Origin: Candidatus Bathyarchaeia archaeon
GTDB taxonomy: Archaea; Thermoproteota; Bathyarchaeia; Bathyarchaeales; Bathycorpusculaceae
Direction of reading: 5' to 3'
NCBI GenBank assembly: GCA_050012755.1
Contig: JBEKGO010000018.1
Coordinates: forward strand, 1-47,327
Length of the DNA stretch: 47,327 bases
This document shows, one piece after another, positions 1 to 47,327 of this stretch; the stretch's first letter is position 1; every line of letters starts with the position of its first letter. Below the pieces are notes generated by a model, which saw only the letters and a program-made list of their open reading frames with translations, did not search any database and had not been told where the DNA came from. Made by a program: the position numbers and the translations under genes.

Positions 1-70
1 CCAGGTCCTTCACCTCCTCTTCTAATGGTGACGAACCTATCGGATCAAAAAGAAGATAGGATTTGAGGAC

Positions 71-106
71 GCATTCATCCTGCCGCTACCGCGGCAGGTA
101 TTCTGC
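71..106. mobile_element. Putative IS200/IS605-type terminal hairpin; element would extend off the left edge
   Basis: Perfect hairpin CCTGCCGC-TACC-GCGGCAGG (79-98) in a GCATTCAT...TATTCTGC context resembling IS200/IS605 ends. Minus-strand SD GGAGGTGA at 10-17 points to a gene starting at the window edge. Confidence 0.45.
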
Positions 107-132
107 TAGGTTTTTTATAAAATTCTTAATCT

Positions 133-534
133 TTAACAGTATTTTTTATCGTCGTAGCAGTAGTAACGTTTGTATTTTGGGATCCATTTGAGTGGTTTAT
201 TACATGTTGGGCACAGTGGCGGAGTTTTTTGCTTCGTCAGTATTTGTTTTGGCTGTTGGGTTGTTTCTTGCGGTTGGGTTGTTTGTGTTTGATTTCGAGT
301 TTGAGTGAGACTTTGAGATTGAGCTCTTAATATTATGAAGTCGGATGCCGCTTGAACTTCTGACCATTCAACTATTTTGGTTTCCCCACTCTGAGTCTCA
401 ACTGCTAGGGAAACACCTGTCTTTCCAACTTCAAAGGCGATGTCCGCAACTTTTCCAACCAATTGTCCATTAGAATCTATTACTTGCATTGAAACTAAGG
501 AATCTCTTGTTAGAGGTTTACGGGTTTGTGCCAT
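133..534 (-). CDS. PRC-barrel domain protein with Q/T-rich linker and C-terminal zinc-ribbon-like motif
   Basis: MQVIDSNGQLVGKVADIAF...VEWSEVQAASDFIIL is PRC-barrel-like; C-terminal CPTC...YYCYDD. Confidence 0.75.
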   Translation of the reverse strand: MAQTRKPLTRDSLVSMQVIDSNGQLVGKVADIAFEVGKTGVSLAVETQSGETKIVEWSEVQAASDFIILRAQSQSLTQTRNQTQTTQPQETTQQPKQILTKQKTPPLCPTCNKPLKWIPKYKRYYCYDDKKYC

Positions 535-591
535 CTTGATACATCCGTGACAGAGTTTAGGGTTTAACTTGTTTAAAGAATTTTCCCCAAA

Positions 592-1113
592 TTACTCAAG
601 AGGGATTTCCCAGTAGCTTATGATGTCGCCTTTCACCCATTTACCGCCTAAGCTTCTAACAACCTCGTTGATGTCATCCCATTCAGCCTTCAAAAATTGA
701 ATAGGCTTCACAATAACATAGTCGCCCTTTACTGTGAAACTGAGCACCTTACGCTGTTCAGGACTAAATTCATTTTCCATCTTAATCTCTATTTTCCTTG
801 GCTGAATTGTACTCGCAGTTGCAATTTTAGGTTCAGGCTTCGGTTCCGGTTTAACCGTTGACTCCTTCGGTGCAATTTTAGCGTCTTTTGAACCTGTTAG
901 GTTAAATTCTGGGATCGGGTAAGATTCAGCAATGTCCTCGAAACTATCGCTTCTAACTACTGCAAGGACTTGTTTTGAAAATAAATCAAACTTTAAATCT
1001 AACAGTTCTGTGTCGATTGGAAGATTTGATGTAAAATTGGTTGTTTTTCCCTTTAGTAATTCAACAAGCATTTCAGGGGTTAGTTTTACTATCCTCATTT
1101 TCATGTTCTGCAC
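592..1113 (-). CDS. Hypothetical protein, two domains with PEPK linker
   Basis: 173-aa ORF with protein-like composition, co-oriented with neighbours. Confidence 0.7.
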   Translation of the reverse strand: MQNMKMRIVKLTPEMLVELLKGKTTNFTSNLPIDTELLDLKFDLFSKQVLAVVRSDSFEDIAESYPIPEFNLTGSKDAKIAPKESTVKPEPKPEPKIATASTIQPRKIEIKMENEFSPEQRKVLSFTVKGDYVIVKPIQFLKAEWDDINEVVRSLGGKWVKGDIISYWEIPLE

Positions 1114-1234
1114 TCAGAACTGGTTCTAAGGGTCCAAATAACTTAAAAGCCTTGCTAATTGTTTAGGCGTCGAATATTTTGAACGTTAAGTGGAAGAATT
1201 AGCCGATGTTTCAATAAAAACAAAGAGAGTATGG

Positions 1235-1852
1235 TTACTTTGCTTGGGATTTGGCTCTGAGTCGTCTCCATTCAACAAAGTTGCCAGAGTAAACGCCCCA
1301 ACTTTTCAATCTTGGCGTAACCGCTCTTAGCAATGCAGGGCACACGGCAAGTTGGATGACCAAGTTGAGACCATAGGTTGCTAACAGAACGACTACAAAT
1401 GAAAAACCGCCTAGAATACTGAATGCCATAATCCCGATGCTGAAGAGATAGGTATATTGCCATAGAATGTAGGCGGTCCCAATGAAAAGAGAAATAGTGT
1501 AAGCAGATAGAAGAAGAATAAGGTTTCTTTTTGTTTTATTTTCTACAGCATTCCGAGGTATAAGAATCCAATTTAAACCAAATATGATTAGTGCAGTAAC
1601 CGATTCAACCCATGCAGCGTAAGGAGCTACTTGCTCGACATATACTCCCCCGATAAAAGCTCCAATCATGCATCCTGCAAGTCCACTCCATCCGAACCAT
1701 ATTGGAAAAACGCCTAGTAAAATAACTGGAAGGTAGAGTAACGTAAATCCTGGCAACATGCCTGGGGCTGATCCAAAAAACAATACTGCATACATGGCTG
1801 CTACCATTGCGGTTATTGCAACTTGTTTGGCTTTGCTTTGTTGCCTTATCAT
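1235..1852 (-). CDS. QueT-like / ECF S-component membrane protein
   Basis: About 5-6 TM segments. N-terminal KQVAITAMVAAMYAVL and LAGCMIGAFIG parallel the QueT at 43963 (KDLALIAIYAALYAAL, LGHTLGVFIG). Confidence 0.6.
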   Translation of the reverse strand: MIRQQSKAKQVAITAMVAAMYAVLFFGSAPGMLPGFTLLYLPVILLGVFPIWFGWSGLAGCMIGAFIGGVYVEQVAPYAAWVESVTALIIFGLNWILIPRNAVENKTKRNLILLLSAYTISLFIGTAYILWQYTYLFSIGIMAFSILGGFSFVVVLLATYGLNLVIQLAVCPALLRAVTPRLKSWGVYSGNFVEWRRLRAKSQAK

Positions 1853-2014
1853 TTCATCCTAGATCCTTGTTCTTTTGGCGTTTGATGGCTTGAATGGAAA
1901 GATTGAATAAAAGCATTTTCATCTGTATGACAAACGTAATACATTAATTCGTCAAGACGAAAAAAAGTTCATCAGTAAAAAATGAAAAATCCAACGGATA
2001 ACAATCAAGTATAA

Positions 2015-3016
2015 ATGCTCCACAAAAATATTAGATTCCAAACTGCAGCGGCTGTTGTTGTAAAGATGGTCCACCGATCACACTTAACCAAAATTGTAAT
2101 AATCGCAGCCGTCACAATGATTTTGCTTTTGAATCTGTATACATTTGTTATTGCTTACCCAGAAACTTACACAGTAAACGCAGGCATAAACACTTCAGGC
2201 ACCCCGTTGGCAAAAGATTTTTCAGCCTACTACATGGGCGCTTGGAGACTCTGGAATAATCCAGCACACATTTACAATTTTGGAGCCTTAAACGATGGGG
2301 AACCAACCATCCTCCCATATCCTGAAGAATACAAGTATCTGCCATCCTTCCTCCTAATCGTTTCTCCCCTGCTGGTGCTAAATTATCAGCAGGCCCTTCT
2401 TACCTTCGACATAATTCAGTTTATGCTTTTTCCTCTCATGGCGTACATACTGTATAAGCTCCTCGAGAACAAGCACATTGCAGTTGCTTTGGCGGTCATG
2501 GTTGTCGTTTTGCTGCTGCCTTTCCCCACACTGAATCAGGGTTTATCTCCAAGTTACTACTGGCAGTGGGGTGAAGGACAAGCCAAAGTCTTCCTCACCG
2601 TCCTACTTTTACTCAGCTTTTACTTCGGAAACAAAGGCAAACCTTACCTGTCGGGAATTGCTTTAGCCTTTGGATTTTTTGACCCAAGATTCGGATTGCT
2701 TGCGCTGCCACTCTTTATCATGTATAATCGTAAAAACCTCAAAGCTGCAACGATAAGCCTAATTGCCTCATTAGCGTTATCAAATGCAATGCTTCTTTAC
2801 CCGGGAATGGTGCCAAACTTTCTGAGCATGGTTTTTGCCTCCGCCGTCACCACGCCGCTCTACTACTATGCACTAATACCTTTCTTCACTTTGCTGGCTC
2901 TAATCATTGTTAACTTTAAAGAGTTGGTTGCCACATTCGATCGCAAAGGTACCTATGCCAACTTCACAGGTTCGCCAAAACCTCCAGAGAGACAGCAAAA
3001 CATTGCAAAATCTTAG
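2015..3016 (+). CDS. GT87/DUF2029-like membrane glycosyltransferase (start possibly at ATG 2066)
   Basis: DFSAYY, YKYLPSF and GQ motifs with many TM helices, typical of GT-C fold GT87. Confidence 0.7.
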   Translation: MLHKNIRFQTAAAVVVKMVHRSHLTKIVIIAAVTMILLLNLYTFVIAYPETYTVNAGINTSGTPLAKDFSAYYMGAWRLWNNPAHIYNFGALNDGEPTILPYPEEYKYLPSFLLIVSPLLVLNYQQALLTFDIIQFMLFPLMAYILYKLLENKHIAVALAVMVVVLLLPFPTLNQGLSPSYYWQWGEGQAKVFLTVLLLLSFYFGNKGKPYLSGIALAFGFFDPRFGLLALPLFIMYNRKNLKAATISLIASLALSNAMLLYPGMVPNFLSMVFASAVTTPLYYYALIPFFTLLALIIVNFKELVATFDRKGTYANFTGSPKPPERQQNIAKS

Positions 3017-3128
3017 AAACCGGTTGGACATTCTGCCTAGGTCAAGCACGAAGTATGAACCGGCACCAAATTTTGTTCTTTGTGTTTCAGTTTGATTTCT
3101 TAGTTTAGGGTTTGATTTGTTTGCAGGT

Positions 3129-3206
3129 TGCGTTTTTTCCCGTTGTTCTGCGTTGAGGCGCGTGTTCCTGCGTTTTTCTGCGTTTAGTTGCGTTTGTTTG
3201 CGTTCT
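3129..3206. repeat. Array of eight degenerate 10-bp tandem units
   Basis: CGT starts at 3131, 3141, 3151, 3161, 3171, 3181, 3191 and 3201; approximate consensus CGTTTNTYTG. Confidence 0.8.
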
Positions 3207-3376
3207 AGAAAAGTTGATTAATCAACAAAAAAGAATCGTCATAATTTTCTAACGATGTTAGTGGTACCGCTGAAATGCCCTTGAACTCCTCCACCTGTCG
3301 AGATATCCCTGCAAAACCTCTCCTTTTTCTACAGTCTACCAATCAATGAATCATGAGAATACGAAGAACAATTTCC

Positions 3377-3919
3377 CTATTTTCCATCCCTAACCTTTCG
3401 GATCTGCATTTCCTCAGTAAGCAGCCAAGTCTTTCCGTTATCATGTGTTTCCTCGGAATGCCATCTAAAAGACCGAGGTGTAATTTGAGAAAATATCCAT
3501 TTCTCTGGGTAGCCTTCCGTGGTTTTGCCCTCAAGAACTATTTCATCATTCACTTTTCGGGCAATGAAAGTCTGAACAAGTCCCTTGATCGGAGAGAGCC
3601 AAGTGCTTCGCCAAGCATCAATCTTTGAGTCATAGAATCGGATAGTCGTACCGAAAAGAGTGACCTTTTGAGAACCTTCCCGGCAACCCATCCAAACATC
3701 CTGAATGGCCGTACCGCCAAGAATCCATCCGAAGTGGACCTCTCCTTTCATCTTAACCCAGGTTCCATCTGCTTGTGTATATCGGGCTTCGATAATCTCC
3801 CAGTCGCCAACGAATTGGCCGAAGAGCATCAATTTCTTTTTCAAGCTGGGATCAGGACCGTCTGCTCCCAAACCTTTGATCGCCCACACGTTACTTGATT
3901 CATTGGACTTGTTAGCCAT
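3377..3919 (-). CDS. Hypothetical beta-rich protein (DUF1579-like)
   Basis: FGQFVGDW, WILGGTAIQDVW, GTTIRFYD and SFRWHSE...DNGKTW pattern. Confidence 0.6.
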   Translation of the reverse strand: MANKSNESSNVWAIKGLGADGPDPSLKKKLMLFGQFVGDWEIIEARYTQADGTWVKMKGEVHFGWILGGTAIQDVWMGCREGSQKVTLFGTTIRFYDSKIDAWRSTWLSPIKGLVQTFIARKVNDEIVLEGKTTEGYPEKWIFSQITPRSFRWHSEETHDNGKTWLLTEEMQIRKVRDGK

Positions 3920-4199
3920 TTGAAATCACTCATTCAGATATGACAAAGAATATTGTACTGGAAAACAAAATAAATTTTCCCTTGAAACAAAGACCGAGCC
4001 ATCCACTTATGAGGAAAAATCGATTTGAAACACAATTTAATCGGTTCAAACGCTCTAAATTCAGCGATTGATTAGCTTAGGATTTATCAAGACCGATAAT
4101 TTGGCTAAGGGTAAAACTTGAACCCTCCATTCGACGACACCTTCTTAACGTCTTTTTATCTATTAATAGGCAATTAGGCACAAACTAAATACTTCAAGA

Positions 4200-5084
4200 G
4201 TGATACGTTCTGTTATGGGATACCAGCCTCACGCAAAATCGCCTAGACGCGCGATTCACGAGTACAGGAAGTCTCTTCGCGAAAAAGGCAAACACAGAAA
4301 ACGCATTCAAAGACATGTTAACAGACCAAGCCGGGAAGAAAAGCCCACCGCGACTGAAAAAGAGGTTTCAGACGGAACCCTCAAGCAGCTACATACTTTG
4401 GGCAACCAGAAGTTTGGTTCTTCACCATTCAGCCAGCACTTCGAACGTTGGCTTACAGACGTAACGATAGTTCTAAACGAGTTTGAATCTAATCCTAACA
4501 TAATTGTGGATGACCAATTTGTAAGGGAGCGCTCACAAACATACTCCATTATTAAGCAGCAACTTGAAGATAGACGCCGCAACGAAGCTTCACTTGAACA
4601 AGAAATAAAAAATCTATCAGACTCAAGAAAAAACCTTGAACAAATCAACAAAGAATATGTAACTATGGCGAGGGCGATTAAAACCCGAAAAAACCGTGAA
4701 GCCAAACGCCTAAACAGAATTTTAGATAGCCTGAAAAAAGAGCAGGAAAAGGTCATTCAAATGAAAACGGGATTTTTCCGAGGTATTTCAAGAAAGGATA
4801 GAGAAAAGAAGGAAATAGAGGTAGTGCAGGAATTAAACAATAAAGAAAGGGAATTTGAATTACTTGTCCTAGATTTTAATACCAGACAAAAAAAACTTCG
4901 AGAGGACTACGAAACTAGACGGGAGCCAGTTTTGGAGCAAATAAAAAAGTTCAAGAAATTATTCCAGAACCTGGAGACGGATGGTTCCTTAGAAGAAAGA
5001 TGGTTTGCTTGTGAAGCCTTCGTAGATTCAGTAAACGCATTTCTGCAGAGAAAAGCAACCCAGTCCACACGCGGGTCAAACTAA
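4200..5084 (+). CDS. Coiled-coil hypothetical protein (start probably ATG 4215)
   Basis: 294-aa charged, heptad-rich ORF. Confidence 0.65.
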   Translation: MIRSVMGYQPHAKSPRRAIHEYRKSLREKGKHRKRIQRHVNRPSREEKPTATEKEVSDGTLKQLHTLGNQKFGSSPFSQHFERWLTDVTIVLNEFESNPNIIVDDQFVRERSQTYSIIKQQLEDRRRNEASLEQEIKNLSDSRKNLEQINKEYVTMARAIKTRKNREAKRLNRILDSLKKEQEKVIQMKTGFFRGISRKDREKKEIEVVQELNNKEREFELLVLDFNTRQKKLREDYETRREPVLEQIKKFKKLFQNLETDGSLEERWFACEAFVDSVNAFLQRKATQSTRGSN

Positions 5085-5554
5085 AAATCTGTTTTTGCCA
5101 CGCGATACAAATACCACTCCAACCGTTTGGCCCCGTTCTTTTCATAGAATTCTTGTGCTAGCGTGTTCCATTTCAAAACAGTAAATTCTATCCTGCCACA
5201 ACCTTCACTTTTAGCTACATCTCTCAAGAAGTCAAACATTCTTTTGCCTACTCCTCGTCTTCTGTACTCATCAAGAACAAAAATATCTTCAAGAAATAGA
5301 GTGGGCAATGCAAGAAAACTTGAATAAGTGAAGAAAAAAATGACGTATGAAACATATTTCTCGCCAACTTTCCCGATAAGGGCTTTATATTTAGGCTTGT
5401 CAGACAAACAGTCCCTCCTCAACCTTCTTTTCGCTTCGTCATCAGGCGGAGCCAGTTTCTCATATTCAGCCAGTTTGTCAATTAAAGCCAAAAAATCATC
5501 AAAGGTTTCTGCGTTAACTTCTTTGATAACTACCGAATTCTTTGCTTCATCCAT
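5081..5554 (-). CDS. GNAT N-acetyltransferase (diamine acetyltransferase-like)
   Basis: LAEYEKL, LFLEDIFV..YRRRGVGK and VLKWN..A..FYEK.GA motifs. Confidence 0.9.
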   Translation of the reverse strand: MDEAKNSVVIKEVNAETFDDFLALIDKLAEYEKLAPPDDEAKRRLRRDCLSDKPKYKALIGKVGEKYVSYVIFFFTYSSFLALPTLFLEDIFVLDEYRRRGVGKRMFDFLRDVAKSEGCGRIEFTVLKWNTLAQEFYEKNGAKRLEWYLYRVAKTDF

Positions 5555-5630
5555 GCGAGTTATTGGTTGCTTTGAGATAAAAAATTAATTGTTAAAAACA
5601 TGACAAAACCATGCTGTTCTTCAAAGCAGA

Positions 5631-5657
5631 GTGGTGCCGGGGGTGGGTCTTGAACCC
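5631..5657 (-). repeat. att-like duplicate of the tRNA-Leu 3' end
   Basis: 26/27 identical to 7946-7972 (GTGGTGCCGGGGGTGGGWCTTGAACCC). Confidence 0.85.
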
Positions 5658-5857
5658 CACTCCTTTGGTGATGTATCGCCATCTTCGTTTCTCCGCAGAC
5701 CACTTTCCCTTTTACCTTTTGCATAAGATGACCTCACGTTAAGATGCACAAAACTAAACTTTAGCTTCAGCTTTGGAAGACGTTTCTTGAATTTTAGGGC
5801 GAAACTTAGCTTACTTACTTTGGCGTTATCTTATTGTGCAATTTGAAAATTCTTTTT

Positions 5858-7768
5858 TCAGTTCTTGTTTAGTTTTGGAATGGTTATGGTGAATTTTGCT
5901 CCTTTCCCCGGTTCTCCAGTTTCAGATATTGTCCAACCGTAGACTCCTATTATTTTTTCTATTAGTCTCAATCCCAGACCAGATTCATTGCCGGACGTGA
6001 AGCCTTCGCCGAAGAGTTTTGGTTTTTTAGCGCTGGGTATGCCAACTCCATTGTCATCGTAGAAAAGTTTTACTCCATCCTCATCTTTGTTGTAGTGCAG
6101 TCTTATTTGAGTGACTTTTTTCCCGTGCTTTATTGAATTGTCGATGAGGTTGTAGAAGAGTTGCCCAAGCAACGAGTCAGCGATCACCTCTAGTCCTTGA
6201 CATTCATTAACAATTCTTACGGTGCCCAAGTTTGAAAATAGGGCGGCAGCTTGATTGAAGCATTCGGCGACATTCACCTTTGACAATTCTTCAACGCCAA
6301 TTTCCTCGTAAAGACGGCTAAACTCAAGCAGTCTATCTGACGAGTTAATCGCAGAATCAATTTCCTCAAGGTATTTGGCTAATTTTGGATTGTCACCAAT
6401 TTGCTTCTTAAGTGAATAAGCGTTGGTTTTTATGATCATAAGCTTGTTGCGAACATCATGTCTAGTCAAACCGCCAACAACATGGAGCTTCTCGTTCATA
6501 ATTTTTAATTTTAAATGATTCTTCCTAAGCTCCTCTTCAGCTTTCTTGCGTTCACTGATATCTACAACAATCCCTCTTATCGTTGCGACTTTGTTTTGAA
6601 TAATATTTGGAGCAGCCCAAACCATTACAGGAAAAACAGTACCATCTTTCTTCATCAGGGTGTATTCACTAAGGCCAACATTCTCGCCAGATATCATCCT
6701 CTTAATATTTGCTGTTGCTTTTTCTCGTTCATCTGGAACAACTAACCGAGCGAAATTGAAACTGTTGCCGATTTCATCTTGACCATATCCAATAATCTGG
6801 GAAGCTGTCCTATTAATAAACACAAAGTCACCGTTAACATCAATCTCAAATACAATCTCAGGCAACGATTCAGCAAACTCGCGATATTTCGCAACACTAT
6901 CCTTTAGCAACTCTTCGTTCTTCTTGCGTTCAGTAATGTCTCTTGTTAGTCCAATTACTAAAGTCTCTTTGCCAATTGTCATAGGTCCTAAAGAAACTTC
7001 AACTGGAAAGGTACTTCCATCTTTCCGCTTTTGGTGGCTCTCAAAAGTGAACGTCTCACCTGCGATCACCCTTGGCCATAACAAAACGTGCTTTTGGTTT
7101 TCTGCTGGTTCACTATCGATATCGGCAATTGTCATTCTAGATAATTCTTCTTTTGTGTATCCGAGGTTTTTGCAGGCCCGTTGGTTAGCGCCTACGATTC
7201 GACCCTTTGAATCATGAACTAAAATGGCCTCTGATGCCTGCTCCATAAGATTGTGATATCGTTTCTCGCTTTCTTCCAAAGCCTGCTTTGCTTTGCTTCT
7301 ATCGACCACGAGATTAATGCTATGAGTTAGTTCACCATAGACTGTTTCAGGCGAACCCTGCTTATTGTGGTATCCTTCTGCGCCAAGATTTAGCGCTTTT
7401 ATGGCTACTTCTTCTCTGCCTTTCCCAGTAAATAGTATGAAGGGGATTTCGTTTTTCTGTTCACGCAACTCCTTTAGGAATTGCAGCCCATCTTTTTGGG
7501 GCATTTCATAATCAGAAACGACAATATCATAATGCCCGATCGCCAGTTTCCTGAAGGCTTCATCAACATCCAATGCATTGTCAACTTCGAAGTTGCTTTT
7601 CAGCTCCAGAATACTTTTTGAAACTTCTAAAAAAGTTGGGTCATCGTCAACGTGTATAATGCGTAAGCGAATCTTGCCATTAGTTGTTTCTGAATCGCTG
7701 CTTGAGGGTTGAGACAAGATATTACCAACTCTAGAAGAGCAGTTTATGCGAGCATTTACCCTGCTCAC
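5858..7768 (-). CDS. Hybrid sensor kinase: REC-PAS-PAS-HisKA-HATPase (start possibly TTG 7717)
   Basis: HVDDD...VSDYEMP..DG receiver domain, two PAS/PAC units, H-box RHDVRNKL, N-box NLIDNS, G-boxes DNGVG and GLGL. Confidence 0.9.
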   Translation of the reverse strand: MSRVNARINCSSRVGNILSQPSSSDSETTNGKIRLRIIHVDDDPTFLEVSKSILELKSNFEVDNALDVDEAFRKLAIGHYDIVVSDYEMPQKDGLQFLKELREQKNEIPFILFTGKGREEVAIKALNLGAEGYHNKQGSPETVYGELTHSINLVVDRSKAKQALEESEKRYHNLMEQASEAILVHDSKGRIVGANQRACKNLGYTKEELSRMTIADIDSEPAENQKHVLLWPRVIAGETFTFESHQKRKDGSTFPVEVSLGPMTIGKETLVIGLTRDITERKKNEELLKDSVAKYREFAESLPEIVFEIDVNGDFVFINRTASQIIGYGQDEIGNSFNFARLVVPDEREKATANIKRMISGENVGLSEYTLMKKDGTVFPVMVWAAPNIIQNKVATIRGIVVDISERKKAEEELRKNHLKLKIMNEKLHVVGGLTRHDVRNKLMIIKTNAYSLKKQIGDNPKLAKYLEEIDSAINSSDRLLEFSRLYEEIGVEELSKVNVAECFNQAAALFSNLGTVRIVNECQGLEVIADSLLGQLFYNLIDNSIKHGKKVTQIRLHYNKDEDGVKLFYDDNGVGIPSAKKPKLFGEGFTSGNESGLGLRLIEKIIGVYGWTISETGEPGKGAKFTITIPKLNKN

Positions 7769-7946
7769 ACATCAGCCATAAGTCGGCACAGACTTATATG
7801 TTTGTGCTGAGAATCCAAACAACCTTTGCGTACCTATTGCGGTCTGGCCTACTGACAAAACATCTAGAGGGGGCATCTTCATGCTGAGCAAATTTGAGTA
7901 AAGTCAAAATCACCGCCAGGACAAGCCCCGGTATTTTTCAACAGTG

Positions 7947-8069
7947 TGGTGCCGGGGGTGGGACTTGAACCCACGAAGGCCTGCGCCAGAGGATCTTAAG
8001 TCCTCCTCCATATCTTAGGCAATCAAATTTATCTGGCCGCCTATTTAGACCTGGCTCGGATACCCCGGC
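7947..8069 (-). tRNA. tRNA-Leu(TAA) with 35-nt intron at non-canonical position 22/23 (8010-8044); CCA encoded
   Basis: Acceptor GCCGGGG/CCCCGGC-ACCA, anticodon arm GAGGA-CTTAAGA-TCCTC, long variable arm. Bulge-helix motif GUCU/AGAU with outer stem UAGGC/GCCUA; splicing restores CCAGGUCUAAGGAG. Confidence 0.93.
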
Positions 8070-8460
8070 ACCAGCACCGATACAGTCAACACTGTATTGT
8101 TTAAGTTTTTTGCATCCGGTTAGCTTCTCTTTTTTCTTACTTGCAGCCGACATGCGCCAACATAAGATTATGTGGAGTAATTAGGGAATACTATTTGCCA
8201 GTTGAGGAACATGCTCTACGGGAAAATGTGTCCTGATCTTTGAGAGACTGACAAGCGTCTAAGATAATACCACAAAAGGTTTGGTAAGTGCTAACGATAC
8301 AGTCGATGTGGAAACGGGGTTTAGGCTTAACTGGCACTTTTGACTTTTTTTATAATGCAACTATTTCCATAAGTTTTTACTTGAGTTATTCTCGCGAAAA
8401 AATATGTTATGCTTATATTTGCCGATTGATGTATTCTGTTTTTAAGGAGACAAAAAAAGG

Positions 8461-8739
8461 ATGCCCGCTATAGAAGTTGGCAGAATATGCGTAAAACAAG
8501 CTGGCCGAGAGATTGGCAAAAAATGCGTCGTCATAGATGTTATGGATAAAAGCTTTGTTTTAGTAACAGGCCCAAAAAAAGTCACTGGAGTCAAGCGAAG
8601 ACGAGTCAACATAAACCATGTTATGCCTTTGCAGGATAAAGTTGATGTTAAACGTGGCGCGTCAGATGAGGAAGTTGCTTCAGTCTTAGAGGCTGCAGGT
8701 AAACTGCAAGAAATGACGCAACCTGTTAAAACTGCATAG
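8461..8739 (+). CDS. rpl14e: 50S ribosomal protein L14e
   Basis: [23 protein letters not shown]...[10 protein letters not shown]. Confidence 0.97.
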
Positions 8740-8801
8740 TTTAAGCTTTAATACCTCTAATTTCTTTTTCTTACATTCAATTAGGAGAGAAAATACGCAA
8801 A

Positions 8802-9827
8802 ATGGCTCGATCTACCCCGCCGTGGAAAATCAAACGTGAAATGTTGAGGAAGGCAGAGGACACTACTGACCCCAAATATGGACATCGACCCTCTGAAAGA
8901 CCAGCAAAAGAATACATTCAATACGGGACAATAAATTTGGACAAGCCTGCTGGTCCAACGAGCCACGAAGTTGCGGCGTGGGTAAAGAAAATCATGCACG
9001 TCAGTGCCATCGGGCATGGAGGAACCTTAGATCCGAAAGTTACAGGTGTTTTGCCCATCACCTTAGAGGATTCAACCAAGGTTGTTCAGGCGTTTCTTTA
9101 CAGCGGCAAAGAATACGTTTGTGTTATGAAGCTTCACGCAGATAGCAACGAAGATGAAATTAAGAGGGTTTTAAGCGAGTTTGAGGATGAAATTTATCAG
9201 CGTCCCCCCTTGCGTTCTTCAGTTAAGCGGCAGCTAAGAACTCGACGCATTTACTACATCGATTACTTGGAATACAGTGGGCGCAATGTTCTTTTCAAAG
9301 TCGGCTGTGAAGCAGGAACGTACATACGCAAACTATGCTTTGACATAGGCGAAATCTTAGGCGTCGGCGCACACATGCAAGAACTCCGCAGAACACGGTC
9401 AGGATCATTCACTGAAAATAGCGCTACAAAAGTCACTCTGCATGATGTAGCTTATTGGTTTGGCGAGTGGGAACAGAAAAAGGATGAAGCAATCCTGCAC
9501 AAGTTTATTGTTCCTATGGAGGAAGCGTTGGTTTTGTTGCCGAAAATTGTTGTTCGGGATTCAGCGGTTGACGCGTTATGCCATGGAGCAAACTTGACTG
9601 CTCCTGGTGTGTGTCAGGTTGAAAGCGGTTTTGAGAAGGGTTCGATTTTAGCGATTTTCACGTTGAAGGGCGAAGCGGTGGCCTTAGGAAAAGCGTTGGC
9701 GTCGACTCAGGAAATTATGGAGTTGAAGCACGGAGTTGTGGCTGGTTTGGAGAGAGTTCTGATGCCAAGGGGTACTTATCCGAGGGTTTGGAAAAGCGGT
9801 AAGGCAAATGAACCAGGACAACAATAG
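8802..9827 (+). CDS. cbf5: H/ACA pseudouridine synthase Cbf5
   Basis: LDKPAGPTSHEV, GHGGTLDPKVTG, CEAGTYIR and a C-terminal PUA domain; follows rpl14e. Confidence 0.97.
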   Translation: MARSTPPWKIKREMLRKAEDTTDPKYGHRPSERPAKEYIQYGTINLDKPAGPTSHEVAAWVKKIMHVSAIGHGGTLDPKVTGVLPITLEDSTKVVQAFLYSGKEYVCVMKLHADSNEDEIKRVLSEFEDEIYQRPPLRSSVKRQLRTRRIYYIDYLEYSGRNVLFKVGCEAGTYIRKLCFDIGEILGVGAHMQELRRTRSGSFTENSATKVTLHDVAYWFGEWEQKKDEAILHKFIVPMEEALVLLPKIVVRDSAVDALCHGANLTAPGVCQVESGFEKGSILAIFTLKGEAVALGKALASTQEIMELKHGVVAGLERVLMPRGTYPRVWKSGKANEPGQQ

Positions 9828-10467
9828 CACTGAGCATTATTTTGCGGCTGAGCCAAAGTCTAAAGAGAGGTTCGGTTTAATTCGAACAAGCCTCTGCCGT
9901 AGAAATTTCGAGTTTTTGACTGCGTCAAGCGTTTTTTCGAAGAGGCGGATTGATTTGGGCACGAGATTGCTGATCGAATCGATGATTTTGCCGAAAACTG
10001 GATGCATCTTAGACATCGGCTGTGGATATGGTGCTGTTGGCATAGTTGCAGCCGCATTAAACCCGAAGCTTCGCGTGATCATGACAGATGTGAACGTAAG
10101 AGCCGTGCGCCTAACAAGAAAAAATCTACCGTTAAACAAGATAACCAATGCTGAAGTGCGTTATGGCCATTTTTATGAGCCAGTTGAAGATTTGAGGTTT
10201 GAATGTATTCTTTCTAATCCACCTGTCAGTGCAGGCATGGAAACTGTAAAAGCAATAGTGACCCAAGCCCCAAAAGTTATGGCGGACAAAGCCACTTTCC
10301 AAATGGTCATTCGATCCAAAATCGGGGCAAAAGCGTTACCTGCCCTTTTCAGCGAAACCTTTGGGAACTGCTCAATTCTCGATAGGGAGAGCGGATTTCG
10401 GGTTCTCTTAGGGCAGTATGCATTTCTGGCTAGGGACAGGATAACAACTTGGAAAAAGAAGCCCTAA
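9808..10467 (+). CDS. RsmC-like class I SAM-dependent methyltransferase
   Basis: VFS..RIDLGT, LDIGCGYG and SNPP motifs. Confidence 0.88.
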   Translation: MNQDNNSTEHYFAAEPKSKERFGLIRTSLCRRNFEFLTASSVFSKRRIDLGTRLLIESMILPKTGCILDIGCGYGAVGIVAAALNPKLRVIMTDVNVRAVRLTRKNLPLNKITNAEVRYGHFYEPVEDLRFECILSNPPVSAGMETVKAIVTQAPKVMADKATFQMVIRSKIGAKALPALFSETFGNCSILDRESGFRVLLGQYAFLARDRITTWKKKP

Positions 10468-10679
10468 GAAAAAGAGAAAAAGTCCAAAAGTACTTCTGGA
10501 ATATAGTTGGCTCTGCTGATCACATTAATTTGCCCAAACTGGAAGACGCATTAAAGAAAGAGTTCAACACGACCGATGACAGATGCATTCAAACGCAAAT
10601 CAAACTGATGCAGACAGAGGCAAGAATAAGAATACAGAACAAAGTAAAAGTGTGGATTAAACAGCCAAACGCAATTTAA
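10449..10679 (+). CDS. Small hypothetical protein (possible winged helix)
   Basis: 76 aa, overlaps the upstream stop, SD-like GGGACAGG before TTG. Confidence 0.55.
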   Translation: MEKEALRKREKVQKYFWNIVGSADHINLPKLEDALKKEFNTTDDRCIQTQIKLMQTEARIRIQNKVKVWIKQPNAI

Positions 10680-10749
10680 TAAAGTGTTTTTCTTCGCTGA
10701 TTAAGTTTGGCGTAGATTTCGTTTCTTGCGACCGATTGTTCACTCTTTC

Positions 10750-11373
10750 TTACATGACAGCTGTTTGCAGCACGGTTGCAGTTCCATTTTTTCCAAGGCG
10801 CAGTTGTCTTTCACCTTTGAATGTGGAAACTGAAGCGTTCTTGATCTGTACTGTGTCGCCGACGCTAAAGAGTTCTGCTTGTTCATTCCAAAGACAAAGC
10901 TTAACTTTTCCTGTTTCATCCTCTATCCAAGCATTAGTTACTTTTGCGCTGTTTCCATACCTTGTTTGAACTGTTGAGGGTGTCGGAATCTCGAGAACTT
11001 TGGCTTCCAGATTAACTTTTTTCATTCCATGCCGCAGATCTTGAACTAACACTGATGCTTTAGGCGAGAAACTTTGCCTATTCATTTGTTTGCGTACTTT
11101 GTCCGTGTCCATCCAATGCTCGAAACAAATGTCTTTTTTCTGGAGAAGCTCTTCTTCAACACGAAACTGCAATACAATTTTGCCGTCTTTGGTAATTAGA
11201 AATATGGCTTCATTCTTTATGCTGCATCGGTATTCAACCAGTAAACTTTGGCATTTGACTTTCCCTTTTTCTCTGGCTGCAACCATAGCTTCGTAAAGTT
11301 CTGCAAGGTATATCCCTTGTTTTACTGACAGGAAAGCAAGATGCTCCATTATCGTTGGCTTTTTTTGATTCAA
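10750..11373 (-). CDS. OB-fold ssDNA-binding (SSB/RPA-like) protein with N-terminal extra domain
   Basis: C-terminal DLRHGMKKVNLEAKV...IEDETGKVKLCLWNEQA...GDTVQIKNA...FKGERQL is a typical archaeal SSB OB fold. Confidence 0.85.
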   Translation of the reverse strand: MNQKKPTIMEHLAFLSVKQGIYLAELYEAMVAAREKGKVKCQSLLVEYRCSIKNEAIFLITKDGKIVLQFRVEEELLQKKDICFEHWMDTDKVRKQMNRQSFSPKASVLVQDLRHGMKKVNLEAKVLEIPTPSTVQTRYGNSAKVTNAWIEDETGKVKLCLWNEQAELFSVGDTVQIKNASVSTFKGERQLRLGKNGTATVLQTAVM

Positions 11374-11699
11374 ATATTCCCCTCATGAAGTTGTATGCCA
11401 GAAATTGTCTTGAAAAAGTCTGTTCTTAGCTCAGGTTGTACTCTTTCTTGAATTATCCCGACAATCATCAACTAATGTAATGTTTACTATATAGGCTAGT
11501 CACCCAAAGAAACCTATTTGCTCCATGCGTTTCTGTTCAGCAAGGAAATTGGGATAAAGTTGACGAGATAAATTGAGTGTATTCTGCTTTGCTCCCACAC
11601 GAACCCTTAAGAGTGCTCATGCTCATATAGTAAGTAACCAAGTTTGGAATCACCTGTCCAATATTTTTTTGGGTAAAGTGAGCGACTAAATTTGGATGG

Positions 11700-11963
11700 G
11701 TGAGCAAAAAATTGAAGATATTTGAGGCCATGGTCTTTAAAAGAGAAATTGGATCAAGCATCAGCTTAGATGTGAAGATGCTTGATACTGTAAATGATGG
11801 ATTTGTTTTAAGCATTGATCAAAACTTGGTCAACAACAACGATCTTTCTTTTATAACAGATTTTGTAAATCAACATAAACTAAGTCTGTTACTGGAAAGC
11901 GAACGTTATTTTATTTCTACAAATGCACTGACTCCATCCAGTCAATACTTTTGGGAAACCTAG
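11700..11963 (+). CDS. Small hypothetical protein
   Basis: 87-aa ORF, GTG start, protein-like composition. Confidence 0.55.
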   Translation: MSKKLKIFEAMVFKREIGSSISLDVKMLDTVNDGFVLSIDQNLVNNNDLSFITDFVNQHKLSLLLESERYFISTNALTPSSQYFWET

Positions 11964-12277
11964 AAAAAATTAAGACAAAAAAACTAAATTTCTGAGTCTT
12001 GTGGGCAAATACACTCTGTTTATACTCGTAATCTGTGTGAGAAGGAATAGTTTTACCCAAATTTGCTAGGCCTCCGCAAGCCTGTTTCCTTCTTCGTAAG
12101 CAATCACTTGAGGCTCAAACACATCGTTTAAACTGCTTAAAAATCAATTGAATGAACTTTGTTCGGAACAATGGAGAGAGGGTGAAAATGAAAGTTTTGT
12201 TTCCATTTTCCCAGGGTTGGTTCATCTTGTTTTTGGATTGCCGTAGTTTTTTCTTGTTGCTTCACAAGTTTTTTTGC

Positions 12278-15200
12278 TTATTGGGCAATTCGATAGTTTT
12301 CTTGGCCGTTTTTGTTTAATTTTGGAATGGTTATGGTGAATTTGGCTCCTTTGCCGGGTTCACCGGTCTCTTCAATTTCCCAGCCGTAAACTTCCATCAT
12401 CTTTTTAGTCAAGAATAGCCCAAAGCCTGTGCTACCGCCTGCGCTAAAACCTTCCTTGAATAGACTCGGTTTATTTTCAAAAGACACACCAACGCCGTCA
12501 TCCTCATAAACCAGTTTTAGGTCATCTTGATCGACCATTTCGTAGTGGACTTTTATGGTTGTGGTTTTTTTGCCGTATTTTCGGGTGTTGTCAATGAAAT
12601 TGTAGAATAGTTCTCTAAGCAGTGAATCTGCCAACACGGTCAAACCGTGGCATTCATTATTTATCTTTGGGAGTGGACCGGAAAAAAGAGAGTATGCCTC
12701 TTTTATTGTGGTCTCCACGCTGATGTATGTTAGTTCTTCAATTCCGAGTTGTTCATACATTTTAGCGAAGTCAAAAATCTCAGCTGAATCTGAAACTGCC
12801 TGCTCCATCCTACTAAGTCCATCCACGATGTCTTTCTGCTCGCCATATTTCTTCTTAAGCAAATATGCAAAGCCAGCAACTGCTGAAAGCTTGTTACGAA
12901 CATCATGCCTACATAAACTGCCCACTACGCGCAACTTTTCATTAAGGAGCTCAGCCTTATCCAGCGCTTTACTCAACTCGTCATGAACAGTAATAATATC
13001 AGAAATATCCTTGTAAAGCATGACAGAGCCAATTACTTTTTCATTTACAATGACTGGCCCTCCAGACATCATCAATGGAATGTTAGATCCGTCTTTCCTT
13101 CTTCGAGCAGTGACGATTTCTACAGAGCCTAACATAAGTTTCTGCCGCAGAATTCTTGATTCTTCCTTTGAATCGTCAGGTACTATAATTTCGGTGATAA
13201 TTTTATCCTTAAGCTCGTCGAGTGAATATCCAAAAAGTCCGGTGAATCGAGGATTTACCTCAATCACTCGAAAATCGGTATCTAAGAATACTGCGGCATC
13301 AGGATTCGCAGAAAACAAAGCTTTGAACTTCTGTTGACTCTCATGCAAAGCCACTTCAGTTTTCTTCCTTTCCGTAGTGTCTCTGGCTATCGCTACAAAA
13401 TACTGATTGCCACTAAGTCTTAGCGCAGTTATAGAGAGCTCCATTGAAAATTCTGATCCATCTTTTCTCAAAGCAGGAAATTCCCAAATTTCGCCAGAAG
13501 TACTCTTGTTTTCTGCTTTAGCAAGTTTTGCGGTGAGGCAAAGGTGGTCCTTGCGAGAGCGAGGAGGAACAAGGGTCGCGTTCACTTTTTCGCCGATTAT
13601 TTCTTTTTCTGTGTAACCAAAAATTCGTTCGGCAGCAGGATTCCAATATGCAATTTTGTCTTCGTCATCATACATGAATATGGCGTCGACCGTGGAATCA
13701 CTTATAGCTCTAAACTTTGCCTCATTAGCCTGCAACTCTTGCTGCATGCGTTTCCTTTCAGCTATATCTACAACAAATTCCAACGCCGCATTGACGTTTC
13801 CATCTTTATCCTTAAGCGGCGTGGCGATAAGCTCAACATAATAAGGCTTGCCATTAATGCCAATCTGGGTATATTCATGGGAATCTCTCTCTACTCCCTC
13901 TTCGAAGACTTTTCTAACACCACAGTCTGGGCAAATGTGGTCCAAAGTGTTAAGCGAAGAATAGCACTGCCTTCCCTCTACGTTGCCAACATTATTCTTT
14001 ATGAATCTGTTCACCCATAGCACGCGATAGTCTTTGCTGATAATACCAAGACCCGCGCCAAGGTTCTCCGTAATTGCTTCAAGCATATCCTGACCTTGCC
14101 TAAGAGACTCTTCTGTTTTTTGGCGTTCAGTAGCGTCTCTAATTATTAGGTTATTTTTGTTGCCCTCAGAGTCCGTAAAGACGCCTGAGGAGACTTCTCC
14201 AATAAAAGTTGACCCGTTCTTTCGTCTAAATCTAAGATCAGCCCTCATACGGCCTGTCCGTTCTCGTTCTTGCAAGGCAGCTGTCAACTTTTGGTTCTCG
14301 ATGACTATTCCTTTTCGCCCAGCTTTCCTAAGCTCCTCCTCAGTCATTCCTAACATGTTACAAGCCGCAGGGTTTGCAGAGATAATAGATCCATCAGGCT
14401 TTGTTACCATCACTCCGTCGGCACTATTCTCGAATAAGCTGCGGTAACGCTCTTCGCTTTGCCTTAAAGCTCCTTCTGCCTTCTTGCGTTCGTTAATATC
14501 TAAGAACATGCCCTGTACAGCTGGTTGCCCCTCGTATTCAACTCGACTTGAGAGTGCGTTCAACCAGATTGTCGAGCCATCTTTTCGCACCGCACGAAAC
14601 TCAAGGGAAGACTCCGTTTGTTCGCCTCGGAAGCGGTTTTCCAGTCTCTTGAAAAAAACAGCCCTGTCCTCACGATACACTAAACCTCTAATTCCTTCGA
14701 GTGGAAGTGACATTAGCTCTTGAGAGGAATACCCCAAGATTTTTCCCATGATGTCGTTGGCAAAAACCAGTCTGAGCGGATCTGCCAGTACAACCAGTAT
14801 TCCCTGAAGTGATTTCTCAACCAGCATGCGATACTTTGACTCTGACACAGCAAGCAGTTTTCTTGATTTCCTTCGTTCAACAGTCTTGTTTATGGCATCT
14901 GCCAGTTCGCAGTAAACCGTTTCTGGTGAACCGTTTTTGTTAAGATAGCGGTCTACACCTAGGTTCAAAGCTTTAACTGCAACGTCTTCTCTGCCTTTTC
15001 CAGTAAACAATATAAATGGAATTTCGTTCTTTTGTTCTCTAAGTAGCTGAAGAAATTCTAACCCATTCTTGATGGGCATTTCATAATCTGAAACCACAAC
15101 ATCATAAATTTTATTTGCCAACTTCTCGAAAGCTTCATCAACACAACAAACACTGTCAATCTCGAAGTTGCCCACATCCATTAAAATCTGTTTTGAAATC

Positions 15201-15364
15201 TCCAGGATAGAAGGATCGTCGTCAACATGAAGAAGTCTAATTACATTGTGCCTATCTTTGCTTGAAGGCGCCAAATCTGTTGTCTCTACAACTATGGCAT
15301 TCTCATTGAGGTGTTGGATTAGCCATGCCCCAAAGTGAATACTTAATATTTGATTATAAGTCAT
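12278..15364 (-). CDS. Hybrid sensor kinase: REC-5xPAS-HisKA-HATPase (true start probably downstream of 15364)
   Basis: Receiver domain, five PAS/PAC units, RHDVRNKL, NFIDNT, DDGVG and GFGL; paralog of 5858-7768. Confidence 0.9.
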   Translation of the reverse strand: MTYNQILSIHFGAWLIQHLNENAIVVETTDLAPSSKDRHNVIRLLHVDDDPSILEISKQILMDVGNFEIDSVCCVDEAFEKLANKIYDVVVSDYEMPIKNGLEFLQLLREQKNEIPFILFTGKGREDVAVKALNLGVDRYLNKNGSPETVYCELADAINKTVERRKSRKLLAVSESKYRMLVEKSLQGILVVLADPLRLVFANDIMGKILGYSSQELMSLPLEGIRGLVYREDRAVFFKRLENRFRGEQTESSLEFRAVRKDGSTIWLNALSSRVEYEGQPAVQGMFLDINERKKAEGALRQSEERYRSLFENSADGVMVTKPDGSIISANPAACNMLGMTEEELRKAGRKGIVIENQKLTAALQERERTGRMRADLRFRRKNGSTFIGEVSSGVFTDSEGNKNNLIIRDATERQKTEESLRQGQDMLEAITENLGAGLGIISKDYRVLWVNRFIKNNVGNVEGRQCYSSLNTLDHICPDCGVRKVFEEGVERDSHEYTQIGINGKPYYVELIATPLKDKDGNVNAALEFVVDIAERKRMQQELQANEAKFRAISDSTVDAIFMYDDEDKIAYWNPAAERIFGYTEKEIIGEKVNATLVPPRSRKDHLCLTAKLAKAENKSTSGEIWEFPALRKDGSEFSMELSITALRLSGNQYFVAIARDTTERKKTEVALHESQQKFKALFSANPDAAVFLDTDFRVIEVNPRFTGLFGYSLDELKDKIITEIIVPDDSKEESRILRQKLMLGSVEIVTARRRKDGSNIPLMMSGGPVIVNEKVIGSVMLYKDISDIITVHDELSKALDKAELLNEKLRVVGSLCRHDVRNKLSAVAGFAYLLKKKYGEQKDIVDGLSRMEQAVSDSAEIFDFAKMYEQLGIEELTYISVETTIKEAYSLFSGPLPKINNECHGLTVLADSLLRELFYNFIDNTRKYGKKTTTIKVHYEMVDQDDLKLVYEDDGVGVSFENKPSLFKEGFSAGGSTGFGLFLTKKMMEVYGWEIEETGEPGKGAKFTITIPKLNKNGQENYRIAQ

Positions 15365-15476
15365 TTATGAATTTGGAATACTGAATACGTTGACTTGGAA
15401 ATGTCTGCTCTGCAAGTTCGCCTGCATCCGACACTTCATTAACTCAGTAAAATTTAGGAAAAGAGGAAGAATTTGA

Positions 15477-15554
15477 TGGTGGGGCTGCCCGGATTTGAAC
15501 CGGAGTCTATAGAGCCCAAGTCTACAAGCCTAGACCAAGCTAGCCGACAGCCCC
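15477..15554 (-). tRNA. tRNA-Pro(TGG), no intron, CCA encoded
   Basis: GGGGCTG/CAGCCCC-ACCA; anticodon arm GTAGA-CTTGGGC-TCTAT; T-loop TTCAAAT. Confidence 0.93.
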
Positions 15555-15749
15555 AAAGTGTTGTAGGGAAAGATAATTTCCAATGCATCATAAAAACCTT
15601 AGCCACAGCGATTCATGATTGAAGCAAATGGTTTAATCTAATTGGGCTGCAGTAGAAGAATTAGGTTAGCAATTCTCGTTTCTTCATTAAAAAAATAGCA
15701 GGTGCGTTCATCTAGTCAGATAAGCTCGGAAAAGCTCCAAATAAGAAAT

Positions 15750-15788
15750 TGACGCCGGGAGGGGGATACTAGCACCAATTTACCAGTA
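15750..15788 (-). repeat. att-like repeat, distal copy: tRNA-Ser 3' end plus 21-nt non-tRNA arm
   Basis: 36/39 identical to 16893-16931; first 18 nt match 20227-20244 with one mismatch. Confidence 0.85.
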
Positions 15789-15971
15789 GATTAGAGCCTA
15801 TGTGAGCTTTTGGTAGAAAGAAAGCCAAGAGTATTCAGAAAGCGTTTTCCGATTTTGGGAACCATTGAAAGATCATAACCAGGTTAGGCGTCTATAGATA
15901 TCTGATATCATATCAACAGAGGTCACAAGTGAATCTGCAAATTCTTTTTTTTCTGTTTCTTGAATGTAATG

Positions 15972-16008
15972 TTTATAAGTAATACGTGTGTATATACCAT
16001 GGATATAT
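15972..16008 (+). promoter_or_regulatory. TATA box plus imperfect palindromic operator of the TA operon
   Basis: TTTATAAG at 15972, then TATATACCATGGATATATA centred on CCATGG directly before ATG 16009. Confidence 0.5.
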
Positions 16009-16236
16009 ATGGAGCAGGTTAACGTAATTACTGTAAAAGTTCCAAGCGAATTGAAAAAAAAGATGAAGCAAGTCAAGGTGAACTGGAGCGAGTACATTCG
16101 CGAATGCGTTCAAAAGAAAATTGATGAACAAAGGTTGAGAGCTGCTTCAGAAAGGCTTGACGAGATTAGAAAACGTACCAAACCTACATCCACACAAGAA
16201 ATAGTGTCGTGGATACGAGAAGACAGGGAGAGATAA
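16009..16236 (+). CDS. vapB: Ribbon-helix-helix antitoxin (VapB-type)
   Basis: VITVKVPSELKKKMKQVKVNWSEYIRE...IVSWIREDRER; upstream of and overlapping a PIN gene. Confidence 0.85.
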   Translation: MEQVNVITVKVPSELKKKMKQVKVNWSEYIRECVQKKIDEQRLRAASERLDEIRKRTKPTSTQEIVSWIREDRER

Positions 16237-16676
16237 AACTTACGCCTTTGTACGTAGTAGACGCAAGTGTTGCCGCAAAATGGGTTTTGTCTGGAGAACC
16301 TTTCGAAAAAAACGCAATTATGCTTAAAGATGATTATCTATCGGGATTTGCTGAAATTTGTGCCCCATCTCTTATTGTGCTTGAAGTTGCTAATGCGTTG
16401 TGGAAAGCGATTAAACTTGGCAGAATCCTTGAAGAAGATGCCCACGAAGCTCTGAACACTCTTAACGATTTACGAATAACCCTTCACGAACTAAACTGGA
16501 CCGAGATATCTCGGGGATTAAATACAGCGAGTAAACTGGACTTGACTATTTACGACGCATCCTACCTTTTCCTTTCTGACAAGATGAAGGCTCAGGTAAT
16601 CACCGCGGACGATAAATTCTTCGAAAAAGCAAAGAAACACTTCAGGGTATTACACATTAAGGACTATATGAAATAG
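16209..16676 (+). CDS. vapC: PIN-domain toxin VapC (start may be TTG 16248)
   Basis: YVVDASVAAKW, LEVANALWK, LTIYDASY and ITAD acidic PIN residues. Confidence 0.9.
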   Translation: MDTRRQGEIKLTPLYVVDASVAAKWVLSGEPFEKNAIMLKDDYLSGFAEICAPSLIVLEVANALWKAIKLGRILEEDAHEALNTLNDLRITLHELNWTEISRGLNTASKLDLTIYDASYLFLSDKMKAQVITADDKFFEKAKKHFRVLHIKDYMK

Positions 16677-16892
16677 TTTGTTTTCAAGACAATATGGTTC
16701 TATTTCTGGCATCAATCAGTCTCGATTCCTTAGCATTCAGCATACATAAGCTGAAAAAAAACGTCCTGCGTTCAAAAAGTTCTAACCCGAGGCTTGTTGG
16801 AGAAAAAACTCCGGAATCAAGAAGCAATAAATAAGCCGTGAATTGTGCCCATTTAGTCATAATAGCCTCCAAAAAATACTTAACTGGCAAAA

Positions 16893-16931
16893 TGGCGCCG
16901 GGAGGGGGATACTAGCCCTAATTTACCAGTA
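16893..16931 (-). repeat. att-like repeat, proximal copy: tRNA-Ser 3' end plus 21-nt non-tRNA arm
   Basis: TGGCGCCGGGAGGGGGAT identical to 20227-20244, followed by ACTAGCCCTAATTTACCAGTA. Confidence 0.88.
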
Positions 16932-17093
16932 AAAAGATGTTGAAGGTGAGTCGGACCGGGTTTACCCCCAAACAGATGGGTTCGTAGCCAAGTCATAAAA
17001 GGCGAAAAAGAGCCATTGAAACTTACATTGAATTCAGTTAGTTATGCGGTTACCGTAAAAAAATGGTTAATTTTCGTCTGATCAGAATATTTG

Positions 17094-17337
17094 CTATTTC
17101 TTTTCTTCAGCTGTTTTTTCTATTTCTTCCTTTCCAAGGTTTATTCTTAATACTCCATCTTTACCCACTATTTCCAAGATAATTCCATCTGCGAACGTAG
17201 CCTGCATCAATCCACCTAACGAACCCTCTATCAAGACGCTATCCGGAGAACCATTACTTAAGTGCAGATTTTTTAGTTGAGCTTTGGATTTGAGCTCGAC
17301 TGAGAAGACGCGTTCCTCTTTTTTTATTTAGCATCAT
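17094..17337 (-). pseudogene. Frameshifted ~80-aa hypothetical gene (extra A in an A7 run near the start); absent from ORF track
   Basis: ATG ATG CTA AAT A7, then a long open frame EERVFSVELKSKAQLKNLHLSNGSPDSVLIEGSLGG...GVLRINLGKEEIEKTAEEKK*. Span is 244 nt = 3n+1. Confidence 0.7.
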
Positions 17338-17472
17338 TTTGCCTCTTCTATTTTATTCTTATGCAGCAAAGCAGAAATAATTTTATCGAAGAAAAGCACA
17401 TCAGTTGATACGTAATTTCAAATTAGATATTATTATTTCTTAAATCCCCCACCTTCCAAACGATTTTTTTAC

Positions 17473-18999
17473 TCATGGCTCGCTTGACCTCTTTGTCCTA
17501 TTCGGTAGTATGATTGCAGTAATTATAGCTGCTATGAAAAGGATTAAAGAACCTACAACGACTGCGGTGAAAACGCCATCCAAAAAGGCCTGTTTTGAAA
17601 GACCGATTATTACCTGAGCTGTACTTTCGGGAAGTTGAGCAACCGCAATTAGAGCGCTCTGGAGACTTTTTTGAATCAGGTCACTTATCTGTGTGGGTAA
17701 GATACTTATTATTGTCGAAACGTTAATTTTGCCCAGATAAGTTGAGTTTACGATGGAGCCTAAAACTGCCACGCCTAAAGCTGCGCCAATTTGCCGAGAG
17801 GTATCGTTCATTGCTGAACCGATACCCGCTCTACTTGCCGGGATAGAATTCATTATGGCGGAAGTAGCAGGGCTCACAATTAGACCCAGACCAACAGCTT
17901 GCAATAGGAAAGCCACTAATGTAATCAAATAAGATGTGCTGATTCCAGCGGTAATAGCAAAGAAGAGTAACCCACATCCAAGTGTTACAAGGCCGAATGT
18001 TACAGTAAGTTTGGTGCCAATTTTGGCGTCAACTCGAACAGAGAGCATAGTAAATATTAGGCTAAAAATACTCAAAGGTAACAGGCATAGCCCTGTTTCG
18101 AGCGCAGAATACCCCTGTATCGATTGGAAATATTGGCTTAAAAAGTACAAGGACCCCATCAAGGTAAAGGTGCTCAGTGTTAAAGCAATAATTGCGCCCG
18201 TAAATGACCTGCTCTTGAAGAAATATGTTGGTAATAGTTGATTTGAAGTTCTGCGTTCACACCAAAGATAAGCCGATAGAATTATAGCAGTAATAACAAA
18301 TGTTGCTAAAACGTTAGTACATAGCCAACCGTACTCGCCTGCATTAATAATGGCATAAACAAGTGTTACCAATGCAGCAGTAAAAAGGATGCTGTTTAAA
18401 ATGTTTGGTTTAGGACTATTTTTATCGCATGATTCAGGTAGAGAGAAGTGACTGCCGATTAAGCCGACTAGGACTATGGGTATGTTAAGATAGAAAATTG
18501 ATGACCACTCAAATTGGGCAAGTAGGGCACCTCCAATTATGGGCCCTACGCCTGCGCCTATGCTGAACATGCTTGCCCAAGCGGCGATGGCTTTCGTGCG
18601 TTCGTTTGGTTCTCGGAATATGTCGGTTATGATGGAGAGGGTGGAGGGCATCATTATGGCTGCGCCTAATCCTGTGACTATTCGAAAAATAATCAGAAGA
18701 TTAGCTGAGGTTGAAACAGCTGCAGCTAACGAGCCTATTCCAAAGATGAGTAATCCTGTTTGTAGCATGCGTTTGCGACCATAACGGTCGCCAACTAAAC
18801 CAAACACGATTTGTAGAGCGGCAACCATAAGTACATAACTATCAACTATCCACAGCAATTGAGTAGCCGTGGCGCCCAAGTTTCCAGATATGGCAGGCAA
18901 AGCCAAGTTTAGCACAGTGTCTGATACTGCTAGTATGAATATTGCGATGCAAAGAATTGTGAGGGCGATTTTGTTTTTGTTGTATTTTGGTTTTGACAT
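17473..18999 (-). CDS. MFS DHA2 (14-TM, EmrB/QacA-like) efflux transporter
   Basis: DTVLNLALPAI, WIVDSY, GDRYGRKR, GPIIGG and WSSIFYLNIP motifs. Confidence 0.92.
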   Translation of the reverse strand: MSKPKYNKNKIALTILCIAIFILAVSDTVLNLALPAISGNLGATATQLLWIVDSYVLMVAALQIVFGLVGDRYGRKRMLQTGLLIFGIGSLAAAVSTSANLLIIFRIVTGLGAAIMMPSTLSIITDIFREPNERTKAIAAWASMFSIGAGVGPIIGGALLAQFEWSSIFYLNIPIVLVGLIGSHFSLPESCDKNSPKPNILNSILFTAALVTLVYAIINAGEYGWLCTNVLATFVITAIILSAYLWCERRTSNQLLPTYFFKSRSFTGAIIALTLSTFTLMGSLYFLSQYFQSIQGYSALETGLCLLPLSIFSLIFTMLSVRVDAKIGTKLTVTFGLVTLGCGLLFFAITAGISTSYLITLVAFLLQAVGLGLIVSPATSAIMNSIPASRAGIGSAMNDTSRQIGAALGVAVLGSIVNSTYLGKINVSTIISILPTQISDLIQKSLQSALIAVAQLPESTAQVIIGLSKQAFLDGVFTAVVVGSLILFIAAIITAIILPNRTKRSSEP

Positions 19000-19132
19000 T
19001 TGAGGTCTATCTCTTAGCGGCTTAGTAGTTTGAATTGCTTAGTTATTAAAAAGGTATATAAAATTATACTATATATTTTTCTATACAATAAGGTAATAAG
19101 TATCAAGATTAGAATTAAGCGTAGAGAAAACA

Positions 19133-19588
19133 ATGAACCATACTTTAAGTAAACCTGAGTTAGTGGCTGATCGGATACTTCGTTTGTGCTTTGTGCTACA
19201 GCAAGAAATAGATAGAAAAATCGTTATTTCCTCAATTAAAGACTGTAATGTCGAAATTACGTTTCAAAATTTATTGATTATGAAAGCGCTTGAAGGCTCT
19301 AAGGGAACGCATATGAACGCGATTGGTGAAATTTTGAATATATCTAAAGCCCAAATGACGCAATCTATCGATAAGCTAGTAGCTTTAGGAATGGTGAGTA
19401 GACAGGACTCCACGAAGGATAGGCGAAAGATTGACGTTTTTTTAACCAAGGAAGGCAAACGGGTGCTTGAAGAGGTTGACATAATCATCAAGCGTAAAAT
19501 AATGGAAAAAATAAGTGACTTAAGTAACACAGAACTAGATACGTTGTTTAAGGCATTGGAGTACAATATTCATTTTTTTTGTAAATAA
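19133..19588 (+). CDS. MarR-family regulator, divergent from the MFS gene
   Basis: SKAQMTQSIDKLVALGMV.R.....DRR....LTKEG. Confidence 0.9.
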   Translation: MNHTLSKPELVADRILRLCFVLQQEIDRKIVISSIKDCNVEITFQNLLIMKALEGSKGTHMNAIGEILNISKAQMTQSIDKLVALGMVSRQDSTKDRRKIDVFLTKEGKRVLEEVDIIIKRKIMEKISDLSNTELDTLFKALEYNIHFFCK

Positions 19589-19837
19589 TAATTTATTTAC
19601 GCTCGATAGTTGGGTGAGCGTTAGCTCAAATGCTTTTCTGTTTGGCCACCTTCACCCAAAAGCTGGAAGTGTAAATGTTTAAACTGTCGGTTCTGAACCC
19701 AAATCAGGCCGTGCGAAAACTCAAATCCGCCTCCAAAAATTGTGTCAAATATGTTTCGAATAGTTTTTTAAACCACCATTATTTACATAAAACAAGCAAT
19801 TTTCTGAAATTGAAAATAGTTTTTACGCAGTCTGAAA

Positions 19838-19862
19838 TGGGTTCAAGACCCAGCGGCCCCAC
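19838..19862 (+). repeat. Orphan tRNA 3'-end fragment (T-arm plus acceptor strand), possible att scar
   Basis: TGGG-TTCAAGA-CCCA-GCGGCCCCAC, with no upstream anticodon or D arm. Confidence 0.55.
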
Positions 19863-20226
19863 TTCTCACCTATTTCCTGCCTGGTTTTTGCTTATTTTCT
19901 TGCTTTTCCCCATCGAATCCATTTACTTTCCGTGGAGTGAGGATAAGTAAACCCCCAAAAAGGGCGATTTTACTTTGGGCCGAGTATTAATGCCACATAA
20001 CCTTATTCGAATTCTATTATATTGATGATTTTTCTTTCGGGGTCCTTAAGAGAAAACTCACCTTCATTATTTGATGCGAAGTGAGAATTATTGATGGGCT
20101 GATCACCCACTTAATCACCCTCCTGCTCTTTGCAAGATTTCATATGAAGCAAATCACCAATTTGAGTAAACTTCAAGTATGTCGATTTTAGACAAAATAA
20201 GCTCAAAACAACTCAAACTGGTCAAA

Positions 20227-20336
20227 TGGCGCCGGGAGGGGGATTTGAACCCCCGCGGCCCCGAGAGGCCACAAGCTGATTGGTCCCCGCAAAGGGATCT
20301 CCAGGCTTGCTCCCTGCCTGGCTAGGATACCCCGGC
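20227..20336 (-). tRNA. tRNA-Ser(GGA) with 21-nt canonical intron at 37/38 (20278-20298); CCA encoded
   Basis: GCCGGGG/TCCCGGC-GCCA; CAAGC-CTGGAG|A-GCTTG; intron hairpin TCCC/GGGA; long variable arm. Confidence 0.93.
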
Positions 20337-20665
20337 ACAAATGCAAACTAATACATACTGAGTTGTTCGCCACCTTTCTCTGACTTAAGCATAATTTAAA
20401 GCTTTATCGGAATACCGTTTGAAGATTATTTTGGAAGAATCAACGTTAAGCTTTTTAGTTGATTTTTGGGGTGGTAAACATTCTTGTTGCTGTTTTTCTG
20501 GTTGTTTATTCGCGACAAAATAGAATGAAACTAAAAATCAGACTTTCTTAATCGCACATTCTTAAATATGTCCATGATTCTAGAGTAAATAGTTTTTATC
20601 TGGACAAAGTTTTTATTCGCGTTTGAAACTTAAACATCGACCGTTAAGAAAAAGGATGATTCAAA

Positions 20666-21409
20666 ATGACCCTACAAAAAGGAGATTTCATAGTAATCGA
20701 TTATGTTGCGAAAGTAAAGGAAACAAACGAAGTTTTCGACACAACAAAAGAGGACGTCGCCAAAAAAGAGCACCTCTACAAAGAAGGAAGAATATACGAG
20801 CCAAAATTGGTAGTTGTTGGAGAAGTTGGCTGGGTTCTTAAACCCATAGATGAAGCATTAACGGCATTTGAGATAAACAAGCCTTCAACTGTGGAAATTT
20901 CACCTGAGAAAGGTTTTGGACAAAGAGATCCACAAAAAATTAAGCGCGTTTCAATAAAGCAACTTTACGCAAAAGAAATAAATCCAGTCGTCGGAGCACA
21001 AATAGAGTTCCAAGGAAAAGATGCTACTGTACGTTCAATCGGCGCTGGACGAGTACTTTTAGACTTTAATCCTCCATTAGCAGGAAAAACTCTGATTTAC
21101 GACCTCACGGTAACAAAAAAGTTCGAGAGCAAAGAAGAAAAAATAGGTGCACTCATTCACCACCGAATACCCATAGTTGAAGAAAACAAGTTCAAAATGA
21201 CGATACAAGACACAAGCTTAACTATTGACATGCCAGAGGACGCTTTCTACATTGAACATATCGAAATTTACAAGCGAGGCATCGCCCAGGATATTCAAAA
21301 ATTCATCCCAGACTTGGTTGAGACTAAATTCGTTGAAACCTTCAAAGCCGAGCCCAAACCAGCACCAGCATCGACAGCAGTACCAGAAGCACAGCCCAGT
21401 ACGCCATAA
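20666..21409 (+). CDS. Long-type FKBP peptidyl-prolyl isomerase (SlyD-like)
   Basis: GDFIVIDY, VFDTT, PEKGFGQRD and LDFNPPLAGKTL motifs. Confidence 0.93.
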   Translation: MTLQKGDFIVIDYVAKVKETNEVFDTTKEDVAKKEHLYKEGRIYEPKLVVVGEVGWVLKPIDEALTAFEINKPSTVEISPEKGFGQRDPQKIKRVSIKQLYAKEINPVVGAQIEFQGKDATVRSIGAGRVLLDFNPPLAGKTLIYDLTVTKKFESKEEKIGALIHHRIPIVEENKFKMTIQDTSLTIDMPEDAFYIEHIEIYKRGIAQDIQKFIPDLVETKFVETFKAEPKPAPASTAVPEAQPSTP

Positions 21410-21568
21410 TAGTAGCCAACCAACAATTCTTTTCATTTTCCATTAAATTTAAGTAAATTCTTGTTTAGCACAAAGACTAAATTCGCCTTAAGGTCACAAT
21501 TGTATTTTGCATCTATGCGGTTCCGATTCGTCTTCAGGTCTAAATTAGGATGGAGGTGAAAAATCTGG

Positions 21569-21946
21569 ATGGATCATACATTAGTTCATTTTGAAATCCC
21601 AGCCCAAGATGTTGAAAAACTAAAGCAGTTTTACGAACAAGTTTTCAATTGGAAAATTATCGAGTACCCTTCTCCATTGGAATATTTGGTTATCCAAACC
21701 GTTCCTGTCGACGAAAACGGCAGACCACAGAGGGCAGGAGTAAACGGCGGCATGTTTAGAAAGCAACAGCCTGGAGTTAAACCAATCAATTATTTTGCCG
21801 TTGAATCCATTAACGATTATTTAGCAAGAATTCAGAAGCTTGGAGGCATAGTAATTTCGCCTAAACAAGAAGTTCCTAATGTTGGGTGGATAGCTGCTGC
21901 AGAAAACCCTGAAGGAAACCAGTTTGCACTAATTCAGCAATTATGA
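21569..21946 (+). CDS. VOC/glyoxalase family protein
   Basis: VHFEIPA, FYEQVFNW, VNGG and NPEGNQFAL; SD GGAGGTGA upstream. Confidence 0.9.
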   Translation: MDHTLVHFEIPAQDVEKLKQFYEQVFNWKIIEYPSPLEYLVIQTVPVDENGRPQRAGVNGGMFRKQQPGVKPINYFAVESINDYLARIQKLGGIVISPKQEVPNVGWIAAAENPEGNQFALIQQL

Positions 21947-21963
21947 ATTCTATTTCAAAACAC

Positions 21964-23031
21964 CTAACTGATTATTTCGGTTGCCTTAGCTGTTTTCTCG
22001 CAAGCATCAAAATCGAGATTAAGTTTATTCAGAATAGTGTAGCGTTCGGGCCTTATTTTTGCTGCTAACTCCAACGCTTTAACTATCTCAACGTCTTTGA
22101 CGCCCAATTCGGCGGCCGATGTTGGTGCACCGATCTGTTTGAGGGTTTTTCTTATTTTTTGCCAATTTGATTTGTAAAGGTAAGCAGTTAAGATTGAACC
22201 AACTCCACATTGTTCGCCGTGCATACCGTGATGATGATTAATCATATCTAAGGCATGACTAAACAAGTGTTCTGAGCCGCTGCATGGGCGAATGCTTCCA
22301 GCGATACTCATTGCAACTCCGCAACTGATTAAGGCTTCAAGAAGTATGCGCAACCCTTCATCTTCATGAGAAACAATTAACTCTGCGTTTTCCATTACGA
22401 GTTTTGCACTCATTAATGCTAAGCTTGCGGCATATTCACCGTAGTACTCGTTGACTTTCTGATGCGCCAGTTTCCAATCTTTAACGGCTGTGAACTTAGC
22501 AATGACATCCCCGCAGCCACTTATGACAAACCGCCAGGGCGCTTGGGCAATAACGTTTGTGTCAGCTATTATTGCTAGTGGCGACTGTGCAAGCACAGAA
22601 TAGGGCTTATCTGAACCTTTAATTGAAGCTAAGGGGCTTGCAATGCCGTCATGCGCGACGCTGGTGGGTATACTAATGAATGGGATGTTTTGGCTTCCGG
22701 AACTAACTTTCGCAGAATCAATTATTGTTCCGCCGCCTACCCCGAAAAGAACTTGCGGTTTTAACTTTTTGATTTGATCTTGAATATCAGAAATGTCTTT
22801 TGGTGTCATACTCTTAACGAGAAGAAAATCAACCGTCAAACCTGCTTGGACAAGAAAATCAGAAACTGCTTTCCCAGCCAAATCATAACATATGCGGTCG
22901 GACATCACCAACGCTTTCCCCTGAAGACCCAGCCTTTTTGCCATTTCAGGAACACGTTGCAAAGTTCCTTTTCCAACGATGACTTCGCGAGGAAGCTGCA
23001 TGTAATGGTAACTCAAAGTCAAAGCAATCAC
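21964..23031 (-). CDS. egsA: sn-glycerol-1-phosphate dehydrogenase
   Basis: GVGGGTIID, PTSVAHDGIASP, SGSEHLFSHALD and HGEQCG motifs. Confidence 0.96.
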   Translation of the reverse strand: MIALTLSYHYMQLPREVIVGKGTLQRVPEMAKRLGLQGKALVMSDRICYDLAGKAVSDFLVQAGLTVDFLLVKSMTPKDISDIQDQIKKLKPQVLFGVGGGTIIDSAKVSSGSQNIPFISIPTSVAHDGIASPLASIKGSDKPYSVLAQSPLAIIADTNVIAQAPWRFVISGCGDVIAKFTAVKDWKLAHQKVNEYYGEYAASLALMSAKLVMENAELIVSHEDEGLRILLEALISCGVAMSIAGSIRPCSGSEHLFSHALDMINHHHGMHGEQCGVGSILTAYLYKSNWQKIRKTLKQIGAPTSAAELGVKDVEIVKALELAAKIRPERYTILNKLNLDFDACEKTAKATEIIS

Positions 23032-23141
23032 AGTTAACTTAAACTCATAATTCCCATTACAATGGTTTAAAACTTTGGGAACTCATACAAGAAAAGATTA
23101 CTTTTTCCGCAATAATACAGCTGAAAAACAAAATTCTAGTT

Positions 23142-23501
23142 ATGGTAAAAGTAAAAGAAAGAATAATTGACATTGATGAAATATTAAACACTCTTCAACC
23201 AAAACAAAAAGAAACGGTGCAGAACCTACGTGCACTAATCAAATCCGCTGTTCCAGAAACGGCTGAATTTGTAAAAAACAAAAATATCACTTATAAACTA
23301 AACAATAAAGACTTTGTTTGGATACGCCACTTCCAAAACCACGTTGACCTGGATTTTTCTATGGGGTCAAGGCTAGACTCGGATCTTCTGAAAAGCAGAG
23401 GAAAAAAGAAACCAGAAGACGTCAGACACACAAGGGTGAGCAATTTTGACAAGTTGAAACCAAGAATTGTAAGGCTGTTGAAAGCTACGGCATTAATTTG
23501 A
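23142..23501 (+). CDS. DUF1801 (YdhG-like) protein
   Basis: LRALIKSAVPE..E..K....Y...HVDLDFSMG pattern. Confidence 0.7.
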   Translation: MVKVKERIIDIDEILNTLQPKQKETVQNLRALIKSAVPETAEFVKNKNITYKLNNKDFVWIRHFQNHVDLDFSMGSRLDSDLLKSRGKKKPEDVRHTRVSNFDKLKPRIVRLLKATALI

Positions 23502-23695
23502 TTTGAGTATTGTCCACATTCTGCATAAAACAGCGGCTTGGTCTTTTTTGGCTTAATTGCTATTTTCGAAGTGAAGACAAGTGTACTCTCCATTCAGTTT
23601 AGAAAGCTGTTTTTGAGGACTTATGGCGATTGTTTTTGACGGAATAGTGAAAAAGCTTAAGAAATCTGTCACATAATTAAAAACTGTGATGATGT

Positions 23696-24034
23696 GTGTC
23701 AATTGGCACTTTCCTTGCTTACTTGCTTTTTGTGTTAGCTGACTCTGCAATCTACATTGCTATGTCCTGGTGGTTAGTAAAATCTTTTAGGTATCATCGA
23801 TTCGGAGTAACTGCTTTTCTAATTCTGATAATTCCATTCGTCTATCCACTTGTTTACGCTGGTAGCTTATATGATGTTCTGTGGATGTTAATACTTACTC
23901 CATTTTATGGGTTAGCTGTCATGATTATAGTCTTTCCGACATTAATGCTGTTGTACTACACCATAGCTTTTGGAAGTCTACTTGCTCTATTTTTCTTAAG
24001 AAAAAAGTTAACGCGATTCATAAGGCGCAGTTGA
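23696..24034 (+). CDS. Small membrane protein, hypothetical
   Basis: 112 aa with about 4 hydrophobic segments. Confidence 0.55.
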   Translation: MSIGTFLAYLLFVLADSAIYIAMSWWLVKSFRYHRFGVTAFLILIIPFVYPLVYAGSLYDVLWMLILTPFYGLAVMIIVFPTLMLLYYTIAFGSLLALFFLRKKLTRFIRRS

Positions 24035-24127
24035 CATTTTACACTTGGCTCAGGCATCTTTTTTTGCCTTTGGCGTTACGTTGTTTTTTAGCTCTATTTT
24101 TTGTTTTCTGGATGTGCTTTCAAGAGG

Positions 24128-24643
24128 TCAACTCAATATTAATCCCATTTTGACAGCATCATGATACTTGCCATCTCGACCATGGAAGCTATCTTTGATT
24201 GTTCCTTCAATTTGGAAACCGCATTTCTCGTAAAGGTGTATTGCAATCTTGTTTTCCGCCACGACGCCTAATTCTATTTTATGCATCTTTTCCTTTTTTG
24301 CGAGCTTAAGAATCTTTTTGGTCAATGCCGTTCCCAAGCCAACATTTTGGAAATCGTCCCGTAAATAAACAGAAAGCTCTCCAACTCCCTTCTTGCATGG
24401 ATGAGGAAACCTGTGGATGACTGCTTGACCTACGATCTTGCCTTGATATTCCGATACGAGTGGAATCATGTTTGGAAGGTCTCTCATCCATCGCTCTATG
24501 ACATCTTTTGTATATGGAGCCATACTCCATTCAAGCGATTTCTCAGACATTGAGGAAAACATCTGAAAGAGATTATCCGCATCATCAGTTTTTCGGAACC
24601 TAAGCGTAACCTCTTTGCCGTTTTTCAGTTTTGTTTTCCACAT
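24128..24643 (-). CDS. GNAT N-acetyltransferase
   Basis: FQNVGLGTAL and N..AIHLYEKCGF motifs. Confidence 0.9.
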   Translation of the reverse strand: MWKTKLKNGKEVTLRFRKTDDADNLFQMFSSMSEKSLEWSMAPYTKDVIERWMRDLPNMIPLVSEYQGKIVGQAVIHRFPHPCKKGVGELSVYLRDDFQNVGLGTALTKKILKLAKKEKMHKIELGVVAENKIAIHLYEKCGFQIEGTIKDSFHGRDGKYHDAVKMGLILS

Positions 24644-24739
24644 AGGTGCTTCTCCTGCTTGGTTCTGTGTTTACTAATAAAAGCAAAAACCTTAAAATCA
24701 AACATTATTTACAAGGCTCCCGAGATTTGTTGAGCGTGC

Positions 24740-24997
24740 CTAAACCAAACTGCGTTGCAGTTTTTTTAGAAAAACCTCTATCGCGGCTTTAGAGAGAATG
24801 CTATTGGCTTTCCAAAGGTAGGCGTCGTAAAAAAGATCTAACAGTTTCTTCAGAGGCATCCCATAAATTTGTTCGTCAGAGAAGCCTTCCTTTCGCATAA
24901 CCCCGAGAACTTCAACTTCAAGAAGCTCCTTACCAGAACTCCCACCACAACTTGGCTCTTCCAATCCCTGCAAGAACGATCTAAAGTTCTCGTGCAT
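24740..24997 (-). CDS. Small hypothetical protein
   Basis: 85-aa ORF with ATG start; TATA-like TTATATA upstream on the minus strand. Confidence 0.5.
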   Translation of the reverse strand: MHENFRSFLQGLEEPSCGGSSGKELLEVEVLGVMRKEGFSDEQIYGMPLKKLLDLFYDAYLWKANSILSKAAIEVFLKKLQRSLV

Positions 24998-25134
24998 ATT
25001 ATATGCCTTCTACCTTTCTCGGTTCTTCAGTTCCTTGTTTAAGTATATAACGTTTTTAGTGAAACTCTGACAAAGTTCTGGAACGCGCAAGGCGGAAACG
25101 AAGCGCCGAGCGCTTGAAAGCTCTCTTTGCTTTT

Positions 25135-25251
25135 TTATGTTACTGTGAAATTTAACGCTGCGATGTTCATGGGGGTTACGCCGTCTGAGTAGAAGATTTG
25201 TATTGATGCAGTCGATGTGCCTGCTGGTACACCTGCGGGGATGAGTTGGTC
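25135..25251 (-). pseudogene. C-terminal fragment of a truncated gene (beta-rich, surface-protein-like)
   Basis: DQLIPAGVPAGTSTASIQIFYSDGVTPMNIAALNFTVT*, preceded by an in-frame TAG and AT-rich DNA. Confidence 0.4.
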
Positions 25252-25407
25252 CTAATAAGAAAAATTGACTAGTCTGAGCTCCAAATGATTAAGAAGCCTT
25301 AGAACTAAGATATTGTCTAGTTATGAGCTTTTATAGAAATATTCTTTGGAAAAAAATATGCATGGCAAGTTTTTTATGCAAAAATAACAGAATCAAATTG
25401 ATACCTA

Positions 25408-26010
25408 ATGAAAAAATCAATGACAGTATTGGAAATTCTCTTAGGATTGTTAGTTTTAATAATAGCCATCGTCAATTTGTATCCTTTTAAGTTCTTCAAT
25501 ATTCAAACTGGCGCAGAAATTATGATGTACGGAATTATACTTTCAGGGGTGTCAATGCTTATCGTGGGAATTTTTAGACTAGCAAGCGTTTACTCATATG
25601 AGAGCTTGAGCCTAGCTGAGAAAATCAACGTTGTTACGAGCATATTAACGATGGCAATGTCTGTTGTGATTTTCTTTTTTCAATTATTTATGACAGGATC
25701 GCGTTGGCTTCATCTCTTGTTTGGTATTGGATTATTAAGTTATGCGATCGGTCGAGTCACTATCGGAGTGTTGACGAGTGAGATTAACTCGGGTTTAAGA
25801 GCTTATTATTCAGCGATAGGCATGGGAATTGCAGTTTTATCAATTATCACTATATCATTTCAAATGGTTCAGATTTCTTCAGGAGTCAATGGCACAGTTT
25901 ACATAACCTATGGCTATTTCGTAGACGCAACGCTCATCATGATAGGCGTCGATTTCTTAATATCGGCAATTCTTGGCATAGTTTTGAGAAGGCAAAAACA
26001 GAGTCCTTAG
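25408..26010 (+). CDS. Six-TM membrane protein (HdeD/DUF308-like)
   Basis: Repeated TM hairpins with GI.RL / IGRV motifs; stop codon lies inside repeat R1. Confidence 0.65.
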   Translation: MKKSMTVLEILLGLLVLIIAIVNLYPFKFFNIQTGAEIMMYGIILSGVSMLIVGIFRLASVYSYESLSLAEKINVVTSILTMAMSVVIFFFQLFMTGSRWLHLLFGIGLLSYAIGRVTIGVLTSEINSGLRAYYSAIGMGIAVLSIITISFQMVQISSGVNGTVYITYGYFVDATLIMIGVDFLISAILGIVLRRQKQSP

Positions 26011-26051
26011 GTGCAAAAGGTGGTGCTCTGCACCAAAGCTGTTCGCTCCAG
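25992..26051 (+). repeat. Intergenic repeat R1
   Basis: GCAAAAACAGAGTCCTTAGGTGC identical to 26536-26558; hairpin TGGTGC-TCT-GCACCA; tail shared with R3. Confidence 0.85.
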
Positions 26052-26110
26052 TTTGAGTTCTAACAAAGATATTATAAGCTAGAAACGACTTCTCAAAAAG
26101 TGGTGAGATA

Positions 26111-26503
26111 TTGAATCTTAGAATAGCCAATTGGAGGCTTTTTCTATTAAAGACCTCAATTATTTCAGCAATCGTAATTTTGGCTAATTGGCTCGTTGTT
26201 ATTTATTACGGCTCGACTATATGGTTTTATGCGGGCTATCTCTTTGGAAACGATATCAAAACAACGCTGAGTACTTTGCTATTTATTGAAGGAGCAGCAA
26301 TTTTGGCTTTAGGGTTTGTTTGGGCTTCAGGTTCAATGGAAATAAATTTTGATGGCTCTAATATTAAAACAAATATCTGGAACCGAAATGAACAATGGAA
26401 ACAACGCTCTAATGAGTTAGGTCAAGAAAATACAGCAGGAAAGGTCATGATTTTTGTAGGACTCCCAGTTCTAATCCTATCACTTATTCTAATATTTGTC
26501 TAA
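26111..26503 (+). CDS. Three-TM membrane protein, hypothetical
   Basis: TTG start after a GGTGAG SD, with TTATAA upstream; three hydrophobic segments. Confidence 0.65.
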   Translation: MNLRIANWRLFLLKTSIISAIVILANWLVVIYYGSTIWFYAGYLFGNDIKTTLSTLLFIEGAAILALGFVWASGSMEINFDGSNIKTNIWNRNEQWKQRSNELGQENTAGKVMIFVGLPVLILSLILIFV

Positions 26504-26535
26504 ATGTTGATTTCTCTTGTTTGCTGTCTTTTATT

Positions 26536-26607
26536 GCAAAAACAGAGTCCTTAGGTGCGAGGGGGGTTCCCTTTAGGGAGGTGTACTCGCTACCTGAGGT
26601 GTTTTTG
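26536..26607 (+). repeat. Intergenic repeat R2
   Basis: 23-nt identity to R1; flanks resemble R3 (TTTCTC..TTTGCT upstream, GAGRTGTTTTTG downstream). Confidence 0.85.
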
Positions 26608-26663
26608 CATTATAGTCCCCTGTGTTCCTTAAGATAGAGAAAGGGGATTTAGGGGTCAAAATG

Positions 26664-27128
26664 TTAGCTATGGATAGTTTTGATAAGGCTTTCAACATTA
26701 AAGCCATTTGACTTTACAAATTCTATTAATTGCGAAAATAGTTTGTCATCCATTTGTGGAGTTCTGCTCAATATCCAAAGATACTTGCGGTTTGGTGTGC
26801 CTACAACAGCATAATCATAGTCATTTCCCAATTTTATAATCCAGTAGTCACCATAAAACGGCCACAAGAATGTTACTTTGAGCTTAGCGTTGGTGGTTTT
26901 GTCAACAACTTTGGCTTTGCCTTTTGCCAGTTTCACTTTGCCGTTTCTTTTACACGTGTTGAGCACAGAAATAGCGCCATTATCTAATAAAGTGTAAGTT
27001 GCGGTCGTTTCATTGCAACCGTCTTGAAATTTAGCGGGAAGATGCGCAATCTCATACCATTTGCCTAAATATTTTTCTAGTTCTACATGTGGCACAACTT
27101 CAAGCGTATCATATTCATTTTTAGACAA
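26664..27128 (-). CDS. blc: Lipocalin (Blc-like), no signal peptide or lipobox (TTG start inferred)
   Basis: YLGKWYEIA, KLKVTF.WPFYGDYWII and YLWILSRTP motifs. Confidence 0.9.
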   Translation of the reverse strand: MSKNEYDTLEVVPHVELEKYLGKWYEIAHLPAKFQDGCNETTATYTLLDNGAISVLNTCKRNGKVKLAKGKAKVVDKTTNAKLKVTFLWPFYGDYWIIKLGNDYDYAVVGTPNRKYLWILSRTPQMDDKLFSQLIEFVKSNGFNVESLIKTIHS

Positions 27129-27199
27129 ATAAACCACTAAGTATGATTCAAGTGCCACACACATTAACGTTTCTTTTCTCGCTTATTTGCTCCTTGTGG

Positions 27200-27266
27200 A
27201 AAAACAGAGTCCTTACTTGTGAGGGGGTGCCATGCACCATAGTTGTTTGCTCCAGAGATGTTTTTG
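27200..27266 (+). repeat. Intergenic repeat R3
   Basis: AAAAACAGAGTCCTTA core; hairpin GGTGC-CAT-GCACC; AGTTGTTTGCTCCAG versus AGCTGTTCGCTCCAG in R1. Confidence 0.85.
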
Positions 27267-27358
27267 ATTGGTGGCTCCATTTGCCTCTAAACGCAACGAT
27301 AGTTTTTCTATCTTTAACAAGGTTGAAATAGGGATTTGTTGACTCTGGTTTATTGCGT

Positions 27359-27503
27359 GGGCGAGTAGCTCAGTACGGATAGCCGCTAACATTGGATTGA
27401 CTCCCAAAATTGTGGGGGTCGAGGGTTCTTTCGTTGGCGGCACGCAGAGAGCACCAGCCTCCTAAGTTGGGGGTCGAGGGTTCAAATCCCTCCCCGCCCG
27501 CCA
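27359..27503 (+). tRNA. tRNA-Arg(CCT) with ~67-nt D-loop intron (~27381-27447); CCA encoded
   Basis: Acceptor GGGCGAG/CCCGCCC (one A-C mismatch) then GCCA; CCAGC-CTCCTAA-GTTGG; GAGGG-TTCAAAT-CCCTC. Intron closed by GCCGCTAAC/GTTGGCGGC; removal gives GCTCAGTACGGATAGAGC. Confidence 0.85.
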
Positions 27504-27590
27504 TTGCTTAGACCCTAAATCGTTTGAAGCAATAGGATTAAACATAATAGAATTTGAAAAGTTTCTTTCACTTTCATAATGTTGACGGTT

Positions 27591-28574
27591 TTAACGGAAT
27601 GCACTATTGGATAAACCACCGACCTTCAAAACGATCGGGGTTTCCTGCATGACTTTTTCAGAAGAGTCCCATATTTCTTCGACTATTTTCTGAAGTTCCT
27701 GCAACACTGAAGCCAACTTTCCACCTTTACATGTTAAACCATAAACTTTCGGTGTTCTTCTTGTAAAGATCAGTTTTTTGCCTTTCAAGCCTCTCAGAGT
27801 TTTGTAGGTTCTTCTCATAGAAAATCCTGTTTTCTTTGCGAGCATTCCAGCGGAGATTCCGTCTAATTCGATAGCATCGTAAATCTTCCGTTCCGCAGTT
27901 TTGAAAGTCTCCTTGTTCGGATCGCGTTGTGATTTAAAGAAAAATATATAATCTCTCTTGGCTCTGGTTTTTATCAAACCAGTTGAGCGTAAACGTTTGA
28001 GTGTTCGTGAAATGGTTTTTGGCAGAATAAGAGTTTTTATGTCTTCAAACGTTTTAGGTCCTGAAATTAATGATTGGAGAAGAGTTTCTTCGTAGCCTTC
28101 TGAGCGAGCAGGTAATGATTCAGCAAATTCTGGTAAGTCTACGAGCATTTCAGCTATGCGACTGCCGAAAGTGGTTGCGTAATACTCGTTTCGTTCTTCA
28201 GCCGCTAAGCCTATTGACATCAATGGATTCAAGTATTCTTCGCGGATATTGTGTTGGCTGATTCTGTGCCCTGTTTTATTTAGTTCCTGCTGAAGCTTGT
28301 TTACTCTGTATCTGCCTTTTGCTATTGTTTGAAGAATAAGAAACCTTGCTTCGTTTTTTAGGACATTAAAGAGTTCGTTCAGGTAGTCAGGGTGATTCAT
28401 TGATGCGTGTAGAGTTCTGAGCTCATTCTTTAGTCTATATACTTTGCATCGTGTTATGCAGTGTATTGGGGTTATTGGAGTGCAGTTTCTACACTGTGCT
28501 TCAAGGGATTTTGAGGTTTCAGACAGATCTGGGATGTTTTCAGTTTTCCGTGTTATTGCTAAGACATTGCTCAT
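27591..28574 (-). CDS. Multi-winged-helix putative regulator with N-terminal Cys cluster (start reassigned to ATG 28574)
   Basis: CRNCTPITPIHCITRC followed by repeated wHTH-like segments (YYATTFG, ISRTLKRLRSTGLI, YGLTCKG); SD GAGG before MSNVL. Confidence 0.65.
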   Translation of the reverse strand: MSNVLAITRKTENIPDLSETSKSLEAQCRNCTPITPIHCITRCKVYRLKNELRTLHASMNHPDYLNELFNVLKNEARFLILQTIAKGRYRVNKLQQELNKTGHRISQHNIREEYLNPLMSIGLAAEERNEYYATTFGSRIAEMLVDLPEFAESLPARSEGYEETLLQSLISGPKTFEDIKTLILPKTISRTLKRLRSTGLIKTRAKRDYIFFFKSQRDPNKETFKTAERKIYDAIELDGISAGMLAKKTGFSMRRTYKTLRGLKGKKLIFTRRTPKVYGLTCKGGKLASVLQELQKIVEEIWDSSEKVMQETPIVLKVGGLSNSAFR

Positions 28575-28599
28575 AGTTTGTTCCTCTAACAAGTATATT

Positions 28600-28850
28600 C
28601 CGTGTGCGAGAAGGGAGGGAGGAGAGGTTGGGCGCAAACGTCTTGCTGCAATTGATAGCCAGTCGACAGATACTCAGCGTTTAAGCAATGATTTGTTTTC
28701 CAGAGGGCAACCGCAATAAACGCAGTTGAGGGAGTTTCAACTACGATTTGTCCTGGTAGGGCGAGCTTTGGGACAAGAGCAAACATAGTTGGGAGATTTG
28801 TTAAAACCAAACTGAGATTAACCAATTTGCCCATCCACTTTTCCTCCGAG
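28600..28850 (-). promoter_or_regulatory. Candidate structured leader or ncRNA with C-rich hairpin loops
   Basis: Stems at 28721-28729/28737-28745, 28748-28753/28771-28776 and 28605-28608/28633-28636, with CUCCC/GCCCU-rich loops on the minus strand. Confidence 0.35.
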
Positions 28851-29110
28851 AACTTCTGAGTAATATTTTAATGTAAAAGCGTTTTCGTCAAGGATTCTTG
28901 ACCACTGTTTAGTCAAACTTTCTTGACTAACATTTGCTGTCTTTTTTATGTTTTGATTTAAGAAAATAGTGCTTCACAGAAATTTGAGAGACAAGATCAG
29001 GAAAAGGAATTAACATTTAAGCCGCACAAGAGTGTTCAGACGAGAATTAAAATCAATTCCTACCCTTAGCAAACAAAACTCAAGTTTTTTTGCTCCTTAT
29101 TTCGATAGTT

Positions 29111-30235
29111 TCAATCAGCACCAGCTGAAGAATTAATTATTGTCTTAATCTCTGCATTCAAAGCGTCGGGTAAACCTAGAATGCTTACATCCATGAAACC
29201 GCGTATTATGAGCGAAACGGCTTGCTCGCGCGAAATCTTTCGGGTCATCAGGTAAGTGATTTCTTTTTCGCTTATTTTTCCAACTGCTGCCTCATGTGTT
29301 ATTTCGACGCCTTTTTTCTCGGCAATAAGTTCTGGAATAGATTGCATAAATGACTCGTTATCCATAATTAATCCTCTGCATTCCAAGTGTCCCTTGCAGT
29401 CGGTGTTATCACCCTCTATCATACCGCGGATAATCATTTTTGAACCTTCACGGGTGATGGCTCGGCTAATCATCTCTGCTTTGCTTCCTTTCCCTGTCAG
29501 AACTGCTTTGGAACCGATATCTAACTGACTATTTTTGTTCCCATAAAGTATACTGTTGAAACTAACGCGGGAATTTGTACCGTTGCAATAAGCCGCTGGG
29601 TACATTTGAACGTCGCGAACGGGGCGCATACAAACATAATTCGAAATAAACGTCGCGTTATCTTCTACTTGAGCACCACTTCGCGGACGAACCAGCGTGT
29701 TCTCACTCCATTGATGAATCATCGTAAAGTTTAACAGGGCTCCTTTCTTTACGTAAATTTCAGAGATACCTATGTGGGAAGCTTTAGGAACACTCGAATG
29801 TTGCACGCAACTGGTGATTATATGGGCTTTCGAGTCTTCTTCGGCAATTATGATGTTGTGTACTTTCTGTTCCAGATTCCTCTGAGTAATCAAAAGGCAT
29901 GATTGTAGAGGAAACGATATTTCTGCCCCTCGAAGAATACGCATAAAATAACCGCCACTATAGTCCTCCGCTACCTTCTTTGTATATTCGTCTTTGTCTT
30001 TGTTCACCAGTTTCCAGCGGTATTCTTCAAGCCACGGATACTTTTTTAATGCAGCTTTAATATCCATAAGTTCCAGTTTTCCCTCATAGAGCTCATTGAC
30101 TTTAGCCGCGATTGTTTCCTGATTTAGATGAACGAACGTGGCTGAACGGTTTTTTCCTTGAGTTTCAAGACCAGCTTTTTGTGCTTCCTCAAGGATTTGG
30201 TGTGGTATATTTGTTAAATCATTTTCTTTGTCCAT
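29111..30235 (-). CDS. sufB: SufB/SufD-family Fe-S scaffold (SmsB-type)
   Basis: PLQSC, GHLECRGL, PEL, THEAAVGKI and YLMTR motifs. Confidence 0.93.
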   Translation of the reverse strand: MDKENDLTNIPHQILEEAQKAGLETQGKNRSATFVHLNQETIAAKVNELYEGKLELMDIKAALKKYPWLEEYRWKLVNKDKDEYTKKVAEDYSGGYFMRILRGAEISFPLQSCLLITQRNLEQKVHNIIIAEEDSKAHIITSCVQHSSVPKASHIGISEIYVKKGALLNFTMIHQWSENTLVRPRSGAQVEDNATFISNYVCMRPVRDVQMYPAAYCNGTNSRVSFNSILYGNKNSQLDIGSKAVLTGKGSKAEMISRAITREGSKMIIRGMIEGDNTDCKGHLECRGLIMDNESFMQSIPELIAEKKGVEITHEAAVGKISEKEITYLMTRKISREQAVSLIIRGFMDVSILGLPDALNAEIKTIINSSAGAD

Positions 30236-30989
30236 TGTTTTTCCATCCTACACTTGCCCTTACCCTACATGATACGCATTCCTCATATCCCAAACGTTTG
30301 ATATCTTCATAAATCCGCATGGGATCCTTGTAACAGTGAAATTGACCGTTAAGCAATATACATCCATACGAAGCCTTAATGTACTCCAAAATGTCGCCCT
30401 TATGAGTGATAATCAACGCTGAACTGCCTGAACCCTCTATGTACCTTTGAATCTCTGTTGCAATCATACGCAAACTATCAACATCAACACCTGAGTCGGG
30501 CTCATCAAGCAGCAGCAGCTTGGGTTTTAGGAAAATTAATTGAAGAATTTCCGAACGCTTTCTTTCGCCACCGCTAAAACCCAAATTTACGTCACGATCA
30601 AGAAAACTAGTCAAATGGAAAGATTCAATCTGTCTTAGCTCTTCCTCACTAAATTGGTCGGACGTTGTTTTGCCTAAACAAAGCTTAAGGAGGTCGCCCA
30701 GTTTCACTCCGGTTATCTCTGGGGGGTTTTGGAAGCTTACAATCATACCCATTTTAGCCCGTTCGTCAACGGTTTTGTCCGTGATGTCGATGCCGTGCAA
30801 AAAGATTTTGCCTGATACTACCTCGTAGCCTGGTAGGCCCATAAGTGTACTGATAAGCGTGGTTTTTCCTGAGCCGTTTGGTCCAAAAAGAATATGACTA
30901 GCACCTTCTTTGAGGTCGAAGCTCAAGTTTTCAAGTATAAGTTTACCTTCGACCTTTACTGATAAACCTTTGACTTCAAGCACAGCCAA
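30219..30989 (-). CDS. sufC: SufC-family ABC ATPase (SmsC-type)
   Basis: GPNGSGKT, RDVNLGFSGGERKR and LDEPDSGVD; C-terminal CxxC. Confidence 0.95.
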   Translation of the reverse strand: MAVLEVKGLSVKVEGKLILENLSFDLKEGASHILFGPNGSGKTTLISTLMGLPGYEVVSGKIFLHGIDITDKTVDERAKMGMIVSFQNPPEITGVKLGDLLKLCLGKTTSDQFSEEELRQIESFHLTSFLDRDVNLGFSGGERKRSEILQLIFLKPKLLLLDEPDSGVDVDSLRMIATEIQRYIEGSGSSALIITHKGDILEYIKASYGCILLNGQFHCYKDPMRIYEDIKRLGYEECVSCRVRASVGWKNNGQRK

Positions 30990-31085
30990 AAATGGTCAAC
31001 ACAAATTATTTTCAAGCAAAACTAGCCTTATTTAGATTTGCTTCAAATTTCAAACGCAGAAAAATTAGAAATAAGTTCGATGGTA

Positions 31086-31223
31086 TTAGCGTTTGATTGT
31101 GAGCATGTGCCCTTTATGGCTAACCATTCTGTGGATTCTTAATTCTTCAGGATTTTTAAAATGAGCTGAACATATTCTGCACTTATAACTTTCGCTAAAC
31201 ACGTTTTTGTAACTGTTATACAT
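31086..31223 (-). CDS. C2H2 zinc-finger microprotein (45 aa; not in ORF track)
   Basis: MYNSYKNVFSESYKCRICSAHFKNPEELRIHRMVSHKGHMLTIKR* matches Y-x-C-x2-C-x3-F-x5-L-x2-H-x4-H; SD GGGAG. Confidence 0.8.
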   Translation of the reverse strand: MYNSYKNVFSESYKCRICSAHFKNPEELRIHRMVSHKGHMLTIKR

Positions 31224-31354
31224 AAATTTCTCCCTTCTTGCCTGCTGTAAAAAATTATCCTTTACAACTTATATTATTAGATATAGAGATGAATATAAAT
31301 CAAACAATCCTTTTTCAAAAAACCTATGCAGTAAACCCTATTATTGAAACAGCA

Positions 31355-31597
31355 CTAAACCGTTCCGTTTGGGTGCTTCCCCATCCAATCGATGGCGAAG
31401 GCTTCAGTTTTAGACTCTGTGCGAAAATCAGGTGAGATCTTTTTACCCTCTTTTTTATCAGTCTGCTCTCCAACAAACAGGAGCACATGGTAGTTTTGGC
31501 TGAATTCTTTTTTTGAAACAATCAAGGTTTGGCCAGTTGTTTCGTTAACAAAGCCGCCTTCATTACTTATCTTTTTCCAGCCTTTAATTAACTTCAT
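31355..31597 (-). CDS. Small hypothetical protein
   Basis: 80 aa, ATG start, co-oriented in the cluster. Confidence 0.65.
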   Translation of the reverse strand: MKLIKGWKKISNEGGFVNETTGQTLIVSKKEFSQNYHVLLFVGEQTDKKEGKKISPDFRTESKTEAFAIDWMGKHPNGTV

Positions 31598-31645
31598 TTG
31601 TTCTCACTTTAGCAGTTTAGGCTTATAATTTAAAGAATAACATAG

Positions 31646-31837
31646 TTATCTTCTTCGTGCCCACGCTTGTTTGGGTTCAAAATTGTGGCTTGCATCTGTC
31701 CTTGTTGTTTGAGTGGTTAAGCGTTTGGCAAAGCATGCTTTGCAGTAAACTGGCTTGCCTGGAGTAGGTTTGAAAGGTACAACCGCTACTTCATTACAAA
31801 CTGAACATTTTGCTTCGTAAAGAGTTCTTTGAGACAT
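31646..31837 (-). CDS. CxxC-x17-CxxC domain microprotein
   Basis: AKCSVC....VPFKPTPGKPVYCKACF; SD GAGGTGA. Confidence 0.9.
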   Translation of the reverse strand: MSQRTLYEAKCSVCNEVAVVPFKPTPGKPVYCKACFAKRLTTQTTRTDASHNFEPKQAWARRR

Positions 31838-32392
31838 TTTTTCACCTCTATTGACCTATTTTTTTCGGAAAAGAAAAACTAAGGAGTTTTCTCGCCCTTT
31901 TTCTTATTATCCGAAAAGGTTTTTTGTCTAACCTTTTTTCTATAAGTGCAATTTAATCGCACAGACGATTTGCATCTGCGACAGTTTTTTACTAATCCGG
32001 CTCTTAATATACACAAAGTTATTTACCTCTCTCTTGTTTTTTTGAAAAGAATCCGTTATACAGATAGGATGTCCCAGAGGATAAAAGAGACTCTTCAACA
32101 ACTACTCGATGGAGCTTGCGCGCTTATAAACACATAGATAAGAAAAAGACTTTTTTGCCAAAACAAAAGAAAGTTCTTAAGATTTTAGAATTAGCGCTTC
32201 AAAAAAAGCCGTAATAAGAAAAAGCAAGGAAAAAAGGGTTTTTTTTGATTAGCATATTAATATAGTTGGCACAACCATATGTTTCAATTGTTAGAATTCT
32301 TAGAGGAAGAGTAAGGACGACCAAGTGCTTTCAACTTTTTCTCAGACTATTCTGATTATTTACCTAAAAATGGAGAAAAGAGGTTTGAAAAA

Positions 32393-32563
32393 ATGATTCT
32401 AAAATGCTTTGAATGCGGAAATACATTCAAAAAGGACGACCTTAAAAATGGCGATATAGTGGCTTGTCCAATTTGTGAAGCCGACTATACAGTCGTAAAT
32501 AAAGAAGGGAAAATCCATTTGGAAGATTACGTTTATGAAGCCAAAGACCTGGGCGAACTTTAA
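32393..32563 (+). CDS. LysW/ArgW-like zinc-ribbon microprotein (56 aa; not in ORF track)
   Basis: MILKCFECG...GDIVACPICEADYTV...YEAKDLGEL*; SD GAGGT. Confidence 0.7.
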   Translation: MILKCFECGNTFKKDDLKNGDIVACPICEADYTVVNKEGKIHLEDYVYEAKDLGEL

Positions 32564-32659
32564 AGATTAGTCCTCATGTTTGAAGCTTCACAAATTAATT
32601 TTAGATTTTTTAAATTAGAAACATATCGCTGAAAAAGCATTTGTTTTTCAAAACAAAAA

Positions 32660-32929
32660 TTAGCTTTTTAATTCAACTATTGATCCTATCGCTTGGCCTG
32701 GAACACCATGCGGAAATCTGACTCGAACTATACCGTTTTTTCCGTGAGCTCCCCTAATTTTTCCAAGAAACTTGCTGTTGCCGTTTTTCCAAGCTACCGT
32801 TTGCCCGATGAGTTTGCATGCCAAAGATGCTGAGGTGACTGTTTCAAATTCGATTAAGCATTCTCTTGATGTCTGCGATTTCGGACCTGTTCTGTAATTA
32901 GTTATTCTTCCGTGAAGTGTTTGTGTCAA
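32660..32929 (-). CDS. rpl35ae: 50S ribosomal protein L35Ae
   Basis: NYRTG...Q, GKI.GAHGKNG.VRVRF..GVPGQAIG. Confidence 0.92.
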   Translation of the reverse strand: MTQTLHGRITNYRTGPKSQTSRECLIEFETVTSASLACKLIGQTVAWKNGNSKFLGKIRGAHGKNGIVRVRFPHGVPGQAIGSIVELKS

Positions 32930-33098
32930 AAATATTCACCAATCAGGTTACTGTGTTATGGTGGACCAGCTAATAAAGATGTTCTGCTTGGGTTCAATTC
33001 TACAAAAGAGTGATGTAAAATGAGATTAAACGGCAATCACTTTTTCTTATAAATTAAAATGTCAAAAAAGAAGTCGGTGAAAGAGACAAAGAGCTCGT

Positions 33099-34253
33099 TT
33101 AATAGAAGCTCTTAATTGGCGAATCGTCGTTCTCGACGGCGCCTGATTTGATCTCTTCTATTTTGGTTTTGGTTAAGGCTTTGATGTTGTTGAAGTCTGA
33201 CATTTCGCCGTAGCTTACTAAGGTTATTGCTGTTCCATCTTCGCCTTTGCGAGCGGTTCTGCCTATGCGATGAAAATATATTGGTGCATCCATTGGTACG
33301 TCATAGTTTATTATGTGTGTTATTCCTTCGATGTCTAATCCTCTTGCAGCAACGTCTGTTGCTATTAGAAGGTTAAGTCTATCACAGCGGAAGTCGTTGA
33401 TTGCGCGGTCTCTTTGTGCTTGTGTATAGCCTGCGTGCAGTGCTTGTACCCGGTACCCTTTTCTGTATAGTTGATCTGAGAGCCTGCTTGTTTCTCTGCG
33501 TGTTCTGCAGAAGACTATGGCTTTGTTGACTCCTTCGCTGTGGATTATATCGCATAAAGTGTCAAATTTGCCATGTTGATTTACGATTGTATAGTATTGT
33601 TTCATTTGTGTTAATGCGATTTCGTCTTTGCTGACCAAAATCTTCTGCGGGTTTTTCATATATTTGTTACAGATGCGCATCACTGACTGATCGATTGTCG
33701 CGGAAAAAAGACTTGTTTGTCTTTCGTAAGGTGTTTTTGAGAGGATAAATTCGATGTCTTGTATAAATCCCATGTCTAACATTCGGTCGGCTTCATCGAG
33801 AACCACCATTTTAACGGTTCCAAGGTTTAATACTCGCCTTTCCATAAGGTCGATTAATCTGCCAGGTGTACCGACAACAATTTGGACACCGTTTGATAGA
33901 GCATGTATTTGTTTGTTGATTGATTCTCCACCGTAAACAGCCAAAACTTTGGCTCGTGCATATTTCGCAAAAGAAGACATGTGTTCGGCTACTTGGACGG
34001 CTAACTCGCGGGTTGGCACTAAAATTAAGCCTTGAACACCACGAATTTCACGGTTTAACCGTTGAACCATTGGAATGCCAAAAGCAGCTGTTTTTCCAGT
34101 TCCAGTTTGAGCCTGCCCAATGACGTCCTTGCCTTCGAGCAAGGGCATTATTGCTTGGGCTTGAATTGGAAAAAGACTTTCAAACCCGAGTTCTTTTATA
34201 CTTCTTAGGATTTCCCCAGTTAATGGTAAATCCTGAAATGTTTGAATTTGCAT
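33099..34253 (-). CDS. DEAD-box RNA helicase
   Basis: Q motif, AQTGTGKT, PTRELA, DEAD, SAT, ARGLD and HRIGRTAR. Confidence 0.97.
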   Translation of the reverse strand: MQIQTFQDLPLTGEILRSIKELGFESLFPIQAQAIMPLLEGKDVIGQAQTGTGKTAAFGIPMVQRLNREIRGVQGLILVPTRELAVQVAEHMSSFAKYARAKVLAVYGGESINKQIHALSNGVQIVVGTPGRLIDLMERRVLNLGTVKMVVLDEADRMLDMGFIQDIEFILSKTPYERQTSLFSATIDQSVMRICNKYMKNPQKILVSKDEIALTQMKQYYTIVNQHGKFDTLCDIIHSEGVNKAIVFCRTRRETSRLSDQLYRKGYRVQALHAGYTQAQRDRAINDFRCDRLNLLIATDVAARGLDIEGITHIINYDVPMDAPIYFHRIGRTARKGEDGTAITLVSYGEMSDFNNIKALTKTKIEEIKSGAVENDDSPIKSFY

Positions 34254-34598
34254 ATACTATTTTTTCTCCTGCCACAGAACTTGTTCATGATGTCTCTAAA
34301 AGCTTCAGGAGCTTTGGGGTGATACATGAGTTAATGTGACAACTCCAAAAGTGGGTCGAGGCGTATAAAAAGCTTTAGCATGATTTCACGCAATTACATA
34401 CATCTAAAAGATACGTTTTCGCCAAAGACAGTACTCTTCTCCTCAAAAAGCCCTTTTTTAAATAATATTTCTATTTTTCTTAAGAAAATGCTTGGTTGTG
34501 GTTGTGGAGGCTCAGTTACATAATCATAAAAGTAATTGCAGTGTAATTTGTTTTAAGAGAAAGAAAATGCTTGAACATTTAAATTTCGAGGAATAAAA

Positions 34599-34873
34599 AT
34601 GAGTAAAACAAAATCGAGAAAAAACCAGCTCCATACTTTTACGAAGGGCCGCCATTAAGTAAAGAAGAAAAGGAAGAGGAAACAGACGACGTCTACGATA
34701 CTGAGGAGAGGGAGACAATGTTGGATGATGATGAAATGACTGCGGCTGAAGAAGGATTCATGAAGGGCAGAGAGCAGGAACCGCCAAGCAAAAAAGAAAC
34801 AGGGAAAAAAGCTGTCAGCCATGATGATGCAATTTCAGTTGAATTAGCTAAAGAGGACAGCGAAGACGACTAA
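34599..34873 (+). other. Acidic small protein gene split by a -1 frame change (or a 51-aa CDS from ATG 34718)
   Basis: ATG 34599 frame stops after 19 codons. The -1 frame is open from ~34607 to TAA 34873 (KIEKKPAPYFYEGPPLSKEEKEEETDDVYDTEERETMLDDDEMTAAEEGFMKG...). Confidence 0.6.
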
Positions 34874-35016
34874 GATCATTAAATAGAATCATCAGCAACG
34901 AATTTTTTTCCCTTCATAACTTTTATGTTGTAAATTCAAACGTTTTTTCAGTTTTCTTTACCATTAACCATAAAAGCCAGAAAGTAGAATGATTTCGTGA
35001 GGCTTAAAAACAAAGA

Positions 35017-35163
35017 ATGTCGTTTAGAGATCCAGTTTGCGGCATGGTACTTAACGAGGATACTGCAAAATTCAAAATCACCTATGAGGGTGAAACTATC
35101 CATTTCTGTAGTCTCGCGTGCAAGAAGAAATTCAAAAGACATGCAACTAAATTCATAAAATAA
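35017..35163 (+). CDS. YHS/TRASH domain microprotein (48 aa; not in ORF track)
   Basis: RDPVCGM...YEGETIHFCSLACKKKF. Confidence 0.88.
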   Translation: MSFRDPVCGMVLNEDTAKFKITYEGETIHFCSLACKKKFKRHATKFIK

Positions 35164-35208
35164 TTGTTTATTTTTGAAACAAAAAAGAAAAGAATTGGTT
35201 TTTTAATT

Positions 35209-35961
35209 TTATTTGAAAAGTTTCCAAACTACTGCAGCAATGATTCCACCAATTATTGGAGCCACCCAAAAAACCCAAAGCTGACTTAACGCTGTGCCAC
35301 CAACAAAGACTGCTGGTCCAAGGCTTCTTGCAGGGTTAACCGATGTTCCGTCTATAGGTATTGCAACAATGTGGATAAGTGCCAAGCTTAAACCGATCGA
35401 TATTCCTGCGAATCCTTTAGGTACCCTTTCATGAGTTGAGCCATGAACTACAAGCACGAATATGAAGGTAAAAACTATTTCAGCAATGAGTACAGCAGTC
35501 AAGGAGTAACCAGCTAGAGAAGCACTGCCGTAGCCATTTTGCCCTAGGCCATTAGTAGCTAATCTGTAAGCTGGGTTACCGAGCGCTATCGTATAAAGTA
35601 TGCCTGCTCCAATTATAGCGCCGATACATTGAAAAACAACGTAGAAAATTGTGTCTTTTATGCTTAGTTTTCCAGCAACCAACATCGATATTGAAATTGC
35701 CGGATTTATGTGGCAACCTGAAATACCGCCAAACGCGTAAACCATAGTTAACACAGAAAGACCGAAAGCAAGAGCTATCCCCAAGTAAGCATATTGCACT
35801 CCAAGGATTTGGCCAGCAATAACCGCGCTGCCGCAGCCCATCAGCACTAACACCATAGTTCCAATTAGTTCAGCGATGTACTTCTTTATGGGATTAATTT
35901 GAGGTGTTACCGGAGGTGGTTGTGGTATCTCGTTTATGCTTTTTTCCATTTCTTCGACCAT
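35209..35961 (-). CDS. MIP-family channel (aquaporin Z-like)
   Basis: SGCHINPA and SVNPARS NPA motifs. Confidence 0.95.
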   Translation of the reverse strand: MVEEMEKSINEIPQPPPVTPQINPIKKYIAELIGTMVLVLMGCGSAVIAGQILGVQYAYLGIALAFGLSVLTMVYAFGGISGCHINPAISISMLVAGKLSIKDTIFYVVFQCIGAIIGAGILYTIALGNPAYRLATNGLGQNGYGSASLAGYSLTAVLIAEIVFTFIFVLVVHGSTHERVPKGFAGISIGLSLALIHIVAIPIDGTSVNPARSLGPAVFVGGTALSQLWVFWVAPIIGGIIAAVVWKLFK

Positions 35962-36037
35962 TCTCTCTTTCCTCTTTAGTTTTGGCTTTCTGTTCTCTAA
36001 GTTAGCGCCTATAATTTTTTCCCCGAAGATGGCTAGC

Positions 36038-37315
36038 TTAAAGTTTCTCGCTGGCTGAAATATCCATCATCATGAAACCTGAAGCCATTTTAGGGTAAAA
36101 ATCCGTGCTTTTTTCAGGCAACAATTCATGTTGCTGCGCTATCTCCATCACAGTTTTTGAAGTTATGGGGTTAACTAGAAATGCGATACTGGCTTCGCCT
36201 CGGTCCACTTTCTCCATTGCCTCCTTTGTCCATCGAGCATAGATGAGGTTTTCATCCATGTTTAGTTGCCCCGTTTTTAAAATGTGCTTGAAAACTATGT
36301 CACGAAGTATGACGACGTCAAAAATCTTGGTCTCTTTGGAAACGTTAGCAGTAACAAAATCATAAACCTCTTTGTTATGTTTCAGCGTTAAACCGTAAGC
36401 CTTTGTGCTGCCGTACACGCAGAAAGCATGCTCATTAAAATGGGTCTTCAAAAATTGCTCCAAAACATCTATCGTTGGCTTGATTTCTGTAACATCAAAG
36501 AAGCGTTTGAACCCTTCTAAAACTTCATCAGTTAACTTAACTCCTCTTAGAAGCCTGTGCGTGGGCAAAACAACAAGCCCTTCTTCTTGAACCAGAACCA
36601 TATAACTCATGTGAAAATTAAACGCTGAATCCTCAGTCCAATTTCCCTTCTTGCGCATTTCATCTCGATAGGCCAACGCACTCTCGTATCTGTGATGACC
36701 GTCGGTTATCACCATAGTTTTGCTGCTCAAATCGGCTTGCAACTGTTTTATTTTTTGTTTGCCAGTAACCTTCCAAACCGTATGCTTAACATGGAGGGGA
36801 TCAGTGACCTTGATTATTGGTTTTGTCTTAGTTACTTCAAGCAGAAAATTGAGCGTTTTTCTTTCAACATCAGAATAAATCAGAAAAACAGGTTCCAAAT
36901 CTTTTTGCACAGCTCGCAACATGTTTAGCCGATCAACTTTTGGCGATTTATAGGTAAATTCATGTGGAAATACCATATTTTCGCTGTAATTGTAGATTCG
37001 CAAAGCTGCAATTAATCCAATGCGCTCACATTTTTTTCCGTCTAAAACGAATTCTTGGCGTGAAACGAAAACGACAGGTTCATTTTCCTTGGCTAATATG
37101 CCTTCTTTTTGCCACTCTTTAATACGTTGCTTTGCTACTTCGTACTTGTTTTCTTCCATGGGCAAAATTATTCGGCAATAATTGTAGGGTGACTTCCGAT
37201 AGTATTCTTTCTGCATTTCTTTGTCGATTTTATCGTATGGTTGACTTATGAGCTTCTGTAAATCACCGGCTTTCTGCGTATAGCGAATTGCTTTGAAAGG
37301 TCGAATGTCAACCAA
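36038..37315 (-). CDS. DUF1015 family protein
   Basis: IRPFKA.RY, PYD, PHE.T, DGHHRY, PTHR and P.KST.FYPK motifs. Confidence 0.9.
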   Translation of the reverse strand: MVDIRPFKAIRYTQKAGDLQKLISQPYDKIDKEMQKEYYRKSPYNYCRIILPMEENKYEVAKQRIKEWQKEGILAKENEPVVFVSRQEFVLDGKKCERIGLIAALRIYNYSENMVFPHEFTYKSPKVDRLNMLRAVQKDLEPVFLIYSDVERKTLNFLLEVTKTKPIIKVTDPLHVKHTVWKVTGKQKIKQLQADLSSKTMVITDGHHRYESALAYRDEMRKKGNWTEDSAFNFHMSYMVLVQEEGLVVLPTHRLLRGVKLTDEVLEGFKRFFDVTEIKPTIDVLEQFLKTHFNEHAFCVYGSTKAYGLTLKHNKEVYDFVTANVSKETKIFDVVILRDIVFKHILKTGQLNMDENLIYARWTKEAMEKVDRGEASIAFLVNPITSKTVMEIAQQHELLPEKSTDFYPKMASGFMMMDISASEKL

Positions 37316-37325
37316 AGGTTTCAGC

Positions 37326-38237
37326 TCAAGACTTTTTTTCCAGCGCTTCTATAACAGACTTAGCTATTTGTATACTTGCCCTTAGCTGGGCTTCATATGT
37401 TTGAGCGCCCATATGTGGCGTGGCTATCACGTTGCTTAACGTCAAGAGTTTGCTGTCTTTAGGAGGTTCCTCTTCGAAAACGTCTACTGCGGCGCCTTTA
37501 ACTTTTCCCGAAACCAATGCTTTATACAGCGCTTCCTGATCGACGACTCCGCCGCGGGAGCAATCAATAAGCATCACGCCATCTTTCATCAGGTTAAATT
37601 CTTTTGTCGAGATCATATGCCGAGTATGAGGCGTCAAAGGAACATGAATTGTGATAAAGTCTGCTTGGTGCAACATTTCGCCAAGGGGCACAAATCTGTC
37701 GTAGACGCATTCTTCAACAGGCAATACCTTCATGCCTAACGATATGGCTAAGCGTTCAACTGTTTTTCCAATATAGCCGCAGCCAATGACACCGAGGGTT
37801 TTGCCGTTTACTTCTGTACCAATTAGTTTTTCTTTTTCCCACTTACCCTCACGCAAACTGGTGGTACCCTGTACAATGCCTCTTGCAAGCGCAAGCAAGT
37901 GACCTATTGCTAATTCGGCCACACTCATGTAAGAAACATGCGGAGTGTTTACAATTGCGATTCCAAGTGAATTCGCTTTTTCATAGTCAACGTTGTCTAA
38001 GCCTTCTCCTGCGCGTCCGATTACTTTGAGTTTCTTTGCATTATCTAATAATTCGCCTTTGACTTTCGTTGCTGACCTAACAATTAACGCATCATAGTCA
38101 CCGATTATTTTTGGAAGTTCATTTTTCGGCCTATCCCATGCACGGGTTACCTTATAACCTCTCTTTTCAAGAAGCTTTATCCCCTCTTCGAATATCTTGT
38201 CACTTATCAGGATGTTGAAGGTCACTTTAATCCCCAA
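37326..38237 (-). CDS. serA: D-3-phosphoglycerate dehydrogenase-like D-2-hydroxyacid dehydrogenase (short, no ACT domain)
   Basis: VRSATKV, GRAGEGLDN, GCGYIG, SRGG, DVFEEEPP and TPHMGA motifs. Confidence 0.85.
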   Translation of the reverse strand: MGIKVTFNILISDKIFEEGIKLLEKRGYKVTRAWDRPKNELPKIIGDYDALIVRSATKVKGELLDNAKKLKVIGRAGEGLDNVDYEKANSLGIAIVNTPHVSYMSVAELAIGHLLALARGIVQGTTSLREGKWEKEKLIGTEVNGKTLGVIGCGYIGKTVERLAISLGMKVLPVEECVYDRFVPLGEMLHQADFITIHVPLTPHTRHMISTKEFNLMKDGVMLIDCSRGGVVDQEALYKALVSGKVKGAAVDVFEEEPPKDSKLLTLSNVIATPHMGAQTYEAQLRASIQIAKSVIEALEKKS

Positions 38238-39298
38238 ATCGAATCAATTAAGCCGATAGCTTCCTTGATTCCAGATAAGTTCCATTCGCCCATGTGCCCG
38301 ATGCGGAAGGTTTTATCAGCCAGTTTGCCGTATCCGTTGGATATCATGTAGCCTTTCTCGCCAAGTTTCTGGTTGAGTTCTTTAAAATTTTTGTCTAACG
38401 TGTTTTTTATACAGCTTACCGTTATGGATTCGTAGCCTGGTTCAGGGAACATCTCAAAATGTTTCTTAGCCCACTGTTGAGTGTATTTTGCCATTTCTAA
38501 GTGGCGTTGATAAACATGGTTGTAGGTTTCCTCAAGCAATAGGTCCATGCGTTTATTCAAGGCATAAAATAATGGTATGCATGGAGTGAAGGGAGTTTGG
38601 TTTTTCTTCTCAAACTCGAAGATTTCAACCAAGTCCGTGTAGGTACCTCTGTTTGGCACCTCTTTGGCTCTCTCTATTGCGCGGTTGTTAACCAATGCGA
38701 TGACTAATCCGGGTGGTAGAGCGAAGCATTTTTGGCTTGAAGCAAAAATAATGTCGCAGCCAATTTCACTTGGCAATGTTTTGTCCCCGGCCATAGAGGA
38801 AACAGCGTCAATCGCGTAAATCACATTTGGATACTTCTTACGTATCATTTGACCAATTTCTCTGATTGGATTTCTTACACCTGTGGAGGATTCATTGTGG
38901 CATACTGTCAATGTGTCATATTCGCCGCTGTCAAGTTTTTCAGCTATCATTTCGGGTTTGACAGCTTTGCCCCATTCAACCTCCAAGAAATCGGTGGTTT
39001 TGCCGCTTGCACGCAGGGTTTCAGCGCATCGTTTAGCAAAAGCGCCATTGACGCATGCCAGCGCTTTTTGTTTAACTATGCTTCTTCCTGTGATGTCAAA
39101 CCACAGTGTGCCCGATGAAGTCGTCACCGTCGGCTTGATGTTTTCAGGTAATTCAAAGTATTTGGTTAGTTTGGATAGAATTCCAGCGTAAAGGTCTGAG
39201 AATTCTTTGTCTCTGTGACTAATAAGCGGACGAGTTTGCTCGTTAAGTATTTCTTGGCTGACTTCCGTTGGGCCGGGAATTAAGAGTTTTTTGTGCAT
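38222..39298 (-). CDS. Class V aminotransferase (serine-pyruvate / phosphoserine aminotransferase-like)
   Basis: IPGPT, HNESSTG, DAVSS, SQKCFALPPG and FRIGHMG motifs. Confidence 0.9.
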   Translation of the reverse strand: MHKKLLIPGPTEVSQEILNEQTRPLISHRDKEFSDLYAGILSKLTKYFELPENIKPTVTTSSGTLWFDITGRSIVKQKALACVNGAFAKRCAETLRASGKTTDFLEVEWGKAVKPEMIAEKLDSGEYDTLTVCHNESSTGVRNPIREIGQMIRKKYPNVIYAIDAVSSMAGDKTLPSEIGCDIIFASSQKCFALPPGLVIALVNNRAIERAKEVPNRGTYTDLVEIFEFEKKNQTPFTPCIPLFYALNKRMDLLLEETYNHVYQRHLEMAKYTQQWAKKHFEMFPEPGYESITVSCIKNTLDKNFKELNQKLGEKGYMISNGYGKLADKTFRIGHMGEWNLSGIKEAIGLIDSIWGLK

Positions 39299-39584
39299 GC
39301 CTAAATCCTTCCAGCAAGAAGTTTGATATTAAAAATATAAGGGTTATGTGGAGCGAATAGCGCCTTTGGCTTCAATAGTTTCTGTTCCTTCAAAACTGGT
39401 CACCTGAATGGTCGAGTGATAACTTGATATTTTAAAATAAGAATTTTATGTTGGATAATAAAGTCATCTTGAAACTTTAGAATCTTGGTAGCGTATTTTT
39501 TCATCGGAATATATCGAGAAACGAAACTTGATTCATAAGCAATCATTGTGAATCTCTACTTCAGAGAGAAAGGAGAAGGCGATT

Positions 39585-39929
39585 ATGTTAAGATCACAGG
39601 TAATTCCGAGTATACTTCTAATCATAATGGGCACCATAGACTGCATAACAACAGTCATAGGGATTCTTTGCCATGGAGCCACCGAGTTAAACCCACTAAT
39701 GGCAGGTATTGTTAGCACAAACATTGGAGCCTTTTTAGTTGTTAAGCTTGTAGCAACAATGATTGCGGCAACATCATTTGTTGTTGCAAACAAAACGTTA
39801 ATGAATACACAAAATAAGGGAACTAAAACTTTCATCTACTCCTCAAAATTAATAAAAATCGCCAGCGCCGGTCTTATAGTCTTTTTAGCAATTGTTGTAG
39901 CAAATAACCTGTTAGTTTTGTTTGGGTAA
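39585..39929 (+). CDS. Small membrane protein (DUF5658-like)
   Basis: D.ITT.IG...GA.ELNPLM...VVANN pattern. Confidence 0.7.
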   Translation: MLRSQVIPSILLIIMGTIDCITTVIGILCHGATELNPLMAGIVSTNIGAFLVVKLVATMIAATSFVVANKTLMNTQNKGTKTFIYSSKLIKIASAGLIVFLAIVVANNLLVLFG

Positions 39930-40096
39930 ACAAAAAATCGGTTCAGAAAAAGTTGGAAATGAGTGAAGCACTTACTGGTAAAACACAAATCAAATATGCA
40001 AGTGCCAATAAATGTAAAATATAACTCCACACAAAAGTAACGGTTAAGAAACGCTTAACTGTTAAAGCCTAGATAATAAGGGGTTGAGAGAGGAAA

Positions 40097-40624
40097 ATGC
40101 CGTTTAATCTATTCCGCAAAAAGAAACAACCAGAACAGGAAAAACCAGCCATGCCTCCTCAAGAAACACCCAAACAGGAAGAGTCTGTACAGCCTAAAGA
40201 AGAGATCAAACAAGAACCAGCGGTACCTTCTCAAGAGCCTGCACAAGAAACCTCGGTACCAACAGTGGAAGAACCAACTCAAACAGTTGCACTGCCTCAG
40301 GAGCAAAAACAGGAAGCCGCTGAGCCTCCAAGCAAAACCTACCTCAAAGCCATGCCTCTCCGCGAATTGTCTGACCTCGAAAACATAAAAAATGAGGTCA
40401 AAAACGGAAATATCATAATTTTACGTGTTACACCTCTTGCTGCAAAAAGCATTGACGATGTAAAAAACGCCGTTAACGAGTTATATCAATTCTCTGAATC
40501 TGTAGGCGGCGACATCGCCAGGTTAGGTGAAGAACGAGTTGTTATCTGCCCAAAAACAATAAGAATTTGGCGTGAAAAATCGCCGACGAAAGTTTCGAAT
40601 GAACCTTTACCTACAGCAGCCTAA
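40097..40624 (+). CDS. sepF: Cell division protein SepF with long P/E/Q-rich linker
   Basis: N-terminal amphipathic MPFNLFRKKK; C-terminal EVKNGNIIIL...GGDIARLGEERVVICP. Confidence 0.88.
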   Translation: MPFNLFRKKKQPEQEKPAMPPQETPKQEESVQPKEEIKQEPAVPSQEPAQETSVPTVEEPTQTVALPQEQKQEAAEPPSKTYLKAMPLRELSDLENIKNEVKNGNIIILRVTPLAAKSIDDVKNAVNELYQFSESVGGDIARLGEERVVICPKTIRIWREKSPTKVSNEPLPTAA

Positions 40625-42536
40625 AAGTTTCCAGTATTGCTGGAACAACCGTATTTATGCCAGCTTTGCTATCCATAAAGTTAGCAAATGCGATAGTTTT
40701 CTGTTTTTCTCCGTGAACAACAAAGATGCGTTCTGGCTTGGGTGTTAAATGAGTTAAGTAATTAACCAGTTGCCGCCTGTCTGAGTGGCCTGAAAAGCCT
40801 TCAATTGACACATTTTGCATTTTTACCTGCAGCGCCGCCATTTTGCCTTCGTTATCCATCATGGTTACTTCGCCTACGCCTTTCTGTACTCGTCTACCCA
40901 TGGTGCCTTCGATTTGGTAGCTGACAAAAATTATTGTGTTTCGCTCGTCGTTAGCCCAGTTCTTGAAGTACTCTATTACTGGTCCGCCTTCAAGCATGCC
41001 CGACGTCGCCAAGACAATGCACGGTTCTCCTTCGATGATGCTTTGTCGCACGCTTGGATGCTCTACGATTGTGAAGTAGTCGCTTTGGAATGGGTTGATG
41101 CCTTCGTGTAGGATGCTGTGGCGCACTTCTCTTCCTAGGTATTCTGGGTAGGCTGTGTGGATAGCTGTTGCTTCGCTAATCATGCCTTCAATGAAAACGG
41201 GTGCTTCTTTCATTAAACCGCGTTTCATGTATCCGTCGATGATGAGCATGATTTCTTGTGCTCTGCCGACGGCTGGGACTGGAATTAGAACTTTACCTTT
41301 CCTTTCCAATGTCTGGTTGATTGTGCGGGTCATTGCTTCTTCCGCTTCAATACGTGAAGGCATAATATCATCTGTGCCACCATAAGTACTCTCAGTAATC
41401 ACCGTTTCAATTCGTGGAAACTCCGTGGCCGCAGCCTCCAGCAACATAGTCCTAGCAAACTTGTAGTCGCTGGTGTAAACAATGTTGTGCAAGCCCTCGC
41501 CTATGTGTAAATGAACCATGGCACCGCCCAAAATGTGCCCAGAATTATGCAAAGTTAAACGAATATCAGGCGCAATATCAGTAACAACTCCATATCTGAG
41601 CGGAATCGTGTGTAAAACGCATTCACGCACGTCCTTTTGGTCATAGTAAGGCGTGACACCTTGTTTTCCAGCGACATCCAAATAGTCCAACTGCAGCATA
41701 GTCATCAAATTTGAGGTTGGGGCAGTACAGTACACTGGGCCATCATAGCCGTATTTGTAGAGAAATGGTGTTAAACCGCAGTGGTCAAGGTGGGCGTGGC
41801 TGATAACAACAGCATCCAATGAATCGATCTGGAATTCTGGACAGTCAAACCTTGGAAAACTTTCAAAAGGTCTATTTGAACCAGGATTAATACCACAGTC
41901 AAGCAGCACACTGCTCTCTCTTGTCTTAATTAGAAATGCTGAACGACCTACTTCTTGTGCTCCACCGAGAACGGTCATTCGAATGTCTCCAACATCATAG
42001 GTTTTTGGTCTAAAGATGCGCTCGCCTACGGTGCGAAGAATTCTCTCACGCTCTTTGCTTTCAGAGTGCAAGTAATGCCGCATGTGAGTAACAATCTTTG
42101 ATTTGATAGGTGGGCTACGCAAAACATGTGGGCGCCACTTGGTATTCTTTATGATATCCTGTAAAACAGCGCCGTTTCTTCCAATAACCAAACCTGGCTT
42201 CTTGGTTTCAATAATTATTTCGCCAAGACTTGGATCAAAATTAATATCTGTAATTTCAGCTTCAGCTGGGATAAGTTCTCTTGCGATTTTCTCAGCTTCA
42301 ACTTCAGGCAACCTAACCGATGGGTCGGGACGAATAACAATTCTTTTTCGGATAACACCGACAATTTCCGCGACTATCCCGCTTTGTTCAGCCAAAACCT
42401 CGGGTTTCTTAGTGTAAACCGCAAGCATAGGTCCTTCATATTCAATTCTGGTAACCTCTGCTTCTCTTGGAACTTTTTGCAAAATAAATTGACTAATTTC
42501 TATCTTATCTTTTTCTTTCTCTTGAGTTCGAGCCAC
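40611..42536 (-). CDS. fttA: Beta-CASP ribonuclease aCPSF1 / transcription termination factor FttA
   Basis: Two KH domains, HAHLDH, ESTYGG, SGMLEGG and FSGHSDR; adjacent to psmB. Confidence 0.96.
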   Translation of the reverse strand: MARTQEKEKDKIEISQFILQKVPREAEVTRIEYEGPMLAVYTKKPEVLAEQSGIVAEIVGVIRKRIVIRPDPSVRLPEVEAEKIARELIPAEAEITDINFDPSLGEIIIETKKPGLVIGRNGAVLQDIIKNTKWRPHVLRSPPIKSKIVTHMRHYLHSESKERERILRTVGERIFRPKTYDVGDIRMTVLGGAQEVGRSAFLIKTRESSVLLDCGINPGSNRPFESFPRFDCPEFQIDSLDAVVISHAHLDHCGLTPFLYKYGYDGPVYCTAPTSNLMTMLQLDYLDVAGKQGVTPYYDQKDVRECVLHTIPLRYGVVTDIAPDIRLTLHNSGHILGGAMVHLHIGEGLHNIVYTSDYKFARTMLLEAAATEFPRIETVITESTYGGTDDIMPSRIEAEEAMTRTINQTLERKGKVLIPVPAVGRAQEIMLIIDGYMKRGLMKEAPVFIEGMISEATAIHTAYPEYLGREVRHSILHEGINPFQSDYFTIVEHPSVRQSIIEGEPCIVLATSGMLEGGPVIEYFKNWANDERNTIIFVSYQIEGTMGRRVQKGVGEVTMMDNEGKMAALQVKMQNVSIEGFSGHSDRRQLVNYLTHLTPKPERIFVVHGEKQKTIAFANFMDSKAGINTVVPAILETFRLL

Positions 42537-42541
42537 AGTAA

Positions 42542-43186
42542 TTAACTTCCTGCTTTGAGAAGTTTGCCTTTCTCCTCGCCAGACAATTCGCGATAACCAT
42601 TGCTGTCGATAACAATGATATTGTAGTTGTTGCCACTAGCAGCGTCCCGTTTCATAGCTGCGTTAACTGCTTTAGCCATGGTTGGAAGCAACTCTGCAAT
42701 CGTCATACCTTCACGGTACTTGTCTTCAAGAATACCATAAGCGATTGGTGAACCGGAGCCTGTTGAAACCGACTTTTCCTCAGTCAAGCTGCCATAGGGA
42801 TCTAAATTGAAAACGTGTGGTCCAGTGTCATCTACGCCGCCGACAAGCACCTGTGTTGCAAGGGGTATGTAGCGTGCAGAAAACAGCAAATTAGCAACAA
42901 GCCTTGCTGCTGAACTAATAGGCATTGGACGATTCAAGTTGATTTTGTAGAGTGCGGCGTTAGCTGTTAGAATATCTACGACTCTTTGAGCATCTGCGAC
43001 TGTACCCGCAATTGTCATGCCGATGTGATCGTCGATTTTGTATACTTTTTTGCCGGCTTTATGAGCAACATAGAAGCCCATGGTTACTCGCGTGTCAGAA
43101 GCCAAAATTACGCCATCTTTACAGACGACGCCTATTGTAGTTGTTCCTTTAAGGACTAGTTGACTAGCTGAATTATTTTGTGACAT
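42542..43186 (-). CDS. psmB: Proteasome beta subunit (start reassigned to MSQNN)
   Basis: Propeptide ..LKG|TTT with catalytic Thr, STGSGS and RDAASG. Confidence 0.96.
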   Translation of the reverse strand: MSQNNSASQLVLKGTTTIGVVCKDGVILASDTRVTMGFYVAHKAGKKVYKIDDHIGMTIAGTVADAQRVVDILTANAALYKINLNRPMPISSAARLVANLLFSARYIPLATQVLVGGVDDTGPHVFNLDPYGSLTEEKSVSTGSGSPIAYGILEDKYREGMTIAELLPTMAKAVNAAMKRDAASGNNYNIIVIDSNGYRELSGEEKGKLLKAGS

Positions 43187-43890
43187 AGTTTGATGCTCCC
43201 TAAAACTTCGTTTCGCGGAATGCCATCCACTAGGAAGTAGCAACATGTAATCTTTCCGAGAGATTTATTAATATTTCGCCCCTTGGTTCTGGTAACTTGT
43301 CTTTAGATTCGGGTTCATGTTAAATCCCGTGGGGTAAGCTACTGCCACATTTTAAGGTGCTAACAATCGTGGGATACCGATTGAGGGAAGGAACAAGTGG
43401 AAAACCCTGATACAAAATGTCTGGAAAGTTATAAATTATAATTTAGAGCAACCCAAATTCTAAAAGGTTATTCTGCGCTTAAAACATGATTAATCAACAA
43501 GACGCATCAAGTTGCATCTTTAAACCACGTACCAATTGCTGTGGTCTCATTTTCTTAGAATGTTTCTCGTAAATGTCCCAATCGCTACACAGCTTTTCTA
43601 AAGTTAGAAAATCATCTTTGCCAGACTCAAGTTGTATTTGCATTTTTTCAACAGCTCTTTCTTAATCAAGTATTGTGTAGGATTATATAAGATGCTTATT
43701 TCAGCGTAAACAATATTACGATTTTTGGAATAATACGAAATTGAAAAATAAACTTACCACGACAGTTGACAGAGAACTACCCAAAAGCAAATCCCATGAA
43801 GAGTTAACAAGACCCGCCCATTACTCCTTTTTATGCAAAACTGTAACTGTTTTTCCTAAAGGTTTTTAGGCAACTCTGAAGTTTCACAGT

Positions 43891-43962
43891 GCAATTGGCG
43901 GGTGAGTGTGGTCTCCTACCCGTTCCGCCAACGTAAAATAAAACCCGGGATAGGGAGGCAAA
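43891..43962 (+). promoter_or_regulatory. Candidate riboswitch-like pseudoknot leader of queT-queC
   Basis: P1 at 43895-43901/43925-43931; loop 43911-43922 complementary to 43946-43959, which includes the SD; A-rich linker; TATA-like TTTTTA at 43863. Confidence 0.55.
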
Positions 43963-44460
43963 TTGAACTTGAAGTTAAAAACTAAAGATTTAGCTTTAAT
44001 AGCCATCTATGCCGCACTCTACGCAGCTCTTGTTGTTGTTCTCGGAGGCATCTCTTATGGACCCATTCAAGTACGCATTGCAGACTCAATGGTTGCCGCA
44101 GTTCCACTACTAGGTATACCTGGAGTTTTGGGTCACACGCTTGGAGTATTCATCGGCAATATATTCTCTCCAGACGGCATACTCGACCTACTAAACACAA
44201 TTCCCTCATTTGTCATGTCATTTGTAGTCTACTATGTTTACAAACGAACAAAGAATGACTATACAGTAATCGGAACCAGTGTAGCTTACTCTGCTGTTTT
44301 AGGCACGACGGTTGGATGGATGTTATCTTACCTGTACCATTTGCCGTTACTTCTAACTATACTATATGTAGCCGTTGGAAATGTCATTGCGACTGTGCTC
44401 ATTGGATGGCCAATATTTAAGTTACTAAAAAGAACGGGCTTGTTCCAAAATGATGTTTAA
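43963..44460 (+). CDS. queT: QueT family (COG4708) 7-deazaguanine precursor transporter
   Basis: AALYAAL...ISYGPIQVRIAD...GHTLGVFIGN; directly upstream of queC. Confidence 0.88.
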   Translation: MNLKLKTKDLALIAIYAALYAALVVVLGGISYGPIQVRIADSMVAAVPLLGIPGVLGHTLGVFIGNIFSPDGILDLLNTIPSFVMSFVVYYVYKRTKNDYTVIGTSVAYSAVLGTTVGWMLSYLYHLPLLLTILYVAVGNVIATVLIGWPIFKLLKRTGLFQNDV

Positions 44461-44502
44461 ATTCGAGACAAACAAAATTCAGCCTAAATCAGTGATTGAA
44501 AC

Positions 44503-45165
44503 ATGACTCAAAAACAAAAACCTAAATGCGTGGTTGTTCTCAGCGGAGGACCCGATTCAGCGGTTGTGGCATACTGGGCAAATAAAGAAGGCTATGAGCT
44601 GTACCCTATAACTTTCAATTATGGTCAAATCGCTGTAAAAGAAACAGCGGCAGCACAAAAAATCGCAGAAAGCCTTGGCGCAAAAACAAAAATCGTTAAC
44701 CTCTCAGCCTTGAAAGAAGTCTTCGGTGATGTGACCTCGCTTTGCAACAACAACATCCCCCTAACCTCTGAGTTTAGCCAACCGATAATCGTGCCTTTCA
44801 GAAATGCAATTTTCCTCTCAGTGGCAGTTTCTTATGCAGTTTCGGTCGGCGCTGACAAGATTTTTTATGGCGCACATGGCTCAGACGAACCCTTCTATCC
44901 AGACTGCAGACGTGAATTCTACGAGGCATTCGAGAAGGCAGCAAAGCTGGGCACGGGAGAGCATATCAGCATCCAAGTGCCGTTTAGCAGCAAACGCAAA
45001 TCCGAAGTGATCAAGAAAGGAGCAGAACTCGGCGTCCCCTTCAAGCTTACGTGGTCCTGCTATCGCGACGCGGAGAAGCACTGCGGGAAATGTGAATCCT
45101 GTGTAAACCGCAAAAAAGCCTTCAAAGAAGCAGGCATACCTGACAAAACAAAGTACGAATCATAA
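44503..45165 (+). CDS. queC: 7-cyano-7-deazaguanine (preQ0) synthase
   Basis: SGGPDS, NYGQ, VPFRNAIFL, YPDCR and TWSCY...CGKCESC..R motifs. Confidence 0.96.
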   Translation: MTQKQKPKCVVVLSGGPDSAVVAYWANKEGYELYPITFNYGQIAVKETAAAQKIAESLGAKTKIVNLSALKEVFGDVTSLCNNNIPLTSEFSQPIIVPFRNAIFLSVAVSYAVSVGADKIFYGAHGSDEPFYPDCRREFYEAFEKAAKLGTGEHISIQVPFSSKRKSEVIKKGAELGVPFKLTWSCYRDAEKHCGKCESCVNRKKAFKEAGIPDKTKYES

Positions 45166-45398
45166 TTCTGATAAGAAAATGGAAACTGAATCACCGACAT
45201 CAGTAACAACCTTCAAAACGCCGAAAATCAAAAACAAATCTTTGTACTCTCGAACGTCTTACAACCTGTACAATTCTCATAAATAATTTTTTGACAAGAT
45301 AGAAGAATTAGGATAGGGTGCTAGTTCCGATTTCGCTTCTTCTTTCAGAAGAGTTCTCCGTTCAGCGATAGTGTAAATACGGAAAAGACGAGTGACCC

Positions 45399-45606
45399 CC
45401 CCGGTACATGAAACTATGTTGACATATGTTGAAACCTTATGATTTGTACATGAGAAAAATCAAAAATTCATTGAATTTAGTTGCACGGTGCATAGCGAAT
45501 AGGCAGCGTGGAGAATCTAAGAGTTTGAGAGAGCAATTTCAGGCCGCGAAATGGAACTGTTTCAGGAGATCCCCGGATCATGAAACCATGTTCACCTATG
45601 TTCAAA
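45399..45606. repeat. Pair of 36-bp imperfect direct repeats (45399-45434 and 45571-45606)
   Basis: 30/36 identical; each contains YATGTT twice at 10-bp spacing. Confidence 0.75.
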
Positions 45607-45789
45607 AACAGTCGCACGAAAACCATGAAAGGTATCACTCTAAGCGTACTAGCCTAGGCTCATTTTTCTCCAGTTAATTGGGTTATCAACCAAAGTTCTG
45701 CATCGTGTCCGTTCCAGAAAAACTTTCAGCGAAGTCACCGACTAAGAAACTATTGGCAAATCCTTAGTCCCACAAAAAGTCGAAGAACC

Positions 45790-46863
45790 TTAAACAAGCG
45801 TTTTTTGCTTTGCCATGGAAATCAGACTTGAAACTCTAACGCCGATAAGCCTGACTTTACGGTTTTTATGCAAGTAAGGAGCAAGGAGTTCTCTTGCGGT
45901 TTTTTGCAGATCATAGATGCGGTTGGTTAAAAAGGGTAAGGTTTTGGCTTTGGTGTGGGTTTCAAAATGTTCAAAACGAATTTTCAATGTGACGGTTTTG
46001 AAGAGCAGGTTTTGGTTTTCTGTTTCTTTTTGAACGTCGATGCAAAGGTCATTTAACGCTTGCAAAATCACAGTGGAATCAGATGTGTCTTCTTCAAAGG
46101 TGGTTTCGTGGCTTATGCTCTTAACACCAACACGCTCTTCAACCTCGCTGCGGTCAATGCCCCTAGCCATAAGATGCATCTGCCAACCCATAACGCCAAA
46201 CATCGAAGCTAACGATGAAGCATCATACTTTGCCAAGTCGCCGATTGTGTCAACGCCTAACTGTTTAAGTTTAGCCTCAGTTTTACGGCCAACCCAAAGA
46301 AGCCTTCGCACGGGCAAAGGCGCCAAAAATACCTCTTCTTCTTCATCTCGGACAACTGTCAAACCGTCTGGTTTCTGAAAATCGCTGGCAACCTTAGCCA
46401 CAAGCTTGTTCGGACCCACGCCAATAGAGCAAGTCAAATTTTCCCTTTCTTTGATCTCTTTCTTAATCTGCTGAGCCAAAGCCTCCGCCGCAACATAATC
46501 CTTCACCTTGCTCGTTACATCCAAAAAAGCCTCATCAATTCCCCACTGCTCAAACTTATCAGCATATTTGCGTGCGATTTCCATGATTTCTTCTGAAACC
46601 CTGATGTAGAGAGGAAAATTCGGCGGCAAATAAACTGCTACTGGACACAGCCTCCAAGCGTGCGAAATAGGCATGTCTGAGCGGACGCCGACTTTTCTAG
46701 CTATGTAGTTGCTTGTGCTAACGACGCCTCTGCCTTTGCCCCCTTTTGGGCCTGCGCCTACTATGACGGGTTTGCCTAGGATTTCTGGGTGCTCCCGCTC
46801 TTCCACAGCTGTATAAAAATGATCCATATCCAAATGAAAGATGAAGCGCTGCTTCTCACTCAT
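45790..46863 (-). CDS. dinB: Y-family DNA polymerase IV
   Basis: HLDMDHFYTAVE, IDEAFLD, NKLVAKVASD..KPDG and RLIGVRVS motifs. Confidence 0.95.
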   Translation of the reverse strand: MSEKQRFIFHLDMDHFYTAVEEREHPEILGKPVIVGAGPKGGKGRGVVSTSNYIARKVGVRSDMPISHAWRLCPVAVYLPPNFPLYIRVSEEIMEIARKYADKFEQWGIDEAFLDVTSKVKDYVAAEALAQQIKKEIKERENLTCSIGVGPNKLVAKVASDFQKPDGLTVVRDEEEEVFLAPLPVRRLLWVGRKTEAKLKQLGVDTIGDLAKYDASSLASMFGVMGWQMHLMARGIDRSEVEERVGVKSISHETTFEEDTSDSTVILQALNDLCIDVQKETENQNLLFKTVTLKIRFEHFETHTKAKTLPFLTNRIYDLQKTARELLAPYLHKNRKVRLIGVRVSSLISMAKQKTLV

Positions 46864-47089
46864 TACTAGTCAAGAAGCCATTAGCAAGCTACTAATTTGA
46901 ATTTATCGAAGACCAACACCTAAAAGAAATCCGAACAAAAAAACTATCAGACAGAAAATCTGTTGAAAAAAATCTCGGAATTTCTTAAAATGCAATATAG
47001 ATACGCCATGCATAGGCCAAACAAGAACTCTGCAACTCACATCGAGAAATATGCGCTCACGCAAATATCGCTCAAACACCACTTAGAGG

Positions 47090-47327
47090 GCACGACATCT
47101 CAGGTGATTGGTGGCCGCAGGCTGAGCTAGTCGATCGAAATCTTCTAGCTTACACCCCGGCTCCATCAAACCCATCTTTTATGGGAACCTTCGTCCAGTG
47201 AAACTGGAATGGCTGCCTCTTTTCGGGAGAGGCTTCGAGCTTAGATGCTTTCAGCTCTTATCCACAACGGCGTGGCTGCCCAGCAACTGCCTTATCAGAC
47301 AACTGGTTAACTAGAGGCCACAGCGTC
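47090..47327 (-). rRNA. 23S rRNA 3' end (partial; exact end approximate)
   Basis: Conserved GATAAGAGCTGAAAGCATCTAAGC and GGGGTGTAAGC segments of 23S domain VI on the minus strand; no 5S follows. Confidence 0.95.

Follow-up and report, generated by a model that had tools for sequence, protein, structure and literature searches.

The leader of the queT–queC locus, at approximately positions 43893–43962 on the forward strand of the window (the whole 47,327-nucleotide stretch of archaeal DNA that was analysed), is best explained as a translational OFF riboswitch of a new class that responds to a 7-deazaguanine, most likely preQ0; we put the probability of this reading at about 0.7. The combination of a conserved pseudoknot that hides the Shine-Dalgarno (SD) sequence with a near-exclusive context of preQ0-pathway genes makes an undescribed riboswitch class very likely. 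As is general for riboswitches, the leader is a conserved, covarying 5′ UTR structure preceding genes of one pathway.

Architecture and promoter of the leader

The element itself (43895–43959) consists of a 7-bp hairpin, P1, whose loop is paired over 12 bp with the SD region ahead of queT–queC. P1 is formed by UUGGCGG (43895–43901) and CCGCCAA (43925–43931). The loop begins with L1 (GUGAGUGUG, 43902–43910), of which G43902 and U43903 are invariant (100/100 each in A5, an alignment of 100 diverse copies); beyond this GU, L1 is G-rich and varies in length, with the variants GUGAG, GUAGG, GUAAG and GUGGN. The next part of the loop, GUCUCCUACCCG (43911–43922), is complementary to CGGGAUAGGGAGGC (43946–43959), which includes the SD sequence GGGAGG (43953–43958), 4 nt upstream of the TTG start codon at 43963. 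Read directly from the sequence, this complementarity comprises 12 pairs, with A43950 and A43952 as bulges. The pseudoknot helix is linked to P1 by L2, two uridines at 43923–43924 (100/100 each in A5, with AU instead of UU in one additional copy), and P1 is followed by an A-rich tail, L3 (43932–43945). The 5′ part of L3 varies in length, while A43940–43942, C43944 and C43945 are invariant (AAA and CC, 100/100 each in A5) and A43938 is kept in 98/100. Nine unpaired junction bases (GU, UU and AAA..CC) are therefore identical in 100/100 copies, across classes. P1, the 12-bp, two-bulge helix between loop and SD, and the A-rich linker had all been recognised in the initial annotation and were confirmed at these positions. 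Across copies, P1 spans 5–7 bp, the loop 19–32 nt and the second helix 8–14 bp, for a total of 46–77 nt.

The 3′ part of the P1 loop is thus an anti-SD strand that pairs with the ribosome-binding region, giving an H-type pseudoknot, and the short UU linker and the A-rich tail with its two invariant cytosines converge where one helix adjoins the other. In the mechanism that we propose, this invariant junction would be the site of 7-deazaguanine binding. The ligand would most likely be preQ0, which QueC makes, which QueT presumably carries and which is the substrate of the archaeal tRNA-guanine transglycosylase. Its binding would stabilise the pseudoknot and deny the SD and the start codon to the 30S subunit, the outcome being feedback repression of uptake and synthesis.

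The upstream sequence CCTAAAGG-TTTTTA (43855–43868) holds a purine-rich, BRE-like element, TAAAG (43857–43861; A-rich columns −41 to −37), and a TATA box, TTTTTA (43863–43868; T-rich columns −35 to −30), the columns being numbered from the G of GCGG (43898) over 214 distinct instances. In these instances the TATA columns carry 0.3–0.7 bit of information, against about 0.05 in the flanks, and lie at a fixed distance from P1; A is enriched at −4 (92/214). The spacing between TATA box and start in archaea places the predicted transcription start at 43892–43894, and the transcript is predicted to begin 3–6 nt upstream of P1. The BRE/TATA-like element of the initial annotation is thus conserved at a fixed distance, with the predicted start just 5′ of the first helix. 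A recurrent 14-mer found upstream of the leader in relatives was set aside as the promoter region of a neighbouring proteasome gene.

The reading of GGGAGG as an SD site agrees with the rest of the genome: open reading frames are preceded by SD motifs about 5 times more often than expected from the control (201 vs 43 of 1354), and the 3′ end of the 16S rRNA, ...GGAUCACCUCCU, carries CCUCCU.

Folding of the single sequence is unremarkable, with a minimum free energy of −26.2 kcal/mol (z = −0.14) that is equalled by 85 of 200 shuffles, the program being blind to pseudoknots. The leader stands beyond chance because more than 140 distinct relatives retain both helices, with covariation, and the spacing to the promoter.

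Covariation and helix stability

Collection of homologous queT leaders, which the initial annotation had suggested, revealed strong conservation, with covariation in both P1 and the pseudoknot. The leader is much more conserved than its flanks: mean column identity is 81% over 26 leaders (alignment A2) whose QueT proteins are 38–88% identical. In A5, which was aligned with a pseudoknot-containing model, so that pair counts lean towards the pseudoknot and some of the double changes are register shifts, 91.6% of 1783 cells pair, compared with 82.6% in shuffles (0/500 reach the observed value) and 43–55% in slid controls; double changes occur in 14 of the 19 pairs (168 cells). P1 pairs in 94.4% of cells, with double changes in 5/7 pairs, and the pseudoknot helix in 92.4% and 85.7% of cells, with double changes in 9/12 pairs (100 sequences in each case). 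A genus-level alignment that was not fitted to the structure pairs at 94.4% versus 89.4% when shuffled, a level reached by 0/500; the genomes in these covariation sets are related and hence not independent.

Individual compensations in the pseudoknot are extensive. UUUCCGACCCG occurs with CGGUGUCGGAAG, CCAG with CUGG and, jointly, CCUCUC with AGAGG, CCACCCCCG with CGGG-N-GGUGG, UUCACCUCC with GGAGGUGAA, and AUCAUCUCC with GGAGAUGA; across variants, the length of the G-run in the SD is followed by that of the C-run in the anti-SD strand. In P1, the pair 43901:43925 changes from GC to CG in 4/26 genus-level leaders. The same substitution bears on a competing helix, CGGGU/ACCCG, put forward in the initial annotation: where G43901 became C, the compensation lies in P1 and none is seen in CGGGU/ACCCG. 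This helix does not covary, its bases being near-invariant and its sole variable position breaking it, and it was abandoned.

The mean duplex energy of the pseudoknot is −17.7 kcal/mol for native strands, −15.2 kcal/mol when the partner strand is taken from another genome and −10.6 kcal/mol when it is shuffled, and the native duplex is better than the mean cross-partner in 116/143 cases. The native helices are long and GC-rich (−14 to −24 kcal/mol); given this length and composition, the modelled energies suggest that the pseudoknot might form even without ligand. A negative correlation between the lengths of L1 and of the pseudoknot was discarded as invalid, since the duplex program extends the helix into L1 and so builds the correlation in.

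Distribution and gene context

When 151 genomes of the same order were searched with R1, a covariance model built on relatives, 115 of them, from 12/12 families and 53/63 genera, each yielded a single full-length copy, and the other 36 gave no match. In a phylum-wide sample, 28/151 genomes, other classes included, carry the element, as do 7/7 genomes of an additional small class. Among the matches listed in public records (at least 120), the titles are mostly Bathyarchaeia, as the initial annotation had guessed, with some Methanomethylicota, and include one complete Bathyarchaeia genome; the matches listed are from archaeal records only, save one chance match in a bacterial metagenome-assembled genome (MAG). 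In one related genome, at least, queT is preceded by a leader of another kind; of five further genomes from the phylum, one has QueT and no motif and the remaining four are without QueT. An exact-pattern search for a second motif gave 0/201 family genomes, a result of little weight, as just 11 of those searched belong to the genus (G000 plus 10 relatives).

The gene directly downstream in the window, queT (43963–44460, forward strand), begins at TTG 43963, with TTG 43969 as an alternative, and matches Pfam PF06177 (E 1.1e-23). It is followed by queC, encoding 7-cyano-7-deazaguanine synthase (44503–45165, forward strand; PF06508, E 1.7e-63), the product of which also scores 195 bits against NCBIfam TIGR00364 (cut-off 150); the two genes are probably co-transcribed. 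Of 100 copies at the order level, about 98 have a QueT gene directly 3′ of the motif and one has queC first, and QueC is encoded within 1.4 kb downstream in 25. The global scan gives a similar picture, the downstream gene among the 80 matches listed being queT in 71, queE in 2 and queC in 1. The link to preQ0-pathway genes that had been proposed from this single locus is therefore borne out, with queT, and occasionally queC or queE, immediately downstream.

The genome, which is 100% complete, encodes QueC, QueT and a 544-residue tRNA-guanine transglycosylase (TGT), but QueF was not found in it; the expected pool is consequently preQ0 rather than preQ1. QueD and QueE also seem to be missing from the genome, so that the ligand could be another intermediate of the pathway, for example CDG.

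Relation to known riboswitches and alternative explanations

No Rfam family matches the leader at its gathering score, nor at E ≤ 10 on 401 nt, and none matches ten related loci (E ≤ 1) or a minimal variant. The only low-scoring matches are chance ones to unrelated families, below their cut-offs (the FdoG1 thermometer at 18 vs 50 bits, an snoRNA and others). The comparison with the preQ1-I, -II and -III models advised in the initial annotation therefore places the leader outside the known classes, and there is no report of this leader RNA in the literature that was searched.

The closest likeness is to preQ1-I (RF00522), also an H-type pseudoknot in which the hairpin loop pairs with the end of an A-rich tail after P1. 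The minimal preQ1-I aptamer is roughly 34 nt long, against leaders of 46–77 nt with the larger loop and second helix described above; the second helix of preQ1-I has 3–4 bp, compared with 8–14 bp and bulges here. As far as the available parts of the published descriptions go, the two also share conserved bases at the helix junction, a partly or fully hidden SD and control of queT- and queC-type genes. This common topology and context might suggest that the leader is a divergent preQ1-I member and not a separate class, a reading that we regard as most unlikely: Rfam gives no match at E ≤ 10 even on short stretches, and UU (43923–43924) replaces the UC/AC specificity motif that the available part of a 2024 review ascribes to all three types. 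According to the same part of that review, the ligand of preQ1-I is read by the C immediately 5′ of the P1 3′ strand; the preQ1 riboswitches are assigned there to bacterial phyla only, with no mention of archaea.

The other two preQ1 classes are more distant. In the accessible portions of their descriptions, preQ1-II (the COG4708/queT motif, RF01054) resembles the present element in lying upstream of queT and burying the entire SD in the pseudoknot helix, and its control is by translation only. It is, however, an HLout pseudoknot of four helices (P1–P4), confined to Bacillota, in which U-A-U triples form the floor of a pocket at a three-way junction; here there are two covarying helices, the shortest copies have no room for an extra hairpin, and the covariance model does not match. 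Likewise, preQ1-III (RF02680) was discovered through queT leaders and uses anti-SD/SD pairing, but is described as about 100 nt long, with five helices and an SD more than 40 Å from the pocket. In the present element the helix that contains the SD stacks straight onto the conserved junction; size and helix number differ and again no covariance-model match is obtained. The riboswitches reported from archaea, in what is available of McCown et al. 2017, are TPP and fluoride, and rarely FMN, Mg2+-I and guanidine-II; these are likewise cis-acting leader RNAs, but belong to bacterial classes with few archaeal members.

Could the conserved structure serve something other than a small molecule? Invariant single-stranded bases would fit a protein site equally well, and the leader could be bound by a protein or tRNA, for instance by tRNA-guanine transglycosylase repressing translation. 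L1 may be likened to the D-loop of tRNA in the region of G15, where the archaeal transglycosylase acts; it is too variable beyond GU for such a mimic, which was rejected. Nor does any candidate regulator gene accompany the motif, the downstream genes being queT, queC and queE only (in the global scan, among the matches listed). The combination of a compact pseudoknot and an invariant junction, in the leader of a single pathway, is moreover what usually marks a metabolite aptamer, and recognition by protein or tRNA appears unlikely. Somewhat harder still to sustain is a ligand-independent role as a constitutive translational damper, an RNA thermometer or a 5′ mRNA-stability structure. The SD-sequestering pseudoknot is indeed stable by nearest-neighbour energies; a plain occluding helix, however, needs no nine unpaired bases kept 100/100 across classes, and would not be confined to one copy per genome ahead of preQ0-pathway genes.

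If a small molecule is bound, the direction of switching could be reversed. The pseudoknot, which appears stable unaided, would then shut translation without ligand, and ligand would favour P1 together with an inner hairpin, GUGG (43908–43911)/CUAC (43916–43919), and only a short CCG/CGG pseudoknot, freeing the SD. This hairpin is present in the minimum free energy fold; L1, being G-rich, is similar to the SD strand, its pairing with the anti-SD strand is possible in 89.9% of cells in the 100 sequences, and in one leader the three strands have all changed in concert (GUGAA, UUCAC, GUGAA). Shuffled sequences, however, reach 88.5%, with only 7 double-change cells, and the shortest variants keep the core with no possibility of forming the hairpin. 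An end product normally represses the genes for its uptake and synthesis, and the bacterial preQ1 classes are all OFF switches in the available part of the 2024 review; we consider an ON switch very improbable.

The OFF riboswitch for preQ0 thus remains the preferred reading. A more ambitious version of it, on which we judge the odds to be about even, is that the element constitutes the first riboswitch class with an essentially archaeal known distribution (Bathyarchaeia, MAGs labelled Methanomethylicota and further archaeal lineages), that its origin is separate from those of the three preQ1 classes of bacteria, that it selectively senses preQ0 (or CDG), the precursor of archaeosine, and not preQ1, and that it has a new GU/UU/AAA..CC pocket, with L1 as an SD mimic tuning the longer variants.

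The current view is that riboswitches are scarce in archaea and that those in use all belong to classes borrowed from bacteria (McCown et al. 2017, in the part available). If the present interpretation is true, archaea would have evolved metabolite-sensing RNAs of their own, and a fourth, structurally distinct way of recognising 7-deazaguanines would be added to those known. The leader would also be direct evidence of SD-dependent translational control in the uncultured Bathyarchaeia, and would offer a small natural pseudoknot of 46–67 nt as a tool for archaeal gene control. For the organisms themselves, the element marks out queT, queC and queE as a regulon, and the failure to find QueD, QueE and QueF in this genome hints that its owner may salvage an intermediate of the pathway.

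Architecture of the leader and its start region

Read from 43600 to 45400, the window matches base for base the leader described in the initial annotation. Helix P1 pairs UUGGCGG (43895-43901) with CCGCCAA (43925-43931), and GUCUCCUACCCG (43911-43922), inside its loop, forms a pseudoknot of 12 pairs with CGGGAUAGGGAGGC (43946-43959), in which A43950 and A43952 are bulged. A UU linker (43923-24) separates the pseudoknot strand from P1, and an A-rich tail (43932-45) lies between P1 and the pseudoknot 3' strand. The SD, GGGAGG (43953-43958), is within this 3' strand; the queT start, TTG at 43963, follows 4 nt past it, with a second in-frame TTG at 43969. The ORFs downstream are QueT (PF06177, E 1.1e-23) and QueC (PF06508, E 1.7e-63; TIGR00364 above its cut-off). 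Taken alone, the single sequence is statistically unremarkable: folding with a pseudoknot-blind program gives a minimum free energy (MFE) of -26.2 kcal/mol (z = -0.14), with 85 of 200 shuffles as stable.

Across 214 distinct instances of the motif, an A-rich block is found at -41 to -37 and a T-rich block at -35 to -30 from the G of GCGG (43898 in the window). The proposed BRE/TATA element, TAAAG (43857-61) and TTTTTA (43863-68), coincides with these blocks. Given the usual archaeal spacing between TATA box and start, the transcript should begin at about 43892-94, 1-3 nt before P1, where A is enriched. SD-like motifs are enriched about five-fold before long ORFs (GGAG, 201 vs 43 of 1354) and the 16S rRNA 3' end is GGAUCACCUCCU; the anti-SD strand of the leader and the ribosome therefore compete for the same bases.

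Covariation and the conserved junction

The proposed P1 and pseudoknot are borne out by homologous queT leaders. In A2, a genus-level plain MAFFT alignment of 26 leaders fitted to no structure, 94.4% of 482 cells in the two helices pair, against 89.4% in shuffles (0/500), with double changes in five pairs; slid controls pair at 40-64%. Among these leaders, pair 43901:43925 occurs as GC 22 times and as CG 4 times; for 43911:43959 the counts are 11 GC and 10 UA. In A5, an alignment of 100 diverse copies whose pair counts lean towards the pseudoknot, having been aligned with the pseudoknot-containing covariance model R2, the paired fraction is 91.6% (1783 cells), with shuffles at 82.6% (0/500); double changes affect 14 of 19 pairs (168 cells), and slid controls pair at 43-55%. 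Independently of any alignment, the pseudoknot duplex has a mean energy of -17.7 kcal/mol with native strands, -15.2 with the 3' strands of other genomes and -10.6 with shuffled strands, and 116 of the 143 distinct sequences have a native duplex better than the mean of their cross-partners.

Compensatory variants of the pseudoknot include UUUCCGACCCG with CGGUGUCGGAAG, CCACCCCCG with CGGG-N-GGUGG, UUCACCUCC with GGAGGUGAA, AUCAUCUCC with GGAGAUGA, GCCUCC with GGGGGGC and, in one and the same RNA, CCAG with CUGG plus CCUCUC with AGAGG. C-runs of two to four face G-runs of matching length in the SD, and in many lineages the helix extends 2-4 pairs past the SD on the start-codon side. The unpaired bases beside the junction of the two helices (G43902, U43903, U43923, U43924, A43940-42, C43944 and C43945) do not vary in the 100 copies, and the pairs adjoining them are invariant too. 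Bases bulged within the pseudoknot are variable, which places the conserved core at the junction between the helices instead of midway along the helix. The shortest copies (46-55 nt) consist of P1, GUGG, an 8-bp pseudoknot, UU and UAUAAACC.

Two competing structures were considered. The helix CGGGU/ACCCG, put forward in the initial annotation as the alternative that frees the SD, finds no support: it is made of near-invariant bases, and the C at 43901 in 4 of the 26 leaders disrupts it. The other, GUGG (43908-11) with CUAC (43916-19), is contained in the MFE fold; 89.9% of its cells are able to pair, yet covariation is slight (88.5% in shuffles, 7 double-change cells), and this inner hairpin is impossible in the shortest variants (46-55 nt). 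In longer variants L1, the segment after the P1 5' strand (43902-43910), is G-rich and resembles a copy of the SD strand, and at one locus (L062) all three strands are altered together. L1 may thus tune the balance in the longer variants while lying outside the core.

Distribution and neighbouring genes

QueT homologues were found in 51 of 61 related genomes. Upstream of 26 of these (160 nt each), the block from P1 to the SD has been kept far better than either the protein or the DNA near the promoter; mean column identity in A2 is 81%, and the QueT proteins are 38-88% identical. R1, a covariance model with P1 only, has full-length matches in 115 of the 151 genomes examined from the order (84 of the 105 of high quality), spread over 53 of 63 genera and 12 of 12 families, nearly always as one copy per genome and exactly one in the genome of the window. 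Matches in a sample drawn across the phylum number 28 of 151 genomes and extend to families of other classes (9/15, 3/3 and 2/2). An exact pattern searched against one genome per prokaryotic species gave at least 120 matching stretches, 80 of which were listed. Among the matches listed, 65 of 80 have Bathyarchaeia or Bathyarchaeota-type record titles, the remaining titles being Methanomethylicota, Nitrososphaerota and the like, Promethearchaeota and Hodarchaeota; in the small class to which the two MAGs bearing the last two labels belong, the motif is present in 7 of 7 genomes. The only non-archaeal match among those listed, in a MAG labelled Actinomycetota (L173), was rejected as a chance match: it is GC-rich, lacks the pseudoknot and SD partner, and such matches are about as many as expected.

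A QueT gene starts at most about 35 nt away from 97 of the 100 order-level copies by tblastn, and from one more by Pfam (L076); another copy (L129) precedes queC followed by queT, and one sits where its contig ends. QueC is encoded within 1.4 kb downstream of 25 of the 100. At the public loci, which come partly from the same genomes, queT is directly downstream in 71 of the 80 among the matches listed and queC is first in one. Two more precede a radical-SAM ORF for which QueE models make up all five of the best NCBIfam matches (E 1e-30 to 1e-16), both ORFs being partial and scoring below the NCBIfam cut-offs; the rest are three contig ends, an unassigned membrane protein, an unclear case and the chance match. 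These counts tie the motif to the preQ0 pathway, to whose genes bacterial preQ1 riboswitches are likewise linked in published descriptions. The leader stands directly before a queE-like radical-SAM gene or queC, not queT, at L174:2-583(-), L180:2-598(-), L129 and L210.

Two further queT leaders were seen. In a related genome lacking a model match, the leader at L281 (G054:C3:86050-86900) retains a short-looped GGCGG...CCGCC hairpin, without the anti-SD strand and tail motif; it may be degenerate or a third variant. In six genomes of the same genus, a shorter leader precedes a queT paralogue (protein about 33% identical), at L027:1451-1505, L028:1451-1505, L029:1979-2033(-), L030:1455-1509, L278:591-645(-) and L279:263-317. 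Its sequence, GGUAG-UUU-CCG-UAUAUAAC-CUACC-UUAAAAAACC-CGG, has a layout like that of preQ1-I: UU comes after the 5' strand of P1, AC precedes its 3' strand, the tail is A-rich, and CCG in the loop can pair with CGG in the tail. It matches neither Rfam nor R1, and there is no covariation because the copies are nearly identical. One genome (G029) has two queT genes, one behind this shorter leader and one behind the main motif (L279, L280).

Upstream of the leader, a 14-mer, ATTAATATTTCGCC (43267-43280), lies just upstream of a divergent proteasome beta-subunit gene (42542-43246, minus strand). In at least six relatives its distance from the leader is about 150 nt, vs about 600 nt in the window, so that an extra 450 nt or so of AT-rich sequence, holding short ORFs at most, appears to be present here within 43281-43850. 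By eye, the 641-aa ORF at 40611-42536(-) resembles a KH plus metallo-beta-lactamase (beta-CASP) RNase, and the 357-aa ORF at 45790-46863(-) resembles a DinB/Pol IV-type polymerase.

Relation to preQ1 riboswitches and the probable ligand

At gathering scores, cmscan of the whole window returns only the 23S rRNA 3' end at the window edge (47088-47327, minus strand) and a tRNA (15480-15554, minus strand). As had been suspected, the leader belongs to no known Rfam preQ1 class: 43700-44100 is empty at E<=10, ten related loci (E<=1) and the minimal variant (E<=10) give no preQ1 or other relevant match, and the preQ1-I, -II and -III models are not matched by the motif. PreQ1-I is about 34 nt long, and its pocket is the helix junction. 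In two accounts of the family (PMC11625349, PMC11602147), preQ1-I is, like the motif, an H-type pseudoknot, of two helices in the motif, with an A-rich tail after P1; it differs in having UC or AC, with the ligand-pairing C, where the motif has UU 5' of the P1 3' strand. By the same accounts, preQ1-II and preQ1-III are HLout pseudoknots of four and five helices, nearly twice the size of class I and about 100 nt, respectively, whereas the motif spans 46-77 nt. The SD, within the second helix (8-14 bp) of the motif, is described there as partly or fully hidden in preQ1-I, buried in a helix as part of the pocket floor in preQ1-II and more than 40 Å from the pocket in preQ1-III. The pocket, which we infer to be at the two-helix junction of the motif, is a three-way junction in both larger classes, with U-A-U triples in preQ1-II (PMC11625349, PMC11602147). 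Compared by description and Rfam models, the motif works like preQ1-I and preQ1-II yet fails the defining features of each. The word "archaea" is absent from a 2024 review of the preQ1 family, and McCown et al. 2017 give TPP and fluoride, with rare FMN, Mg2+-I and guanidine-II, as the classes occurring in archaea. A full-text literature search, covering few subscription journals, found no archaeal preQ1/preQ0 riboswitch, fourth preQ1 class or Bathyarchaeia riboswitch.

The genome of the window, 100% complete by marker genes, encodes QueC, QueT and one TGT (544-aa frame). QueF and QueD were not found in it, and QueE gave only weak generic radical-SAM matches (<=40 bits vs 90-104 bits for the leader-linked QueE ORFs). 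In the absence of QueF no preQ1 is expected to be produced, and archaeal transglycosylase inserts preQ0 into tRNA; for both reasons preQ0 is the most likely ligand. In the proposed H-type pseudoknot riboswitch it would bind at the invariant junction of P1 and the pseudoknot and lock the pseudoknot, which would hide the SD and start region and lower queT-queC translation. The analysis shows the structure, its conservation, its link to the genes and the place of the promoter; ligand, pocket and direction of switching belong to the proposal. The main doubt about such a switch is that the pseudoknot helix is so long that it might form without ligand. An alternative to preQ0 is CDG or another 7-deazaguanine, because salvage of an intermediate seems to take place in this organism. 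Instead of starting from GTP, it may import a 7-deazaguanine intermediate, either CDG or preQ0.
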